Assembly (NCBI GenBank): GCA_964495565.1
Contig: CAZBWQ010000010.1
Location: 3,037-67,036 of the forward strand
Reading direction: 5' to 3'
Source of the DNA: an uncultured Sandaracinaceae bacterium
Lineage (GTDB): Bacteria > Myxococcota_A > Polyangia > Polyangiales > Houyiibacteriaceae
Length of the DNA stretch: 64,000 nt
Shown: in pieces, positions 1-64,000 of the stretch
Numbering within the stretch: the stretch's first letter is position 1
Layout of the letters: each line of letters opens with the position of its first letter
Notes under the pieces: generated by a model
The model's input: the letters and a program-made list of their open reading frames with translations, nothing else
Told to the model about the DNA's origin: nothing
Database searches by the model: none
Program-made: the position numbers and the translations under genes

Positions 1-42
1 TCGTTGTCCACGGCAGAATGCTGCGCCTCGGCCTCGGGCCGG

Positions 43-438
43 TCAACACGGCGCCGTCGCGTCGACCAGCCGACCCAGGCGGCGGTACTTGCCCTCGAAC
101 ATTTCGATCCATTCGTCCAGCTTGGCGAGCTCGTCGGCGTCGAGACCCTCGAGGTTGCTGGTGAAGTCCTCCGGATCGAACGAGACCTTCGCGAGCGCCC
201 GAGTGCAATCCTTGCCGGCGAACGAGGCATAGGGGCCCCCTGGCCCGTAGAAGTCGCGGCCCCGGGTCACGTCGTAGACGTGACCTTTGATCGCGATGAG
301 AAGCGGTCGGCTCGGATCCGTTCCATCGAACTCAGCGAGCTCGGCCCGGGTGTAATCACGTGCCTCGGCTTCGGGAATCGGAGCCGCCGGCGCTTCTCCT
401 CTGCCCAACAACCGCGCGAAGAAACGTCGCACCGACAT
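43..438 (-). CDS. cytochrome b5-like heme/steroid-binding (MAPR/PGRMC-like) protein
   Basis: 131-aa ORF. ELAEFDGTDPSRPLLIAIKGHVYDVTRGRDFYGPGGPYASFAGKDCTRALAK matches the MAPR-type cyt-b5 domain signature. Co-directional, just downstream of amtB. Confidence 0.7.
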   Translation of the reverse strand: MSVRRFFARLLGRGEAPAAPIPEAEARDYTRAELAEFDGTDPSRPLLIAIKGHVYDVTRGRDFYGPGGPYASFAGKDCTRALAKVSFDPEDFTSNLEGLDADELAKLDEWIEMFEGKYRRLGRLVDATAPC

Positions 439-506
439 ACGCCAGCCGTACGACGAAAGCCGGCCGGAGACAATGTCTCTGCGTTACCCCGGCCCCACCG
501 GCTTCC

Positions 507-1739
507 TCATTCGGTGAGGCCTCCGGCGCCACCCATGTGGTAGCCCTCCTCGCCGTGCAAGCTCGTGTCTAGGCCATCGCGTTCTTGGTCCTGGGTCACG
601 CGAAGGCCGATGGTCACATCGAGGATCTTGAGAATGGCGAAGGTGACGACCACCGAGTACGCGGCCGCCGCGATGACCCCGAGAACGTTCTCGACGAACA
701 GCTCGCTGTTCCCTCCGATCAAGCCATCGGCGCCGCCCCACGCCGCGCTCGCCAACACGCCGGTCAACACCGCACCGAGCGCACCCCCGACGCCGTGAAT
801 TCCGAAAGCATCGAGCGCGTCGTCGTAACCAAGCTTTCCTTTGAGCATCACGGCCCCGTAGCAGACCGGCCCGGCAACCAGCCCCATGAGGACGGCCGCG
901 ACCGGGCCCACGAACCCCGCCGCCGGAGTGATGCACACGAGCCCTGCGACCAAGCCCGAAGCCACGCCGAGCGCAGTCGGCTTTCGCTGCTTGACCCACT
1001 CGGCGACCGCCCAGGAAAACGCGGCGGCGCCCGCGGCGAGATGCGTGTTGACCAGAGCGAGCGCGGCGTTGGCGTTGGAAGCAAGCGCGCTTCCCGCATT
1101 GAAGCCGAACCAGCCGAACCAAAGCATGCCCGCACCGAGCAAGGTCAAGGTGAGGTTGTGCGGAGGGCCTCGACGACGCCTGGAGCCGATCACCATCGCA
1201 CACACGAGCGCGGCGGTGCCGGACGAGAGATGCACGACCGTGCCGCCCGCGAAGTCGAGGGCCCCGCGAGCCCCCAGCCAGCCGTCCGGGCCCCAGACCC
1301 AATGGCAAATCGGGTCATAGACCAACGTTGCCCAAAGGACGATGAACAAGAGATAAGCCGAAAACTTCATTCGCTCCGCGATGGCTCCCGAGATGAGCGC
1401 AGGCGTGATGATCGCGAACATCATCTGGAACGCCATGAAGAGCAGGTGCGGGATCGTGGAGCCCTCCTGCGGCTCGAGACCGACGCCTCGCAAAAACACG
1501 TACTCGAAGCCGCCGATCAAACCGCCACCGGCATCGGCACCGAATGACAAGGAGTACCCGATCACCACCCACTGCAACGTGATGATGCCGAGCGCGATGA
1601 AGCTGTGCATGAACGAAGACAAGACGTTTCGCTGATTGACCATGCCACCGTAGAAAAACGCGAGCCCCGGCGTCATCAGCATCACCAACGCACACGAAAC
1701 CATGAGCCACGCCGTGTCGGCTTGATTGATCGCATCCAT
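507..1739 (-). CDS. amtB: ammonium transporter (Amt/MEP family)
   Basis: 410-aa polytopic ORF. ADTAWLMVSCALVMLMTPGLAFFYGGMV, DFAGGTVVHLSSG and FGIHGVGGALGAVLTG are canonical Amt motifs. Confidence 0.95.
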   Translation of the reverse strand: MDAINQADTAWLMVSCALVMLMTPGLAFFYGGMVNQRNVLSSFMHSFIALGIITLQWVVIGYSLSFGADAGGGLIGGFEYVFLRGVGLEPQEGSTIPHLLFMAFQMMFAIITPALISGAIAERMKFSAYLLFIVLWATLVYDPICHWVWGPDGWLGARGALDFAGGTVVHLSSGTAALVCAMVIGSRRRRGPPHNLTLTLLGAGMLWFGWFGFNAGSALASNANAALALVNTHLAAGAAAFSWAVAEWVKQRKPTALGVASGLVAGLVCITPAAGFVGPVAAVLMGLVAGPVCYGAVMLKGKLGYDDALDAFGIHGVGGALGAVLTGVLASAAWGGADGLIGGNSELFVENVLGVIAAAAYSVVVTFAILKILDVTIGLRVTQDQERDGLDTSLHGEEGYHMGGAGGLTE

Positions 1740-1874
1740 CCCCGGTCCTCCTTGAAAGTCGGCCGGAGCCTAAACCCGCCGTGTTTCCGGCAAATGTGTC
1801 GAAGGTTTCGGGTTTGTTTCGCCCGGCCAGAAATGCCTGGCATGGGGTGCGGATTCGTCTACATTTCCGGCTAG

Positions 1875-2069
1875 ATGCGAATCGTTCACGACAAAGAGCG
1901 CTGCGCCGGGCACGGCCAGTGTGTGGGTGTGGCTCCGGAGCTATTCAAATTCGCCGCCGACGGGTCACTGATCGTCATCGAAGCCAACCCGCCCGAGGAG
2001 CTGCGCGAGGCCGCACAAGACGCCGTGGACATATGCCCAGTCCAGGCGCTGTCGATCGCCGAAGACTGA
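1875..2069 (+). CDS. small single-cluster ferredoxin
   Basis: 64 aa. KERCAGHGQCVGVAPELF ... DAVDICPVQAL has the Cys spacing of mini 3Fe-4S/4Fe-4S ferredoxins. Confidence 0.8.
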   Translation: MRIVHDKERCAGHGQCVGVAPELFKFAADGSLIVIEANPPEELREAAQDAVDICPVQALSIAED

Positions 2070-2211
2070 AATTCGAGGTTTTTTTGCGGTCAGACCGGGG
2101 GTGCAAGCGGAAGTGATTTCGGTTACAACTTCCCCCGGCGAGCCACACCCATTGGCGGGTGGAAACGCTCGATGACCGCGAGGTCAAGACGAAAACAGAG
2201 AGGCAATATCA

Positions 2212-2553
2212 ATGAAATCCGTAGCTGAGTTCTTCGAGAAGTTTGAGAAGCGCGCCGCTGAAAATACCGACGCGGCCACCGCCCCCAACGCAGTGTACCA
2301 GTTCAACATCACCGGTGACGGCGGCGGCGAATGGAACCTCGACCTCACGAAGGGGAAGACCGATGGCTTCGTCGGCGAAGGCAAGCACGACAACCCGGGT
2401 GCGACCATTACCGTTTCGGCCGACGACTGGTTGGGGATGCTCAACGGGTCGCTCAACCCCATGCAGGCGTTCATGTCCGGCAAGATCAAGATCGACGGCG
2501 ACATGACGCTGGCGATGAGCCTTCAGCAAGTGATGAACCTCGCCCAAGACTGA
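2212..2553 (+). CDS. SCP2 sterol/lipid-carrier domain protein
   Basis: 113 aa. YQFNITGDGGGEWNLDL...ATITVSADDWLGMLNGSLNPMQAFMSGKIKIDGDM is a typical SCP-2 fold signature. GAGAGG SD lies upstream of the ATG. Confidence 0.75.
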   Translation: MKSVAEFFEKFEKRAAENTDAATAPNAVYQFNITGDGGGEWNLDLTKGKTDGFVGEGKHDNPGATITVSADDWLGMLNGSLNPMQAFMSGKIKIDGDMTLAMSLQQVMNLAQD

Positions 2554-2578
2554 GCCTTCCAACGGTCGTGCTCGATCG

Positions 2579-2612
2579 GGGTGGCTTCTTCGACTGGAAG
2601 CCACCCTTTTTT
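2579..2612 (+). terminator. rho-independent terminator after the SCP2 gene
   Basis: Perfect 10-bp stem gggtggcttc (2579-2588) / gaagccaccc (2597-2606), 8-nt loop, then tttttt (2607-2612). Confidence 0.75.
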
Positions 2613-2619
2613 GTGAGTC

Positions 2620-3237
2620 ATGCCCTCATCCAGCGAAAGACCTAGCGATGCTTCGCGTACGAGGCTGAGCCCGGAGGACCGGCAGCAGCAGCTCCTCCGA
2701 GTCACCTCCGACATCATCGCGACGGATGGAGTCGACAACGTGCGGATCCCGTACGTCGCTTCGGCGGCAGGGATCACGCGCCCGGTGGTCTACAAGTTCT
2801 TCCCGAATCGGCACGAGCTGATCAAGGGCGTTCTCGAAGACTTCCGGGATGATTTCATGAGCCGGGCGCCCGACATCCTGCACAGCGAAGAGAACGCCGA
2901 CGTGGCCGCCATCGCGCGGGCGTTCATCGACGCGGCGTGCGATACGATCGAGGCCCGCGGGTCGGGCGGTTGGCAACTTCTCCGATCGGTCGCGCCCGAT
3001 CAGGAAATCTCCGAGATCAGCAAGGAATTCAGGCGCCAGCTCGTGCAACCGTGGTTGATCCCGCTGCGCGAGCTGACCGGGGTGGACGACGCCGAAGCGC
3101 TCGCGCTGGCGGACATGATGCTGACGGGGGCCGGCGAGATTTTGCAGCGGTGGATCGATGGCGAGTTCACACGCCAGCAGGTGGCAACTTTGCTCGGACG
3201 GATCATCATGGCGGTGTTGAACGAGTTTACGGAATGA
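2620..3237 (+). CDS. TetR/AcrR family transcriptional regulator
   Basis: 205 aa. N-terminal HTH: RQQQLLRVTSDIIATDGVDNVRIPYVASAAGITRPVVYKFFPNRHELI. Stop overlaps the menB start (ATGA at 3234-3237). Confidence 0.85.
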   Translation: MPSSSERPSDASRTRLSPEDRQQQLLRVTSDIIATDGVDNVRIPYVASAAGITRPVVYKFFPNRHELIKGVLEDFRDDFMSRAPDILHSEENADVAAIARAFIDAACDTIEARGSGGWQLLRSVAPDQEISEISKEFRRQLVQPWLIPLRELTGVDDAEALALADMMLTGAGEILQRWIDGEFTRQQVATLLGRIIMAVLNEFTE

Positions 3238-4142
3238 GCAAAGCCATGGTTTCCGAGATATTCGATGCGTCCAAATGGGTCGAGGTCGAGGGCTTCGATT
3301 TCGAGGACATCACCTATCACCGAGCCAAAGAGCAAGGCACGGTGCGGATCGCGTTCGACCGACCGGAGGTGCGCAACGCGTTCCGACCTGGCACCGTCGA
3401 CGAGCTCTACCGCGCCTTGGACCATGCGCGCCAAACGCCCGACGTCGGATGCGTGCTGTTGACTGGCAACGGCCCCTCACCCAAAGACGGCGGCTGGGCG
3501 TTCTGCTCGGGCGGCGACCAGCGGATCCGCGGCAAGGACGGATACAAGTACGAGACCGATTCGGCGGGCGAAGTCGACCCGGCGAAGCTCGGACGCCTGC
3601 ACATCCTGGAAGTCCAACGTCTGATTCGCTTCATGCCGAAGATCGTCATCGCGGTCGTACCTGGGTGGGCGGTCGGAGGCGGCCACAGCCTGCACGTCGT
3701 TTGCGACATGACCATCGCCAGCAAGGAGCACGCGCTCTTCAAACAGACCGACCCCGACGTCGCGAGCTTCGACAGTGGGTACGGATCGGCCCTTCTGGCG
3801 CGGCAGGTCGGACAAAAGAAGGCGCGCGAGGTCTTCTTCGTGGGCCTGAGCTACAGCGCGGAGGAGGCGGCCGCCATGGGAATGGTCAACGCCGTGGTGC
3901 CTCACGCCGAGCTCGAAAGCTTCGCGCTTTCCTGGGGCGAAGCCATCAACTCGAAGAGCCCGACGGCGATGCGGATGCTCAAGTTCGGGTTCAACATGGT
4001 CGACGACGGTCTGGTCGGTCAGCAGATTTTCGCCGGAGAGGCGACCCGGTTGGCTTATGGCACCGAAGAAGCACAGGAAGGCCGCGATGCGTTTCTCGAA
4101 AAGCGCCCTCAGGACTACCGGAAGTTCCCCTGGCACTATTGA
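3234..4142 (+). CDS. menB: 1,4-dihydroxy-2-naphthoyl-CoA synthase (crotonase superfamily)
   Basis: Internal ATG 3234 of the 2937-4142 ORF chosen; the upstream part is an Arg/Gly-rich GC artefact overlapping TetR. LTGNGPSPKDGGWAFCSGGDQRIRGKDGYKY and C-terminal FLEKRPQDYRKFPWHY are MenB-type signatures. Confidence 0.85.
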   Translation: MSKAMVSEIFDASKWVEVEGFDFEDITYHRAKEQGTVRIAFDRPEVRNAFRPGTVDELYRALDHARQTPDVGCVLLTGNGPSPKDGGWAFCSGGDQRIRGKDGYKYETDSAGEVDPAKLGRLHILEVQRLIRFMPKIVIAVVPGWAVGGGHSLHVVCDMTIASKEHALFKQTDPDVASFDSGYGSALLARQVGQKKAREVFFVGLSYSAEEAAAMGMVNAVVPHAELESFALSWGEAINSKSPTAMRMLKFGFNMVDDGLVGQQIFAGEATRLAYGTEEAQEGRDAFLEKRPQDYRKFPWHY

Positions 4143-4181
4143 CCCAGCGCTTCCATTTCGGCCTCGGATTGCCTATCTTCC

Positions 4182-4733
4182 TTGGATTCGAAGCAAAAAC
4201 GTGCCAGATCAGCACACTGGAGAACGGAGTCAGTCATCTCGAGCAAGATATTCGTAGGGAACCTCAATTTCGCAACGACGGACGAAGAGCTTCGCGCGCT
4301 GTTCGGAGAAATTGGGGAAGTCGTGGACGTTCACATTCCGAAGGATCGCGAGACGGGCCGCCCGAGGGGCTTCGCGTTCGTTCGATTCGCCTCGGAGGAG
4401 CACGCACGGCAAGCGGTCGAGCAGATGCACGGCCGTGAGGTCGGCGGACGTGCGCTGCGGTTGGACATTGCGGAGGACCGACCGCGTCCTGCTCGCCCGC
4501 GGCGAGATTTCAAGGCCCGGCCCGATCGGCGCGCAAACGGACCGCGTCACGCGGATGATCTGCCGGACGCCGATCTCGCGCAGCAGGATTACGGCCGTTA
4601 CGACTACGGCCGTGAAGCCCACGGGGACGACGACTTCGATCGCGACGGCGGCCGTGGGGGCAAGTCCTTCGGCAAAGCGAAGAGGCCCAAGGGCAGCCGT
4701 CGCGGCTTACGCGCAAAGAAACGAAGCCTTTGA
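4182..4733 (+). CDS. RRM-type RNA-binding protein with Arg/Asp-rich tail
   Basis: RNP2 KIFVGNL and RNP1 RGFAFVRF motifs. The only in-frame start is ATG 4182, which gives a 20-aa N-terminal extension. Confidence 0.85.
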   Translation: MDSKQKRARSAHWRTESVISSKIFVGNLNFATTDEELRALFGEIGEVVDVHIPKDRETGRPRGFAFVRFASEEHARQAVEQMHGREVGGRALRLDIAEDRPRPARPRRDFKARPDRRANGPRHADDLPDADLAQQDYGRYDYGREAHGDDDFDRDGGRGGKSFGKAKRPKGSRRGLRAKKRSL

Positions 4734-4747
4734 GGCGCACAAAAAAT

Positions 4748-4777
4748 CTCGGGCGAGGTGCGAACACCCCGCCCGAG
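4748..4777. terminator. GC hairpin, possible bidirectional terminator/insulator
   Basis: 8-bp stem ctcgggcg (4748-4755) / cgcccgag (4770-4777), 14-nt loop. An A6 run lies upstream (T-run on the minus strand) and a weak gttgtgttgt tract downstream. Confidence 0.35.
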
Positions 4778-5066
4778 CGCCCGTTGTGTTGTACCCCCAA
4801 GGAGTTCGAATCTCGATTTGCCCTGCCGGAAGGGTTGCTGATCGGCCTACCGACAGTGTTACGGTAAAGCTTCGGAGTTACGGTTGTCAACAGGTATTTT
4901 GTCGCACAATTGTCCAACGGTTCCATGAGGTTGACGGTGCGAGGCCGAGCATTTCTTTCGACGCGTAGCTTCGAGCCGCAGACGCCAGGCCGGCCGAGTG
5001 ACGCGGCCGAAGCGTCCTGCTATCAGCAAGGTACCGGGCGGGCAGAGGGCAAGACGAGAGAGATCG

Positions 5067-5276
5067 ATGAAGAACGACGCGGGGGATAGGAACGAGCTCG
5101 ATCGAGCGAGGCGCCATTTTCTCAAAGCCGCGACCTACACGGCGCCGGCGATTCTCGCGACGATCACCCTGAACAGGGCCCACGCGCAGGCTGCGTCGTG
5201 CAATCCGTCGACCTGCGCGCCTGGGGTATGCAATCCGAACGACTGCATGCCGCTGGCCTGCATGCCCTTCGCCTGA
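5067..5276 (+). CDS. candidate RiPP precursor: twin-arginine-signal peptide with (C-x-P-x-x)x5 core
   Basis: 69 aa from ATG 5067 (GAGAGAG 4-10 nt upstream; GTG 4998 is an alternative start): MKNDAGDRNELDRARRHFLKAATYTAPAILATITLNRAHAQAASCNPSTCAPGVCNPNDCMPLACMPFA. Stop TGA overlaps the rSAM ATG (TGATG at 5274-5278). Confidence 0.6.
   Translation: MKNDAGDRNELDRARRHFLKAATYTAPAILATITLNRAHAQAASCNPSTCAPGVCNPNDCMPLACMPFA
5199..5273 (+). repeat. five contiguous in-register pentapeptide repeats C-x-P-x-x (peptide core)
   Basis: CNPST-CAPGV-CNPND-CMPLA-CMPFA, with invariant Cys1 and Pro3. The repeat runs exactly to the stop codon. tgcaatccg and tgcatgcc are each repeated at DNA level. Confidence 0.9.
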
Positions 5277-6418
5277 TGAGCCTCATGGACGGACGCAAGG
5301 CCGGCTACTTCTTGCCCGACGATTGGATCCTCTGGCAGAGCGAAGGACGGCTCGAAGCCATCCAGCTGAGCAGCGGCGAGCAAATTCGAATCGAGTGCGG
5401 CACGGAGGCAGGCGCGCTGACCGACCGGCTGTCGGCTTCGGTTTGGGATTCGCTCGCCCGATTCGAGCCTCTCGTGGGACAGCTCCGCGCACGACTGCGC
5501 GAGCAGCCTCTGCAACCGCTCACGCGCCAGGCAGTACTGCGCGGCTCCGGGTGGAGGCAGCTCTTCGTCGAGCTCACCAGCAAGTGCAACGAGCAATGCG
5601 TGCACTGCTATGCCGAGTCGTCGCCGCATCGCGTCGAGGCTTTGTCGTGGCCGGAGCTCCAAGGCGTGCTCGAGGACGCCAAGGCATTGGGCTTCGGCTT
5701 GGTGCAGCTCACCGGGGGCGATCCGCTCGTCAGCCCGCATTGCCTTCCGGCGGTGGAGCTCGGCCGCACGCTCGGAATTCCGCAGATCGAAATCTACACC
5801 AACGGGCTCGCACTGCGGGGAACGACCTACGACCGGCTGCGGGCGCTTCGACCGTCGTTTGCTTTTTCCTTCTACTCCCACGACCCCCAAACCCATGACG
5901 CGATCACCCAAACCGCGGGAAGTCATGCCCGCACCACGAGAGCGATTCGACGGGCCGTACGAGACGGGTTGCAGGTCCGAGTCGGCATGATTGCCATGGA
6001 GCAAAACCGAGGCCACGCATCGCGCGCGCGTGCTTACTTGCAAAGCCTCGGGGTAGCTCCTTCCGCGATCCGAATCGATCGAATGCGGGACGTCGGTCGC
6101 GGCCATCCCATGCAATGGGACGACGCCGACGACACGGCGGGCATGCGAGCAGGCGGCGTCGAGAGCGCCAAGCCGAGGAACTTCGGCGGCACGGCTGCGG
6201 TGAGCTACGACGGAAACGTCCATCCTTGCATCTTCAGCCGTCACCTTCTGCTCGGGTCGATCCGAAAGCAAAGCCTCGAAGCCATCCTGACGTCGGTCGA
6301 AGCGGTGGTCCCAGCCAAACGAAAGCTGCTGTCGGCCGCCCAGCAGTGGGAACAGAAGCTGGCCTGCTGGGAGTGCCGGGCCCGCTCTGCTCTGCTCGAC
6401 GGAAGTTACCATGCCTGA
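5276..6418 (+). CDS. radical SAM peptide-modifying enzyme (N-terminal extension; abridged SPASM/twitch-like C-terminus)
   Basis: CX3CX2C = CNEQCVHC (5585-5608) and a QLTGGDPL SAM-binding motif. C-terminal YDGNVHPCIF...LACWEC carries only 3 Cys. Start ATG 5276 chosen because the longer ORF from 5198 overlaps the peptide gene. Confidence 0.85.
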   Translation: MSLMDGRKAGYFLPDDWILWQSEGRLEAIQLSSGEQIRIECGTEAGALTDRLSASVWDSLARFEPLVGQLRARLREQPLQPLTRQAVLRGSGWRQLFVELTSKCNEQCVHCYAESSPHRVEALSWPELQGVLEDAKALGFGLVQLTGGDPLVSPHCLPAVELGRTLGIPQIEIYTNGLALRGTTYDRLRALRPSFAFSFYSHDPQTHDAITQTAGSHARTTRAIRRAVRDGLQVRVGMIAMEQNRGHASRARAYLQSLGVAPSAIRIDRMRDVGRGHPMQWDDADDTAGMRAGGVESAKPRNFGGTAAVSYDGNVHPCIFSRHLLLGSIRKQSLEAILTSVEAVVPAKRKLLSAAQQWEQKLACWECRARSALLDGSYHA

Positions 6419-6710
6419 CGCTTCGGAGCGGCGTGTGCCACGGCGCAAGAATACGCTCACGCACGAAGTCACCGAGACGGACGAAGTCGTGGTCTACGAC
6501 GGCAACCCCGAAAGCCCGCAACTGCTGGTGCTCAACGACACGGCCGCAGGCATTTGGCTCATGATCGACGGAAGCCGATCGGTGGCCGAGATCACGGCCG
6601 AAATTATGCGCCACGTCGACGCCGAACGCGAAACGGTGCTTCGGGACGTCATGGATTTCCTCGATGACCTCGAGCAACGGAAGCTGATCACGTGGAAAGA
6701 GGCCATCTAG
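6411..6710 (+). CDS. PqqD-family peptide chaperone (RRE-type)
   Basis: 99 aa. VVVYDGNPESPQLLVLNDTAAGIWLMIDGSRSVAEITAEIMRHV...VMDFLDDLEQRKLITW is a canonical PqqD pattern. 8-nt overlap with the rSAM gene. Confidence 0.8.
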   Translation: MPDASERRVPRRKNTLTHEVTETDEVVVYDGNPESPQLLVLNDTAAGIWLMIDGSRSVAEITAEIMRHVDAERETVLRDVMDFLDDLEQRKLITWKEAI

Positions 6711-7513
6711 AGAAGCACGAGATCTTTCTTTCCGGGCTTCACGTGAGCATCCGAAGCTCTTGCTCGAGAACCAACCGGTACATCCGGCGACATTGGTCGG
6801 CGGCTGCGTCCCCGATCATCCCTCCCGACTCCAAATGCGACATCGAAGTCATCGCTGACGAGTCACCTCGGATCTCGCTGGATGGAGAGATCGTGTGGGC
6901 GGACGACGACGCCGAGAGCTTGGTTGCTGGTTTCGAGGAACGGCTCTACCGACTTGCATTGGCACGGCACAAGCGCCGGCTTTCCGTGTTTCATGCCGCG
7001 GCGGTCGTCTCGGATGAGGCCACGGTGGTCTTTTCGGGACCCTCCGGCGCCGGCAAGAGCTCACTCGCGCTCGCCGCCGTCCGACGGGGTTGGAGGTACT
7101 TCTCCGACGAGTTCGTGGTGACGGACGGTCTGCGTGTGTGGGGTTGGCCGCGAGCCATCCGGTTCGACGCGCCGGAGGCTGGCGTTCGAACGCCGGACTA
7201 CCTCGAAGGGCTCGACCGCGACGAGGATGCCCTCGTCTCGGAGCCGAATCGAGCGCCACCCTACTATCTCGTCCCGGACCACGCCCTGCAGCGAACGACG
7301 TGCCCGGCGCGTGACGTGCGTTTCATCCGGATCGAGCCCGGTGAGACGACGGAGCTGACCCGCGTTTCGACGAGCGTCGGCCTGGCTCACTGGACCGAAG
7401 CCTCTTTCTTCGAGCCCCCGATGTCCTTGGGCGCGCTCGTGGGGCTCGATCGGACCTGGCACGCATCGTGGCACCACCCCGACGCGCTGATCGACTTGTT
7501 GGAGATCTCATGA
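6692..7513 (+). CDS. HPr-kinase-related (HprK-like) P-loop kinase
   Basis: SVFHAAAVVSDEATVVFSGPSGAGKSSLALAAVRRGWRYFSDEFVV resembles the HprK/P C-terminal kinase core (Walker A GPSGAGKS). Start uncertain: GTG 6692 or in-frame GTG 6743. Confidence 0.7.
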   Translation: MERGHLEKHEIFLSGLHVSIRSSCSRTNRYIRRHWSAAASPIIPPDSKCDIEVIADESPRISLDGEIVWADDDAESLVAGFEERLYRLALARHKRRLSVFHAAAVVSDEATVVFSGPSGAGKSSLALAAVRRGWRYFSDEFVVTDGLRVWGWPRAIRFDAPEAGVRTPDYLEGLDRDEDALVSEPNRAPPYYLVPDHALQRTTCPARDVRFIRIEPGETTELTRVSTSVGLAHWTEASFFEPPMSLGALVGLDRTWHASWHHPDALIDLLEIS

Positions 7514-8286
7514 AGCGCAAGCTCGACATCCGCTATCGCCTGCTGCGGGGTTGGGCTCTGCAGAGTCGCAACACCCAGCACCTCTTGAGGCGTCTCGAGC
7601 GCGCCATGGAAGATTGGACGGGCGCCGTGTTGCGCGCGACGCTCGCCGATCGCGAAAAAGAGATGCTGACCGTCGACCTGTACGACGTGTCCTTTCGTGC
7701 GGAGAACGATCATGACGGACTCTACGAGTGGGAACGGCGGTGGTTCGAACGGCGACTGCCTCGACCCCCGGCGTCGATTCTGGTCGGCGCGGCAGGCGCT
7801 GGTCGGGAAGCAGCCGCGCTTCAGAAGATGGGCTACCAGGTTCATGCATTCGAGCCGTCCGCCTCGGCGTTTCGACTGTGTCGGGAGACCCTCGGCCCCG
7901 ACCACGCCGATCGCGCGAGCTACCGTGATCTGATTGCGACGGTGCTCCTCGGCCAGCCCACGCCCTTGCAGATCGGGCCCGATTCGCGGTTCGATGCCGT
8001 CCTTTTGGGCTGGGGCAGCTTCGGACACGTCCTTCGCCCAGCCGACCGATTCGATTTGTTGCGCGCTTGCGATCGGATCGCGCCCGCCGGCCCCATCCTG
8101 CTGAGCATCTTCCATCCCCAGACCGCAGGTGCCCGTGGCGAGCTTGCGTATACCTCCTGGGGTGGTTTCTTGGCCGCGCCCCCCGTCGAGGAGCTCGAGG
8201 AGCACGCGCGAGCTCTCAATCGAGAGGTCGTCGTGTCACTCGGGACGCCGAGCTGGCACGCCACGTTGATCCCCAGCGCGAAGTAA
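7510..8286 (+). CDS. class I SAM-dependent methyltransferase
   Basis: ATGA overlap with the kinase gene (7510-7513). Motif I-like SILVGAAGAGREAAALQKMGYQVHAFEPS and post-I/II-like FDAVLLGWGSFGHV. Confidence 0.65.
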   Translation: MKRKLDIRYRLLRGWALQSRNTQHLLRRLERAMEDWTGAVLRATLADREKEMLTVDLYDVSFRAENDHDGLYEWERRWFERRLPRPPASILVGAAGAGREAAALQKMGYQVHAFEPSASAFRLCRETLGPDHADRASYRDLIATVLLGQPTPLQIGPDSRFDAVLLGWGSFGHVLRPADRFDLLRACDRIAPAGPILLSIFHPQTAGARGELAYTSWGGFLAAPPVEELEEHARALNREVVVSLGTPSWHATLIPSAK

Positions 8287-9148
8287 CCCCGCGGATGCCA
8301 CGGTGTCCGGCCTCGGCCGCATGCGTCACGAGGGAACGAAGCCCCGCCGGGAGGGACCGGTCGAGCAGATGCGGAGTCCACCAGCGAGGCGATCCGTCGT
8401 GCGTGTCCGCTCCGACGCGCGCCAACACGATCGTCAAGTGGTCGACCCACGAGAGCCGCAACGCGTCGAGCACCGCGCTGGCGACCGGCTCCTCGCGCAC
8501 CGAGTGGTGCCCCAACACGTACCCGGCGGCGCGTCGAAGCCCCGATTGCCGCAGGCGCGCCGCCACCGCGTGTGCATCTCGAACCGAGAGACAAGCTCGT
8601 TGCTGAAGCCATCGAAGGTCCTCGAGGCTCGTATCCCGACGAAACGTGCCGCGTCCCTTCACGAAGTGGCCGACCAGATGCGCGAAGAGATCTTCGTCCG
8701 ACATTCGAGCCACGGGCGCCGCGAAAAGGCCGTCGTCGCGCGACGCTCTCGAAAACACGCTTTCCGTGGACAGTCCGAAGAGACCGTGCGGAAACAGAAA
8801 GGCGTGGACGTCGATGGCGAGCGGCCAAGCGTCGCTCGCGAACGTCGCTCCGGCGCTCGAGCGAACGGTCGGCTCGAATCCGAGCGAGCGCAAGACGGAC
8901 GTCACCGTTTCGAGATCCGAAGGGCGCACGAGGAAGTCGACATCGACGAGATCCCGGCGGCCCCGTAGCGCCGGCCATCGCGCGAGCAAGAGCACTCCCT
9001 TCAACGGCATCAACACGACGCCGCGTGCAGCGCAGGCCTCGATGACGCGATTCGCAAGCGTCAGGGCCAGCTCGTCGACGAGCGCAACTCGAATGTGCTC
9101 TGGCGCACGATCGCTCATGGTCGAAAATATCGATCGCCACGCATGCAT
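8216..9148 (-). CDS. nucleotidyltransferase family protein (NTP_transf_5 / PF14907-like)
   Basis: VVLMPLKGVLLLARWPALRGRRDLVDVDFLVRPSDLETVTSVLRSLGFEP matches the 'uncharacterised nucleotidyltransferase' pattern. Alternative start ATG at 9118. The 3' end overlaps the methyltransferase 3' end by 71 nt. Confidence 0.65.
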   Translation of the reverse strand: MHAWRSIFSTMSDRAPEHIRVALVDELALTLANRVIEACAARGVVLMPLKGVLLLARWPALRGRRDLVDVDFLVRPSDLETVTSVLRSLGFEPTVRSSAGATFASDAWPLAIDVHAFLFPHGLFGLSTESVFSRASRDDGLFAAPVARMSDEDLFAHLVGHFVKGRGTFRRDTSLEDLRWLQQRACLSVRDAHAVAARLRQSGLRRAAGYVLGHHSVREEPVASAVLDALRLSWVDHLTIVLARVGADTHDGSPRWWTPHLLDRSLPAGLRSLVTHAAEAGHRGIRGVTSRWGSTWRASSASRVTRRPLD

Positions 9149-9226
9149 GGGTCAAGCCACGACCGCCCGGGAGTCGCGTGTGCCTGCGCGGTATAAACCC
9201 GAAGTGATCAATGCTATAGAGCGCCG

Positions 9227-9907
9227 ATGGCGACGCATCAGAGACTGGGCGATCTGGCCGAAACGCTGCAAGCACAGGGCGCCGATGAGCTGCGAGTTCA
9301 CGTGGTCCGACGCGCGAGGGAATTCAAGCGGTCCTGGGTGATGATGGCCGAAGCACTGGTCGAGGTTCGCAATCGTGAAGCGTACCTCGACTGGGGATAC
9401 GACGACTTCTATTCGTATTGCTCGCTGGAGCTTCAGATCAAGCGTGCCACGGCCGACAAGCTCACCGGCTCCTACGTGGCGCTGAAACACCATGCCCCCG
9501 CGGTTTTGAAACGCGATGGTCTCAACGAGCGAATCCCGGCCTGTGACGCGGTCGAGTACTTCGCCAAGGCATTGCAGGGCGTGCCCGACAACGACACCGA
9601 GGCTCGCGAGGTGGACCAGGAGGTGGTCGACGAGCTCCGGCATGCGGTGTTCGAAGAGGGAGCGCCCGTGACGGAGCTGCGCAAGCGCTTCAACCCGGTC
9701 TTTCATCCGAAACCCGAGGGCGCCGAACAGATGGACGCGATCCGCCGGACCACCGCGACCACGCGGCGGCTCGAACGGATGATCGAAGAGATCGACGGCC
9801 TGCGCCGTCCGACGGTCCGCGCCGCCCTCGACAGCCTCGAAGCGCTGCGGGAGGAGCTCGTCGAGCTGTTGGAGCGGGCGAAGTCGGCATATCCCCGGAC
9901 CGGGTGA
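9227..9907 (+). CDS. hypothetical protein (helical, acidic C-terminus)
   Basis: 226-aa ORF with good GC3 bias, divergent from the nucleotidyltransferase gene. No motif I can assign with confidence. Confidence 0.5.
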   Translation: MATHQRLGDLAETLQAQGADELRVHVVRRAREFKRSWVMMAEALVEVRNREAYLDWGYDDFYSYCSLELQIKRATADKLTGSYVALKHHAPAVLKRDGLNERIPACDAVEYFAKALQGVPDNDTEAREVDQEVVDELRHAVFEEGAPVTELRKRFNPVFHPKPEGAEQMDAIRRTTATTRRLERMIEEIDGLRRPTVRAALDSLEALREELVELLERAKSAYPRTG

Positions 9908-9970
9908 GCCCCGCGCCTTCCAATGGGGTTGCGGCTGGATGAAACACGTTCTATTTCTCCGGCTGCTGCC

Positions 9971-10420
9971 ATGAGCGACAAGACACCCATGCCCGCCGTC
10001 GAAGGGCTTTTCACGATGGACACGACGCAGCCGAGGCTCGTCGGCACACGATGCAAGGCGTGCGGCACCTATTTCTTCCCTGCCGAAAGGAGCTTTTGTC
10101 GCAATCCCGCATGTGACGAGGGCGAGCTGGTGGAGGTCACGTTGAGCCGCGTCGGTCGCGTCTGGTCTTACACCAGCGCGAGCTACAAACCCCCTCCCCC
10201 ATTCGTGGGCAAAGAGCCGTTCGAGCCCTTTGCAATCGCGGCGGTGGAGCTCGAAAAGGAAGGGATGACGATCCTCGGTCAGGTCGCCGATGGCATCGGC
10301 ACCGATCGGATTCACGCGGGGATGCGCATGGAGCTCGTGCTTCGCCCGCTCTACGAAGACGACGAGCACGTCTACCTCACGTGGAGCTGGAAACCGATCG
10401 CAGAGGCAGGTGCATCGTGA
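9971..10420 (+). CDS. Zn-ribbon/OB-fold protein (DUF35 family), thiolase partner
   Basis: CKACGTYFFPAERSFCRNPAC zinc ribbon followed by an OB-fold segment. GTGA overlap with the downstream thiolase (10417-10420). ATG 9971 preferred over 9923. Confidence 0.8.
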   Translation: MSDKTPMPAVEGLFTMDTTQPRLVGTRCKACGTYFFPAERSFCRNPACDEGELVEVTLSRVGRVWSYTSASYKPPPPFVGKEPFEPFAIAAVELEKEGMTILGQVADGIGTDRIHAGMRMELVLRPLYEDDEHVYLTWSWKPIAEAGAS

Positions 10421-11604
10421 GCCGAGATGTCGCCGTGTTGGGAGTCGGGATGCATCCCTGGGGGAAGTGGGGCCAGAGCTTCATCGGCTACGGGGTCGCC
10501 GCCGCCCGCGCGGCGTTGAAGGACGCCGGCCTCGCGTGGAAGGACGTCCAGCTCGTCGCCGGGGGCGACACGATTCGCAACGGCTACCCGGGATTCGTAG
10601 CGGGCGCCACCTTTGCCCAGGCGCTCGGCTGGTCCGGCGCCAAGGTGTCGAGCTCGTATGGGGCTTGCGCCACGGGCGCACAGGCGATCGGCGTGGCGCG
10701 GGCTCACATCTTGGCGGGGCTTTGCGACGTGGCGTTGGTCGTAGGCGCGGATGCGGCGCCGAAGGGCTTTTTCGCGCCGACCGGCGGCCGACGCCCCGAC
10801 GACCCCGACTGGCTTCGCTTCCACGTTCAAGGGATCACGAATCCGACCTATTTCGGCTTGTATGCTCGGCGTCGAATGGAGGAGCACGGAGCGACCCAGG
10901 CAGATTTCGCGGCGGTCAAGGTCAAGAACTCCCGGCACGGGCTGACGAACCCCAACGCCAGGTACCGCAAAGAGGTGTCGATCGACGAAGTGCTCGGCTC
11001 TGCCCTGGTGGCCGACCCACTTCACCTTCTCGACATCTGTGCGACGAGCGACGGCGCTGCGGCGCTCGTGTTGGCAAGCATGGAATTCGCGAAGAAGCGC
11101 AGCTCCAACCCGGTTCGAATCGCGGCCGTGTCGACGGTGACGCCCGTCTATCCGAACACCATCATCGAGATGCCCAATCTGTCGACCGATTCCAAGGCGG
11201 GCGTCGGGCTTCCCGAGCGCGGCTTCAAGGACTCGATCGCATACGCCGCCTACGAAGAAGCCGGTCTCGGGCCCGAGGACATGCACCTCGCCGAGGTGTA
11301 CGACCTCTCGACAGCGCTCGAGCTGGACTGGTACGAGCAGATCGGGCTGTGCCCACCTGGCGATGCCGAGAAGCTTCTTCGCGATGGCGACACGACCCTG
11401 GGAGGCCGCATTCCAGTCAACCCGAGCGGTGGGCTGAGCTGCTTCGGAGAAGCGGTTCCGGCCCAAGCCATCGCACAAGTCTGCGAGCTGACCTGGCAAC
11501 TACGAGGCCAGGCGGGTGCGCGGCAGGTCGACGGCGCGAGGGCCGGGGTCACCGTCAACCAGGGGCTTTTCGGGCACGGCTCGTCCGTGATCTGCAGAAT
11601 TTGA
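10417..11604 (+). CDS. thiolase-fold lipid-transfer (SCP-x type) protein
   Basis: VSRDVAVLGVGMHPWGKW..., SSSYGACATGAQAIG (nucleophile Cys region) and NPSGGLSCFGEAVPAQ. Classic pairing with a DUF35 protein. Confidence 0.85.
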   Translation: MSRDVAVLGVGMHPWGKWGQSFIGYGVAAARAALKDAGLAWKDVQLVAGGDTIRNGYPGFVAGATFAQALGWSGAKVSSSYGACATGAQAIGVARAHILAGLCDVALVVGADAAPKGFFAPTGGRRPDDPDWLRFHVQGITNPTYFGLYARRRMEEHGATQADFAAVKVKNSRHGLTNPNARYRKEVSIDEVLGSALVADPLHLLDICATSDGAAALVLASMEFAKKRSSNPVRIAAVSTVTPVYPNTIIEMPNLSTDSKAGVGLPERGFKDSIAYAAYEEAGLGPEDMHLAEVYDLSTALELDWYEQIGLCPPGDAEKLLRDGDTTLGGRIPVNPSGGLSCFGEAVPAQAIAQVCELTWQLRGQAGARQVDGARAGVTVNQGLFGHGSSVICRI

Positions 11605-11695
11605 GGGGACCGAGTCGGCTGCCGGCTCGAGAGTGGCCCCGGTGCGACAATTTGCCGCCTGTGCACGGGCCCGGAGCGTGATTACGTAAGAAAGC

Positions 11696-12145
11696 ATGGT
11701 GCGTCTCGTGGCAATGGCAGCTTTGCTCGCATGGGGTTGCTCGGCAGCTCCGGCCGAAGGTGAGCCGGACGAGAGCCGTCAGGTTCAGACGATCGTGCGC
11801 AGCACCGCAAGCCCCTTTTGCCCGGGCAAGACCCTCGATTCCTGTCCGAGCCCGAAAGCTGCAGAGTGGCGCCAAGACATCAACGAGTGGGTGGCGGAAG
11901 GGGTCCCAGGCACGGAGATCCGAGATCGGCTCCAGGCCAGGGTGCCAGGCTTCGATTTGAGCATCCCGCCCGTGAAGTGGGGTTGGGTGATTCCCCTCGT
12001 CGCAGTCGCTCTGTCGACCTTGTGGTTCGTCGTCATGGCGCGACGCTACCGAAAGGCGAACGGGTCCGATCGACGACCCGTCGGACCCGTCCGCGACGAC
12101 CCGTTGGATGCACGGCTCGACGAGGAGCTGGCTCGCCTCGACTAG
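11696..12145 (+). CDS. CcmH/NrfF-like lipoprotein (cytochrome c maturation family, divergent)
   Basis: Lipobox LLAWGCS. FCPGKTLDSCPSPKAAEWRQDINEWVAEGVPGTEIRDRL followed by one TM helix mirrors CcmH architecture, but with C-x6-C instead of CxxC. Confidence 0.45.
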   Translation: MVRLVAMAALLAWGCSAAPAEGEPDESRQVQTIVRSTASPFCPGKTLDSCPSPKAAEWRQDINEWVAEGVPGTEIRDRLQARVPGFDLSIPPVKWGWVIPLVAVALSTLWFVVMARRYRKANGSDRRPVGPVRDDPLDARLDEELARLD

Positions 12146-12161
12146 CCTCGCCGTCGCCGCG

Positions 12162-13436
12162 TCACAGAAGCATCGCCGCGACCGCCGCGGTCATGAGCGA
12201 CGCGAGCATCCCTCCGAACATGGCGCGCAGCCCGAGCTTTGCGAGGTCGTGACGGCGCTCGGGTGCGATCCCTCCAATTCCGCCCAGCTGGATTCCGATC
12301 GAGCCGAAGTTGGCGAATCCGCAGAGGGCATAGCTCACGATGATCGCGGTCCGTGGCGATAGCGTGCTGCTTCCGTCGGCGAGGGCTTCGTGCAGATGGA
12401 GGTAGGCAATGAACTCCGTCAGGACGATCTTTTCACCGAGCAAGGCGCCTACCTGAGCGCATTCGGCGGCGGGAACTCCAATCAGAAAGGCAAAAGGCCA
12501 GAAGATGCCGCCCAAGATCCGTTGGATCGTCCACGGCTCGACGGCTGCATTTCCCTCGAGACCGGCCCACTGATTGTAGAGATCGAACGGCAGAGCGAGC
12601 AGCCCATTGGCCAACGCGATCAAGGCAATGAAGGCCAGCAGCATCGCGCCCACGTTGAGCGCGAGCTTCATGCCCTCGGTGGCGCCCCTGGCCGCCGCAT
12701 CGATCACGTTGGCGTCTCGACGCGGCGTGGTGACGACGCCTTGCTCGGCGCCCTGCGGAGGCTCGGTCTCCGGGCACATCACCTTGGCGATGACCAGGGC
12801 CGCCGGAGCGCTCATGACGCTCGCCGCGATGAGATGCCCCGCGATGTTTGGAACGATCCGCTCGAGCAGCCCGACGTATGCTGCGAGCACACCCCCGGCG
12901 ACGGTCGCAAATCCCCCCGTCATGACGGCCATGAGCTGCGACCTAGTCATTTTTCCGATGAACGGAGCGACCATCAGCGGCGCCTCGGTCTGACCCACGA
13001 AGGTATTGGCGGCAACGCACAACGTCTCGGGACCCGACGTCTGCATGGTACGACGCATGAGCCATGCGAAGCCGCTCACCAGCCGTTGCATGATGCCGAC
13101 GTAGTAAAACACGGTCATCAATGCCGAGAAGAAGATCAGGGTCGGCAGGACGTTGAGGGCGATCGTGAAGCGCTCGGAAGCAAAGTCGCCGAAGACGAAT
13201 TCGGTTCCTCGGGCCGTGAATCCGAGCAGGGCCAAAACTGCGTCGTTGAGGACGGCAAACACGGCGCGCCCCACGTCGGTCTTCATCACCACCAGGCCGA
13301 ACGAAAGCTGAAGCACGAGCCCCCACGCCACCACTCTCCATGGCATGCGGCTCCGATGCTCCGACAGCACCCAAGCCAGGCCCACCATCGCGAAGAGCCC
13401 AAGCAGAGGAACGATGCGCGGACCCAGCTCCTCCAT
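12162..13436 (-). CDS. concentrative nucleoside transporter (NupC/CNT family)
   Basis: Polytopic protein. MEELGPRIVPLLGLFAMVGLAWVLS..., GTEFVFG, NTFVGQTEAPL and GFANFGSIGIQ are CNT signatures. ATG 13436 preferred over 13511. Confidence 0.9.
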   Translation of the reverse strand: MEELGPRIVPLLGLFAMVGLAWVLSEHRSRMPWRVVAWGLVLQLSFGLVVMKTDVGRAVFAVLNDAVLALLGFTARGTEFVFGDFASERFTIALNVLPTLIFFSALMTVFYYVGIMQRLVSGFAWLMRRTMQTSGPETLCVAANTFVGQTEAPLMVAPFIGKMTRSQLMAVMTGGFATVAGGVLAAYVGLLERIVPNIAGHLIAASVMSAPAALVIAKVMCPETEPPQGAEQGVVTTPRRDANVIDAAARGATEGMKLALNVGAMLLAFIALIALANGLLALPFDLYNQWAGLEGNAAVEPWTIQRILGGIFWPFAFLIGVPAAECAQVGALLGEKIVLTEFIAYLHLHEALADGSSTLSPRTAIIVSYALCGFANFGSIGIQLGGIGGIAPERRHDLAKLGLRAMFGGMLASLMTAAVAAMLL

Positions 13437-13482
13437 CAGCGATTCCTTCCCCGCATCTCGTTTCCGGATTCGAGCGGGTCGC

Positions 13483-14751
13483 TCACTCGTACGGCACCTG
13501 AAAGCGTGCACGGTAAGGAGCGATGCGCGCCTCGACGTCGTCTTTCGTCATCCCGAAGTCGGCGAGCGAATAGCGGTGACGGCCGTACTTGTGTTGCTTG
13601 TCCACCTTGCGAGCCGCTTCCATTTCGCTCCGCGCGGCGTCGGTGAGATCGAGGTTGGCCGCCTCGTAGATGCGTGCAATCTCGGGGAGAGGATCCCGAA
13701 CCAGGTCGTAGTACGACACGTCGACGAAGCCGCGATTTTCGACTCGGTCGCGGGTCGCCATCGTGCGACGCGCCATGTTCTCGATTTTGCCCAACCAGTG
13801 ACTCGCGACCCGATGCGGATCGACGTCGTCGCTGAAAATCATCTGCAGATGGGTGAGCATGCTGAATAGCGAGGGGCTGGTCTTGAGAGGGTCGCGATGG
13901 GTGTGGACGATCGTCGCGTCGGGGAAGACCTCGAGCAGTGGATCGAAGTATTCTTGGTGATGGGGCGTCTTCAGGACCCAGCGGGTGGGCTTGCCGATGC
14001 CGGGCCGCTGCCACTGGAGATATTGCATCATCCGTTTTAGAGCCTCGTAGGCCGGCACGTGATCCTGATGCTCGAGCCAACGCGAATAGGTCGGCACGTT
14101 CATCATCGCTTCCGGAGTCGTCGTCAAGAATGCTTGCTCGAGGAGGATCACCTCTTCTTCGGGCGCCTCGGGCTCGGCCGGATGAATGGCGAAAAAGCCG
14201 GGTGACATGTACCGGAGCCCACGGGCGGCCGCCGCGGCTTGGGCGAATCGCGGATCCTTGCGCTGCCAAGGTCGCCGCGGAGGCGGCGCCGGGTTGATCG
14301 CCTCCCAGGAGGCGAGGGATCGAATCGCCGGGTCCCGGGCAATCAACCGGTGCAGCATGGTGGTTCCCGTACGCGCAAGGCCCGCTACGACCACCGGACC
14401 TTCGACGGGAATGTCGAGGATCTCCGGGTGCCGCCGAATCGTGTCGTGGGCGACCAGCTTGTTGGCCAAGACACCCACGATCCGCCCCCGAATGATCATG
14501 CGGCCCACCGTGTTGAGCGCAGCTTCACGATTGATCGAATCGATCAAAATCTCGAGCGGCTCGACGAATGCCTCGTCGCCGAAGTCGCTCAGCTCCGTCT
14601 TGCGTCGGGCGTCGTCCAACACACCGGACACGCTGATCGGTCCGCCGCCGATGCCCAGGCGCGAAAGCAGTCGTCCCACTCGGTTGGCGAACGCGATGGG
14701 CGCCGGACGATGAGGTCGATCGAACGCGCTCGTTACCACGTCGGACGCCAT
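13483..14751 (-). CDS. sulfotransferase family protein
   Basis: 5'-PSB-like loop VVVAGLARTGTTMLHRLI and downstream WVLKTPHHQEYF, typical of the Sulfotransfer_3-like family. Confidence 0.75.
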   Translation of the reverse strand: MASDVVTSAFDRPHRPAPIAFANRVGRLLSRLGIGGGPISVSGVLDDARRKTELSDFGDEAFVEPLEILIDSINREAALNTVGRMIIRGRIVGVLANKLVAHDTIRRHPEILDIPVEGPVVVAGLARTGTTMLHRLIARDPAIRSLASWEAINPAPPPRRPWQRKDPRFAQAAAAARGLRYMSPGFFAIHPAEPEAPEEEVILLEQAFLTTTPEAMMNVPTYSRWLEHQDHVPAYEALKRMMQYLQWQRPGIGKPTRWVLKTPHHQEYFDPLLEVFPDATIVHTHRDPLKTSPSLFSMLTHLQMIFSDDVDPHRVASHWLGKIENMARRTMATRDRVENRGFVDVSYYDLVRDPLPEIARIYEAANLDLTDAARSEMEAARKVDKQHKYGRHRYSLADFGMTKDDVEARIAPYRARFQVPYE

Positions 14752-14758
14752 GGCTCTC

Positions 14759-15859
14759 TCAGAGATCGGCCAGCTTCACGACGCGAGTCTGGGGCTCCGG
14801 ATGCTCGTCTGCGCGCACCCAGCGCCAGCACATGGTGCCTTCCTCGTGGCCGACGGTGTCGATCCAGTTGTCGAAGCCTTTGTCTCGAGCGGCCACGACG
14901 ACTCGAACGGAGCCGTCGGGACGATACTTGGCCGTGTGCTTGTTGACGTGCACTTGGTAGTAGCGGTAGTCGAGCGACTCCATCCAATAATTGTTGAGCT
15001 GAAAGTTCCAGTGCTCGCACTTCGGTGGCATGGCCTCGATCACCAGCGCTTCGTCCGGAGCGAGCTTCCAATAGCTGTGGTAGTACGCGATGTCCGGGAC
15101 GCCACCAGCCATGTTGGAGACGTTCTGATCGAAGCGCGGCAATTGGTTGATGTGCTTCTTGAAGCCCTCGGCCCAGCTCGCAAAGAGCATCGAAGCGCCC
15201 GCGACCAAGCCGGCGGCCATGGTCAGTCCCTCCGCGCATTTGACGGGATCGAAGGGCGTCGGCATGCCGTCTCCTCCGATTCGTTCGATGCGGAGATCGG
15301 CGATCGTCTCGTTGTCCCGGTCGAGCCGTGTTTGCCGAACGATCAGCGTGCCCGTGTCCTTTTCCATCGGGAGCCAGTTGCCCGGCTTCTCTTCGGTGCT
15401 GACGATGATCTCGAAGCTCCCATCGGGCTCGATCTCGAGCTCGGACGCCTCTAGATACCCGGTGGGCGGCATCCCACGACCTTGCCCGTAGTTTCCTTTC
15501 TGCGTGAAGAACCCGAGATAGTGAACCGTGCCCCGGTTGCCCCGGATGCGGTACTCGTGCTCCCCGCTGATGGCGGCGTTTTGATAGTAGTTGTCGGGGT
15601 GGTCGGCGCCCATTTTCGCCGTCTCGTGAACGACGCGTTGCAAGACGGGAGCCAGCGGATCGTTGTGCTCGACGAACGTCTGCAGCGCCGCGCGCGTGAT
15701 GCGGCTCAAGTATCGAAAGCCCTCCATCCGGTTCATCGGATCGCTCGGGGTGTTGGGCCCCATCACGACGTTGCCAGCCATCTTCAGCGTGTCGCAAAAC
15801 TGGTTCCAGACCGTTCCGTCGACGATCTCCTGCTCTTTCTTGGTCAGCTCATCACTCAT
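14759..15859 (-). CDS. conserved hypothetical protein (possibly DUF1214-like)
   Basis: 366-aa ORF with strong coding bias, 8 nt upstream of the sulfotransferase gene. Domain assignment is from memory only and is weak. Confidence 0.55.
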   Translation of the reverse strand: MSDELTKKEQEIVDGTVWNQFCDTLKMAGNVVMGPNTPSDPMNRMEGFRYLSRITRAALQTFVEHNDPLAPVLQRVVHETAKMGADHPDNYYQNAAISGEHEYRIRGNRGTVHYLGFFTQKGNYGQGRGMPPTGYLEASELEIEPDGSFEIIVSTEEKPGNWLPMEKDTGTLIVRQTRLDRDNETIADLRIERIGGDGMPTPFDPVKCAEGLTMAAGLVAGASMLFASWAEGFKKHINQLPRFDQNVSNMAGGVPDIAYYHSYWKLAPDEALVIEAMPPKCEHWNFQLNNYWMESLDYRYYQVHVNKHTAKYRPDGSVRVVVAARDKGFDNWIDTVGHEEGTMCWRWVRADEHPEPQTRVVKLADL

Positions 15860-15868
15860 TCGGTTTCC

Positions 15869-16879
15869 TCAACGTACGCCTTGGTCGTGCAACAGCGTTT
15901 CGGTCTTGGTCCACAACAACGCCCCTAGCTCCGGGTCCATCGATGCCTCGGAAGATTCTTTCACGCGCATCATGTGCATGTATACACCGGTCTTGGAGCC
16001 CATCTCGTCGGAAGTCGCGAGGTAGTCGACCGGAATCGACGCCTTCTCGGGGCTTTGAAAAAATACGCTCATCACGGGCTTCAAGATCGGCTTGAGCCAG
16101 ATTGGAGCTTCGCGTGCCATGTTCGAGTTGACCGCACCGGGGCACAAAGCGTGCACGCAAACGTCGGGGCTCTCCTCGCGACCGGCATTCAGCCGTCGCG
16201 ACAATTCGTGAAAATATGTCGTCAAATGCAGCTTGCTCGAGCCGTAGTACTTCACCCCGTCGGCGATTCCGTAGTCGACGGGCTCGCCAAAGCGATCGAA
16301 GTCGATCGGAATCGTGCTCCGGTGCGTCTCGGACGAGACGAAAATCACACGAGGGGGGTCCTCGGCCCGCGAATTGGCTCCGTACACGCCGTTCGGAATC
16401 ACCCCGTCTCGGAGCAATCGGCTCAGCACGACGAACTTGGCGAGAAAGTTCACGGCGAACATGAGGTCGAGGCCGTGCTTGTTGGTGCGGGCGGTCGCGG
16501 GAACCACGCCCGCGTTGAATACGGCAATGTCGAGGGTGACCTTTCGATCGCGCAACGTGTCGCAGAACCTCTCGATCGAGTCGAAATCGCTGAGATCGAC
16601 TTGGATCATCTCGACCGAAGGGTTTCCACTCGCGGCACGGACCTCTTCACCCGCTTCGGGAATGCCGCTGCGGCACGCCATGATCACGTGCGCCCCTCGT
16701 TCGGCGAGGCGAATGGCGATGGCCTTTCCGAGCCCGCTGTTGGCACCGGTCACGAGGCAGGTGCGTCCGTTTAAGCGCACGTGGGGCGAAACGGGGCTGA
16801 CTTTGGGCTTTTCGTGTCGCTGATCCAGGACGCCGCTCAAGACGGCGGACAGAGGATTGCCATGGGTTCGTTTGGCCAT
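15869..16879 (-). CDS. SDR family oxidoreductase (retinol-dehydrogenase-like)
   Basis: TGANSGLGKA (TGxxxGxG) and YYGSSKL (YxxxK). Confidence 0.9.
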   Translation of the reverse strand: MAKRTHGNPLSAVLSGVLDQRHEKPKVSPVSPHVRLNGRTCLVTGANSGLGKAIAIRLAERGAHVIMACRSGIPEAGEEVRAASGNPSVEMIQVDLSDFDSIERFCDTLRDRKVTLDIAVFNAGVVPATARTNKHGLDLMFAVNFLAKFVVLSRLLRDGVIPNGVYGANSRAEDPPRVIFVSSETHRSTIPIDFDRFGEPVDYGIADGVKYYGSSKLHLTTYFHELSRRLNAGREESPDVCVHALCPGAVNSNMAREAPIWLKPILKPVMSVFFQSPEKASIPVDYLATSDEMGSKTGVYMHMMRVKESSEASMDPELGALLWTKTETLLHDQGVR

Positions 16880-16913
16880 CGGGCGGGGACTCTAGAAAAC
16901 TGAGTCCTCAAGA

Positions 16914-17654
16914 TCAACGCGAAGCGGTAATCCGCAGATATTCCTCGACCACGGCGCCCAGCCCGACGAATAGCGCCCGCGAGATGAGCGCGTGTCCGAT
17001 CGACACCTCGTCGACGTGCGGAACCGAAAGAAAGAGCGGCAAGTTCGCGAGATCCAGGTCGTGGCCTGCGTTGACTCCCAGGCCACACGCCGATGCGCGT
17101 CGTGCCGCGCTGCGGTAGTGGGCGAGCGTCCTTTCCAGGTCCTCCCCCCCTCGCTCGAACGCGCGGGCGTATGGCTCCGTGTAGAGCTCGACCCGGTCGG
17201 CGCCGAGCTCGGCGGCCCAATCGATCGGCTCGGGCTACGGCTCCACGAACACGCTCACCCGAACCCCCCGTGCCCGAAGGCGCCCGATGATCTCCGCCAG
17301 CTCGTCCCTGGGCGTGCTCGCGGGCCAGCCGGCCTCGCTGGTGAGCTCGCCCGGACGTACGGGCACGAGAGTACACTGATCGGGACGCACCCGCTCGACC
17401 ATGTCGATCAGATCCGGCCTCGGATCCCCCTCGATGTTGTACTCGACTCGATCGCGGACCGGCGCAAGGGCTTCGGCGATTTCGTACACGTCGTCGGGCC
17501 GAATGTGGCGCTGATCGTCGCGCGGATGCACCGTAATCCCCGGCGCGCCTGCCTCGACGCAAACGCGAACGGCCTCCACGACGCTCGGCACGGATCCACC
17601 CCGAGAATTTCGGAGCGTGGCCACCTTGTTGACGTTGACGCTGAGGCGAGGCAT
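16914..17654 (-). pseudogene. pdxJ: pyridoxine 5'-phosphate synthase interrupted by an in-frame TAG
   Basis: Codons 1-139 (MPRLSVNVNKVATLRNSRGG...VSVFVEP) end at TAG (complement of 17235-17237). The same frame continues [23 protein letters not shown]...GVNAGHDL...[12 protein letters not shown] to TGA at 16914. Together they give a full-length 246-aa PdxJ. Confidence 0.85.
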
Positions 17655-17743
17655 CGGCCGAAGTCTTAGCGCAGGCGCTCGGCGTGTCAGCCACCCATTA
17701 CGCCTGGTGGCGCATCGTTTGATTTTTCGTAATATCTGCCTGT

Positions 17744-18535
17744 ATGAACGTCAGCGCCAAGGCCGTCGTGCTCGAGGTGCTTTCCGCGGGCCAGTCGATC
17801 TACGAGAGCACGCTGCCCGTCCGCTCGCTCGTGCAGGCTGCCTCGGTATTCGAGATCGCCGAGAATAGCGTGCGAGTCGCCATCGTCCGTCTGCGCGCCG
17901 AGGGCCTCATCGAGTCGCCTGCCCGAGGAGAATACCGCTTGGGTCCGGGCGCGAAGGTCGTCAACGAGAAGATCCACGGCTGGCGAAAGGTCGCCGAGCG
18001 TGTCGGACCCTGGGATGGCTCTTGGATGGCCGCATTCACCGCGGACCTTTCCCGGACCGACCGCCCCGCCCTCCGCCGGCGGCTTCGTGCGCTCCGCTAT
18101 CTCGGCTTCGAAGAGCTCAAGCCCGGTCTGTTCTTGAGACCGAACAATCTCACTCCGGGGATCGAGGGTGCTCGCGAAGAGCTAGAGGCCCTCGGTCTCG
18201 ACACCGAGGCCCTCGTGTTTCGAGTCGACGATCTCTCGCCAGCAGGGGAACGTCGCGCACGTGCTCTTTGGGACGGCGCGTCCCTCGAGCATGCATACGA
18301 ACAGCTGCATCGACGGCTCGCGAGCAGCATGCGTCGCCTCGACGATCTTTCGCTCCACGAGTCGGTGCGAGAATCCTTCTTGCTGGGACGAGAAGGAATT
18401 CGTCAGGTCGTGCTCGACCCCCTGTTGCCCGAGCCTCTGATCGACGAAGCAAAGCGCTCTACGATGGTCGGTGTCCTCGAGCGGTACTGCGACCGTGGGC
18501 TGGAGCTCTGGAGCCATTTCCTCCAAGTGGACTAG
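17744..18535 (+). CDS. PaaX-like transcriptional regulator
   Basis: N-terminal wHTH VVLEVLSAGQSIYESTLPVRSLVQAASVFEIAENSVRVAIVRLRAEGLI and a PaaX-type C-terminal domain. Confidence 0.7.
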   Translation: MNVSAKAVVLEVLSAGQSIYESTLPVRSLVQAASVFEIAENSVRVAIVRLRAEGLIESPARGEYRLGPGAKVVNEKIHGWRKVAERVGPWDGSWMAAFTADLSRTDRPALRRRLRALRYLGFEELKPGLFLRPNNLTPGIEGAREELEALGLDTEALVFRVDDLSPAGERRARALWDGASLEHAYEQLHRRLASSMRRLDDLSLHESVRESFLLGREGIRQVVLDPLLPEPLIDEAKRSTMVGVLERYCDRGLELWSHFLQVD

Positions 18536-18571
18536 CGGCGTCTCGGACGATTTCGAGTATGCTGCGGCGTC

Positions 18572-19504
18572 ATGAAGGCGGTGGATTTCAGGTTTGGCAC
18601 GGTCGATGGTGCCAACGTGTACGTGCGTGGCTGGGTCGTCGATCGACCCAAAGCGATCGTGCAGGTGCTTCACGGGATGGCGGAGCATGGAGCGAGGTAC
18701 GAACGCTTGGCGCGGGCGCTCGCGTCGGCGGGGTACGGCACGTATGCCCACGACCATCGCGGACACGGCCAGAGCATCGCCGACGGAGTGCCCCCGGGGC
18801 ACATTGCCGACAGCGATAGCTGGAACCGGATCGTCGAGGACGCGCACGGGATCAACCGCGAGATCGCCAAGCGCCATCCGGGGGTTCCGATCATCATCCT
18901 CGGTCACTCGATGGGGTCGTTCGTGCTGCAGCAGCTCTTGTTCGAGCGTCCGAGCGACATGATCGCTGCAGCTCTTTCTGCGTCGAACGGAAAGCCACCG
19001 CCCATCGCTTCGGTGGGCAAAGTGGTCGCTCGCATGGAGAGATTGCGCGTGGGCAAACGGAGTCCGAGCCCGATTCTGCAGCGTCTCACCTTCGGCGAAT
19101 ACAACAAAGCCTTTGCGCCGACACGCACGGAGTTCGATTGGCTCTCGCGCGACCCGGCCGAGGTGGACGCGTACGTCGCCGACCCGCTGTGCGGGTTCGC
19201 GGTCTCGACCCAGGTTTGGATCGACATGCTGGATGCGCTCGACCGCATCGCAAAACCGAGCAACGTCGCCAAGATCCCCAAAGACAAACCGCTCTATTTG
19301 TTCGCCGGTGACCAGGACCCCGTCGGCGACTTCGGCAAGGGCATGAAGCGCCTGCACGATGCCTACAAGCGCGCGGCGATCTTCGACGTGCGGTTGAAGC
19401 TCTACCCCGAGGGCCGTCACGAGATGCTGAACGAGACCAATCGGGACGAAGTCACCGCGGACCTGATCGGTTGGTGCGACGAGGTGGTCGCCGCAGCTCG
19501 CTAG
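18572..19504 (+). CDS. alpha/beta hydrolase (lysophospholipase/monoglyceride-lipase-like)
   Basis: HGMAEHGARY, HRGHGQS, nucleophile elbow GHSMGS. The stop shares a CTAG palindrome with the convergent gene. Confidence 0.85.
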   Translation: MKAVDFRFGTVDGANVYVRGWVVDRPKAIVQVLHGMAEHGARYERLARALASAGYGTYAHDHRGHGQSIADGVPPGHIADSDSWNRIVEDAHGINREIAKRHPGVPIIILGHSMGSFVLQQLLFERPSDMIAAALSASNGKPPPIASVGKVVARMERLRVGKRSPSPILQRLTFGEYNKAFAPTRTEFDWLSRDPAEVDAYVADPLCGFAVSTQVWIDMLDALDRIAKPSNVAKIPKDKPLYLFAGDQDPVGDFGKGMKRLHDAYKRAAIFDVRLKLYPEGRHEMLNETNRDEVTADLIGWCDEVVAAAR

Positions 19505-20394
19505 GAGGGACGGCTGGTGTAGAGGGGGCCTTCCACTCGACCACGCACCAACGGTCGCGTTTCGGACGTGATCCGGCATCGCCAAAGAGCGCTTCGCGAT
19601 CCGATGGACTCGGCGCCGCGGTACTCGTTGAAGTCCTCCCACACGCACTCGATTAGCAAGCCCGCGTCGCACAAGACGCGTTGTTTGTGAAGACCGCGCT
19701 CGCTCGCCCGCCGGCTTTGGCCGAAGCAGACATAGAGCCGGCCATCCGGCTTGAGCATCTCGACGGCCCTGCTCACGAAAAGCTGAAAGCCCTCTACCGC
19801 GTAGGGCGGGTCCGTGAAGACCGCGCCGAAGCGACTCTTCAACCTCTTGGGGACGGGCTCACGCAGATCGTGCTCGATCACGTCGTGATCCCATGCGGAT
19901 TGCGCCGCATGTCGGGTCAGGATTCCGAGGATTTCCGGATCGGTATCGAGCACGGTGATCTTTCGTCCGGCTCCGGCGAGCTGGACGGCCGCGCTCGTCA
20001 GATCGTCGTCGCCGAGAAAAGCCAAACCGCGCTGGTGCTCTCCGGCTTCGAGCAACAGCGATGCACGCCGGATCACGGTATCCGTCGTGACGTACACCTG
20101 GTCGAGCGCTCGTTTGGGCGATCCTCGTTCTGCCGCGATCCGCTCGTACTCGTCGCGCCAGCTCGCGGAGTCCGGCGCTGGAAGCGTTCTCGCCACCAGC
20201 TCCCGAGCGAGCGCAGCCAGGCCGCGTTCCGAGCATTGGATCCGCCCGTCGTCGAGGTGGAACCACTGCGGATAGCGGCTCACTACGTCCCGAACGACCG
20301 AGGATGCCTCACCTGCAATCCGGACTACCTCGTCCTGCGAGAGCGATCGACCGTCGCCGAGTGCTCTGAGGATGCGGAACGCCCCTTCGTACAC
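19501..20394 (-). CDS. DUF43-family (bis-aminopropyl-spermidine-synthase-like) transferase with N-terminal wHTH
   Basis: GTG start. ITVLDTDPEIL and AVFTDPPYAVEG (DPPY motif), then LKPDGRLYVCFG. Confidence 0.6.
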   Translation of the reverse strand: MYEGAFRILRALGDGRSLSQDEVVRIAGEASSVVRDVVSRYPQWFHLDDGRIQCSERGLAALARELVARTLPAPDSASWRDEYERIAAERGSPKRALDQVYVTTDTVIRRASLLLEAGEHQRGLAFLGDDDLTSAAVQLAGAGRKITVLDTDPEILGILTRHAAQSAWDHDVIEHDLREPVPKRLKSRFGAVFTDPPYAVEGFQLFVSRAVEMLKPDGRLYVCFGQSRRASERGLHKQRVLCDAGLLIECVWEDFNEYRGAESIGSRSALWRCRITSETRPLVRGRVEGPLYTSRPS

Positions 20395-20403
20395 GGCGAG
20401 CGC

Positions 20404-20682
20404 TTACTTGTCTCGAAATACGATCATTCCGTGCGTGAGGTCGTACGGCGACAACGCCACCGTCACTCGGTCCCCCAAGATCACGCGAATGCGAAATTTG
20501 CGCATACGACCACAGAGCTGCGCGCGCACGGTCGCGCCCGAATCGGTCGTCACCTCGAACTGGCCCCCCGCGAAGACCTGGGTCACCACGCCGCTCAGCT
20601 TGATGTGGTCATCGCGCTTGTCCTCGGGCTCGAAATCCCGCTCGAATCTGTTTCGTCTTCCTTTTTGGCCTCGTTTCGCCAC
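20404..20682 (-). CDS. infA: translation initiation factor IF-1 with ~20-aa N-terminal extension
   Basis: LSGVVTQVFAGGQFEVTTDSGATVRAQLCGRMRKFRIRVILGDRVTVALSPYDLTHGMIVFR aligns with the IF-1 S1 domain. GTG start preceded by GAAGGAG. Confidence 0.9.
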   Translation of the reverse strand: MAKRGQKGRRNRFERDFEPEDKRDDHIKLSGVVTQVFAGGQFEVTTDSGATVRAQLCGRMRKFRIRVILGDRVTVALSPYDLTHGMIVFRDK

Positions 20683-20836
20683 TCAATCTCCTTCTTCTCG
20701 TCCGTATCGCCGCAACCTAAGTCGTCACGGCGTACCCCGCCACCCATCCGTATCTGTTTTGATACTCCTGGGGTTCCCGTTTTTGTAGCACCGCCCGTGG
20801 AAAAGTCAGCCGGAACGCATCAATGTAGAGATTCCG

Positions 20837-21358
20837 GTGCTCCAGCGACACCCCGACGATGCATGGACGCTCGCCACCCCGATGAAGGTCAGCGCCGGCA
20901 TGCGTCGAATTTTCAGGGCTCTTGCCGATGCGATTCTGCCGACCTCCCCGCGCACTCCGGAGACGCTCCACGAGGTGACGCACCACGCGCTGGTGTCGCT
21001 GCAATACATGCCGCGGTCGTCGGCCCAGTTTTTCGTGTGGGGAATGCGCTTGCTCAATTGGGCTCCGCTTTGGCGTCTACGTGGCTTGCGGCCATTGACC
21101 GCGCTCCCGCGGGAGACAGCCCGCAGGCATCTTCTCGGGGTGACACATAGCCGCTGGCTGCCGGTTCGCATGCTGATGTACGGGCCAGCCGGCCTGTTCC
21201 TCTCGAGCTATTTCGATCAGGACTACGTCCATCGCGAGCTCGATTACACCCCGGTGTCGTTCGTCGCCGAACGCGTGGAGCTGCGACGCAAGTGGATCGA
21301 GGGGCAAGAGCCCGGCGCCGACGACGAGGTTCACCACTCCGCGAGGGTGGCGCCATGA
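20837..21358 (+). CDS. hypothetical protein, translationally coupled partner of the GMC oxidoreductase
   Basis: 173-aa ORF. Its stop overlaps the GMC start (ATGA at 21355-21358). No recognised motif, and the start is uncertain. Confidence 0.45.
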   Translation: MLQRHPDDAWTLATPMKVSAGMRRIFRALADAILPTSPRTPETLHEVTHHALVSLQYMPRSSAQFFVWGMRLLNWAPLWRLRGLRPLTALPRETARRHLLGVTHSRWLPVRMLMYGPAGLFLSSYFDQDYVHRELDYTPVSFVAERVELRRKWIEGQEPGADDEVHHSARVAP

Positions 21359-22863
21359 CGGCGATCCTGGCGCACCGCGACTATCGACCCGTCGAAACCC
21401 ATCACGCGGAGATCGCCGTGATCGGCACCGGAGCGGGCGGCGCCGTGGTCGGAGCGGAGCTCGCGGAAGCCGGGCGCGACGTGCTCTTCATCGAGGAAGG
21501 CGGATACCATCCGACCTCGAGCTTCAATCCGTACCTCACCGAATCGCTTCCAAGGCTGTTTCGCGATGCCGGAGGAACGATCATCGTAGGCAGGCCTCCG
21601 ATCCCATACGCGGAAGGGCGTTGCGTCGGTGGGGGCACGGTGGTCAACGGCGGCATGGCTTGGCGGCCTCCGGAGCAGGTGCTCGCCCAATGGGAGCGGC
21701 TGACTCGGCAGCCCGACCTAGGACCCAAGGCGATGGAACCTTTGTTCGACCGTGTCGAGGAGCGAATCCACGCCAAACCACAGCACCCTTCGTCGATCGG
21801 CGAGGATAGCCGTCTCCTCGAGCAGGGCGCGCGCCGGCTCGGGTGGCGCTACGAGCCGAATCGGCGGGCGCAGGATCGGTGCGTGGGGTCCAATCAGTGT
21901 TTGACCGGGTGTCCCACCGGCGCAAAGCAGTCCACGCTGGTGAGCTACCTGCCCCGTGCGTTTTCTCGCGGCGCTCGATGCCTCACCGAGGTTCGGATCC
22001 GCGAGCTGTGGATCGAGAATGGACGTTGCGTCGGCGCCATCGGCCGGGCGATCAACCCACGCACGCGCGAGGAGGACGTCGAGGTCCGCGTCCGCGCCAA
22101 AGCGGTGGTCGTCGCATGCGGCGCCATTCAGACTCCGTTTCTCCTCCTCCGTCACCGGCTCGGCCGACCGAGCGGACAGCTCGGAAAGAACTTCCTCTGC
22201 CATCCGAACACCAAAGTCGTGGCGATCTACCCGCGCAACATCTACGCGTGGCAAGGCGTGAGCCAGGGAGGCCAGATTCGCGAGTTTCGGGAACAGGGAA
22301 TTCTGATGGCGGAAAATGCCGTGCCACCAGGGACGGCGGCGGCCCAGATTCCCTTCCTCGGCGACGAAGCCCTCGAGCTCATGCGCAGCTACAACGCGAT
22401 GGCGATGACGGGTGTGCTCGTCGAGGACTCGCATGCCGGCCGCGTGAGCCGACGCTTCGGCGTCCCCATGGCAAAATACACCATCACTCGGTATGACCAC
22501 GAGCGGTTTCTGACGGGAGTTCGGCACCTGGCCACGCTTCACTTCGAAATGGGCGCGGAGAAAGTGATCCTGCCTTTCAGCAACTTCCACCTCGCGAAAA
22601 GCGTCGACGATCTGAGAGAAATCGAGCGGACCCAACGGTCCCGCAGCACGATCGAGCTGTTCACGGTGCACATGATGGGCACGTGCCGCATGGGCAGTCG
22701 GTCCAGTCATTCCGTCGTCGACCTTAGCGGCGAGGTATGGGACCTCCCCGGCTGCTACGTCGCCGATGCGAGCTTGTTTCCCACTGCCGTCGGGGTGAAC
22801 CCACAAGTCGCGATCATGGCGCTGGCGACCCGGGTGGCCGATCGCCTGCAGCTTCCCAATTGA
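21355..22863 (+). CDS. GMC family FAD-dependent oxidoreductase
   Basis: IAVIGTGAGGAVVGAELAEAGRDVLFIEEGG (FAD fold) and C-terminal HMMGTCRMG...DASLFPTAVGVNPQ (GMC signature). Confidence 0.85.
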   Translation: MTAILAHRDYRPVETHHAEIAVIGTGAGGAVVGAELAEAGRDVLFIEEGGYHPTSSFNPYLTESLPRLFRDAGGTIIVGRPPIPYAEGRCVGGGTVVNGGMAWRPPEQVLAQWERLTRQPDLGPKAMEPLFDRVEERIHAKPQHPSSIGEDSRLLEQGARRLGWRYEPNRRAQDRCVGSNQCLTGCPTGAKQSTLVSYLPRAFSRGARCLTEVRIRELWIENGRCVGAIGRAINPRTREEDVEVRVRAKAVVVACGAIQTPFLLLRHRLGRPSGQLGKNFLCHPNTKVVAIYPRNIYAWQGVSQGGQIREFREQGILMAENAVPPGTAAAQIPFLGDEALELMRSYNAMAMTGVLVEDSHAGRVSRRFGVPMAKYTITRYDHERFLTGVRHLATLHFEMGAEKVILPFSNFHLAKSVDDLREIERTQRSRSTIELFTVHMMGTCRMGSRSSHSVVDLSGEVWDLPGCYVADASLFPTAVGVNPQVAIMALATRVADRLQLPN

Positions 22864-22899
22864 CAAGCGATTCCCTTTTGCGCACACCCTAGCCCACCG

Positions 22900-23904
22900 A
22901 TGCTCGACCTTCCTCGACTCAAGCGCATTCGGCTCATGAAACGGCCCATCGGCCAGATCTTCTTCGGGCACACGGTCCTCGCTCCGAACTACAACTTCTT
23001 GCCCGGGATCGACATACGCCTCGAAGGCCTCGATCGCGTCCCCGAAGAACCGGTCATCTTCGCGATGAACCACACCGACCGGTTCAACTACTTTCCCTTC
23101 ATGTACAAGATGTGGAAGCTCGAGGACCGTTACATGACGGTCTGGGTGAAGGGCAAATACTACGAGCAACCGATCGTCGCGACCTTCATGGAGCTGACGA
23201 GCAACCTGCCCACCGTGTCTCGCGGTTACATCATCACCAAGGATTTCGCCCTGACGATGGGACGCCGGCCGACCGAGGCGGAGTACGACACCCTGCGGAC
23301 TCTGGTGAACGAGGAAGCGAATCCGGAGGGAGACGCCAGCACGGTGGACGTCTCGGCCGTTCCGGCGGCGCTCTTGGAAACCAAGCGGAACATCTTGGGT
23401 GTCGACTTCGACCCGGCCGAGACGTCGTACGCCGCAGGCATCAATCGCGTGTTCAACGAAATGATGCGCCAGTTCGTTCGGCTGAACGAGCGTTCTTTCG
23501 AGCTCGGCCTCGACCTGCTGGTGTTTCCTCAAGGCACGCGGTCGATCCGACTGCCTCGGGGCCGCATCGGGATGATGGAAATCGCCCTTCGCTACGAGAA
23601 GACCATCGTGCCGGTCGGTTGCAACGGGTGCGATCTCGTCTACACGGGCTCGCTACCCATCGGAAAGTCCGGCAAGATCATCTACCGGATCGGCGAGCCA
23701 ATCACCTACCAGGATCTCTCGGAATTTCACATCGACGAGCCGTACGCACCCTTCACGGCAGAAGCCGAGCACAAGTACCGAGACAAGTTTCAAGGCGCGG
23801 TGGACGTCGTCATGAACCGCATCAACGACTTGTTGGATGAACGCTATCAGTTCAGCGAGGACCTGCGCAGCACCGGCGTGAGCGGCACCGACCGCTTCAT
23901 GTAG
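22900..23904 (+). CDS. lysophospholipid/glycerol-phosphate acyltransferase family protein (PlsC-like)
   Basis: Block I FAMNHTDRFN and block III VFPQGTRS. Confidence 0.65.
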   Translation: MLDLPRLKRIRLMKRPIGQIFFGHTVLAPNYNFLPGIDIRLEGLDRVPEEPVIFAMNHTDRFNYFPFMYKMWKLEDRYMTVWVKGKYYEQPIVATFMELTSNLPTVSRGYIITKDFALTMGRRPTEAEYDTLRTLVNEEANPEGDASTVDVSAVPAALLETKRNILGVDFDPAETSYAAGINRVFNEMMRQFVRLNERSFELGLDLLVFPQGTRSIRLPRGRIGMMEIALRYEKTIVPVGCNGCDLVYTGSLPIGKSGKIIYRIGEPITYQDLSEFHIDEPYAPFTAEAEHKYRDKFQGAVDVVMNRINDLLDERYQFSEDLRSTGVSGTDRFM

Positions 23905-23947
23905 CAGAACGGTTGTTCGGCAGCCTGAATCGGGTTAGACCCGCTTC

Positions 23948-25306
23948 GTGCACGAGCTCCAAGCCTTGAAGGACGCCGCCGAGCCCAGGCCGGTCGTTGC
24001 CATCATCGGGGGAGCCGTCGCCGGCTCCGAAGCAGCCGCGGCATGCGCCGAGAAGGGTGCGATCGCCGTGGTCTTCGAGCAGGGCGTTCGCCCTTACGGC
24101 AAGATCGAGGACGGCTTGCCCCGGTGGCACGAAAAGCTGCGCGAAAAAGAGTATCGCCGGATCGACGAGAATCTTCTGCGAGAAGGCGTGATCTTCGTGC
24201 CACGGACGGAGATCGGCCGAGATCTCGCCTGGGACGAGCTCTATGGGGACATGGGCTTCAGCGCCGTCATCTTGGCGAATGGGGCATGGCGCGACCGTCC
24301 GCTGCCCGTCGAAGGAGCGGACCGATACGTGCGTCGCGGCCTCGTGTATCAGAACGAGCTCGTCTACTGGTTCAACCACTATCACGAGCCGGACTACCAG
24401 GGTCCCTCGTTCGACATTCCAGACGACGTGATCGTGATCGGGGGTGGTCTCGCATCGATCGACGTCGTCAAGATCGTGAACTTGGAGCTCTACGCGAAGG
24501 CCCTGCGCGCCCGTGGAATCGACGTCGACGTCGTCGAGATGGAGATCAAAGGCATCCCGAAGACGCTCGAAACGCACGGCGTAGACGCCCTGCAGCTGGG
24601 CGTGAAGGGGTGCACCCTCTACTACCGACGCCGCATGGAGGACATGCCACTTGCCAGCGCCGAGGATCCGACGCCCGAGCAACTCACCAAGCTTCAGGCC
24701 GCGCGCGTCAAGATCATGGAGCGGGTCATGCGCAAGTATCTGGTGGCGTTCGAGCCGTCGTGCATGCCCGTGGCCACCATCGTCGAAGACGGCCGGCTCG
24801 TCGGAATTCGCTTCCGAAAGACCGAGGTGGTGGACGGACGGGTCCGCCCCGTCGAGGGGTCCGATTTCGACGTGCATGCCGAGATGGTGATCAGCTCGAT
24901 CGGCAGCGTTCCACGGCCCATCGCCGGGGTTCCCATCCAAGGCGAGCTCTACTACTTCGACAGTTGGGAGACCGGGGAGGTCCACGGTCTGCCCGGTGTC
25001 TTCGGACTGGGCAACGTGCTCACGGGCAAGGGCAACATCAAAGACAGCCGCGCGAACGCCATCGAGATCGTCGAGAACGTGGTGGCTGCGTACTTGGGTG
25101 TCGCTGAGGAGCCACGGGAGGCACCGGACGCCCCGAACGCTCGCCTCGACGAGGTCGCGGATCGCGCCGCGACCGGCGCGCCCATGACGCCGTCCGCCAT
25201 GAGCTCGTTGGCCCAACGCATCGAGGCCCGGTACGACGAGATCGGGTACCGGGGATACCGAGATTGGATCGCCGCCCACGCGCTCCCCGCGCCGGAGACC
25301 CGATGA
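23948..25306 (+). CDS. FAD/NAD(P)-binding oxidoreductase (GltD/FprA-like)
   Basis: GTG start. VAIIGGAVAGSEAAAACAEKG and a second dinucleotide fold VIVIGGGLASIDVV. Confidence 0.65.
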   Translation: MHELQALKDAAEPRPVVAIIGGAVAGSEAAAACAEKGAIAVVFEQGVRPYGKIEDGLPRWHEKLREKEYRRIDENLLREGVIFVPRTEIGRDLAWDELYGDMGFSAVILANGAWRDRPLPVEGADRYVRRGLVYQNELVYWFNHYHEPDYQGPSFDIPDDVIVIGGGLASIDVVKIVNLELYAKALRARGIDVDVVEMEIKGIPKTLETHGVDALQLGVKGCTLYYRRRMEDMPLASAEDPTPEQLTKLQAARVKIMERVMRKYLVAFEPSCMPVATIVEDGRLVGIRFRKTEVVDGRVRPVEGSDFDVHAEMVISSIGSVPRPIAGVPIQGELYYFDSWETGEVHGLPGVFGLGNVLTGKGNIKDSRANAIEIVENVVAAYLGVAEEPREAPDAPNARLDEVADRAATGAPMTPSAMSSLAQRIEARYDEIGYRGYRDWIAAHALPAPETR

Positions 25307-25950
25307 AGCGTGGGGGGCTCGGCATGGCCGGACTGGCCCTGTTGTGCTTGACGATTGCGTCGACTGCGTCGGCGCAGGAGCGCCGCGTCGACCTGCGTTT
25401 TCAGGGTGGCGTGAAGATGGGTGTTCCGATTTTCCTCGACGTGGACCGAAGCATCGTGCGGCCCGGTGCGAGCATCATGGGTTGGGGAGGCTTCGATCTC
25501 GGATGGTTCGTCTTCGGCTTCGGCCTCGGATGGCAATGGACCCGGATCGACACCAACGAGATTCCGGGCGTGCTCTTTCCACTCGGAAACGAGCCTCTGG
25601 TCCGGCTATTCTTCTCCCCCGAAGTGCGCTTCCAAGTGCCGACCATCGAGGCCGTCCTGCCTTACGTCACCGGTGCATTCGATGCGAACGTGTGGAGCTT
25701 CGAAGCGCTCGGAGCCTCGTGCGGTTGGTACTACTGCCGCGACGACGGCCTCGGACGATTTGCTCCTGGCTTCACCGGCAAGGGAGGCCTGGCGATCCGT
25801 CTCAAAGGCGCGATGTACCTCGACGTCGGCTTGCAGTATTCGATGAGTGGAAAAGGAAACTTCTTCGATCGCACGCAGTGGTGGCTGGAGCCTTTCATCG
25901 GATTCATCTACCGCGGGGATCGCGAGCGACTCGGAGGCATGGGCTTCTGA
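25303..25950 (+). CDS. secreted protein, probable outer-membrane beta-barrel
   Basis: ATGA overlap with the upstream gene. Signal peptide MKRGGLGMAGLALLCLTIASTASA|QE, alternating aromatic/Gly beta-strand pattern, C-terminal ...GMGF (terminal Phe). Confidence 0.55.
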   Translation: MKRGGLGMAGLALLCLTIASTASAQERRVDLRFQGGVKMGVPIFLDVDRSIVRPGASIMGWGGFDLGWFVFGFGLGWQWTRIDTNEIPGVLFPLGNEPLVRLFFSPEVRFQVPTIEAVLPYVTGAFDANVWSFEALGASCGWYYCRDDGLGRFAPGFTGKGGLAIRLKGAMYLDVGLQYSMSGKGNFFDRTQWWLEPFIGFIYRGDRERLGGMGF

Positions 25951-25982
25951 CCGAGCGCCCGCACCGGGTGTGCGCCCGAGCA

Positions 25983-26372
25983 CTACGTCGCGCTCGGCAG
26001 TAGCGCCCAAAGAATCGCCGCCCCGAAAGCCACCGCCATCGAGCTCCAGAGGCGCTGGCTGCTGGCGGGAAGGTCCACCCACCATTGAATCAGCGCCTTG
26101 TACCGGTCGACGCCGATGAAGGGGAGCGTGGCGGCGGCGAAAAAAGCGAGGACGGCGAGCACTTGAAGGAGCAGAGGAGCGCGCGACTCGAAGGCGGCAA
26201 ACCACAACGCGAGCGCCAGCACGAGCCGAATCACTACGGCTGCCACGAGACCGCCCCTCGTTGCAAATCGCTGGATGAGCTCGGTCAGACGCGCCGGCGC
26301 GAGCACCCCCCAGGCCCCGACGAGGACGACGAGGACTCCAAAGAGCCCCGAAATTTCGACCGCGAGAGGCAC
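25983..26372 (-). CDS. small integral membrane protein (4 predicted TM helices)
   Basis: 129 aa, hydrophobic throughout. Abuts the upstream gene with only 1 nt between that gene's stop (26374) and this start (26372). Confidence 0.5.
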   Translation of the reverse strand: MPLAVEISGLFGVLVVLVGAWGVLAPARLTELIQRFATRGGLVAAVVIRLVLALALWFAAFESRAPLLLQVLAVLAFFAAATLPFIGVDRYKALIQWWVDLPASSQRLWSSMAVAFGAAILWALLPSAT

Positions 26373-26373
26373 G

Positions 26374-26889
26374 TCAGCCCAGCTCCTCCTCGGCCCCGGG
26401 GACTACATCCGAAGCAGGCTCGTACATCGGGAGAGCTTGCTCGATCTGGTCCGCGGCCCTCGCCACCGCATGCATGAACAGCTCCAGGTCCTCGAGCTGC
26501 AGCTCCTCCAGCATCACGGTATGGCGTACCACGTAGACGTCGCCGTCCAAACAAAGCGATCCGACGGCCAGGCTGAAGCTTCGTTGCAGCGCGTCCATCG
26601 GCTCCAAACGCTCGACACGGCAACAAGCCGAGGAGAAGTCGACCCAGGCACGTCCCATCGCGTGGTAGTGAGCCACGATGACCGCTTGGAGCCTTCCCCC
26701 CGGATACTCGAAAACGACCTTGAAGCCGTGCTCGTGCTCCTCGGCCAACTTGTAGCTGGACCTCGCGTGATCCTGAATGTCGGTCCACGTCGGCACGGGC
26801 GAACGGTTGTAACACAAGAACCCGGAAAAAAGGGCTCGAAACTCCCCCGGCGCTGCGTACACTTCACGACATGCTTGAACGTTTGGCAT
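26374..26889 (-). CDS. hypothetical cytosolic protein (YbjN-like fold suspected)
   Basis: ATG 26889 (MPNVQACREVY...) preferred. Weak resemblance to YbjN-type proteins. Its start overlaps the divergent ligase start by 19 nt. Confidence 0.4.
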   Translation of the reverse strand: MPNVQACREVYAAPGEFRALFSGFLCYNRSPVPTWTDIQDHARSSYKLAEEHEHGFKVVFEYPGGRLQAVIVAHYHAMGRAWVDFSSACCRVERLEPMDALQRSFSLAVGSLCLDGDVYVVRHTVMLEELQLEDLELFMHAVARAADQIEQALPMYEPASDVVPGAEEELG

Positions 26890-28655
26890 CGCCGTTTTGG
26901 CGCTCCTCGATCGCGGCCGAGCTCCGAGTCGGACCGCTCGCGCTTCGCAAAACGGTGCCATGGCTGCTCCGGACGAAGCTCAAGCGTGTCGAAAGCTTGC
27001 TCGAGGTCGCGCTCCGAAACGCGGAACGTGCACCGCATGATCTCGCGCTCGAGATGGACGACGAGCATCTCACGTGGTCAGAGCTCGCAAACGCGACGTC
27101 GAGGATGGCTCACGTCGTCGCAGGGGCAGGCGTCAAACAGGGAGACGTGGTCGCCCTCCTCGCTGAGAACTCGCCGTTCTACGTCGCCGCCGTGCTGGGC
27201 ATCTCACGCGTCGGAGCCACGGTGGCGCTCATCAACACCAATCTTCGCGGCCGTCCGCTTTCTCACGCGGTCGAGAAAGCAAACGCCAAGGCAGTGGTGG
27301 TCAGCCATACGCTCGAGCCCGGGCTGCGCGAGTGCGAGGAGCTCTGCCAATCGCTCGATCGGATCTTCGTATTCGACCAGAAACCCTACGAACGGTTTCT
27401 CGGAAACGCCCCGACGGTTCCTTTTCCTCCTGCACCGGTACGCGCCGAGGACGACTTCATCTACATCTACACGTCTGGAACCACCGGCCTTCCCAAGCCG
27501 TGCAGGATCTCACACGCACGCGCCATTTTGGCCGGGGCGGGGTTCGGTCCGCTGATGTACGAGTTTCGCCCCGGGGACAAGCTTTATTGCGTGCTTCCGC
27601 TTTATCACGCGAGCGGCTTTCTCTTGGGTGTCAGCGCCGCCATCACGTCGCGCGTCCCCGTCGCGCTGCGACGCTCGTTCAGCGCAAGCGCCTTCTGGGA
27701 CGACGTGCATCGGTACCAGGCGACCGCGATTCTCTACATCGGCGAGCTCTGCCGATACCTGGTGAATTCTCCGCCGCACCCGAGGGAGCTTCCAAACCCA
27801 GTGCGCGTCGCCGTCGGCAACGGGCTTCGCCCGGACATCTGGCCGCACTTCAAGTCGAGGTTCGCCATCGATCAGATTCGAGAGTTCTACGGCGCAACCG
27901 AGGCACCCGGGTTCATCGCCAATCTCAGCGGACGCGAGGGCTCCGTGGGTCGCGTTCCCTTGGGAGGGCTCGGATGGATGCGCCTGGTACGGTACGACGT
28001 GGACCAAGAAGACCACGTGCGTGACGAGCGAGGCTTCTGCATCCCTTGCGAGCCACACGAGGTCGGTGAGCTCCTGATTCGCGTGCCGAAGGTCTCCACC
28101 GGCGGTCTCGAGTACCGCGGCTACACCGACGATGCCGCGACGGAGCAGAAGCTGTTACGCGACGTCTTCAAGAGCGGCGACCAGTACTTCCGCTCGGGCG
28201 ACTTGCTTCGATACGACGAGGACGGCTTCTACTATTTCGTCGATCGCATCGGCGACACGTTTCGTTGGAAGGGCGAGAACGTATCGACCGCCGAGGTCGC
28301 AGACGTCATCGCGACTCACGACGGCATCGAAGAAGCGACGGTCGTGGGTGTCGAAGTGCCGAACATGGAGGGGCGGGCCGGGCTCGCGGCAATCGTTCCA
28401 GTCGGAGCGTTCGACGCCGAGCGGTTCTGGGAATCCATCTCGGAGCTCCCCTCGTATGCACAGCCGCGATTCGTCCGCGTGGTGGGGGGATTGGCGAAGA
28501 CGGCCACCTTCAAGATTCAGAAGAGCGATCTCAGGGCTCAAGGAGCGGATCCTGCCGCGGTCGAAGACCCGCTGTTCGTGCGAACGAACCGCGGATACGA
28601 GCCCCTCACCGCGGAACGCTGGGCCGACATCAAGGAAGGACGTCTCCAGCTCTGA
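26871..28655 (+). CDS. very-long-chain acyl-CoA synthetase / FATP-like AMP-dependent ligase
   Basis: IYTSGTTGLPKP (AMP motif I), YGATE, and GDLLRYDEDGFYYFVDRIGDTFRWKGENVS. Confidence 0.85.
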   Translation: MLERLASPFWRSSIAAELRVGPLALRKTVPWLLRTKLKRVESLLEVALRNAERAPHDLALEMDDEHLTWSELANATSRMAHVVAGAGVKQGDVVALLAENSPFYVAAVLGISRVGATVALINTNLRGRPLSHAVEKANAKAVVVSHTLEPGLRECEELCQSLDRIFVFDQKPYERFLGNAPTVPFPPAPVRAEDDFIYIYTSGTTGLPKPCRISHARAILAGAGFGPLMYEFRPGDKLYCVLPLYHASGFLLGVSAAITSRVPVALRRSFSASAFWDDVHRYQATAILYIGELCRYLVNSPPHPRELPNPVRVAVGNGLRPDIWPHFKSRFAIDQIREFYGATEAPGFIANLSGREGSVGRVPLGGLGWMRLVRYDVDQEDHVRDERGFCIPCEPHEVGELLIRVPKVSTGGLEYRGYTDDAATEQKLLRDVFKSGDQYFRSGDLLRYDEDGFYYFVDRIGDTFRWKGENVSTAEVADVIATHDGIEEATVVGVEVPNMEGRAGLAAIVPVGAFDAERFWESISELPSYAQPRFVRVVGGLAKTATFKIQKSDLRAQGADPAAVEDPLFVRTNRGYEPLTAERWADIKEGRLQL

Positions 28656-29095
28656 TGCCGGCGATGAATGCGGAGGAAATCGAGGACTTCATGAAGAAGT
28701 TCTTCCCGCAGGCGCGGATGCCGATCGAGATCTCGGACGTGGCTGACGGGCTCGTTCGGATTCGGCTGCGGGTGAGCGATCGATACCTGCGCCCCGGCGG
28801 CACCGTGTCCGGCCCTACCTTGATGACGCTGGCAGACACTGCGATGTACTACCTGGTGCTGTCGATGATCGGACCGGTGGCGCTCGCTCTCACCACGAAC
28901 CTCCACATCAACTTCCTAAGGGCCCCGAAGCTGGGCGACGTCGTGGCAGAGGCGAAGATGCTCAAGCTCGGAAAGCGCCTGGCCGTCGGGCAGGTGACGA
29001 TTCATTCGGTAGGGACGGACGATCCGGTCGCACATGCCACCGTGACGTACTCCATCCCCCCGGCGGCTACTCCACCCCAAGCGCCTTCCGAATGA
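28655..29095 (+). CDS. PaaI-family hotdog thioesterase
   Basis: TGATG overlap with the ligase gene (28653-28657). RPGGTVSGPTLMTLADTAMYY...AKMLKLGKRLAVGQVTI. Confidence 0.8.
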   Translation: MPAMNAEEIEDFMKKFFPQARMPIEISDVADGLVRIRLRVSDRYLRPGGTVSGPTLMTLADTAMYYLVLSMIGPVALALTTNLHINFLRAPKLGDVVAEAKMLKLGKRLAVGQVTIHSVGTDDPVAHATVTYSIPPAATPPQAPSE

Positions 29096-29651
29096 TCGCC
29101 GAGTCTTCGGGTGCGTACTCGATCTCGAGCGCGGCGCGATGAGCTTTTTCCGTCATCTTGCCCCACGTCTTTTGGATGATGGGAATGAGCTTTTCCTCGT
29201 CGTGCTTCCTCGCGAAATCGTGGAAGTAGTGCTCGAGAAATACCAAGCAGATGACGTCCTCGAGCAGTTGGACGTCGGGATCGGTCTTCAAGCCGCGCTT
29301 GCGAAGAAGGGTTTGGACTCGGCCGATGGTCTGCTCGTCGTAGCCGACCTCCTCCATGATGCGACCCGCGATGTCCCCATGACGCTTGTAGAGATCGGTC
29401 CGCCACTTGAGGTACCCGGCCCTCCCCTCCGGATAACTCTCACGTGGCACCTCCCAACGACGAATGTGCTGAGCGCGCGCTGCAAGCCGGACGGTCTCCG
29501 GCGCATCGGGAGCAAAGGCATCGAGGCGCGCGGACATGCGCATGCCGTAGATCAACTCCTTGGGGACCGCCTTGCCGTTCACGACCTCCCGGTTCGGATC
29601 GTCGGCGTTGGCCTCGTCGAAACGGTGGAAGGCTTGTTCGAGTCGAGACAT
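29067..29651 (-). CDS. DUF4202-like protein
   Basis: Only the 3' 194 codons of the 29067-30383 ORF look genuine (MSRLEQAFHRFDEANADDPN...RAQHIRRWEVPRESYPEGRAGYLKWR...LEDVICLVFLE). The upstream part is Arg-rich GC artefact. Confidence 0.6.
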   Translation of the reverse strand: MSRLEQAFHRFDEANADDPNREVVNGKAVPKELIYGMRMSARLDAFAPDAPETVRLAARAQHIRRWEVPRESYPEGRAGYLKWRTDLYKRHGDIAGRIMEEVGYDEQTIGRVQTLLRKRGLKTDPDVQLLEDVICLVFLEHYFHDFARKHDEEKLIPIIQKTWGKMTEKAHRAALEIEYAPEDSAIIRKALGVE

Positions 29652-29728
29652 CGCTTCGATCTTATCACGCTCCACCTGGTCGCGGGGCCGCCGTGGCATC
29701 GCGACGGCTGCGGACGGCCGTCGGCGAC

Positions 29729-30307
29729 TCAGAGAGCGGCTTCCTTCGCGGCGCTGCGGGCGGCTGCGCAGACCGATGCCAGCGAGATCCCACCGAACAT
29801 CAAGCTGACGCCGACGAGCGTTCCCACGGCCCAGACCCCGGAAACGGGAAATTGGGCCCAGATCATCACGCCCAGCGCCAACGCCACGATGCCGCTGAAC
29901 AAGGTCCAGCCCCACCCCTTGATGGGACGCAGTCGAAATGCCCAGATGATCTCGAAGGCTCCTTCGACCAAGAAGTACGCGGCGAGAAAAAGGGTCAGCG
30001 TCGCGAGCGCCATTCCCGGTCGGCCGAGCATGTAACCACCTGCGACGACCGAAAGCAGGCCGATCACGAAGACGAGCAGCCCGTGGCCGAATGAGCCCAT
30101 CCGAAACGCGAGGAACAACCGAGACACCCCCGCGACGATCAAAAGCACGCCCACGGTAAGCGCCACCGAGAGTCCGGCGACGAGCGGGGCGACCAGCGCC
30201 AAGAAGCCGGCGATCGCGCTCAAGATTCCGACGGCGATGCCAACACCGGCATGCCGCTTGATGGTTCGAAGCATCTCGGGATCGGCTCCCTGAATCGTGT
30301 TCGCCAT
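29729..30307 (-). CDS. HdeD/DUF308 family membrane protein
   Basis: 192 aa from ATG 30307, with six hydrophobic helices and repeated G-rich segments typical of DUF308. The rest of the 29729-31054 ORF is rejected. Confidence 0.7.
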   Translation of the reverse strand: MANTIQGADPEMLRTIKRHAGVGIAVGILSAIAGFLALVAPLVAGLSVALTVGVLLIVAGVSRLFLAFRMGSFGHGLLVFVIGLLSVVAGGYMLGRPGMALATLTLFLAAYFLVEGAFEIIWAFRLRPIKGWGWTLFSGIVALALGVMIWAQFPVSGVWAVGTLVGVSLMFGGISLASVCAAARSAAKEAAL

Positions 30308-30445
30308 GACGGTCTTCCTCCGGACGAAAGCAGAGCGCAGCAACGGGAAAATGGCAAGGACTATCGCGAGGCATTCTTGGCATGCGGCTGGTTTGCGCTT
30401 GAAAACCGGCACGGTCCGTGATTTGGTCCCTGCGCTGTCGACGTC

Positions 30446-31048
30446 ATGAAACAGATGTGGGACGAGCGCTACGCCGGCGAAGAGTATGCATACGGCGAAG
30501 CACCAAACGCGTTCTTCCAAGCGACGCTCGATCGCATCGATCGGCCCGGTCGAATCCTGCTGCCCGCGGAGGGCGAAGGCAGGAACGCGGTGTACGCGGC
30601 GAGCCGAGGTTGGGCGGTCGAGGCGTTCGACATCAGCCCGGTAGGACGCGAAAAAGCGTTTCGGCTCGCGGCCAAACACGGGGTGCACATCGACTACGAG
30701 GTCGCCGACTACGAAAGCGTGTCGATCGAGCCCGACGCCTACGACGTCGTGGCCTTGATCTTCGCACACGTCCACGAACGCGCGCGGCGCTCGCTCCACC
30801 GTCGGCTCAGCCAGGCGCTCGTCCCGGGCGGCATCATGATTCTCGAAGCCTACGGAAAAGAGCAGCTTCGCTACGGCACTGGAGGCCCGCCGAACGAGGA
30901 GCTCCTCTACGCACTCGACGAAATCCGGGAGGACTTCTCGGGTTTGGCCCTGCTGCACCTCGAGCAGATCGAGACGGAGATTCACGAGGGCAAGTACCAC
31001 CACGGGCTGAGCAGTGTCATTCGCTTCGTCGGACGAAGGAAGACCTGA
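30446..31048 (+). CDS. class I SAM-dependent methyltransferase
   Basis: MWDERYAGEEYAYGEAPN... ILLPAEGEGRNAVYAASRGWAVEAFDIS (motif I). Confidence 0.8.
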   Translation: MKQMWDERYAGEEYAYGEAPNAFFQATLDRIDRPGRILLPAEGEGRNAVYAASRGWAVEAFDISPVGREKAFRLAAKHGVHIDYEVADYESVSIEPDAYDVVALIFAHVHERARRSLHRRLSQALVPGGIMILEAYGKEQLRYGTGGPPNEELLYALDEIREDFSGLALLHLEQIETEIHEGKYHHGLSSVIRFVGRRKT

Positions 31049-31078
31049 GCCCATCGCGGAAGCCAGCCGGAGGAACGT

Positions 31079-32752
31079 CTATGGTCCTACACCGACCTCG
31101 AGCTCCCGGTCGTACACCGACTCCCAAAACGCGCAGACGTCGCTACGAAAATCGTCGACGGTGCCGAGCGTGACGTCCAAGTTGAGCCGGGTATCGGACA
31201 TCGAGGAAAAGGCTGGCCAAGTCGGGTCGCCGTCTCCGTTCGGATCCCCGTCGGCCGCGAAGCGGCCCCAGTAGCGGCGCATCACGGAAGAGAGGGCCAA
31301 ATCCTCCTCGCCGATCAGATCCGGCCCGACCGAGCCGAAGACGTAGGCGATCTCCGCGCCGTGCGTAGCCCTCAGATCCAAGGGCGCGAGCGCGGGAATC
31401 GGGATCGGACGCGCGAAGTTGTAGACGAAGACGGGAAGCCCGGCATCGGAGGCCCGCTTGGCGGTGTCTCGGGTCGAGCAGACCAACGCGGCATCTCCCG
31501 TCACTCGTTCGAGGGCGTCCTGCGGAGAGTCGAACGCGCTCGTGGGATACTCGGCTGCCACCTGGACGGCGAGCTCGGATCCGAACCGCCGCTCGAGGGC
31601 CGCGAGGTACTCCTCCTCGGTCGTCACCGGAGTCTGAAGCACGTGAAAGAGCGTACCTTCGTCCGAATTGCTGCCGAGCAAGTACGGAACGTCGGCCACG
31701 TCACCGCTTGCGAAGAGCGCCCGCGGTTGCTCTGGCAGCACCGTGCCGTCGACGATGGGCGTGAACTGCCATCGCGGAGTCCCTCCAGCGTAGAGGTCAC
31801 CTCCCGGGAGCCCCTCCTGGGCGCCATCGACGGGCGCTCCCATCAGCAGATCGGCGACCGGGACGGCTCGAAGACAGGCGGCCACGTCGGCCGCGTCACC
31901 GCATCCCATGGCGTCGGCGAACACGTTTGCCTCGGCCTCGGCCGTCTCGCGCGTGCGCAGAGCCGTGGTGCAGCCTCCGCTCTGGCTGATGGCCCGGTGA
32001 AAGAAACCGCGCGAGCCCGGGGACGCGACGTGAAAGCACACGTCGAATGCGCCTGCGGACTCGCCGAAGATCGTGATGTTGTCGGGATCGCCTCCGAACG
32101 CCGCGATGTTGTCGGCCACCCATTGCATCGCCATTCGCTGGTCCAACAGGCCTTGGTTGCCGGCGGCGGAGCCCTCTTCTGCGCTCAACGCTTCATGCGT
32201 GAAAAACCCCATGACCCCGAGGCGGTAGTTGGCCGTGACCACCACCACGCCGGCTTCCTCGACCAAGCCGCGCCCGTCGTAAAAGAGCGTGGGAGGGTCG
32301 ACGAAGGGGATCGTGTCGCCCGTCGAGCCCGTGATGTTGGAGCCTCCGTGAAACCAGAGCATCACCGGCAGGGCCGACGCGGGTGCTGGCTCCGGAGCCC
32401 ACACGTTCAGATAGAGGCAGTCCTCGTTCTCGCTCGATGCCGGGCTGGTGAGCGATCCGAGCTGTGGACAAGCCGCCGAAAACTCGGTGGCATCGAGGGC
32501 CGCATCCCACGGCTCCGGAGGTTGCGGGGCTCGCCAACGTCGTTCGCCCGTCGGCGGGGCGGCAAAGGGAATCCCCAAGAATCGACGCGTGCTTCCATCG
32601 ACCTCGCCGATCACGACTCCGTCGGGCAAGGCGATCTGCGTGCCCTGCTGGATCCCAGGGTCGCCGTCATCGCCGCCACAGCCCAAGAGCGCCTGAGCCA
32701 TCACGAGCAAGCCGAGGGCTGCCCATCGCGCGGTCGAGCCGAATCTTCGCAT
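31079..32752 (-). CDS. type-B carboxylesterase lipoprotein
   Basis: Lipobox AQALLGCGG, oxyanion HGGS, nucleophile elbow FGESAGA. ATG 32752 preferred. Confidence 0.9.
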   Translation of the reverse strand: MRRFGSTARWAALGLLVMAQALLGCGGDDGDPGIQQGTQIALPDGVVIGEVDGSTRRFLGIPFAAPPTGERRWRAPQPPEPWDAALDATEFSAACPQLGSLTSPASSENEDCLYLNVWAPEPAPASALPVMLWFHGGSNITGSTGDTIPFVDPPTLFYDGRGLVEEAGVVVVTANYRLGVMGFFTHEALSAEEGSAAGNQGLLDQRMAMQWVADNIAAFGGDPDNITIFGESAGAFDVCFHVASPGSRGFFHRAISQSGGCTTALRTRETAEAEANVFADAMGCGDAADVAACLRAVPVADLLMGAPVDGAQEGLPGGDLYAGGTPRWQFTPIVDGTVLPEQPRALFASGDVADVPYLLGSNSDEGTLFHVLQTPVTTEEEYLAALERRFGSELAVQVAAEYPTSAFDSPQDALERVTGDAALVCSTRDTAKRASDAGLPVFVYNFARPIPIPALAPLDLRATHGAEIAYVFGSVGPDLIGEEDLALSSVMRRYWGRFAADGDPNGDGDPTWPAFSSMSDTRLNLDVTLGTVDDFRSDVCAFWESVYDRELEVGVGP

Positions 32753-32907
32753 CCCGAGACCTCCGTTCGTTCGGGGCGGTCCTACCCTCGTCGGATCCAA
32801 ATCGCAATCCTCCGTTTCCCTTCGGGATCGAACGGCGGGCGCCCGAGGCGCCTTGCACGATGCCTACCATATGGTAGAGAAATGACGACCACTTGGTAGG
32901 GACCACC

Positions 32908-33516
32908 ATGGACGTGCGCACCGAAATCCTCAGCCAAGCCGCCCGCCTGTTCGCGGAGCGAGGCTACGACGGCACTTCGGTTCAGGAGATCGCCGACGCG
33001 GTCGGCATCCGGAAGCCCAGCCTCCTCTACCACTTTCGGTCGAAAGACGTGCTGCGACAGAGCGTCTTGGCCGAAATGCTCGCCCACTGGAATGCGGTGC
33101 TCCCCGGTTTGCTGCTCAAGGCTTCCACCGAGGAGCGCTTCGACGCCACCATGCAGGCGCTCACCGATTTCTTCCTCGAGGACCCCGATCGTGCACGCCT
33201 CTTTCTGCGAGAGACGTTGGATCGCCCCGAAGAGATGCAGGCTCTCCTCGGCGAGTTCGTGAGACCGTGGATCCAGCTTCTCGGTGGGCAGCTCCAACGA
33301 GCCAAGGAGCAGGGCTTGGTCCAACCTGGCGTCGACCCGCAAGCGTACGCCGTGGAAGTGATCACGATGGCGGTTGCAGGAACGGCGGTGGTCGACACGC
33401 TCGGCGTGATTTTGCCCCCGGACCCCGAACGAGGCAGCACCCGAAAGCGTCATGCGTCGGAGCTCATCCGTGTTGCGCGATCGAGTCTCTATACGAACGA
33501 GCAAGGCAAGAGGTAA
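32908..33516 (+). CDS. TetR/AcrR family transcriptional regulator
   Basis: ILSQAARLFAERGYDGTSVQEIADAVGIRKPSLLYHFRSK (TetR_N). ATG 32908 preferred over TTG 32893. Confidence 0.85.
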   Translation: MDVRTEILSQAARLFAERGYDGTSVQEIADAVGIRKPSLLYHFRSKDVLRQSVLAEMLAHWNAVLPGLLLKASTEERFDATMQALTDFFLEDPDRARLFLRETLDRPEEMQALLGEFVRPWIQLLGGQLQRAKEQGLVQPGVDPQAYAVEVITMAVAGTAVVDTLGVILPPDPERGSTRKRHASELIRVARSSLYTNEQGKR

Positions 33517-33518
33517 TC

Positions 33519-35447
33519 ATGGCCAATTTCTTCAAAGACAACGAGGATCTTCGATACTACTTCGACAAGGGGATCGACTGGGATTCTCTGGTCCGAATCA
33601 CCGAGCACGAGTTTGCCGACGCGGAGGGCGAAGGGTTCGCCAACACGGAAGAGGCCGTCGAGCTCTATCGAGAGATCATCGAGATGTTCGGTCAATTCGT
33701 GGCGGAGGAAATCAAGCCCTACGAGAAGGAGATCGACGAACAAGGCGTCGAGCTCGTGGACGGCGAGGTCGTGTTTCCGCCGCGACTCGCCGGCATCTTC
33801 GAGAAGATCAAAGAGCTCGATCTACATGGTCTGCCCGTACCGCGTGAGCTGGGCGGCATGAACGCGCCGCTGTTGCTCTACTTCTTGAACAGCGAGCTCA
33901 TGGCGAGGGCAGACGTCTCGGCCATGGCGCACCATGGATTCCACGCGGGCATCGCGATGGCCATGCTGGTGTTTTCCGCGCTGGAAGGCAGCTCCGAAAT
34001 CGACCCGAAGACGGGGCGCATCTCGAAGACCCGCTGGGAGAAGGCCATCCGGGAAATCGCCAATGGGGATGCGTGGGGCTGCATGGACATCACCGAGCCC
34101 GACGCGGGCTCCGACATGGCCGCGCTGCGCACCGTCGCCGAGCAGGACGAAGCCGGAAACTGGTACGTCACCGGCGAGAAGATCTTCATCACCTCGGGAC
34201 ACGGAAAGTACCACTTCGTGATCGCTCGAACCGAGGAGCACGATCCCGAAGACCCGATGAGCGGCCTGAGCGGGCTTTCGATGTTCTTGGTCCCCACGTA
34301 CGAAGAAGACGAAGCTGGCAATCGGCGACGCATCGTTCAAATCAGCCGGGTCGAGGAAAAGCTCGGCCACCACGGGTCCGCGACCTGCGGCTTGGTGTTC
34401 GACCGAGCGCCCGCGGAGCTGGTCGGAGAGCGTGGCGAGGGCTTCAAGTACATGCTGACGCTGATGAACAACGCTCGGGTGGGCGTCGGTTTCGAGTGCA
34501 TCGGGCTGAGCGAATCCGCTCACCGAGTCGCCGCCCAATACGCGTCCGAGCGCGTTTCGATGGGGAAGCCGATCGAACGGCACGAGATGATCGCGGATTA
34601 CCTCGAGACGATGCAAACGGAGATCCAAGGCGTGCGGGCCATCGCCGTGGCCGCTGGCTTCCACGAAGAGATGGCGCAAAAGCTCGCCCTGACCGTCCGT
34701 CACGGCGGGGTCGACGAGTCGGAGCGCCCACAGCTCGAGCGCTTGCTTCGGTCGCACCAAAAGAAAGCGCGTCGGCTCACGCCCCTTCTCAAGTACTTCG
34801 GAGCGGAGAATGCCGTCAAGCACGCGCGGCTCGCCCTGCAGATCCATGGCGGCAACGGCTACGTCACCGAATATTTGCCCGAGAAGTTGGTTCGAGATGC
34901 CTTGGTCATGCCGATTTACGAGGGCACGAGCCAGATCCAAGCCCTGATGGCCATGAAGGACACGCTGGGCGGCATCATCAAGAACCCCCAGGCCTTCGTC
35001 CGGAGGATGGCGCAGGCTCGCTGGCGTGCCCTGTCGAGTCGTGACCCCCTCGAGCGCCGCGTCGCTCAGCTTCAGACCCTTTGCTACGGAGCGCAGCAGC
35101 ACCTCGTGTTGAAGACGGCGGGCGACAAGATGAAGGGCCTACGAGGCAAGCCGATCGCCGAGTGGTCGACCGAGCTGACGAAGAGCTGGGATCCCAAGCG
35201 CGACTTCGCCTATGCGATGCTTCACGCCGAACGCTTGATCCAGCTCCTCGGATACACCGCGATCGCGGAGCTCCTGCTCGACCAGGTGCGCAAGCACCCC
35301 GAACGCGCCGACGTTCTCGAGCGACATCTGGAGCTCGTGGAGCCCAAAGCGCGCTGCCTTCACGAGACGATTGCCACCACGGGCCAGCGGCTCTTGCGGA
35401 AGCTATCGCCGGCGGTCGCGGAACCTACGGATCAAGCGGCGGAGTGA
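33519..35447 (+). CDS. long (642-aa) acyl-CoA dehydrogenase
   Basis: ATG 33519 lies 2 nt after the TetR stop. ITEPDAGSD, FITSG, IHGGNGYVTEYLPEKLVRDALVMPIYEGTSQIQ (catalytic Glu present). Confidence 0.85.
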   Translation: MANFFKDNEDLRYYFDKGIDWDSLVRITEHEFADAEGEGFANTEEAVELYREIIEMFGQFVAEEIKPYEKEIDEQGVELVDGEVVFPPRLAGIFEKIKELDLHGLPVPRELGGMNAPLLLYFLNSELMARADVSAMAHHGFHAGIAMAMLVFSALEGSSEIDPKTGRISKTRWEKAIREIANGDAWGCMDITEPDAGSDMAALRTVAEQDEAGNWYVTGEKIFITSGHGKYHFVIARTEEHDPEDPMSGLSGLSMFLVPTYEEDEAGNRRRIVQISRVEEKLGHHGSATCGLVFDRAPAELVGERGEGFKYMLTLMNNARVGVGFECIGLSESAHRVAAQYASERVSMGKPIERHEMIADYLETMQTEIQGVRAIAVAAGFHEEMAQKLALTVRHGGVDESERPQLERLLRSHQKKARRLTPLLKYFGAENAVKHARLALQIHGGNGYVTEYLPEKLVRDALVMPIYEGTSQIQALMAMKDTLGGIIKNPQAFVRRMAQARWRALSSRDPLERRVAQLQTLCYGAQQHLVLKTAGDKMKGLRGKPIAEWSTELTKSWDPKRDFAYAMLHAERLIQLLGYTAIAELLLDQVRKHPERADVLERHLELVEPKARCLHETIATTGQRLLRKLSPAVAEPTDQAAE

Positions 35448-36482
35448 GCGAGGCGAAGCGAGCTGCTTCGGATCGAGGCTGAGGTACCAGTCGTTCTCGA
35501 CGTACCACTGGTGGGTGCGGCGCACGCCCTCCGTCAGGCTGACCTCGGCTTCGAACCCGAAGTCTCGCCGAGCTGCATCTGCCGAACAAGTCCACGCGAG
35601 TTGAGCCGCCATGCGTGCCTTCTGCATGTTGAGCAGGCGTGGTTGCCCATCGATGTGCGTCACGATCTCGCCGCCGATGGCAGCCAAGGTCATCAGGTGC
35701 CGCGGCAAGTCGACCGTGCGGACTTGCTTGCCGACGGCTCGGACGATCTCCGACTGGAGCTCCTCCCAGGTCACCTTCTCGTCTCCCGTCAGAAAGTAGC
35801 CCTTCCGAATGGTCTCCTCGTGTTTCGCGGCTTCGACGATGCCCCGGACGCAGTCATCGACGTAAACCATCGACATGACGTGATCGCGATTGCCGAAGTG
35901 CAAATTCCAGCCGAGCACGGCGCCCTGGAACAAGTTGAAATAGTCGACGTCACCGGGCCCATAGACTCCGGGAGGTCGCACGATGGTCCACCGGACACCA
36001 GCCGCCTCCTCTTGGACAATCCGCTCGGCCTCGAGCTTGCTCTCGCCGTAGTACTCGATCGGTCGCGGCGGATCGTCTTCGCGGTGCGGAGCCAAGGTGG
36101 CCGAGGGGCCGTACGCCGCGAGGGAGGAGACCAGCACGAAGCGCCTGGTCATCGGATGCTCACGGCGCACGGCAGCGAGCAGGTTGCGGGCCGGCATGAC
36201 GTTCCCGCGTCTGAAGTCCTCGTACGATCGTCCTTTGGTGACGCCAGCCACGTGCAACACGTAGTCCGGCTTTTCGGCCGCGACGATGCGCTCGAGCTCC
36301 CCGATCTGACTGTAATCGACCTCGACGGAACGGGCGCCCTCGGGCGTCGGGGATCCTGACCGTCGAAGCGAAACCACGTCGCAACCCGACTCGAGGAGCA
36401 AGTCCCGCAGACGGCTTCCGATGAAGCCGCTCGCCCCGGTAATCAGCGTCTTGCCCTCCAGCGCGACCCTGCCCATCGCCAT
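35403..36482 (-). CDS. NAD-dependent epimerase/dehydratase family protein
   Basis: LITGASGFIGSRL Rossmann motif and YGESK (YxxxK). The 3' end overlaps the convergent ACAD by 45 nt. Confidence 0.8.
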   Translation of the reverse strand: MAMGRVALEGKTLITGASGFIGSRLRDLLLESGCDVVSLRRSGSPTPEGARSVEVDYSQIGELERIVAAEKPDYVLHVAGVTKGRSYEDFRRGNVMPARNLLAAVRREHPMTRRFVLVSSLAAYGPSATLAPHREDDPPRPIEYYGESKLEAERIVQEEAAGVRWTIVRPPGVYGPGDVDYFNLFQGAVLGWNLHFGNRDHVMSMVYVDDCVRGIVEAAKHEETIRKGYFLTGDEKVTWEELQSEIVRAVGKQVRTVDLPRHLMTLAAIGGEIVTHIDGQPRLLNMQKARMAAQLAWTCSADAARRDFGFEAEVSLTEGVRRTHQWYVENDWYLSLDPKQLASPRSLRRLIRRFRDRRR

Positions 36483-36554
36483 CGTGGTGCACCGGACGGC
36501 GCCCCGGCGCAAGCACAGATTGACGCCGGCCACCCTCTAGGAAACGCTTCCGAC

Positions 36555-37949
36555 ATGGCCGACAAGTTTCACACCATCTCTCCCGTCGACGGAAGCGTCG
36601 TCTTCGAAGGTGAGCTCGACGGCACGGAGGCCATCCATCGGACTCTCGATCAAGCCATCGCGGCACTCCCGGCGTGGAAGGCCGTGCCGTTGGACGAGCG
36701 ATGCGCCTCGGTGCGCGATTTCGTCGAGCTTGCGGTTCGGGACGGCGAGGCCGTGGCGCACGAGCTGACCATGCAGATGGGACGGCCCATCCGCGACGGT
36801 GCAGGCGAGGTAGGAGGTTGGCTCCTCCGAGGAAAGACGATGATTGACCTCGCGCCCGAAGCACTCGCCGAGATTCGGCTCGAGCCACGCGAGGGTTTCA
36901 CTCGTTTCATCCGGAGAGAGCCGCTGGGCGTCTTGTTTCTCGTCGCGCCGTGGAACTACCCCTGGCTCACGGCCGTGAACTCCCTCGTTCCTGCCTTGGT
37001 CGCTGGAAACCCCGTGGTGCTCAAGCACTCCGAGCAAACTCCGCTCGTTGCCGAACGCATCGGCAAAGCCGCCGTCGAGGCTGGTCTTCCCGAAGGGGTG
37101 CTGCAGGTATTGCATCTCGACCACGAACGAGTTGCGCAGGTCATCCGGGATCCACGCGTGGCGTTCGTCGCATTCACGGGGTCGGTCGAAGGCGGCCACG
37201 CCATTCAACGTGCCGCCTCCCAACGGTTCATCGGTGCGACCTTGGAGCTCGGCGGCAAGGACCCCGCCTACGTTCGTCCGGATGCCGACTTGGAGCGGAC
37301 TGCCGTCAATCTCGCCGATGGCGCGTTCTACAACGCTGGACAGTCCTGTTGCGGGATCGAGCGCGTTTACGTGCACGAAGACGTCTACGAGCCTTTCGTC
37401 GAGGCCTTCGTTGCCGAGACGAACAAGCTCGTCCTAGGCGATCCCCGCGAGCGCTCGACCACGTTGGGACCGGTCGTGCGGCTGCGTAACGCCCGCGCGA
37501 TCCAAGCCCAGATCGATGCGGCGATTGCGGCCGGAGCCCGACCGCTGATCGATCCGGCGACCTTCGAAGGAAGTCAGCGGGGCTTTCCCTACATGGCGCC
37601 GCAGGTGCTCGTCGACGTCGACCACTCCATGGAAGTCATGACCGAAGAGACGTTCGGGCCCGTGGTGGGCATCATGCGCGTGCGAGACGACGACGAAGCC
37701 GTGACACGCATGAACGACAGCCGCTACGGTCTCACGGCGTCGGTTTGGACGCGCGACCTCGGGCGCGCACGCGAGTTGGGTGCCCGAGTGGACACCGGCA
37801 CGTGGTTCATGAACCGCTGTGACTATCTCGATCCGGAGCTCGCCTGGGTGGGCGTCAAAGACTCGGGGCGCGGATGCAGCTTGTCCCGGCTCGGCTACGC
37901 CCAGCTCACCAGACCGAAGTCGTTCCATCTCAGGGAAACCCCCGGGTAG
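36555..37949 (+). CDS. aldehyde dehydrogenase family protein
   Basis: LELGGKDPAYV (Glu motif) and NAGQSCCGIERVYV (catalytic Cys). Confidence 0.9.
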   Translation: MADKFHTISPVDGSVVFEGELDGTEAIHRTLDQAIAALPAWKAVPLDERCASVRDFVELAVRDGEAVAHELTMQMGRPIRDGAGEVGGWLLRGKTMIDLAPEALAEIRLEPREGFTRFIRREPLGVLFLVAPWNYPWLTAVNSLVPALVAGNPVVLKHSEQTPLVAERIGKAAVEAGLPEGVLQVLHLDHERVAQVIRDPRVAFVAFTGSVEGGHAIQRAASQRFIGATLELGGKDPAYVRPDADLERTAVNLADGAFYNAGQSCCGIERVYVHEDVYEPFVEAFVAETNKLVLGDPRERSTTLGPVVRLRNARAIQAQIDAAIAAGARPLIDPATFEGSQRGFPYMAPQVLVDVDHSMEVMTEETFGPVVGIMRVRDDDEAVTRMNDSRYGLTASVWTRDLGRARELGARVDTGTWFMNRCDYLDPELAWVGVKDSGRGCSLSRLGYAQLTRPKSFHLRETPG

Positions 37950-37984
37950 CCTGGTCATCGAGTTGCAGACCACTATAGTCCGGC

Positions 37985-38731
37985 GTGATGAAGCCCCCGG
38001 TTCTGCGCTGCCGGCACGTGGTGAAACGCTACGGAAAGTTCACGGCGCTCGAAGACCTGTCGCTCGAAGTCTACGAAGGTGAGATCTTCGCGCTTCTCGG
38101 GCCCAACGGCGCCGGCAAATCGACGCTGATTCACTGCATCACGGGTCTCGCGAAGCAAACGTCGGGGCACATCGAAGTCCTCGGGTTCGACACCATCGAA
38201 GACTTTCGCACGACCCGCCGACTCGTCGGCTTGGTGCCCCAAGAGATCAACTACGATCCGTTCTTCACGCCCCTCGAGAGCCTGATGATCCAGATGGGCC
38301 TGATGGGCGTCAGACCCAACCGTCAGCGGGCGGAATCGCTCTTGAAGACCTTCGCCCTGGACGAAAAGCGCGATGCGTATACCAGGACCCTCTCGGGCGG
38401 GATGAAGCGGCGACTCCTGGTGGCCAAGGCGCTGGTTCACCAGCCGCGACTCTTGTTCTTGGATGAGCCGACCGCGGGCGTCGACGTCGAGCTTCGACGC
38501 GAGCTCTGGGCCGAAGTCCAGGAGCTTCGTGCGGCGGGCACCACGATCGTCTTGACGACGCACTACATCGAAGAGGCCGAAAGACTCGCCGATCGCATCG
38601 GGATCTTGAACAGGGGCGAGCTCCTCTTGGTCGAGAGCCGTGAAAGCCTCTTGAAGCGACACGGCGACCGCTCCCTGGAGGACATCTACCTCGAGCTGAC
38701 CCGCAAAGCCGACGGAAGGCCTGCCGCGTGA
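37985..38731 (+). CDS. ABC transporter ATP-binding protein
   Basis: Walker A GPNGAGKST, signature LSGGMKRRL, Walker B LLFLDEPT. Confidence 0.9.
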   Translation: MMKPPVLRCRHVVKRYGKFTALEDLSLEVYEGEIFALLGPNGAGKSTLIHCITGLAKQTSGHIEVLGFDTIEDFRTTRRLVGLVPQEINYDPFFTPLESLMIQMGLMGVRPNRQRAESLLKTFALDEKRDAYTRTLSGGMKRRLLVAKALVHQPRLLFLDEPTAGVDVELRRELWAEVQELRAAGTTIVLTTHYIEEAERLADRIGILNRGELLLVESRESLLKRHGDRSLEDIYLELTRKADGRPAA

Positions 38732-39489
38732 GCCCGATTGCGCTCAAGACGCTCTTCCTCAAGGAGATTCGGCGCTTCAGCAAGGTCTGGCTGCAGACGG
38801 TGCTCAGCCCGCTCGTCACCACGAGCCTCTATTTCTTGGTGTTCGGCGTGGCACTTGGCTCGCGCCTGCGCGAAATCTCCGGAGTCCCCTACATTCAGTT
38901 CGTCGTGCCCGGTCTCGTGATGATGACCATGGTTCGCGACTCGTTCTTGAACACGTCCTCGAGCCTGTTCCAATCGAAAATCAACGGCACCATCACGGAC
39001 ATTCTGATCGCACCCATCGGAGCGTTCGAAATGCTCGTGGCCTATGTGGGCGCGGCGATGCTCCGCGCGGTGATCGTGGGTGCGCTGGTGTATCTCGTCG
39101 CGCTCTGGTTCACTTGGTTCCCCATGCATCACGCGGGCTGGACCCTCTTTTTCACTCTCTTCGTCACCGCGACGCTCGCCATGTTGGGCCTGGTGGCCGC
39201 GCTCTGGGCAGAGAAGTTCGACCACCTGGCGATTTTTCCGAACTTCGTTCTCTTGCCGCTCGCGTTCCTCGGGGGGGTGTTCTATTCGATCGAGCTCCTT
39301 CCCGAGCCATGGCAGACCATCAGTCGGCTCAACCCCCTTCTCTACATGGTGAATGGGCTTCGCTTCGGCTTTCTCGGCGTCTCCGACGTATCGCCAGTCA
39401 CGTGCGCCGCGGTGGTGCTCGTTTCTTTCCTCGCTTTGTCGACGATGACGAGCGCGCTTCTTCGCAACGGTTACAATCTCCGCAGCTGA
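38728..39489 (+). CDS. ABC-2 type transporter permease
   Basis: GTGA overlap with the ATPase gene. Six hydrophobic segments, ABC-2 topology. Confidence 0.85.
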   Translation: MSPIALKTLFLKEIRRFSKVWLQTVLSPLVTTSLYFLVFGVALGSRLREISGVPYIQFVVPGLVMMTMVRDSFLNTSSSLFQSKINGTITDILIAPIGAFEMLVAYVGAAMLRAVIVGALVYLVALWFTWFPMHHAGWTLFFTLFVTATLAMLGLVAALWAEKFDHLAIFPNFVLLPLAFLGGVFYSIELLPEPWQTISRLNPLLYMVNGLRFGFLGVSDVSPVTCAAVVLVSFLALSTMTSALLRNGYNLRS

Positions 39490-39543
39490 AGCGCGATTGC
39501 TCGGGTTTGGGAATCGTTGTACGAGCGGGAGACGCATCCAGCG

Positions 39544-41148
39544 ATGAGCAGCAACACCTACTTCGCGAATCCCGAAACGCGGGCGTTCTTGCAGCGACGC
39601 GTCGCCGCGTTTGGTCTGATCGGTGCGATCCTCGCGGGCACGGCGCTCGTGTTCCGTCTGATCATGGGTGTTCTGTTCGGGTTCCTCGGCGATCAACTGG
39701 CGGACCCGGGCTTTCAGATTCACGCGGCCGCCGTGCTTCCTCTGCTTGCCGTCTGGCTGATTTGCCGGCGCGGAAGCCTCTCCGTCGGGGCAATCCACGC
39801 CGTGGAGAACACCGGAATCTTCCTGGCCAGCCTCGGCTACATCGGGATGGGATTGGGGATCCGGCCCGAGGTCGGGGCATCCACCATCACCGCGTTCATT
39901 CTGGCCCTGATGATGTTCGCGAGAAGCGTCTATGTGCCCAGCACCGCGAGACGCACGGCCATCCTCGGCGTGTTCATTGGAGTCCCTCTCGTAGCCGCGA
40001 TGTATTGGCACTATCTGGGAGTCGATCTCGGACTTTGGCGAATGTTCGGATACGACGGCCCTTCCGTGCGACGCGTGGCCACTTCCCAGGCGATCATCAC
40101 CACGATGTGGTGGACGCTCACGGTGGGTTTGTCCGCCCTCGCCTCCCGCGTGATCCACAAGCTTCGCAAGGAAGTGAGCGACATCCAGAGCCTCGGCCAA
40201 TACAACTTGGAGAGAAAGCTCGGGGAAGGCGCGATGGGCGTCGTCTACGAAGCCAAGCACGGGATGTTGAAGCGACCGACGGCGATCAAGTTGCTGCGAC
40301 CCGAGCTGTCGGATCGGGAGGCCTTGGAACGATTCCGCAGGGAAGTGCAGCTGACGGCCAAGCTCACGCACCCCAACACGGTCACGATCTACGACTACGG
40401 ACGCACCCCGGACGGTCTTTTCTATTACGCGATGGAGCTGCTCGACGGGGCCACCTTGACCCAGGTCGTCGACGCGAGCGGCCCTCAACCGGTCGAGCGC
40501 GTGGTCCGGATCCTCCGAGACGCGGCGCTCGCGCTCAACGAAGCACACGAGACCGGGCTCATCCACAGAGACATCAAACCCAGCAACATCATGTTGGCGC
40601 GTCAGGGCGGCGTCCGGGACGTGACGAAAGTCCTCGACTTCGGGCTCGTGAAGAATCTCGGAAAGGTCGATGACCTCGAAAAGACGAACACGCTCTCGAT
40701 CAAGGGCACGCCGCACTACCTGAGCCCAGAGGCCATCGAAGACCCCCAAGGCATCGACCCGCGCAGCGACCTCTACTCCCTCGGCGCGGTCGCTTACTAT
40801 CTTCTCGCGGGTCGTCACTTGTTCGATGGCAAGACCATCATCGAGGTATGCATGCACCACCTCCACACGGCCCCCATCCCCTTGACCGAGGTCTGTAGCG
40901 AAGCGCTTCCTGCCGGACTGGAGGAGTTGCTTTTGGCGTGCCTCGAGAAGTCGCAGTCGAACCGTCCGTCCTCCGGACAGGAGCTGGCCGATGCGCTCGA
41001 CGGCCTCGAAGTCGGGCGGTGGACGCGTGCCGACGCCGAAGCATGGTGGGACGTGTTTGGCCCCGAAATCGAGCGCGCCAAAGGACCGCTGCCTCCCCAC
41101 GTCACCGATCAAACCGTCGCCATCGATCTCGATCGACGGGTCGACTAG
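39544..41148 (+). CDS. Ser/Thr protein kinase with N-terminal polytopic membrane domain
   Basis: About 5-6 TM helices, then Hanks kinase motifs: LGEGAMGVVYEAKH, TAIKLL, HRDIKPSNIML, DFGL, GTPHYLSPE. ATG 39544 preferred over TTG 39517. Confidence 0.9.
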   Translation: MSSNTYFANPETRAFLQRRVAAFGLIGAILAGTALVFRLIMGVLFGFLGDQLADPGFQIHAAAVLPLLAVWLICRRGSLSVGAIHAVENTGIFLASLGYIGMGLGIRPEVGASTITAFILALMMFARSVYVPSTARRTAILGVFIGVPLVAAMYWHYLGVDLGLWRMFGYDGPSVRRVATSQAIITTMWWTLTVGLSALASRVIHKLRKEVSDIQSLGQYNLERKLGEGAMGVVYEAKHGMLKRPTAIKLLRPELSDREALERFRREVQLTAKLTHPNTVTIYDYGRTPDGLFYYAMELLDGATLTQVVDASGPQPVERVVRILRDAALALNEAHETGLIHRDIKPSNIMLARQGGVRDVTKVLDFGLVKNLGKVDDLEKTNTLSIKGTPHYLSPEAIEDPQGIDPRSDLYSLGAVAYYLLAGRHLFDGKTIIEVCMHHLHTAPIPLTEVCSEALPAGLEELLLACLEKSQSNRPSSGQELADALDGLEVGRWTRADAEAWWDVFGPEIERAKGPLPPHVTDQTVAIDLDRRVD

Positions 41149-41546
41149 ATGGACCGGTGATCGAGACGCAACGGATGGTCGGCGGGAACCTCGACGAAGA
41201 TGAGCACCAAACCATCCGGATCGGATGCCCGCAGCTCGAGTAGACCCCAAGGCTTGCGGACAGCGCTCTCCAAAATCCGAACGCCGGCCGTACGCAAATC
41301 ACTCTCGGTCTGCTCGACGTCACGGACTTGAAGCCATAGCTCGGTCGATGGGGAAGGAGGCTCGACGGGCCCCGCAGTGAGCTCCAGATAGCCACCGCCC
41401 AAAAAGAACACGACGCCCCGAGAGTCGCCCCGGCCGAACTCCCGCATGGGGTGTAGGCCTAGAACGTCGCGATAGAACCGCACGCTTCGGTCGAAGTCGC
41501 GGGGATGCAGCATGAAGCGGCTGGAAAGGATCTCCATCGGCACCAT
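41145..41546 (-). CDS. VOC/glyoxalase-family protein
   Basis: FMLHPRDFDRSVRFYRDVLGL...GGGYLEL beta-alpha-beta-beta-beta module pattern. Start at 41546 or 41537. Confidence 0.7.
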   Translation of the reverse strand: MVPMEILSSRFMLHPRDFDRSVRFYRDVLGLHPMREFGRGDSRGVVFFLGGGYLELTAGPVEPPSPSTELWLQVRDVEQTESDLRTAGVRILESAVRKPWGLLELRASDPDGLVLIFVEVPADHPLRLDHRSI

Positions 41547-43938
41547 GGTAGCCTACATTGTTCCTCGGCTCGGGCGGGGTATAGTGGACGGGCTCGCTTT
41601 GCTTGGTCGAAACCGCGCCCGAAACACCGCATGGGTCCTCGTCGTCGCGACGCTGGCTGGCTGTGGCTCCGCCTCGGACACCGGTCCCGGGATGGCCGAA
41701 GGGATCTTCGCCGAGCTCGGCGCCCCGTTGCCGTCGGCGACTCCGGAGGAACGGGCCGCATTCGAGCGGGGCCGTGAGGCCGCCTTGCGCCGCTTCACCC
41801 CCTCGGAGGGTCTGGGGCCCGCCTTCAACGTCACCTTCTGCGCGGGTTGTCACGAAAAGCCCGTCACCGGGGGAAGCGCCAGCCACTACCGCGACTTCTT
41901 GCTCGTCGGCGATGCGCTCACGCCGAGCACGGTGATCCCGCGCGGCCAAAACGGTGTGCAGCAGCAGTTTTCCCTGGGGCTCGGACGGGCCCCCTCCGAT
42001 CCCCTGGCGAACGTGAGCGCGACGCGCAATCCGATTCCGTTCTTCGGCGTGGGCCTACTCGCCGAGATTCCAGCGACCGAAATCTTGCGACGCGAAGATC
42101 CGGACGACGCCGACGGAGACGGCATCAGCGGAAGGGCGAACTACGACGGGAACCTCGTCGGCCGCTTCGGCCGCAAAGCCCAGACCGCGCGCATCGAGCT
42201 CTTCATCCGCGGCCCCCTGTTCAATCACATGGGCATCACCAGCGATCCCTTGAGCATGGAGCGGCGTGCGGAGCTGCCCGGTTCGACCGACACACCCGCC
42301 ACCCCGAACGAAGCGAGCACGCGCGTCGGTGATGGAATCGACGCGGTCGTCGCCGCGCAGGCCGTGATTCCCGACGAGCCGACGGTCGACCTCGACGACA
42401 TCCCGGACCCGGAGATGTCCGAGTCCGAGGTCTTCGACCTGGTGAGCTTCGCGTTGTTGCTCGCGGCCCCCTCCCCCGATGTGCCCACGGCGACTACGGA
42501 ACGTGGGTCGCGCACGTTCGCTCGAATCGGTTGCGACGAATGCCACGTCCGTTCGTTGCAGGGTCCGCGCGGTGCGATTCCGGCCTACACCGATTTGCTG
42601 CTTCACGACATGGGTGACGCCCTCGCGGACGGGTTTCCGATGGGCCGCGCCACGGGCCGCGAGTTTCGCACCCAGCCGCTGTGGGGGATTGGTGCGGTGA
42701 GCCCGTACCTGCACGACGGTCGTGCTTCGACGTTGGACGAAGCGATCCGTTGGCACGGAGGAGAAGCCGCCGTGATGCGCGAAGCCTACGTTGCCTTGGC
42801 TCCCAGCGAGCGCCGGGATCTGCTCGCCTTCCTCGAATCGCTCGGAGGGGCATCGCAAAGGACCGACGGTTTGCTCCCTCCGGACGCCCCACCACCCCTT
42901 GCCGAGGAGCCGGGTGGACCGCTCGAGGGCCTCACTCCCGCGGAGCTCGCCTCGTTCGAGCGGGGAAGACGCTCGTTCGATCGCGATTTTTCGTACCTGG
43001 CGGGGGTCGGGCCCGCCTTCAACGGAGATGCCTGCCGCTCCTGCCACTTCGATCCGGTGCTCGGCGGGGCAGGCCCTTCGGGCGTCGACGTGATTCGGCA
43101 GGGCATCGTGTCGGGGACGTCGTTCGAGGAGCCGAGCGCAGGCACCACGCTCCCGCGACATACCACCTCCGCGGTGCGGCCCGAGCCGGATCCGGCCGCC
43201 AATTTCTTCGAGCCGCGCCAGACGCCTTCGACGCTGGGTCTCGGTCTGCTCGAACGCATACCCCGGGCGACCATCGAAGCGCTTGCCGATCCCGACGACC
43301 GGGACGGCGATGGCATTGCCGGGCGTGCACACGTGCTGCCAGATGGCCGCCTCGGTCGATTCGGTTGGAAGGCGTCCATTCCGACCCTTCGCGAGTTCGT
43401 GCGTGACGCGTTGAGCTCGGAGCTCGGCCTGACGGTTCCCTTCGACGCGAGCTCCTCGTTCGGGCTCGTGGACGACGCCGACCAGGCCGGTGACCCGGAG
43501 GTCGATGCCTCGGTCGTCGATGACCTCGTTGCATTTCTGGAGCTCTTGGCACCGCCACCGCGGGGCTCGATCGACCCCACGGCCGAGCGTGCTGGGGCCG
43601 CGGTCTTCGAGGAGGTCGGTTGCGCAAGCTGCCACGTCCCCTCGTTGAAGACCGCCGATGACGTCGAGGTGCGCGCGTTTACCGACCTGCTCCTCCACGA
43701 CGTCGCACGAGACGACAGCCCGGGCATCGCGGACGGCGCCGCCGGCATGCACGACTTCCGCACGCCTCCGTTGTGGGGTATCGCCCACACCGCTCCTTAT
43801 TTTCACGACGGGCGTGCGGCGACGCTGGAAGATGCGATTGCTGCGCATGCCGGAGAGGCCGCGTCTGCGCGCGACCGAGCGGCTGCTCTCGATCCCGATG
43901 AATGGGCTCTGCTCCTCGTTTTCCTGAGGTCGCTGTGA
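41512..43938 (+). CDS. tandem-duplicated di-haem oxidoreductase (DHOR/DUF1111) lipoprotein, four CxxCH sites
   Basis: CAGCH 41839-41853, CDECH 42532-42546, CRSCH 43033-43047, CASCH 43621-43635. The two ~390-aa halves align (GLGPAFN/GVGPAFN, DPDDADGDGISGR/DPDDRDGDGIAGR, YLHDGRA/YFHDGRA). Lipobox LAGCGS. Start uncertain (41512-41600). Confidence 0.8.
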   Translation: MKRLERISIGTMVAYIVPRLGRGIVDGLALLGRNRARNTAWVLVVATLAGCGSASDTGPGMAEGIFAELGAPLPSATPEERAAFERGREAALRRFTPSEGLGPAFNVTFCAGCHEKPVTGGSASHYRDFLLVGDALTPSTVIPRGQNGVQQQFSLGLGRAPSDPLANVSATRNPIPFFGVGLLAEIPATEILRREDPDDADGDGISGRANYDGNLVGRFGRKAQTARIELFIRGPLFNHMGITSDPLSMERRAELPGSTDTPATPNEASTRVGDGIDAVVAAQAVIPDEPTVDLDDIPDPEMSESEVFDLVSFALLLAAPSPDVPTATTERGSRTFARIGCDECHVRSLQGPRGAIPAYTDLLLHDMGDALADGFPMGRATGREFRTQPLWGIGAVSPYLHDGRASTLDEAIRWHGGEAAVMREAYVALAPSERRDLLAFLESLGGASQRTDGLLPPDAPPPLAEEPGGPLEGLTPAELASFERGRRSFDRDFSYLAGVGPAFNGDACRSCHFDPVLGGAGPSGVDVIRQGIVSGTSFEEPSAGTTLPRHTTSAVRPEPDPAANFFEPRQTPSTLGLGLLERIPRATIEALADPDDRDGDGIAGRAHVLPDGRLGRFGWKASIPTLREFVRDALSSELGLTVPFDASSSFGLVDDADQAGDPEVDASVVDDLVAFLELLAPPPRGSIDPTAERAGAAVFEEVGCASCHVPSLKTADDVEVRAFTDLLLHDVARDDSPGIADGAAGMHDFRTPPLWGIAHTAPYFHDGRAATLEDAIAAHAGEAASARDRAAALDPDEWALLLVFLRSL

Positions 43939-44351
43939 AGCGTGCGGTCGCGATCGCGGTGACGGTCTTCGCGCTGGGGTGCAGCGACGCCGAGCCCAGT
44001 CGAACGGGGCGGCTGCTGGACGCCGAGGGGGGCGTGGTCCTCGAGCTCGAGATCGCCGTCGCCGACACGGAGGAGGCCCGACGCGAAGGCCTGCGTCTTC
44101 ACGGCCCCTTGGGTGCGGACGAGGGCCTGCTTTTGGTATTTCCGGTCGAGGGTCTGGTCTGCATCACCAACGCGGGCGTGCCTTTCCCAATCGACGTCCT
44201 CTACGTGAACGCATCGGGGGTCGTCACCGCCGCCGAGCCCGGCCTGGCGCCCGATGAGCCCGGGCCCTTCTGCCACCGAGCGGCCATGGTGCTCGAGCTT
44301 CCGGGAGGCACCCTGAAGGCCGACAATTACTGGAAACTCGAGCTGTCGTAG
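43935..44351 (+). CDS. DUF192 domain lipoprotein
   Basis: GTGA overlap with the DHOR gene. Lipobox FALGCS. EARREGLRLHGPLGADEGLLLVFP...FPIDVLYVNASGVV is typical of DUF192. Confidence 0.75.
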   Translation: MKRAVAIAVTVFALGCSDAEPSRTGRLLDAEGGVVLELEIAVADTEEARREGLRLHGPLGADEGLLLVFPVEGLVCITNAGVPFPIDVLYVNASGVVTAAEPGLAPDEPGPFCHRAAMVLELPGGTLKADNYWKLELS

Positions 44352-44428
44352 CCCGCGATGGTCTCCTCCGGGCCCTCGGCGAGGCTCGACGGACCGTGCC
44401 GCGAAAACGAAGCAAGCCACACATGCCC

Positions 44429-44457
44429 TTGACCCAAGGCAGCCTTGGCAGCAGAAT
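44429..44457 (+). promoter_or_regulatory. candidate sigma70-type promoter of the ilv-leu operon
   Basis: TTGACC (44429-44434), a 17-nt spacer, then CAGAAT (44452-44457). Sits 10 nt upstream of the leader ATG. The -10 element is weak. Confidence 0.3.
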
Positions 44458-44466
44458 GGGCGCAAG

Positions 44467-44586
44467 ATGGTCCGGAACCCGACGGAGATGGCAGCCGACT
44501 GGGACGCTCGACGGGCGAGCGCGCTGGGCGGCGTAGTAGTCGTAGTCGGCCTCATTATTAGCCTCCTGCTAGTTACTCAGGCATAG
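44467..44586 (+). CDS. Val/Ile/Leu-rich leader peptide of the ilv-leu operon (39 aa; alternative ATG 44488 gives 32 aa)
   Basis: MVRNPTEMAADWDARRASALGGVVVVVGLIISLLLVTQA*. The run uses codons GTA GTA GTC GTA GTC ... ATT ATT ... CTA GTT, which are atypical for this GC-rich genome. Too short for the ORF track. Confidence 0.6.
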   Translation: MVRNPTEMAADWDARRASALGGVVVVVGLIISLLLVTQA

Positions 44587-44637
44587 GCGGGGACCAGGAC
44601 CACCCACAGACCAACCCACTCAGTTTCTGGCCCCCGC
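44587..44637 (+). promoter_or_regulatory. antiterminator helix candidate of the ilv attenuator
   Basis: gcggggaccag (44587-44597) pairs 10/11 with ctggcccccgc (44627-44637). It starts right after the leader stop codon and consumes the 5' arm of the terminator. Confidence 0.55.
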
Positions 44638-44662
44638 ATCGAGGATGCGGGGGCTTTTTTCT
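44630..44662 (+). terminator. rho-independent terminator (attenuator) upstream of ilvB
   Basis: Perfect 11-bp stem gcccccgcatc (44630-44640) / gatgcgggggc (44644-44654), 3-nt loop, then tttttt ctt. Confidence 0.85.
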
Positions 44663-44857
44663 TGGCAAGAACCTCATGAATCAACATACATACCGGAAAA
44701 ATTCAGGCACAAAGCCCTGCTGGGCGATGGCCCAGCTCGCCCCGATCGAAGGTGCCCGGTCATCGCTCGACCCGGCGCCTTTTTCGTTCGAGGCCGCGTG
44801 CTTGAATGCGGCGCCAAATCCACTACGCGCTGCCAGCCAGCATCGAAGGAGACAGTC

Positions 44858-46630
44858 GTGACACCGCCCAATCCCAAGCTCAAGAATCGCATCGGCGAAT
44901 CGCTCTCTGGCGCTGAGATCATCTGGGAGGCGCTGGTACGCGAGGGGGTCGAGGTCTGCTTCGGCTACCCGGGTGGGGCGATCATGCCCGCGTACGACGC
45001 GATGATTCAGTATCCGATCCACCACGTGCTGACGCGTCACGAGCAAGGCGCCTCGCACATGGCGGACGGCTACGCACGCGCGTCGGGACAGGTCGGTGTC
45101 TGCATCGCCACCTCGGGCCCCGGCGCCACCAACCTCGTCACCGGCATCGCCACGGCCATGCTGGACTCGATCCCGATGGTCTGCATCACCGGTCAGGTTC
45201 CTTCGCAGCTCATCGGAAGCGATGCCTTCCAAGAGACCGACATCACGGGCTGCACCCTACCCATCACCAAGCACAACTACTTGGTGACGAAGCCCGAGCA
45301 GATCGCGCCGACGATTCGAGAGGCTTTCTACATCGCGCGCTCCGGCCGCCCCGGGCCCGTCGTAGTCGACATCACCAAGGATGCCCAGCAGCAGAGCTGC
45401 GTGCTCGAGTGGAACGACGAAGAGATCGTCTTGCCGGGCTATCGTCCCGACTACACCCCGCTCGCGGAGCAACTCGAGGAAGCCGTCGACCTCATCAAGA
45501 ATTCCAAGCGGCCGATCCTCTTTGCAGGGCAAGGGGTGATCAAATCCCAAGCCAGCCAGACGCTCATCGACTTCATCGAAAAGACGAACATCCCGGTGGC
45601 CTGCACGCTCCTCGGTCTCGGAGGATTTCCCGCGACCCATCCTCGCAATCTCGGAATGATGGGCATGCACGGCGAAACCTGGGTCAACAAAGCGATTCAG
45701 GATGCCGATTTGATCATTGCAGTCGGCATGCGATTCGACGACCGCGTGACGGGCAATCTCAAGACCTACGCCCCGAACGCAAAGAAGATTCACATCGAGC
45801 TCGACCCTGCGGAGATCAACAAGAACGTTCGTGTCGACGTCCCAATCGTCGGCGACGCGCGCACCGTCTTGCAGGAGCTGCTTCCGCACGTCGACCGCCG
45901 CGACCGGCCCGAATGGTTGGCCTACATCGACGACCTCAAGGGAAATTCGGCGGTCCGTGACATCAAGAATCTCCCCGACCTCGGAAAGCTCTACGCGGCC
46001 CACGTGATCCACGATCTCTACCGCTTCACCGAGGGCAAGGCGCTGGTCGTCACCGACGTCGGACAGCACCAGATGTGGGAGGCCCAGTATTACAAGCACG
46101 ATTACCCGCGGAAGCTGCTCACCTCGGGCGGGCTGGGCACGATGGGCTTCGCGCTCCCTGCTGGGATCGGCGCCAAATTCGCCCAACCCAACGAGTCGGT
46201 GTGGGTCGTGTGCGGCGACGGCGGCTTTCAGATGACGCAAGCCGAGCTCTCCACCTGCGCGCAGGAAGGGATCAAAGTGAACGTCGCCATCATCAACAAC
46301 GGGTACTTGGGGATGGTGCGGCAATGGCAGGAGTTCTTCTTCGGCGGCCGCTACGTCGCGACTCCCTTGCGGAGCCCCGACTTTGTCAAGATCGCCGAAG
46401 CGCATGACTTGACCGGGTTGCGCGTCGAAACTCGGGCTGGGGTCGAGGAAGCGGTTCGGAAGGCAGAAGCGACCGAAGGGACCGTGGTGATCGACTTCCG
46501 AGTGGAGCAAGAGGACTCGGTCTATCCAATGGTCCCGGCCGGCGCGAACCTGCACGACATGATCGAGAGGCCATACAAGCCCGGCGAGCAAGCCCACAAC
46601 CCGATCTTCGAAACCGGGGAGGACGAGTGA
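44858..46630 (+). CDS. ilvB: acetolactate synthase, large subunit
   Basis: GTG 44858 preceded by AAGGAG. GYPGGAIMPAYDA and the TPP-binding GLGTMGFALPAGIGA...GDGGFQM. Confidence 0.92.
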   Translation: MTPPNPKLKNRIGESLSGAEIIWEALVREGVEVCFGYPGGAIMPAYDAMIQYPIHHVLTRHEQGASHMADGYARASGQVGVCIATSGPGATNLVTGIATAMLDSIPMVCITGQVPSQLIGSDAFQETDITGCTLPITKHNYLVTKPEQIAPTIREAFYIARSGRPGPVVVDITKDAQQQSCVLEWNDEEIVLPGYRPDYTPLAEQLEEAVDLIKNSKRPILFAGQGVIKSQASQTLIDFIEKTNIPVACTLLGLGGFPATHPRNLGMMGMHGETWVNKAIQDADLIIAVGMRFDDRVTGNLKTYAPNAKKIHIELDPAEINKNVRVDVPIVGDARTVLQELLPHVDRRDRPEWLAYIDDLKGNSAVRDIKNLPDLGKLYAAHVIHDLYRFTEGKALVVTDVGQHQMWEAQYYKHDYPRKLLTSGGLGTMGFALPAGIGAKFAQPNESVWVVCGDGGFQMTQAELSTCAQEGIKVNVAIINNGYLGMVRQWQEFFFGGRYVATPLRSPDFVKIAEAHDLTGLRVETRAGVEEAVRKAEATEGTVVIDFRVEQEDSVYPMVPAGANLHDMIERPYKPGEQAHNPIFETGEDE

Positions 46631-47172
46631 TGTCGCAGTCCGTCAAGAGAATCTTTGCCGTGTTCGTCGAGGACAAGCCCGGCGTTCTGAATCGCGTCGC
46701 CTCGCTCTTCCGCCGAAGGAGCTTCAACATCGACTCGCTCAACGTCGGCGCCACGCAGGAGCCGGGAGTCTCGCGAATGACCATCGTCTGCGAAGCGGAC
46801 GAGGATACCGCGAAGCGAATCGAAGCGAATCTCTACAAGATGGTCAACGTGCTCTGGGTCGACGACATCACCCACAAGCAGACGATCAGCCGTGTGCTCG
46901 CCCTGATCAAGGTCACCTGCGATCGCGAGCAGCGCGACGAAATCCTGCGGATTTGCGAGGTGTTCCGGGCGCGTGCAATCGACATGTCGCCAGATCGGCT
47001 CACGATCGAGATCACGGGACCGCAAGACAAGGTCGACGGGCTGGTTTCCGTCCTTCGTCCGTTCGGGATCTTGGAGCTCGTTCAGACGGGTACCGTCGCG
47101 ATGACTCGCGGCGCCGAAAAGCACGACCTGGCCCACCCGACGGTGCCAGCCTCCCGCAGCTCAGCGGCATAA
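46630..47172 (+). CDS. ilvN: acetolactate synthase, small (regulatory) subunit
   Basis: ACT domain: RIFAVFVEDKPGVLNRVASLFRRRSFNIDSLNVGATQEPGVSRMTIV. Start overlaps the ilvB stop (tgATG). Confidence 0.9.
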   Translation: MSQSVKRIFAVFVEDKPGVLNRVASLFRRRSFNIDSLNVGATQEPGVSRMTIVCEADEDTAKRIEANLYKMVNVLWVDDITHKQTISRVLALIKVTCDREQRDEILRICEVFRARAIDMSPDRLTIEITGPQDKVDGLVSVLRPFGILELVQTGTVAMTRGAEKHDLAHPTVPASRSSAA

Positions 47173-48213
<1,041 letters not shown>

Positions 48214-48252
48214 GACAGGTGCCGCGATCACGCGGCCCCAGGAGAATGAATC

Positions 48253-49890
48253 ATGCAACCCGACCACGTACGGATCTTCGACACGACTCTCCGTGATGGA
48301 GAGCAATCCCCTGGCGCGACGATGACCTCGTCGGAGAAGCTAGAGGTGGCGAAGACCCTATCGCGGCTGGGTGTCGACATCATCGAGGCTGGCTTCGCGG
48401 CCGCCTCTCCCGACGATTTGCGCGCCGTCAAGAGCATTGCAGAAGCCGTCGGGGTCACGGGAGTCGAGGGGCGGCCGGTGCCGGAGCCCCCGACGATCTG
48501 CAGCTTGGCCCGCGCCCACAAGTCCGACATCGACCAGGCGGCCGAGGCGATCGCGCCGGCCAAGCACGGCCGAATCCACACCTTCCTCGCCACCTCGCCG
48601 ATTCACCGCGAGCACAAGCTCCGGATGACGAAAGATCAGGTGCTCGCCAAGATCACCGAGATGGTGTCGTACGCGCGCAGCCTGCGGGAGGACGTGGAGT
48701 TCAGCCCGGAGGACGCGGGCCGAACCGAGATGGAGTTTCTCTACGAGGCGTTGCAAGCAGCCATCGAGGCAGGCGCCACCACCCTGAACATTCCAGATAC
48801 CGTGGGCTACACGATTCCGGCCGAATTCGGCGAGCGCATCGCGATGATCCGGGAAAACGTACCCGGCATCGAGAATGCGGTGATCAGCGTCCACTGCCAC
48901 AACGATCTCGGCCTCGCCGTCGCGAACAGCCTCGCAGCCGTGCAGAACGGAGCACGCCAGGTCGAGGTCGCCGTCAATGGCATCGGCGAGCGGGCTGGAA
49001 ATGCCTCACTCGAGGAAGTCGTGATGGCGCTCTACGTTCGGGGTGACCTCTACGGAATCGGAACGCAGATCGACACCACGCAGCTCACGCGTGCGAGCCG
49101 TTTGGTGAGCAAGGTGACGGGCATGGTCGTGCAGCCGAACAAGGCGATCGTCGGTGCCAATGCCTTCGCGCACGAAGCCGGCATCCACCAAGACGGGATG
49201 CTCAAGCACGAGGAAACGTACGAGATCATGCGTCCCGAGACGGTCGGTGCTGGCAAGACCCAGCTCGTCTTGGGCAAGCACTCGGGCAGGCACGCCTTCG
49301 CGAACCGTTTGGCCGAGCTCGGTTACCCCGTCTCCGGCGACGGGCTCGACAAGGCGTTTGCGCGTTTCAAGAAGCTCGCCGACAAGAAGAAGTACATCAC
49401 CGATGCCGACTTGGTGGCGCTGGTCAGCGACGAGCTCTACCAGCCGACGGAGTACTGGAGGCTCGACAAGATCCAGGTCGGGTGTGGAACCGGCATGCCA
49501 ACCGCGACCGTACGCCTCGTCGGACCGGACGGACAGACCCGAATCGCCGCGGAGGTCGGCACCGGACCGGTGGATGCGGTTTACAAAGCGATTCAATCGC
49601 TGGTCCACGTGCCGTGCACTCTACTCGAGTACAACGTGCAGTCGGTAACCGAGGGCATCGATGCCCTGGGCGAGGTCAGCGTGCGAGTCATTCCTGGCGA
49701 GCACGATCTCGGTCCGGATCGCATCAATCCCCAGCACGAGCAGTCTCGCGCGCGGGTGTTTCACGGGCATGGCGCACACACCGACATCATCGTCGCGAGC
49801 GCCAAGGCCTACGTCGCGGCGATCAATCGAATTCTCGCCATCCGAGAGGCGACCCAGAAGGAGAGCAAGGCAGCCGGCAGCGCTGCATGA
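48253..49890 (+). CDS. leuA: 2-isopropylmalate synthase
   Basis: [26 protein letters not shown], and a C-terminal LeuA dimer/regulatory domain. Confidence 0.9.
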
Positions 49891-51308
49891 CGACCATCAT
49901 GGAACCACGAACACTATTTCAGAAAGTCTGGGACGATCACGTCGTCGTTCAGGAGGCGAACCGCCCGGCAGTCCTCTACATCGACTTGCATCTGATTCAC
50001 GAAGTCACCTCTCCGCAGGCATTCACCGGCCTTCGCGAGCGGGGCTTGCGGGTGCGACGCCCCGACCTGACGGTGGCGACGATGGACCACTCGACTCCGA
50101 CGCTCCCGAAGTCTCTGTGGGTAATCGACGATCAGGCCAAAGCCCAGCTCGCCCAGCTCGAGCGAAACAGCGAAGAGTTTGGAATCGAGCTGTTCCGGCT
50201 CGGGGACCGCCGCAATGGCATCGTGCACGTCATCGGACCGGAGCGTGGGCTGACGCAACCCGGCAAAACCATCGTGTGCGGCGACAGCCACACGTCGACG
50301 CACGGCGCGTTCGGCGCGTTGGCATTCGGGATCGGAACCAGCGAGGTCGAGCACGTGCTGGCGACCCAGTGTCTGCTGCAGCGAGAGCCGAAGACGTTCG
50401 AGGTTCGGGTGGAAGGCCAACTGATGCCCGGAGTGACGGCCAAGGACATCATCCTGGCGCTCTGTGCCGAGATCGGAACGGGCGGCGCCACCGGTTACGT
50501 CATCGAGTACACGGGCCCGGCCATTCGCAGTCTCGACATGGAGGGTCGCATGACCGTCTGCAACATGAGCATCGAGGCGGGTGCCCGAGCGGGCATGATC
50601 GCACCGGACGACACGACGTTCGCCTATCTGGAGGGACGTGATCGAGTGCCCAAGGGAGCCGATTGGGACGCTGCGGTGGAGCGCTGGCGCAACCTTCGCA
50701 CCGACGATGGGGCGACTTACGACAAGACCGTCGTCATCGACGCCAACAAGCTGGAGCCGATGATCACCTACGGGACGAACCCCGGAATGGGCATGCACAT
50801 CACCGACGCGATGCCGACGGTGGATTCGTTCTCGGATCCTTCCCAGCGGGCCGCCTTCGAAAAAGCGATGAAGTACATGGATCTCGCCCCTGGCGAGCCT
50901 CTGCTCGACAAGAAGATCGACGTGGTCTTCATCGGGTCCTGCACGAATTCCCGCATCGGCGATCTACGGATGGCTGCAGGGGTCATGAGCGGGCGCAAGG
51001 TGGCCTCGGGTGTTCGCACCCTGGTCGTACCGGGGTCTCACGACGTGAAGAAGCAGGCCGAGGCAGAGGGGCTCGACCAGATCTTCAAGGAAGCCGGGGC
51101 CGAGTGGCGAGAGCCCGGGTGCTCGATGTGCATCGCGATGAATGGCGACAATCTCGAGCCGGGCCAGTACGCGGTGAGCACCTCGAATCGAAACTTCGAA
51201 GGCCGGCAGGGCAAAGGTGGACGCACGTTCCTCGCATCTCCTCTGACCGCTGCGGCTGCCGCCGTCACCGGCAAGGTCACCGACCCCCGAAGCTTGCTGC
51301 TCGGGTGA
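49887..51308 (+). CDS. leuC: 3-isopropylmalate dehydratase large subunit
   Basis: ATGA overlap with leu[20 protein letters not shown] and [12 protein letters not shown] (aconitase Fe-S ligands). Confidence 0.93.
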
Positions 51309-51320
51309 GAGAGAATCGAC

Positions 51321-51908
51321 ATGGCAAAGTTCAAGACACTGACATCGCACGCCGTCCCGCTTCCCGCGGACAACGTGGATACGGACCAGATCATCCCTGC
51401 ACGCTTTCTGAAGGTGACGGACAAGCACGGCCTGGGCGACAACCTGTTTTCCGACTGGCGTTATCTCAAGGATGGCTCGCCGAACCCCGATTTCGTCCTC
51501 AACGAGCCCGCGTCGCAGGGGGCTCAGATTCTGATTGCCGGCGACAATTTCGGCAGCGGATCTTCGCGCGAGCACGCGCCATGGGCCCTGGTCGGCTGGG
51601 GATTCCGTGCGATCATATCCACCCGCTTCGCGGACATCTTCAAGAGCAACTCACTCAAGAACGGGCTGCTGCCGGTGGAAGTGAGCCCCGAGGTCCACAG
51701 GGAGCTCATGGAGCGGGTTCAGCGCGATCGCACGACGCAAATCACGATCGACCTGCCCAGCCAGACCGTGAAGGCCGCCGGCGGAATCGAGGCGACCTTC
51801 CCCATCGACGACTTTTCGAAACACTGCCTCCTCGAGGGTATCGATCAGCTCGGTTACCTCTTGTCGTTCGAGGATGAGATCACGCGCCATGAGCAACGAC
51901 GCCCTTAA
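51321..51908 (+). CDS. leuD: 3-isopropylmalate dehydratase small subunit
   Basis: GDNFGSGSSREHAPWAL. Confidence 0.93.
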   Translation: MAKFKTLTSHAVPLPADNVDTDQIIPARFLKVTDKHGLGDNLFSDWRYLKDGSPNPDFVLNEPASQGAQILIAGDNFGSGSSREHAPWALVGWGFRAIISTRFADIFKSNSLKNGLLPVEVSPEVHRELMERVQRDRTTQITIDLPSQTVKAAGGIEATFPIDDFSKHCLLEGIDQLGYLLSFEDEITRHEQRRP

Positions 51909-53517
51909 CGGCTCCGGCCCCGTCGTAGAGATTTACGACACCACGCTGCGCGATGGAACGCAGATGGAGGGCATGAGCCTGTCTTGCGACGACAAGATTC
52001 GAATCGCCGAGCATCTCGACGCGCTCGGTGTCACGTTCATCGAGGGCGGCTGGCCAGGATCGAATCCGAAGGACGTGGAGTTTTTCGAGCGGGCGAAGGG
52101 CATGGCGTGGAAGAACGCGACGATCGCCGCATTCGGGTCGACTTGCCGGGCCCAGCTTCGTCCCGAAGACGACAAGCAACTCCGCACTTTGCTCGATGCG
52201 GAAACGCCGGTCTGCACGATCTTCGGCAAGAGCTGGAACATGCACGTGACCGAAGTGCTCCGCACCACACTCGACGAGAACCTCCGCATGGTGGAACAAA
52301 GCGTCGCATTCCTCGGTGGTCACGGCCGACGTGTCATCTACGACGCAGAGCACTTCTTCGACGGGTACAAGTCGGACGCCGAGTACGCGCTCCAAACGCT
52401 GCGAGCTGCCGCGCGGGGCGGTGCCGAAACACTGGTGTTGTGCGACACCAACGGCGGCTCCATGCCCTGGGAGGTGGAAGCGATCGTCCACGACGTGCGG
52501 AAAGCCCTCCCCGAGGCGAGGCTCGGGATTCATGCCCACAACGACGGGGAGTGCGGAGTGGCCAATTCGGTAGCTGCCGTGCGGGCTGGAGCTCATCACG
52601 TGCAAGGCACGGTCAACGGCTACGGAGAGCGCTGCGGCAATGCGAACCTGTGCTCGATCATTCCGGACGTGGAGCTCAAGCTGGGCCTTCGGTGTCTGCC
52701 CGAAGGAGGCCTTCGTCAGCTCTACGATCTCGCGCATTTCGTCGCGGAGATCGCCAATTTGAATCCGAACGATCATGCCGCGTACGTCGGACGCAGCGCG
52801 TTTGCCCACAAAGGAGGCGTGCACGTCTCGGCCATTCGGCGGCATCCGGAGTCGTACGAGCACGTCGACCCGGCTCTCGTCGGCAACTCGTCACGGGTCG
52901 TGGTGAGCGAGCTCTCGGGGCGCAGCAACGTCCTCAGCAAGGCCGAAGAGCTCGGGCTGCAGGTCAGCTCGGATCACGGTGGACGGGTGCTCGAGAAGAT
53001 CAAGGAGCTCGAGGCCAAGGGGTTCGCATACGAGGCTGCCGAGGCTTCGGTCGCGCTCCTGATGGCGCGTCAGCAGGCCGACTACGTACCGCCATTCGAG
53101 GTGCTCGATTTCCAGGCGAGTGTCGGGCGGCGACGCGGTGGCGGGATGTTCGCCGAGGCCACGGTCAAGGTTCAGATCGGCGACGAGGTGGTGCACACCG
53201 CGGGCGAAGGGAATGGCCCCGTGAGCGCGCTCGACTCTGCGCTCCGCAAGGCGCTACGGCCGTCCTTCCCTCGAGTCGCGGACATTCACCTGAGCGACTA
53301 CAAGGTGCGAATTCTCGACGGCCACAGCGGGACGGGCGCGACTACCCGAGTCCTCATCGACAGCCAGTCGGAGCACGACACATGGAGCACCGTCGGCGCT
53401 TCGAGCAACATCATCGAGGCTTCGCTGCAAGCCTTGATCGATAGCATCGAGTATGGGCTCAGGTTGCAGGGTGCCAGGGACGAAAAGGGCATTCCCGAGC
53501 ACGCTCCGCAGACTTAG
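51889..53517 (+). CDS. cimA: citramalate synthase (LeuA-paralogue, CimA type)
   Basis: IYDTTLRDGTQMEGMSLSCDDKIRIAEHLDALGVTFIEGGWPGSNPKD matches the CimA-type N-terminus. Start at 51889 or 51874, and either overlaps the leuD end. Confidence 0.75.
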   Translation: MSNDALNGSGPVVEIYDTTLRDGTQMEGMSLSCDDKIRIAEHLDALGVTFIEGGWPGSNPKDVEFFERAKGMAWKNATIAAFGSTCRAQLRPEDDKQLRTLLDAETPVCTIFGKSWNMHVTEVLRTTLDENLRMVEQSVAFLGGHGRRVIYDAEHFFDGYKSDAEYALQTLRAAARGGAETLVLCDTNGGSMPWEVEAIVHDVRKALPEARLGIHAHNDGECGVANSVAAVRAGAHHVQGTVNGYGERCGNANLCSIIPDVELKLGLRCLPEGGLRQLYDLAHFVAEIANLNPNDHAAYVGRSAFAHKGGVHVSAIRRHPESYEHVDPALVGNSSRVVVSELSGRSNVLSKAEELGLQVSSDHGGRVLEKIKELEAKGFAYEAAEASVALLMARQQADYVPPFEVLDFQASVGRRRGGGMFAEATVKVQIGDEVVHTAGEGNGPVSALDSALRKALRPSFPRVADIHLSDYKVRILDGHSGTGATTRVLIDSQSEHDTWSTVGASSNIIEASLQALIDSIEYGLRLQGARDEKGIPEHAPQT

Positions 53518-53573
53518 TGATTGCCCTTCCGGCGTGCCACGTGCATGATGGCGCGCCCCGTAGGTGACCAGAC

Positions 53574-54650
53574 ATGAAAGCAAAGATCACACTCTTGCCT
53601 GGCGACGGAATCGGCCCGGAAATCGTCGATGCGACGCGCCAGGTGCTCGAAGCCATCGAGCGCAAGTCGGGACACACATTCACTTTCTCCACGCATCTCA
53701 TCGGAGGGATCGCCATCGACGAAACCGGCGTGGCGCTGCCCGACGACACCATCGTCGCGTGTCGCAGCTCTGACGCGGTGCTTCTGGGCGCGGTGGGCGG
53801 ACCGAAGTGGGACGATCCCACCGCCGAGGTTCGGCCGGAGCAAGGCTTGTTGGGCATGCGCAAGGCGTTGAAGCTCTTCGCCAACGTGCGGCCGGTCAAG
53901 CTTTTTCGAGGGCTCGAGGGTGCATCTCCCCTGCGACCGGAGCGGTTGCGGGGAGTCGACTTGGTGTTCATTCGCGAGCTCACCGGAGGCATCTACTTCG
54001 GCCAACCAAAGGGCAAAGAGGTTCGCAACGGGCTCCGCACCGGCTTCGACACCATGATTTACGACGAGAACGAGGTTCGCCGAATCGTGCAGCTCGCGTG
54101 CGAGGTAGCCAGGAAGCGCCGGCGCAAAGTGACCTCGATCGACAAGTCGAACGTGCTCGCGACCATGCAAGTGTGGCGGGAGGTGGCCAATGAGGTCGCG
54201 CGAGAGAACCCCGACATCACGTTGGACCATCAGCTCGTCGACTCGGCTGCGATGAGGCTCATCACCGAGCCTTCCTCGTTCGATGTGATCGTGAGCGGCA
54301 ACATGTTCGGCGACATTCTCTCGGACGAGGGCGCGGTCCTCACCGGCTCCCTCGGCCTGCTTCCGAGCGCATCGCTCGGCGAAGGAAAGCTCGGAGTGTA
54401 CGAGCCAATTCATGGATCGGCCCCGGACATCGCGGGCAGAGGAATCGCGAACCCGCTCGGCACCATTCTGAGCGCAGCCATGTTGCTCAGGCACAGTCTC
54501 GATCTCGACGAAGACGCCAGGACCATCGAGGGCGCAGTACAGAAAGTCCTCGACAACGGCCTTCGCACTGCGGATCTCAGTGGCGGCCAGCGTTCGCTCG
54601 GAACCACCGAAATGGCGCATGCGGTCATCGCCGCGATCGAAGGCGCTTGA
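53574..54650 (+). CDS. leuB: 3-isopropylmalate dehydrogenase
   Basis: KITLLPGDGIGPEI and GNMFGDILSDEGAVLTGSLG. Confidence 0.95.
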   Translation: MKAKITLLPGDGIGPEIVDATRQVLEAIERKSGHTFTFSTHLIGGIAIDETGVALPDDTIVACRSSDAVLLGAVGGPKWDDPTAEVRPEQGLLGMRKALKLFANVRPVKLFRGLEGASPLRPERLRGVDLVFIRELTGGIYFGQPKGKEVRNGLRTGFDTMIYDENEVRRIVQLACEVARKRRRKVTSIDKSNVLATMQVWREVANEVARENPDITLDHQLVDSAAMRLITEPSSFDVIVSGNMFGDILSDEGAVLTGSLGLLPSASLGEGKLGVYEPIHGSAPDIAGRGIANPLGTILSAAMLLRHSLDLDEDARTIEGAVQKVLDNGLRTADLSGGQRSLGTTEMAHAVIAAIEGA

Positions 54651-54663
54651 GGAAAGGACTTCC

Positions 54664-56397
54664 ATGCCCCGCAAACGCGTCAGTCGGTTGTTTGACCTGA
54701 AGGAAGACGAACGTGGCCGCAAATACATGGAGGTCTACCTCGATGGCATCGCGCTGCTTCGTCTGGTGCTGACCAACAAGGGCACCGCGTTCAGTTACGA
54801 GGAGCGCGTAGCGCTACGTTTGGAAGGTCTTCTGCCGCCCCAATTCAACACGCTCGAGCAGCAAATCGATCGCGTCTACGAGGGCTTCGTGCAGGCCCCT
54901 ACCGACATCGACAAGTATCAATACCTTCGCGCCGTGCAGGAGCGCCAGGAAATTCTGTTCTATGCGCTTCTCGAGAAGCATCTCGAAGAAATGCTCCCGA
55001 TCGTCTACACGCCGACCGTCGGCGCGGCGGTTCAGCAATTCAGCGCGCTCTACCAAAGCCCCCGCGGGCTTTCGATTTCACCGTTGAACATCGATCGGGC
55101 GCCGCTCGCGCTCGATTGCTATCCGATGGAAGACGTCCGCATGATCGTCGCGACCGATTCCTCGGCCATCCTCGGGATCGGCGACCAGGGTTACGGCGGC
55201 CTCGCGATTCCCATCGGAAAGATGGCCCTCTACACGGTCGCAGGAGGGGTGAGCCCCTTTCACACGATGCCCGTCGCCTTGGACGTGGGGACCGACCGGA
55301 TGGACCTGATCAGCGACTACAACTACTTGGGCGTGAGGCAAAAGCGTCTCCGAGGCGACGACTACTACAAGTTCTTGGATCGCTTCGTCGACGCGGTTTG
55401 GTCGCGCTGGCCCGATGCGGTGATTCAGTGGGAGGACCTTTCGAAGACCGCCGCGTTCAACGTGCTGGAGCGGTATCGGGACCGCGGACCGTCCTTCAAT
55501 GACGACATTCAAGGCACCGGCGCGGTGGCTTTGGCTGGGATTCTGGCCGCTTGCCATCTGCGCGAGGAAAGCTTGCGCGATGAAGTGTTCGTGATTCACG
55601 GGGCCGGAGCCGGCGGCATCGGTGTGGCGTGGGCGATTCGTGAAGGGCTCGTGCGCGCGGGGCTCAGCCGAAAAGAGGCGCAAGCGCGCGTCTTCGTCCT
55701 GGATTCGGGTGGCCTGCTGCTCACCGATCGCGACATCGAAGAGTACAAGAAGGCATTTGCACACGAACGCGAGGCGGTTCGAGGCTGGGAGTTCGCGGGC
55801 GACAGCCCGGACCTGGTGGAGACGATCCGCAACAGCAAGGCAACCGCCTTGTTGGGTCTCTCGGGAAGGCCGGGTGCCTTCGACGAAGAAGTCGTACGCG
55901 CCATGGCGGAAAACCACAAGTGGCCGATCATCTTCCCGCTTTCGAACCCCACGAGCTCGGCCGAAGCGAAGCCGGTCGACATCTTCCGCTGGACTGACGG
56001 CCAGGCGATCGTGGCCACTGGAAGCCCTTTCGAGCCGGTGATGATGGGTGGCGTGACCCACCCGATCGGCCAAGGCAACAACGCCTTCATCTTTCCCGGG
56101 TTGGGCTTCGGCGCGATCCTGAGTGATGCGAGGTCGATCACCGATGGGATGGTGCTCGAGGCATCCCAGGCCCTGGCCGACTACACGATCGAGAAGTACG
56201 TGGAGGGCGGTCTCATCTATCCACCGGTGAGCGATCTCCAGGAAACCTCCGTTCGCGTCGCGACACGCGTGGTGCAGCAAGCGATCGAGGACGGAGTCGC
56301 CCGGCGCGAGAACATTCCCGAAGACGTCGAGTCCTTCGTCCGCAGCCGCTTCTGGCGACCCACCTACCTCCCCTTCGTCCGCGGCCACCTCGACTAG
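54664..56397 (+). CDS. maeA: NAD-dependent malic enzyme
   Basis: NKGTAFSYEER, VYTPTVG, FNDDIQGTGAV, GAGAGGIG. ATG 54664 chosen, 13 nt after the leuB stop. Confidence 0.85.
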   Translation: MPRKRVSRLFDLKEDERGRKYMEVYLDGIALLRLVLTNKGTAFSYEERVALRLEGLLPPQFNTLEQQIDRVYEGFVQAPTDIDKYQYLRAVQERQEILFYALLEKHLEEMLPIVYTPTVGAAVQQFSALYQSPRGLSISPLNIDRAPLALDCYPMEDVRMIVATDSSAILGIGDQGYGGLAIPIGKMALYTVAGGVSPFHTMPVALDVGTDRMDLISDYNYLGVRQKRLRGDDYYKFLDRFVDAVWSRWPDAVIQWEDLSKTAAFNVLERYRDRGPSFNDDIQGTGAVALAGILAACHLREESLRDEVFVIHGAGAGGIGVAWAIREGLVRAGLSRKEAQARVFVLDSGGLLLTDRDIEEYKKAFAHEREAVRGWEFAGDSPDLVETIRNSKATALLGLSGRPGAFDEEVVRAMAENHKWPIIFPLSNPTSSAEAKPVDIFRWTDGQAIVATGSPFEPVMMGGVTHPIGQGNNAFIFPGLGFGAILSDARSITDGMVLEASQALADYTIEKYVEGGLIYPPVSDLQETSVRVATRVVQQAIEDGVARRENIPEDVESFVRSRFWRPTYLPFVRGHLD

Positions 56398-56415
56398 GGG
56401 ACACGCACCCCTCCC
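56398..56415 (+). repeat. REP-like hairpin repeat (left)
   Basis: GGGG-acacgca-CCCC stem-loop (56397-56411) immediately after the malic-enzyme stop. Confidence 0.55.
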
Positions 56416-56460
56416 AAAACCCGCAAAATCTCGAGCTGTTACGACCCATACCGCGAAAAG

Positions 56461-57120
56461 TCAGGTCGCACCGCGCCGGTCGGGCCTCTCGAAGCGCTTT
56501 CGATCCGAGGGCCATGCCTTCTCTCGGCACACTGCCGACCAGTCGTCCCGCGAACGGTAATGGTCAAACCAATCCTCAAACGCCGCAGCTCGGTCGACAG
56601 CGTTCGAGCCGAGTGACAAGTACCAAGCGCTCGGCGTCCACAAGTCGGCAAGAAGCGGTTCATGGGGCTCGAGCCCCAAGTGTTGCCTGTGGGTCGACCA
56701 CGGGTACGAGATCGCGTCGCTCGAGATTCCTGCGAGCACTGGATTCAGCTCCACATACACCGTCGTGACAGCAGCCTGCTCGTCGTCCGTGATCGGAATG
56801 CTGTTGTAGCGCTGCTCGAACAGCTTGCCACTGGAGCTCCGGCTGCGATTTCGAAACTGCGCGTACTTCTGAGAGAACGATCCGACGAAGCGAGAAAGAG
56901 CGAGCTGATGCGTCGGGGTGGCTACGAGATGCACGTGGTTGGTCATCAAGGTGAGCACGTGAATGGGGACACGGTGCTTATCGCTGCTCGCGCGCAACTC
57001 TCGGAGGAAATAGCGTCGCTCACGGGGATAGGAGAAGAGCCGCCGACGATTGTTTCCGCGGAGTATGATGTGATGGGGGTGGTCGGGTAGGACCGACAGA
57101 CATCGCGCGACCCGGGGCAT
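56461..57120 (-). CDS. IS200/IS605-family Y1 (HUH) transposase, REP-associated (RayT-like)
   Basis: MPRVARCLSVLPDHPHHIILRGNNRRRLF..., HUH motif MTNHVHLV, catalytic-Tyr region YVELNPVLAGI. ATG 57120 preferred over 57171. Confidence 0.8.
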   Translation of the reverse strand: MPRVARCLSVLPDHPHHIILRGNNRRRLFSYPRERRYFLRELRASSDKHRVPIHVLTLMTNHVHLVATPTHQLALSRFVGSFSQKYAQFRNRSRSSSGKLFEQRYNSIPITDDEQAAVTTVYVELNPVLAGISSDAISYPWSTHRQHLGLEPHEPLLADLWTPSAWYLSLGSNAVDRAAAFEDWFDHYRSRDDWSAVCREKAWPSDRKRFERPDRRGAT

Positions 57121-57236
57121 GCCGAGCTTATCGTCAAGCGAGCGCCGGGGTTGCTTGATTTCGCCGAGCACTTAGGTGGCGGCGACGCCGGATTTTCGCG
57201 GTGTGAGTCCTAAGTATTTGGAATTGCGAATTTTTT

Positions 57237-57254
57237 GGAGGGAGAGCGTGTCCC
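57237..57254 (-). repeat. REP-like hairpin repeat (right, inverted)
   Basis: GGGA-gagcgtg-TCCC stem-loop. Ends 1 nt before the SDR stop codon (57255-57257). Confidence 0.55.
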
Positions 57255-58007
57255 TCAGGAGAGGGCGCCGCCGTCGGCGCGGATTTCGGTGCCGTTGATG
57301 TAGCGCGCGTCGTCGGACGCCAAGAACGCGATGACGCTGGCGGCGTGGCGAGGTTTCGCGAAGCCTACGAAGGGCATCGCGCCACGAAGCAGATCCATGT
57401 CCGCGCCCTCCGGGGCCTTGAAGTCCCCATGCAGCGCAGTCGCGATGCCTCCGGGCACCACGCAGTTCGCGCGCAACCCCTGCTTGACATACTCCTGGTA
57501 GAGCGAGCGGGTGAACGAGATGATGGCGCCCTTCGACGCAGCGTAGGCGCTCATCCAGGGGTGACTGCCGAGCGCCGAGGTCGACGAGCAGTTGACGATG
57601 GCGCTGTGGCGGTTCTTCAATAGATGCGGCAACGCCGCGTGGTTCACGTAAAACGTCCCATTCAGGTTGACGTCGATGATTCGATGCCACTCCTCGAAGC
57701 TCATCTCGTGCGTGTGGTAGGTACGCAAGATGCCCGCACAGTGGCACAGCGTGTCGAAGCCACCCATGTCGGAGGCCGCTTGATCGATGACCTGCTTCAC
57801 GCCCGCCCCATCGGTGACGTCGCACTCGTACGTCCAGACCTCGACGCCCTGCTCCTCGACCAGCTTCTTCGAGGCAGCGAGCCCCTGAGCATTCACGTCG
57901 ATCAACGCGACGTTTCCGCCCTCCTCTGCGATACGCAAGCCCGTGGCCTGGCCGATGCCGGCAGCCGCGCCCGTAATCACAACGTTCTTGCCTTCGAATC
58001 TCTTCAT
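57255..58007 (-). CDS. SDR family oxidoreductase
   Basis: VITGAAAGIGQA and YAASKGA (YxxxK). ATG 58007 preferred. Confidence 0.9.
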   Translation of the reverse strand: MKRFEGKNVVITGAAAGIGQATGLRIAEEGGNVALIDVNAQGLAASKKLVEEQGVEVWTYECDVTDGAGVKQVIDQAASDMGGFDTLCHCAGILRTYHTHEMSFEEWHRIIDVNLNGTFYVNHAALPHLLKNRHSAIVNCSSTSALGSHPWMSAYAASKGAIISFTRSLYQEYVKQGLRANCVVPGGIATALHGDFKAPEGADMDLLRGAMPFVGFAKPRHAASVIAFLASDDARYINGTEIRADGGALS

Positions 58008-58036
58008 CTTGCCTCTCTCACTCTTCCCCGTGGGTC

Positions 58037-59179
58037 TCAAAAACCGTGAAGCGCTGCCCATCGCTGGCGGTGCTGCGCGGGCGTGCCGAAAGTCATGTAG
58101 GTTGCTTGAGCACGTTTCAAATAGAAGCCAATGTCGTGCTCGTCCGTCACGCCGATTCCTCCGTGCATCTGAATGGCCTCTTTGGCAGCGAGCATGAAAG
58201 TCTCGGAGGCCATCGACTTGGCGAGGGATGCCAGCCTGGGCACGTCGTCCGGCCTGTCGTCCACGGCCCGCGCGGCGGCGAGCACCGCAGATCTCGTGAG
58301 CGCAATCTCCGTGAAGACCGAGACGGCTCGATGCTGGAGCGCCTGAAAGGATCCGATGGGCACGTCGAATTGCTCACGTTCTTTGAGATACGCGAGCGTG
58401 TCTGCAAAGGCCTGCTCGGACGCGCCGAGCATCTGCGCGGACACTCCCACGGCCGCTCGATCGAGGACGGCAGCCATCAGTGACGCGCCGTCGTCGAGTG
58501 ACCCTACGATGTCGCTGACGTCGACGGCGATGTCATCCAGCCGGACGATGGCGGCGTTCAGGCCATCCACGCGGTGCTGCCGCGTCACGGTGACGCCTTG
58601 CCGTTTCGGATCGACCACGAACAAGCTGAATCCGTGGTCGGAGGTGGCCGCAGCGACGATGAGCCGATCGGCCACGTGCGCATCGAGTACGTGGGCAATC
58701 TCGCCGCTGAGGCGATATTGATCTTGGTCGCGCTGCGCCGTCACCTGGGTGGATGGGCCGGGCGGCACTTGGCCTTGCGGATGGGCCAATCCGAGCACGA
58801 GATCTCCCGAGGCGACGCGCGGCAGCATCGACTTCTTTTGGGCGTCGCTGCCTCCGAGCAACAGCGCCTGCGTGCCCAGCAAGAGCGTCGAGACGAAGGG
58901 CTCGGGCATGAGCTCACGGCCGCTCTGCTCCAACACGACACAAAGGTCGAAGAAACCGAGACCCAGGCCTTCGTACTCTTCGGGGATCTGCAGACCCAGC
59001 CATCCGAGATCCGCCATTTCCTTCCAAAGAGACTCGGAAAAGCCCGCAGAATCTTTCGTGTCACGATACGTCCGAAGCCGCGCGACGGGCGCTCGTTCGC
59101 GAATGAGATCGAGCGCGGTCTTCGAAAGCATCTTTTGCTCGTCGTTGAGCAGAAGGTAGGGAGCCTCGTGCCCGCTCAT
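58037..59179 (-). CDS. acyl-CoA dehydrogenase family protein, catalytic-Glu-less (beta-type) subunit
   Basis: 380 aa. ATGA overlap with the upstream ACAD. The C-terminus reads ...IQMHGGIGVTDEHDIGFYLKRAQATYMTFGTPAQHRQR, with FGT where canonical ACADs have (Y)EGT. Confidence 0.8.
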   Translation of the reverse strand: MSGHEAPYLLLNDEQKMLSKTALDLIRERAPVARLRTYRDTKDSAGFSESLWKEMADLGWLGLQIPEEYEGLGLGFFDLCVVLEQSGRELMPEPFVSTLLLGTQALLLGGSDAQKKSMLPRVASGDLVLGLAHPQGQVPPGPSTQVTAQRDQDQYRLSGEIAHVLDAHVADRLIVAAATSDHGFSLFVVDPKRQGVTVTRQHRVDGLNAAIVRLDDIAVDVSDIVGSLDDGASLMAAVLDRAAVGVSAQMLGASEQAFADTLAYLKEREQFDVPIGSFQALQHRAVSVFTEIALTRSAVLAAARAVDDRPDDVPRLASLAKSMASETFMLAAKEAIQMHGGIGVTDEHDIGFYLKRAQATYMTFGTPAQHRQRWAALHGF

Positions 59180-60381
59180 TTCTTCCCCTCCGGCAATCCA
59201 AGCACGCGCTTCGAGACGATGTTCTTTTGAATCTCGGAGGAGCCTCCCTCGATGGTGCTGGCGCGCGAGCGCAGCCATTCGCGAGTGAAATCGAGATCCT
59301 CTCGATCGAATCCAGGCCCTTCCCAGCCGAGGCCCTGCAAGCCCGCCACTTTCATCCCGAGCTCGTAGCGCTGCTGCTTGAGCTCGCTGCCGACGATTTT
59401 GGTGATGGAGCCCGCCGGACCCGGCGTGCCCGATTCGGCGCCCTGTTGAATGCGCGCAAGCGTCAGATGAAAGGCTTCTTCGCGCATGCCGAGCGCGGCG
59501 ATTTCGTCTCGTGTCAGTGGATCTGCGATCGGCCCTCGTGGCACGCCCAGGTGCTTGCGCGCCCTGGCGACGACCTCGCGCTGTGCCGACCCAGGCTGCC
59601 GCGCGATGGACCGGCCGATCGACGAGCGCTCGTGGCCCAGAATCGCCTTGGCGATCGTCCAGCCCTCGTTTTCCTCTCCGATGAGATTGGCTGCTGGCAC
59701 ACGCACGTCGTCGAAAAAAGTCTCGCAGAAGGGTGAGTACCCGCTGATCAGGTCGATCCGGCGCACCGTGATGCCCGGGGTGCTCAGCTCGGCCATGATC
59801 ACCGAGATGCCCATCTGTTTCTTGGGCGCGTTTGGATCGGTGCGAACGAGGCAGTAGATCCAGTCGCTCAGGTGCGCGTGCGAAGTCCAAATCTTCTGCC
59901 CGTTGAGGACGTAGCAATCGCCGTCCCGGACGGCCCGCAACTGAAGGTTGGCGAGATCGGAGCCAGCATTCGGCTCGGAATACCCTTGGCACCAGCGCAC
60001 CTCACCGCGGGCGATGAGAGGTAGATGTCGAGCCTTTTGCTCCTCCGTCCCGTACTCGAGAAGAACCGGGCCGAACATCGCAAGGCCTTGCCCTGCGACC
60101 GGTCGCGGCACGCCGATCGCCTTCATCTCCTCGTGTATGATCTCCTCTTGCGCGCGCGTCAGACCCGCACCGCCGTATTCCGTCGGCCAGCTCGGTGCGG
60201 TCCAGCCCTTCTCGATGCCGAGGTCGCGCCAGCGAAGCAGGTCGGGATCGCGTTCCTCGCATCTCGACCCGCCCCAGTAACCCTCGAAGGGACCGCTCCC
60301 GCTCGTGCCCCAAAGGGATTTCGGCGCATGTTCCCTGATCCAGGCGCGCGCCTCTCGTCGGAATGTCTCCATGACGCCCAC
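59176..60381 (-). CDS. acyl-CoA dehydrogenase (alpha-type subunit, catalytic Glu present)
   Basis: QGYSEPNAGSD, WTSHAH, C-terminal STIEGGSSEIQKNIV. GTG 60381 or ATG 60372 start. Confidence 0.85.
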   Translation of the reverse strand: MGVMETFRREARAWIREHAPKSLWGTSGSGPFEGYWGGSRCEERDPDLLRWRDLGIEKGWTAPSWPTEYGGAGLTRAQEEIIHEEMKAIGVPRPVAGQGLAMFGPVLLEYGTEEQKARHLPLIARGEVRWCQGYSEPNAGSDLANLQLRAVRDGDCYVLNGQKIWTSHAHLSDWIYCLVRTDPNAPKKQMGISVIMAELSTPGITVRRIDLISGYSPFCETFFDDVRVPAANLIGEENEGWTIAKAILGHERSSIGRSIARQPGSAQREVVARARKHLGVPRGPIADPLTRDEIAALGMREEAFHLTLARIQQGAESGTPGPAGSITKIVGSELKQQRYELGMKVAGLQGLGWEGPGFDREDLDFTREWLRSRASTIEGGSSEIQKNIVSKRVLGLPEGKK

Positions 60382-60385
60382 GCGA

Positions 60386-61417
60386 CTACTCCGCAGCCGC
60401 GCCAGCCTTTTTCATGGTCAGCGCGACGTCCTCGATCATGTCTTCTTGACCGCCGACGGTCTTCAAGCGGCCGAGCTCGACCAAAATGTCGGTGGATTTG
60501 AGCCCGTATTTCTCCGCCGCGCGCTTCGCGTGCAACAAGAACGAAGAATACACGCCTGCATAGCCCAGGGTCAGCGAATCGCGGTCCGCCCGCACTTTGT
60601 GGGTCATCAGCGGGTAGACGATTTCCTCGGCCACGTCCATGAGCCTCCACATGTCGACTCCGGTTTCGACACCCATCCGATGAAGCACCGCCACGAACAC
60701 CTCCAGCGGCGTGTTGCCCGCCCCGGCGCCCATGCCCGCGACCGAGCCGTCGATGCGCGAGGCGCCCGCCTCCAGCGCCGCCAACGAGTTCGCGATTCCC
60801 ATGTGCAAGTTGTGGTGGCCGTGGAAGCCGACCTCGGTGTCCGCGTTCAGGCGTTCCCGAAAGAGCCCGACCCGCGCCGAAACGTCGTCTGGGAGCATGT
60901 AGCCGGCCGAGTCCGTGATGTACACGCAGTTGGCTCCATAGCCCTCCATCAGCTTGGCCTGTTCGAGCAGCGCTTCCGGCTGGATCATGTGTGCCATCAT
61001 CAAAAAGCCGACCGTGTCCATCTCCATCTTCCGGCCGAGCCCGATGTGCTGCTCGGACACGTCTGCTTCGGTGCAATGCGTGGCCACCCGAATGGTGTGC
61101 ACACCGCAGTCGTGCGCCATTCGAAGGTGGTCGACCGTGCCGATACCCGGTAGGAGCAAGGCCGAGATCTTCGCTTGCTTCATGCGAGGCACCACCGCGC
61201 GCAGATAGTCCTCGTCCGACGCGGCCGGGAAGCCGTAATTGACCGACGCGCCTCCGAGCCCATCACCATGGGTCACTTCGATGAGTGGAACGCCCGCTTC
61301 GTCGAGCGCCGTCGATACTTGGACCATTTGATCGGTCGTGAGCTGGTGACGCTGCGGGTGCATGCCGTCCCGCAGGCTCATGTCGTGCAACGTGACCTTC
61401 TTGCCGCGTAGATTCAT
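60386..61417 (-). CDS. 4-hydroxy-2-oxovalerate aldolase (DmpG/BphI/HsaF type)
   Basis: [50 protein letters not shown] overlap with the upstream gene. Confidence 0.93.
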
Positions 61418-62310
61418 GCTGCCTCCGCTCTCTGGATCTCCTCGGCGATGAGCTCGGCCGTTCGGAGCCCAGCCGCCGTCATGATGTCGAGATTGCCGGC
61501 GTACTTGGGAAGGAAATCTCCGAGCCCCTCCACCTCCATGAAGAACGAAACGCGATTTCCGTCGAACACGGGACCGTTCTTGAGCGTATAGCCGGGCACG
61601 TATTTCTGGACCTCGGAGATCATCTGCATGGCGGATTCGACGATCTCGTCTTCTTTCGGGGGATCGACGGTCAGACAATGAATCGTGTCCCGCATGATGA
61701 GCGGAGGCTCCGCCGGATTGATGATGATGATGGCTTTGCCGCGCTTGGCGCCACCGACGACCTCGACGCCGCGGGCCGTGGTGCGCGTGAACTCGTCGAT
61801 GTTTTTGCGCGTTCCCGGCCCTGCGGACTTCGAGGCGACCGTCGCGATGATCTCCCCGTACTCGACGGGCTGCACACGACTCACCGCCGCGACCATGGGA
61901 ATGGTGGCCTGCCCTCCGCACGTGACCATGTTCACGTTCTGCTCGTTTCGCCCCATCATTTCCTTCAGGTTCACCGGAGGCACACAGAACGGCCCGATCG
62001 CTGCCGGGGTCAAGTCGACCATCTTGACACCATGCTTCTTGACGATGTCGTTGTTGGACCGGTGCACGTAGGCGCTCGTCGCGTCCCAAGCGAGCTTGAC
62101 TTGGTCCTCCTCGATGTGAGGCTCGAGGCCGGCCACCCCGTCGTAGGTGACTTTGAGCCCGAGCTCTTTGGCTCGCCTCAGCCCCTCGGACTCCGGGTCG
62201 ATTCCAACCATCCAAACCGGCTCCACGATCTCGCTGCGGAGTGCCTTGTACAGCAAGTCCGTGCCGATGTTCCCCGATCCGATGATCGCCGCTTTCACTC
62301 TCGTCGTCAT
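61414..62310 (-). CDS. acetaldehyde dehydrogenase (acetylating) (DmpF/BphJ/HsaG type)
   Basis: [32 protein letters not shown]. Confidence 0.93.
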
Positions 62311-62322
62311 CTGCAGATTCTC

Positions 62323-63123
62323 CTAGGTGAAGCGCACCGAGGCCGTGCCGACCCCCTCCAATTCGAGTCGCATCTCGTCACCGGCAACCACGGGCTCCAG
62401 TGGAACGAGCGAGCCCGAAAGCACGATGTCGCCCGCCTTCAACGTGATCCCGAATTGCGAGAGCGTGTTCGCCAGCCAGCTGACGCAGTTCAATGGGGAC
62501 TCTAGCGCAGCGGAGCCCAGACCCTCGCTCAGAGGCTGCCCGTTCTTGAAGACGCGCATGCGCAGATTGGGAAAATCCAAGCCCGTGGGTGCCACGTGCT
62601 CGTCCCCAAGCACGAATAGACCACAGCTCGCGTTGTCGGCCACGGTGTCCTCGATCTTGATCTTCCAATCGCGAATGCGGCTGTCGACCACCTCGAAGCA
62701 GGGCATCACGTACTCGGTTGCATCGATCACGTCTTCGTTGGTGACGCCCGGACCGTTCAGCTCCTCGTGGAGCTTGAAGGCGATCTCCGCTTCGGCCCGG
62801 GGCTGAATCAACAGCTCGCTGATCGGCATCGGGCCTCCGTTCGGATAAAGCATCTTGTCGGTGAGATATCCGAAGTCCGGTTGAAACACGCCGAGCATCT
62901 CTTGAACCGCCCGACTGGTCACCCCGATCTTCTTGCCGATGATGCGTTCCCCATCGTCTTCGATGCGCCGTCGCACCATTCTGAGCGAGACGTGGTACGC
63001 GTCTTCGATCGTGATGTCCGGCCAGCGCTCGGTCAACGGCGCCAACGTTCGACGGGTACGCAGAGCATCGTAGAGCTCGTCCCCGAGCTCCTCGATCTTT
63101 TGTCTGCGCGTCACATCATCCAT
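62323..63123 (-). CDS. 2-keto-4-pentenoate hydratase (MhpD/BphH/HsaE type)
   Basis: 266 aa from ATG 63123 ([21 protein letters not shown]...[18 protein letters not shown]...EAEIAFKL). The upstream part of the 62323-63867 ORF is rejected. Confidence 0.88.
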
Positions 63124-63128
63124 GCCCG

Positions 63129-64000
63129 TCAGATGAAGAAATCCGTGTTCTGCTTCCCGAACATCAGCCCGCCCATGTTGGCCGCAGGCCCGTCTGGACC
63201 GTTCGCGTGGTGCAGACGAATCGCATGCACGTCTTGGAAGTGGCGATTGACCGGATGATCCTCGAAGGCTGCTCGCGCGCCACAAGCAACGAAGAGCTCC
63301 TCGACGACCTCCGTCGCCGCCTTGACCGCGCGCGCTGAATCGTTGCGGAACCGCACGCGGCGCTCGACCGGAATCTTTTCTCCGCGCTGCAGGTAGCCGA
63401 ACATCTCGGTGAAGTTGCGCCGCAAGGTGAGCACCTCCCGATCGAGAACGGCGGCGGCCTCCGCGGCCACCATGCTGTTGGAATGAGAGTCCTTGGCCTT
63501 CCCTCCCGTCGCCTGGGAGACCTTCGACCTCATGAAATCGACGTATGCGTCGAGCGCCCCGAACGCCGCCCCGACCGCCGGCGTCGAAACCGATCGAACG
63601 TGGATCTGTCCGAATGGATAGCGGTAGACCGGCGAGGGATTCACGTCGTTGCCGGGGCTGCTCTGCTTGAAGCCGTCCGAGAACTTGTGCATTCGATGGT
63701 GCGGAACGAGCTTGCCCTCGACCACCACGTCTTTGCTTCCCGAGCCTCGAAGGCCCGACACGTACCAATTGTCGATGATGTCGTAGTCCGAGCGCGGAAC
63801 CAGGAAGGTACGCATGTCCGGCGGCTGCCCCTCTTCGGTGGGCACGAAGCCACCGAGAAAGGCCCACTCGCAGAAGTCACAGCCACTCGAGAAAGACCAA
63901 CGCCCGCTCAGACGAACGCCATCGTCCACCCACTCCGTCTTGGCGACTGGCATGTAGGACGACGAGATCAAGGTCCGCGGGTCTTTCGCCCACACTTCGT
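63129..64000 (-). CDS. flavin-dependent monooxygenase, ACAD-fold oxygenase component (HsaA / HpaH-C2-like); 5' end outside the window
   Basis: RLSGRWSFSSGCDFCEWAFLGG...WYVSGLRGSGSKDVVV...FRNDSARAV... The reading frame is open to the window edge. Confidence 0.65.
   Translation of the reverse strand, partial: EVWAKDPRTLISSSYMPVAKTEWVDDGVRLSGRWSFSSGCDFCEWAFLGGFVPTEEGQPPDMRTFLVPRSDYDIIDNWYVSGLRGSGSKDVVVEGKLVPHHRMHKFSDGFKQSSPGNDVNPSPVYRYPFGQIHVRSVSTPAVGAAFGALDAYVDFMRSKVSQATGGKAKDSHSNSMVAAEAAAVLDREVLTLRRNFTEMFGYLQRGEKIPVERRVRFRNDSARAVKAATEVVEELFVACGARAAFEDHPVNRHFQDVHAIRLHHANGPDGPAANMGGLMFGKQNTDFFI

Follow-up and report, generated by a model that had tools for sequence, protein, structure and literature searches.

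A probable leader-peptide transcription attenuator upstream of the ilv-leu operon of an uncultured Myxococcota bacterium

Leader-peptide attenuation of ilv operons is best known from E. coli. In the ilvBN and ilvGMEDA attenuators a ribosome that reaches the leader stop codon brings about termination, and a stalled ribosome brings about read-through. A passage of PMC10272879 cites this E. coli mechanism. For the ilvB1NC operon of M. tuberculosis, a uORF attenuation model has experimental support, with a short terminated transcript and ribosome footprints observed (PMC13236596). Attenuation has also been proposed for Corynebacterium ilvB (PMC10272879), where a conserved uORF and reporter regulation were shown (PMC10272879, PMC11857589). 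Synthesis of the C. glutamicum leader peptide proceeds without a ribosome binding site, to judge by the title of Morbach et al. 2000, a reference given in PMC10272879. Two motifs from the Breaker laboratory, ilvB-OMG and the Leptospira ilvB motif, have been reinterpreted as uORF attenuators (PMC10272879).

Two further systems bear on how such a locus should be read. Mutation of the candidate regulatory codons in the S. coelicolor ilvB leader was without effect, as a passage of PMC1262725 reports. Architecture alone is no proof of mechanism. At pyrBI, the leader ORF runs through an intrinsic terminator, and a ribosome close behind the polymerase prevents the hairpin from forming (stated in a passage of PMC5021804 that cites Roland et al. 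1988).

Here we analyse the region upstream of ilvB in an uncultured Myxococcota bacterium. The window is the whole 64,000-nucleotide stretch of DNA that was analysed, and all features described lie on its forward (+) strand. The source bacterium is known solely from metagenome-assembled genomes. We consider it likely, from sequence comparison and folding, that this region holds a ribosome-mediated leader-peptide transcription attenuator controlling an ilvBNC-leuA-leuCD-cimA-leuB operon.

Promoter, leader ORF and operon

A consensus scan located a sigma-70-type promoter, TTGACC-17-CAGAAT, at 44429-44457. Its -35 element TTGACC (44429-44434) and -10 element CAGAAT (44452-44457) are separated by a 17-nt spacer. 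The scan found 2 promoter-like sites in 1.4 kb, against 0.0 expected from shuffles. Relatives were drawn from 8 genome and 52 metagenome loci, which gave 54 distinct sequences from the Myxococcota clade around "Myxococcales bacterium SG8_38". All 54 keep the promoter in the form TTGAC[CG], a 17-nt spacer (18 nt in one) and CA[GC]A[AC]T.

Downstream of the promoter is a leader ORF of 39 codons plus TAG (44467-44586), with the translation MVRNPTEMAADWDARRASALGGVVVVVGLIISLLLVTQA*. V/I/L make up 13 of its last 20 residues, and 7 of these 13 codons end in A or T (GTA x3, ATT x2, CTA and GTT). Such codons are scarce in the eight neighbouring genes, where GTA and GTT account for 4.6% and 6.5% of Val codons, CTA for 2.1% of Leu codons and ATT for 19.7% of Ile codons. 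The neighbouring genes have a GC3 of 0.81 and leader codons 1-22 one of 0.86, against 0.47 in leader codons 23-39. We scored 467 small ORFs (20-80 aa, six frames, whole window) for V/I/L per 20 residues, and the leader ORF was the single top scorer at 13, the next best reaching 10. The regulatory codon block itself (44533-44574) reads GTA GTA GTC GTA GTC GGC CTC ATT ATT AGC CTC CTG CTA GTT, with 12 V/I/L codons; one more V/I/L codon, Leu20 (44524-44526), lies upstream of it. The promoter candidate, the 39-codon ORF with its V/I/L-rich end and the departure of its A/T-ending codons from the GC3-rich flanks had all been put forward in the original prediction, and each is borne out by the scan, the translation, the codon counts and, for the promoter, the relatives.

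The leader ATG follows the end of the -10 box by 9 nt here and by 6-9 nt in relatives. No conserved SD was found before the leader ATG in relatives, and there is no room for one. Because the -10 box lies so close to the ATG, the leader ORF is probably leaderless, with the transcription start site placed from the promoter sequence.

The whole arrangement recurs across the clade. All 54 distinct relatives have the promoter, the ATG, the TAG, the VVVVVGLIISLLLV block with its rare codons and both of the alternative helices described below. The terminator T1 and its U-run are present in each relative whose sequence reaches that far. The comparative search that accompanied the original prediction as a suggestion thus finds the V/I/L mini-ORF and helices kept upstream of ilvB in every relative. 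The leader ORF is intact in 54 of 54, with lengths of 39, 40, 42, 43, 49 or 59 codons, and its indels are all in frame. The linker between the antiterminator arms measures 24, 27, 28, 29 or 30 nt, with indels that are not multiples of 3. In-frame indels only in the ORF, against indels of 1-2 nt in the linker, argue that the ORF is translated, and its translation is supported by this comparison. Nucleotides of the regulatory block are almost invariant among 49 sequences, synonymous sites included, while the leader peptide outside the V/I/L block drifts among relatives. Conservation of synonymous sites and rare codons points to a constraint at the level of the RNA or the codons.

The ilvB gene starts at GTG 44858-44860, preceded by the SD GAAGGAG at 44845-44851; both are invariant in relatives. 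The ilvB protein scores 764 bits against TIGR00118, from residue 16 on. The GTG at 44858 lies ~200 nt beyond the terminator, and another conserved element lies in between. By NCBIfam assignments, the regulated operon comprises ilvB, ilvN, ilvC, leuA, leuC, leuD, cimA and leuB (44858-54650), and a consensus scan found no terminator-like site on the + strand inside it. A malic-enzyme gene after leuB, ending at 56397, is possibly a further member. An ilv-leu operon of 12 kb had been predicted. The co-directional run stands, and its size is corrected to 9.8 kb, or 11.5 kb with the malic-enzyme gene.

Alternative helices and the proposed switch

The first base after the leader TAG is also the first base of an antiterminator arm. 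In the antiterminator, GCGGGGACCAG (44587-44597) pairs with CTGGCCCCCGC (44627-44637) at 10 of 11 positions, and G-U and A-U pairs lengthen the helix to 44599/44625. The 5' arm (region 2, 44587-44599) therefore has its partner at 44625-44637. Between the arms lies a C/A-rich, G-poor, unstructured linker (44600-44624), which forms the antiterminator loop. The antiterminator has a ΔG of -19.9 kcal/mol and, as long as arm 4 is missing, is the fold of lowest energy.

The intrinsic terminator T1 (44629-44660) is built from a stem of 44629-44640 with 44644-44655, a GAG loop and a U-run at 44655-44660. Eleven pairs are perfect (44630-44640 with 44644-44654), or 12 pairs counting G44629-U44655, and T6 follows (44655-44660). 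The two structures share one strand, region 3 (UUCUGGCCCCCGCAUC, 44625-44640), of which 44625-44637 is the antiterminator 3' arm and 44629-44640 the terminator 5' arm. They overlap on the terminator arm at 44629-44637 and are mutually exclusive. T1 is more stable than the antiterminator (ΔG -24.7 kcal/mol), so the outcome hangs on co-transcriptional kinetics. The folding proposed with the original prediction recovers both alternative helices and favours the antiterminator without arm 4. The 10/11 pairing right after the leader stop and the perfect 11-bp terminator followed by T6 hold as first described, and the claim of a classical ilv-attenuator architecture is supported, as ORF, codons, both helices and T1 are present and conserved.

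Among 49 aligned sequences, 99% of cells are paired in the antiterminator, compared with 33-62% in slid controls. A compensatory change from G-C to A-U occurs in two relatives, L082 and L109. Since the helices hardly vary in the clade, antiterminator covariation comes from one position, in two distinct sequences. Variable positions in region 3 change from C to U only, and these changes keep pairing with both G-rich partners.

The RNAalifold consensus also contains a 1:2 hairpin (44561-44588), in which GCCUCCUG (44561-44568) pairs with CAGG (44578-44581) and AGGC (44585-44588). It includes the stop codon and overlaps region 2 by just 2 nt. At one of its pairs (columns 186:202), 38 sequences have C-G, 6 have a compensatory change to U-A and 3 have U-G. 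A long-range helix between the start region (44468-44473) and 44597-44602 (about 44590-44602) appears in the minimum-energy fold and in the RNAalifold consensus. We set it aside as a firm element, its covariation being too weak; such pairing could compete with the antiterminator even under ribosome stalling.

A 26-nt ribosome footprint centred on the codon, taken from PMC13236596, was placed on the sequence. With the stop codon at its centre it covers 44572-44598, and with the last V/I/L codon (44572-44574) at its centre it ends at 44586. We infer from this geometry that a ribosome at the stop would mask region 2 and that a ribosome at any V/I/L codon would leave it free.

These elements suggest the following switch, in which V/I/L stalling, the transcription start site and the response in vivo are read from sequence. 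Transcription would start from TTGACC-17-CAGAAT a few bases from the leader ATG, and translation would be leaderless or near-leaderless. With charged Val, Ile and Leu tRNAs plentiful, the ribosome would reach the TAG (44584-44586), its footprint lying over region 2 (44587-44599). With region 2 masked, region 3 and region 4 would pair as the terminator, and the polymerase would halt at the U-run near 44660. When these tRNAs are scarce, the ribosome would stall within the 12 V/I/L codons of the regulatory block (44533-44574), of which many are the genome's rarest synonymous codons. Region 2 would then be free to pair with region 3 ahead of region 4 synthesis, giving read-through. In untranslated transcripts, region 2 would be partly held by the 1:2 hairpin and possibly by the long-range start-region pairing, making termination the default.

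A second ORF and hairpin ahead of ilvB

The conserved element between T1 and ilvB consists of a further ORF and a hairpin inside it. ORF2 (61 codons, 44676-44861) has an A-rich start in which rare codons predominate. The ORF passes through hairpin 2, and its TGA overlaps the ilvB GTG (GTGA). Of 39 distinct sequences, 36 have exactly 182 nt from the ORF2 ATG to the ilvB GTG. Two exceptions show in-frame differences (L126 of -3 nt and L120 of -57 nt), and the third, L085, is without the element. Across the ORF2 region, frame 1 holds 3 stops, all at codon 57, frame 2 holds 126 and frame 3 holds 40. Entropy by codon position is flat (0.62, 0.60 and 0.64), a sign of an unconserved peptide. This flatness, together with the use of a different frame by L126 over part of ORF2, led us to reject a conserved small protein here. 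Among ORF2 codons 2-24 the V/I/L share is 4.8%, compared with 15% in the other frames.

Hairpin 2 is terminator-like (44750-44784), with a stem-loop at 44750-44780 and U5 at 44780-44784. Compensatory changes occur at 7 of its 12 pairs (36 sequences), and its ΔG ranges from -11 to -26 kcal/mol. It is missing from L120, L085 and L081. ORF2 stays open through hairpin 2 and U5 in all 37 distinct hairpin-bearing sequences; in L120, where the hairpin is lost, ORF2 has an early stop.

Other roles for this region were considered. The window has one copy of hairpin 2, and a dispersed repeat or mobile element was rejected on that ground. Gating of ORF2 initiation by the state of the first attenuator was rejected as well: averaged over 36 sequences, the probability that AUG +/- 12 nt is unpaired is 0.61 when the antiterminator is enforced and 0.62 when the terminator is. 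The boxes TTGAAT...ACTAGTTGG (44803-44835), which are conserved, were dismissed as a second promoter, since by eye they offer no acceptable -10 hexamer or sigma-54 spacing.

The original prediction had read-through lead into the operon. That part would hold for passage beyond T1; a polymerase would not run straight into ilvB and would meet first a second terminator-like hairpin, inside a translated-type ORF2. With hairpin 2 downstream, read-through of T1 may be insufficient for ilvB expression. As a hypothesis, read-through would be followed by translation of ORF2 across hairpin 2, up to a stop on the ilvB start; the hairpin would probably be suppressed and ribosomes coupled to ilvB. A frame that is kept while the peptide is not, and the depletion of V/I/L codons ahead of hairpin 2, lend suppression by a coupled ribosome indirect support. 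The ORF2 module appears specific to this clade and resembles pyrBI in form. More tentatively, the whole could be a two-stage device: a V/I/L-sensing attenuator, probably leaderless, then an ORF2 that would have to be translated across hairpin 2 and that stops at GTGA on the ilvB start. We hold this as a possibility somewhat short of even odds.

Other Myxococcota, alternative explanations and known systems

More distant Myxococcota have V/I/L mini-ORFs upstream of ilvB that are not homologous to this one, and the switch logic is unchanged. Sorangium and the Myxococcaceae are examples of groups with a corresponding leader. Eleven distant loci were folded and the others were judged by eye. In 10 of the 11 folded, the terminator 5' arm GGCCCCCGCACC finds its partner in the end of the ORF, which reads GGGUGCGGCGGCC or nearly so. 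One distant locus, L024, has an independent A-U compensatory change in this pairing. Other Myxococcota clades have a different spacer in place of the linker. Most control ilvB loci from Acidobacteriota and Chloroflexota are without such V/I/L ORFs. Judged by these alignments and folds, the ilvB solution across Myxococcota is conserved in logic, not in sequence.

Database searches returned little. Rfam 15 gave chance-level terminator-like matches only over 43500-45500 at E-values up to 10, and none at the gathering threshold in five distant myxobacterial loci. NCBIfam and Pfam at permissive thresholds gave no family match for the leader or ORF2 peptide. The leader ORF of this clade is absent from a 15-billion-protein gene-call collection, so current annotation misses the element. 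Full-text search turned up no account of a myxobacterial ilvB attenuator, and we found none of a stalling-activated attenuator in tandem with a coupling-dependent one. The survey of Lopatovskaya et al. 2010 (Mol Biol 44:128), reportedly of attenuators across bacteria, could contain a delta-proteobacterial prediction. By its sequence features, the element is of the classical attenuator type in a new lineage.

The same architecture could be real and yet serve a constitutive or global attenuation, set by translation capacity, RNA polymerase speed or ppGpp, with no control by V/I/L stalling. Such control was suggested for the S. coelicolor ilvB leader, whose regulation was unchanged by substitution of the candidate regulatory codons (PMC1262725). 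T1 is also more stable than the antiterminator, and the long-range helix could sequester region 2 whether or not a ribosome stalls. Against it stand a V/I/L block and rare synonymous codons that are near-invariant while the remaining peptide drifts, and V/I/L richness kept in the unrelated leader peptides of other Myxococcota. The geometry, with the stop codon within ribosome reach of region 2 and every V/I/L codon outside it, also fits V/I/L stalling, and we regard global attenuation as unlikely.

Switches that dispense with the ribosome (a riboswitch, a T-box, a protein-binding element or a Rho-dependent element with the C-rich linker as a Rho loading site, open or masked) are very improbable. 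The 25-nt linker (44600-44624) is C/A-rich, G-poor and rut-like, and a ppGpp riboswitch controls ilvB in some bacteria (PMC10272879). The linker is, however, short and variable and gives way to a different spacer in other Myxococcota clades, the terminator is a canonical intrinsic one with U6, the in-frame indel pattern points to translation of the ORF, and no Rfam family matched here at E-values up to 10 or in the distant relatives. There is less still to be said for an independent gene for a hydrophobic membrane peptide or type I toxin-like product, placed beside ilvB by chance, which we take to be highly implausible. The C-terminal half of the leader peptide (LGGVVVVVGLIISLLLV) does resemble a transmembrane segment, a promoter and a strong terminator of its own frame the unit, and a pipeline annotated one distant homologue as 'hypothetical protein'. 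Against this, the linkage to ilvB is constant across Myxococcota despite differing peptide sequences. Its synonymous sites and rare codons are conserved, no protein family matched, and the sequence at or just after the ORF end is complementary to the terminator arm with compensatory changes. Attenuation by a V/I/L-sensing leader peptide remains our preferred reading.

Accounts of gene regulation in Myxococcota usually centre on protein regulators. The locus would extend textbook leader-peptide attenuation to this phylum. It would also be a natural example of a shared RNA strand under dual constraint (C to U changes only), of the rarest synonymous codons used as sensors and of probable leaderless leader-peptide translation outside Actinobacteria. 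If the two-stage device is true, the operon would be expressed only from transcripts that have sensed BCAA shortage and have a ribosome following. A second module that works as proposed would offer a natural setting in which to test transcription-translation coupling as a regulatory checkpoint. Myxobacteria make natural products from BCAA-derived precursors, and the leader is an obvious site for deregulating BCAA supply in their metabolic engineering.

Among the described systems, the ilvB-OMG and Leptospira ilvB motifs likewise lie upstream of ilvB, with in-frame start and stop codons, BCAA-rich peptides and presumed attenuation. The myxobacterial sequences and structures are lineage-specific by comparison; Rfam 15 gave no match, its coverage being curated families that perhaps do not include these two motifs. 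For the second module alone, the nearest parallel is E. coli pyrBI (PyrL), whose leader ORF runs through its hairpin as ORF2 does through hairpin 2 and the U-run. Unlike pyrBI, the ORF2 module is without evident nucleotide-sensing pause sites and lies downstream of a classical attenuator, where its role is predicted.

The E. coli ilvBN (IvbL) and ilvGMEDA (IlvL) attenuators share with this locus a leader ORF with BCAA codons, mutually exclusive antiterminator and terminator helices and a U-run before the acetolactate synthase genes. The myxobacterial leader has no sequence or family relationship to IvbL or IlvL. Its ORF is apparently leaderless, its operon adds leu genes and cimA, and a second ORF module precedes ilvB. 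The leaderless arrangement that we infer parallels the C. glutamicum leader without a ribosome binding site. M. tuberculosis ilvB1NC and the actinobacterial ilvB leaders (Corynebacterium ilvB-II motif) are alike in their BCAA-rich uORF, their Rho-independent terminator and an antiterminator masked by the ribosome at the stop. They belong to another phylum and have unrelated sequences, and the myxobacterial leader is known from its DNA alone. The regulatory codons also differ: M. tuberculosis has the four codons of 'LVVI', whereas the myxobacterial leader has 13, with a striking use of rare codons.

The leader ORF and its alternative helices

The leader ORF (44467–44586, + strand) has 39 codons and reads MVRNPTEMAADWDARRASALGGVVVVVGLIISLLLVTQA*. 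Thirteen of its final 20 residues are valine, isoleucine, or leucine (V/I/L), with codons that include three GTA, two ATT, CTA, and GTT. This codon choice is atypical of the genome: across eight genes nearby, GTA and GTT make up 4.6% and 6.5% of valine codons, CTA 2.1% of leucine codons, and ATT 19.7% of isoleucine codons. GC3 is 0.81 in neighbouring genes, 0.86 in leader codons 1–22, and 0.47 in codons 23–39. Among 467 ORFs of 20–80 aa in the six frames of the window, the leader ORF ranks first for V/I/L per 20 residues (13; the runner-up has 10). These counts bear out the original prediction, which rested on a V/I/L-rich ORF with A/T-ending codons, and its promoter candidate, TTGACC-17-CAGAAT (44429–44457, + strand), was recovered by a consensus scan. 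Midway through the ORF is a small GC hairpin (44505–44520; GCUCG/CGAGC in the window, CGCG/CGCG in relatives), with some G-C, G-U, and U-G variation across relatives; it could, at a stretch, be a polymerase pause hairpin.

Downstream of the stop codon, two helices share one strand (region 3, 44625–44640). In the antiterminator, GCGGGGACCAG (44587–44597) pairs with CTGGCCCCCGC (44627–44637) at 10 of 11 positions, and an added G-U and A-U pair carry the helix to 44599/44625. The stem of the intrinsic terminator T1, found by the consensus scan, occupies 44629–44655 (+ strand) and is followed by T6. Both structures lie where they had been predicted. The terminator has a computed free energy of −24.7 kcal/mol, the antiterminator one of −19.9 kcal/mol. 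For any nascent RNA that begins downstream of a stalled ribosome and stops short of the terminator 3′ arm (arm 4), the minimum-energy structure is the antiterminator, and the modelled folding order is the classical kinetic arrangement. A further hairpin at the 3′ end of the leader ORF (44561–44568 with 44578–44581 and 44585–44588, + strand) takes in the TAG and the two leading bases of the antiterminator 5′ arm (region 2, 44587–44599), and six sequences carry a compensatory C-G to U-A change in it. The start-codon region (44468–44473) pairs long-range with 44597–44602 in minimum-energy and consensus folds, with weak covariation.

The first base of region 2 directly follows the TAG. We used a 26-nt ribosome footprint centred on the decoded codon, as had been done for the ilvB1 attenuator of M. 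tuberculosis (PMC13236596). With the ribosome at the stop codon, the predicted footprint is 44572–44598, which leaves hardly any of region 2 exposed. With the ribosome at GTT (44572–44574), the last V/I/L codon, it reaches no further than 44586, and with the ribosome at the valine run (44533–44547) or the isoleucine and leucine codons, region 2 is predicted to be wholly free. From these positions we infer that all 13 V/I/L codons fall on the side of read-through, and that just the final few codons, with the stop, fall on that of termination. The geometry, deduced from sequence, thus supports the earlier claim that a ribosome at the stop would mask the antiterminator arm and a stalled one would free it.

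The leader ATG lies 9 nt from the end of the −10 hexamer in the window (region 44452–44469). Among 54 distinct sequences this distance is 6 nt in nine, 8 nt in three, and 9 nt in 42. Alignments of relatives reveal no Shine–Dalgarno (SD) sequence and no conserved bases between the −10 box and the ATG. Transcription usually starts 6–8 nt past the −10 box, so the predicted transcript 5′ end falls 0–3 nt before the AUG. The short distance and the absence of an SD suggest that the leader peptide is probably translated leaderless or near-leaderless.

Conservation in the clade and the phylum

The closest public genomes are uncultured Myxococcota, with IlvB identities of 94% for ‘Myxococcales bacterium SG8_38’ and 87–90% for six other MAGs. 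Eight genome sequences (the window and seven MAGs; alignment A1) are alignable from the promoter through ilvB. Scanning metagenomes for a 25-nt pattern drawn from the regulatory block, the V/I/L codons at 44533–44574, added 52 loci, for a combined total of 54 distinct leader sequences. All 54 carry TTGAC[CG] and CA[GC]A[AC]T with a 17-nt spacer (18 nt in one). The ATG and TAG are invariant, and the block VVVVVGLIISLLLV is kept in 54/54 with minor substitutions only. Drift is unrestrained in the N-terminal half of the peptide, which also contains indels, giving leaders of 39, 40, 42, 43, 49, or 59 codons. All ORF indels are in frame, while the non-coding linker between the antiterminator arms measures 24, 27, 28, 29, or 30 nt, the signature of a translated ORF beside an untranslated spacer. 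Within the regulatory block, conservation extends to synonymous sites, rare codons included, which points to constraint at the codon or RNA level and not on the peptide alone. At four loci (L003 2540–2813, L114, L083, and L086), extra copies of a 15-nt tandem repeat encoding a five-residue unit (...DSLRVDALRVDALRV...) stretch the N-terminal half, giving ORFs of 49 or 59 codons instead of 39 and leaving the frame intact in every case.

Pairing was counted on a 49-sequence alignment (A2), in which the antiterminator is columns 208–220 with 248–260 (window 44587–44599 with 44625–44637). Of the antiterminator cells, 99.0% are paired, versus 33–62% when the partner strand is slid by 1–3 columns. 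Two distinct sequences (L082 and L109) carry a G-C to A-U double change. Remaining variation in region 3 is exclusively C to U, the sole change that preserves pairing with G in both antiterminator and terminator, which argues that this strand is under two pairing constraints. Terminator pairing is unbroken across the aligned sequences. The comparative search proposed with the original prediction, for a conserved V/I/L mini-ORF upstream of ilvB, thus found both ORF and helices kept in relatives (54 distinct leaders, 49 aligned).

Most Myxococcota loci recovered with IlvB also have a V/I/L-rich mini-ORF and then a terminator upstream of ilvB; Sorangium cellulosum has such a mini-ORF too. The distant peptides are unrelated to that of the window (...IVVVVVTLALGLISSGAAAS* in Polyangiaceae MAGs, ...VVVGLLLGLVLLPLISLGCGPPT* in Myxococcaceae). 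In these clades the final ORF codons, GGGUGCGGCGGCC or a near variant, are complementary to the terminator 5′ arm GGCCCCCGCACC. This tail-to-arm helix forms in 10 of 11 distant loci folded without arm 4 (z-scores −2.1 to −4.3 against shuffled upstream sequence), and L024 has an independent G-C to A-U compensatory pair in it. The stop codon lies just before region 2 in the window's clade, whereas in the distant clades it lies just after. Recurrence of the helix with unrelated peptides indicates that the switch logic is conserved across the phylum while the sequences diverge. In the same search, such ORFs were absent from most Acidobacteriota and Chloroflexota ilvB loci. A different conserved mini-ORF (e.g. 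MNNLYLHRIRVVVLGVGVFIPSPVWREPAS) lies about 90–120 nt upstream of the ilvB match in L041, L059, L063, L066, and L068 (Acidobacteriaceae/Sulfotelmatobacter MAGs) and may be an independent ilvB leader peptide. A further one (…LVSVGVVVRVLGDNSSG) occurs in L046 and L047.

The operon and a second module

The ilvB gene starts at GTG 44858 (+ strand), with GAAGGAG at 44845–44851, and its protein scores 764 bits against the IlvB family model TIGR00118. Downstream, in the same orientation, come ilvN, ilvC, leuA, leuC, leuD, cimA, and leuB, a run ending at 54650. The next gene, also in this orientation, encodes a malic enzyme and extends to 56397. No terminator-like site on the + strand turned up within the run in the consensus scan. 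Upstream of the leader, a DUF192 gene ends at 44351. The operon includes cimA (citramalate synthase, 51874–53517, + strand) but neither ilvA nor ilvD, which suggests that isoleucine synthesis goes through citramalate and is co-regulated by this attenuator.

The attenuator had been placed in front of ilvB. The gene is indeed downstream, but a further module, missed originally, lies between T1 and ilvB. ORF2 (44676–44861, + strand) has 61 codons from a conserved ATG at 44676, and its TGA overlaps the ilvB GTG as GTGA (44858–44861). The two start codons are exactly 182 nt apart in 36 of 39 distinct sequences reaching ilvB; L126 is 3 nt and L120 57 nt shorter, both in frame. Frame 1 holds three stops, all at codon 57, past the hairpin described below, versus 126 in frame 2 and 40 in frame 3. 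Up to the end of that hairpin, frame 1 is free of stop-containing codon columns, of which the other two frames have 5 and 8. Variability is equal over the three codon positions (0.62, 0.60, 0.64), and L126 reads the 3′ part of ORF2 in a different frame that still ends at GTGA. Together these argue that openness matters and the peptide does not. V/I/L codons make up 4.8% of ORF2 upstream of the hairpin; the other frames have 15%, and base composition predicts 13.9%. Of the first 11 codons of ORF2, 67% are A/T-ending.

Inside ORF2 lies hairpin 2 (44750–44780, with U5 to 44784; + strand), GC-rich and terminator-like, with compensatory changes in 7 of 12 pairs and free energies of −11 to −26 kcal/mol. 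L120 has lost it and has an early stop in ORF2. The whole module is lost in L085 and also missing in L081; there ilvB follows within about 25–35 nt of T1, so the module appears to be accessory. Between hairpin 2 and the ilvB SD, the blocks GCTTGAATGC ... AATCCACTA ... GCCAGCCAGCA (44803–44835) have near-invariant nucleotides and no codon periodicity. No convincing promoter or known motif was found in this stretch; a small GUUGG/CCAGC hairpin is possible.

We tentatively propose, as a model rather less than even in probability, a two-stage arrangement in which the first attenuator is followed by a hairpin module that is translated through. Translation of ORF2 would suppress hairpin 2 and bring ribosomes to the ilvB start, and the scarcity of V/I/L codons would keep ORF2 translatable during BCAA starvation. 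Gating of the ORF2 start by the state of the first attenuator was rejected: enforcing the antiterminator gives that start an unpaired probability of 0.61, and enforcing the terminator one of 0.62.

Relation to known attenuators

No Rfam model matched the window element or the distant myxobacterial loci scanned, and the leader peptide matched no NCBIfam or Pfam peptide model. The clade's peptide is absent from a collection of about 15 billion predicted proteins, which holds one distant homologue labelled ‘hypothetical protein’. A full-text literature search, whose scope did not extend to the broad survey of Lopatovskaya et al. 2010 (possibly with a prediction), returned no description of a Myxococcota ilvB attenuator. 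The element could not be placed in any curated family, although its predicted mode of action is a known one.

Exact anatomy, clade conservation, covariation, energetics, and phylum-wide logic support the overall reading of the element as a myxobacterial version of the ilvB leader-peptide attenuator, and we consider leader-peptide attenuation the very probable mechanism. One caution for codon sensing comes from a similar ilvB leader in Streptomyces coelicolor, where mutating candidate regulatory codons had no effect (reported in PMC1262725). The mechanism is textbook and the comparative picture unusually clean; the features that deserve experiments are the probable leaderless start and translation through the terminator-like hairpin.

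Control of ilvB by leader-peptide attenuation is well documented, and the predicted mode of action resembles that of E. coli ivbL (as cited in PMC10272879), the actinobacterial ilvB leaders for which a prediction dates from 2005 (PMC1262725), the ilvB-II motif of Corynebacterium (PMC10272879, PMC11857589), M. tuberculosis ilvB1, for which transcript-end and ribosome data exist (PMC13236596), and two motifs since reinterpreted as uORF attenuators, ilvB-OMG and the Leptospira ilvB motif (PMC10272879). The inferred leaderless start has a parallel in Corynebacterium glutamicum, whose ilvB leader peptide, going by the title of Morbach et al. 2000 (a reference in PMC10272879), is synthesized with no ribosome binding site. 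Among known systems, the E. coli pyrBI attenuator comes closest to the second module. There the leader ORF spans the terminator, and tight ribosome–polymerase coupling is required to prevent termination (PMC5021804); ORF2 likewise runs through a terminator-like hairpin.
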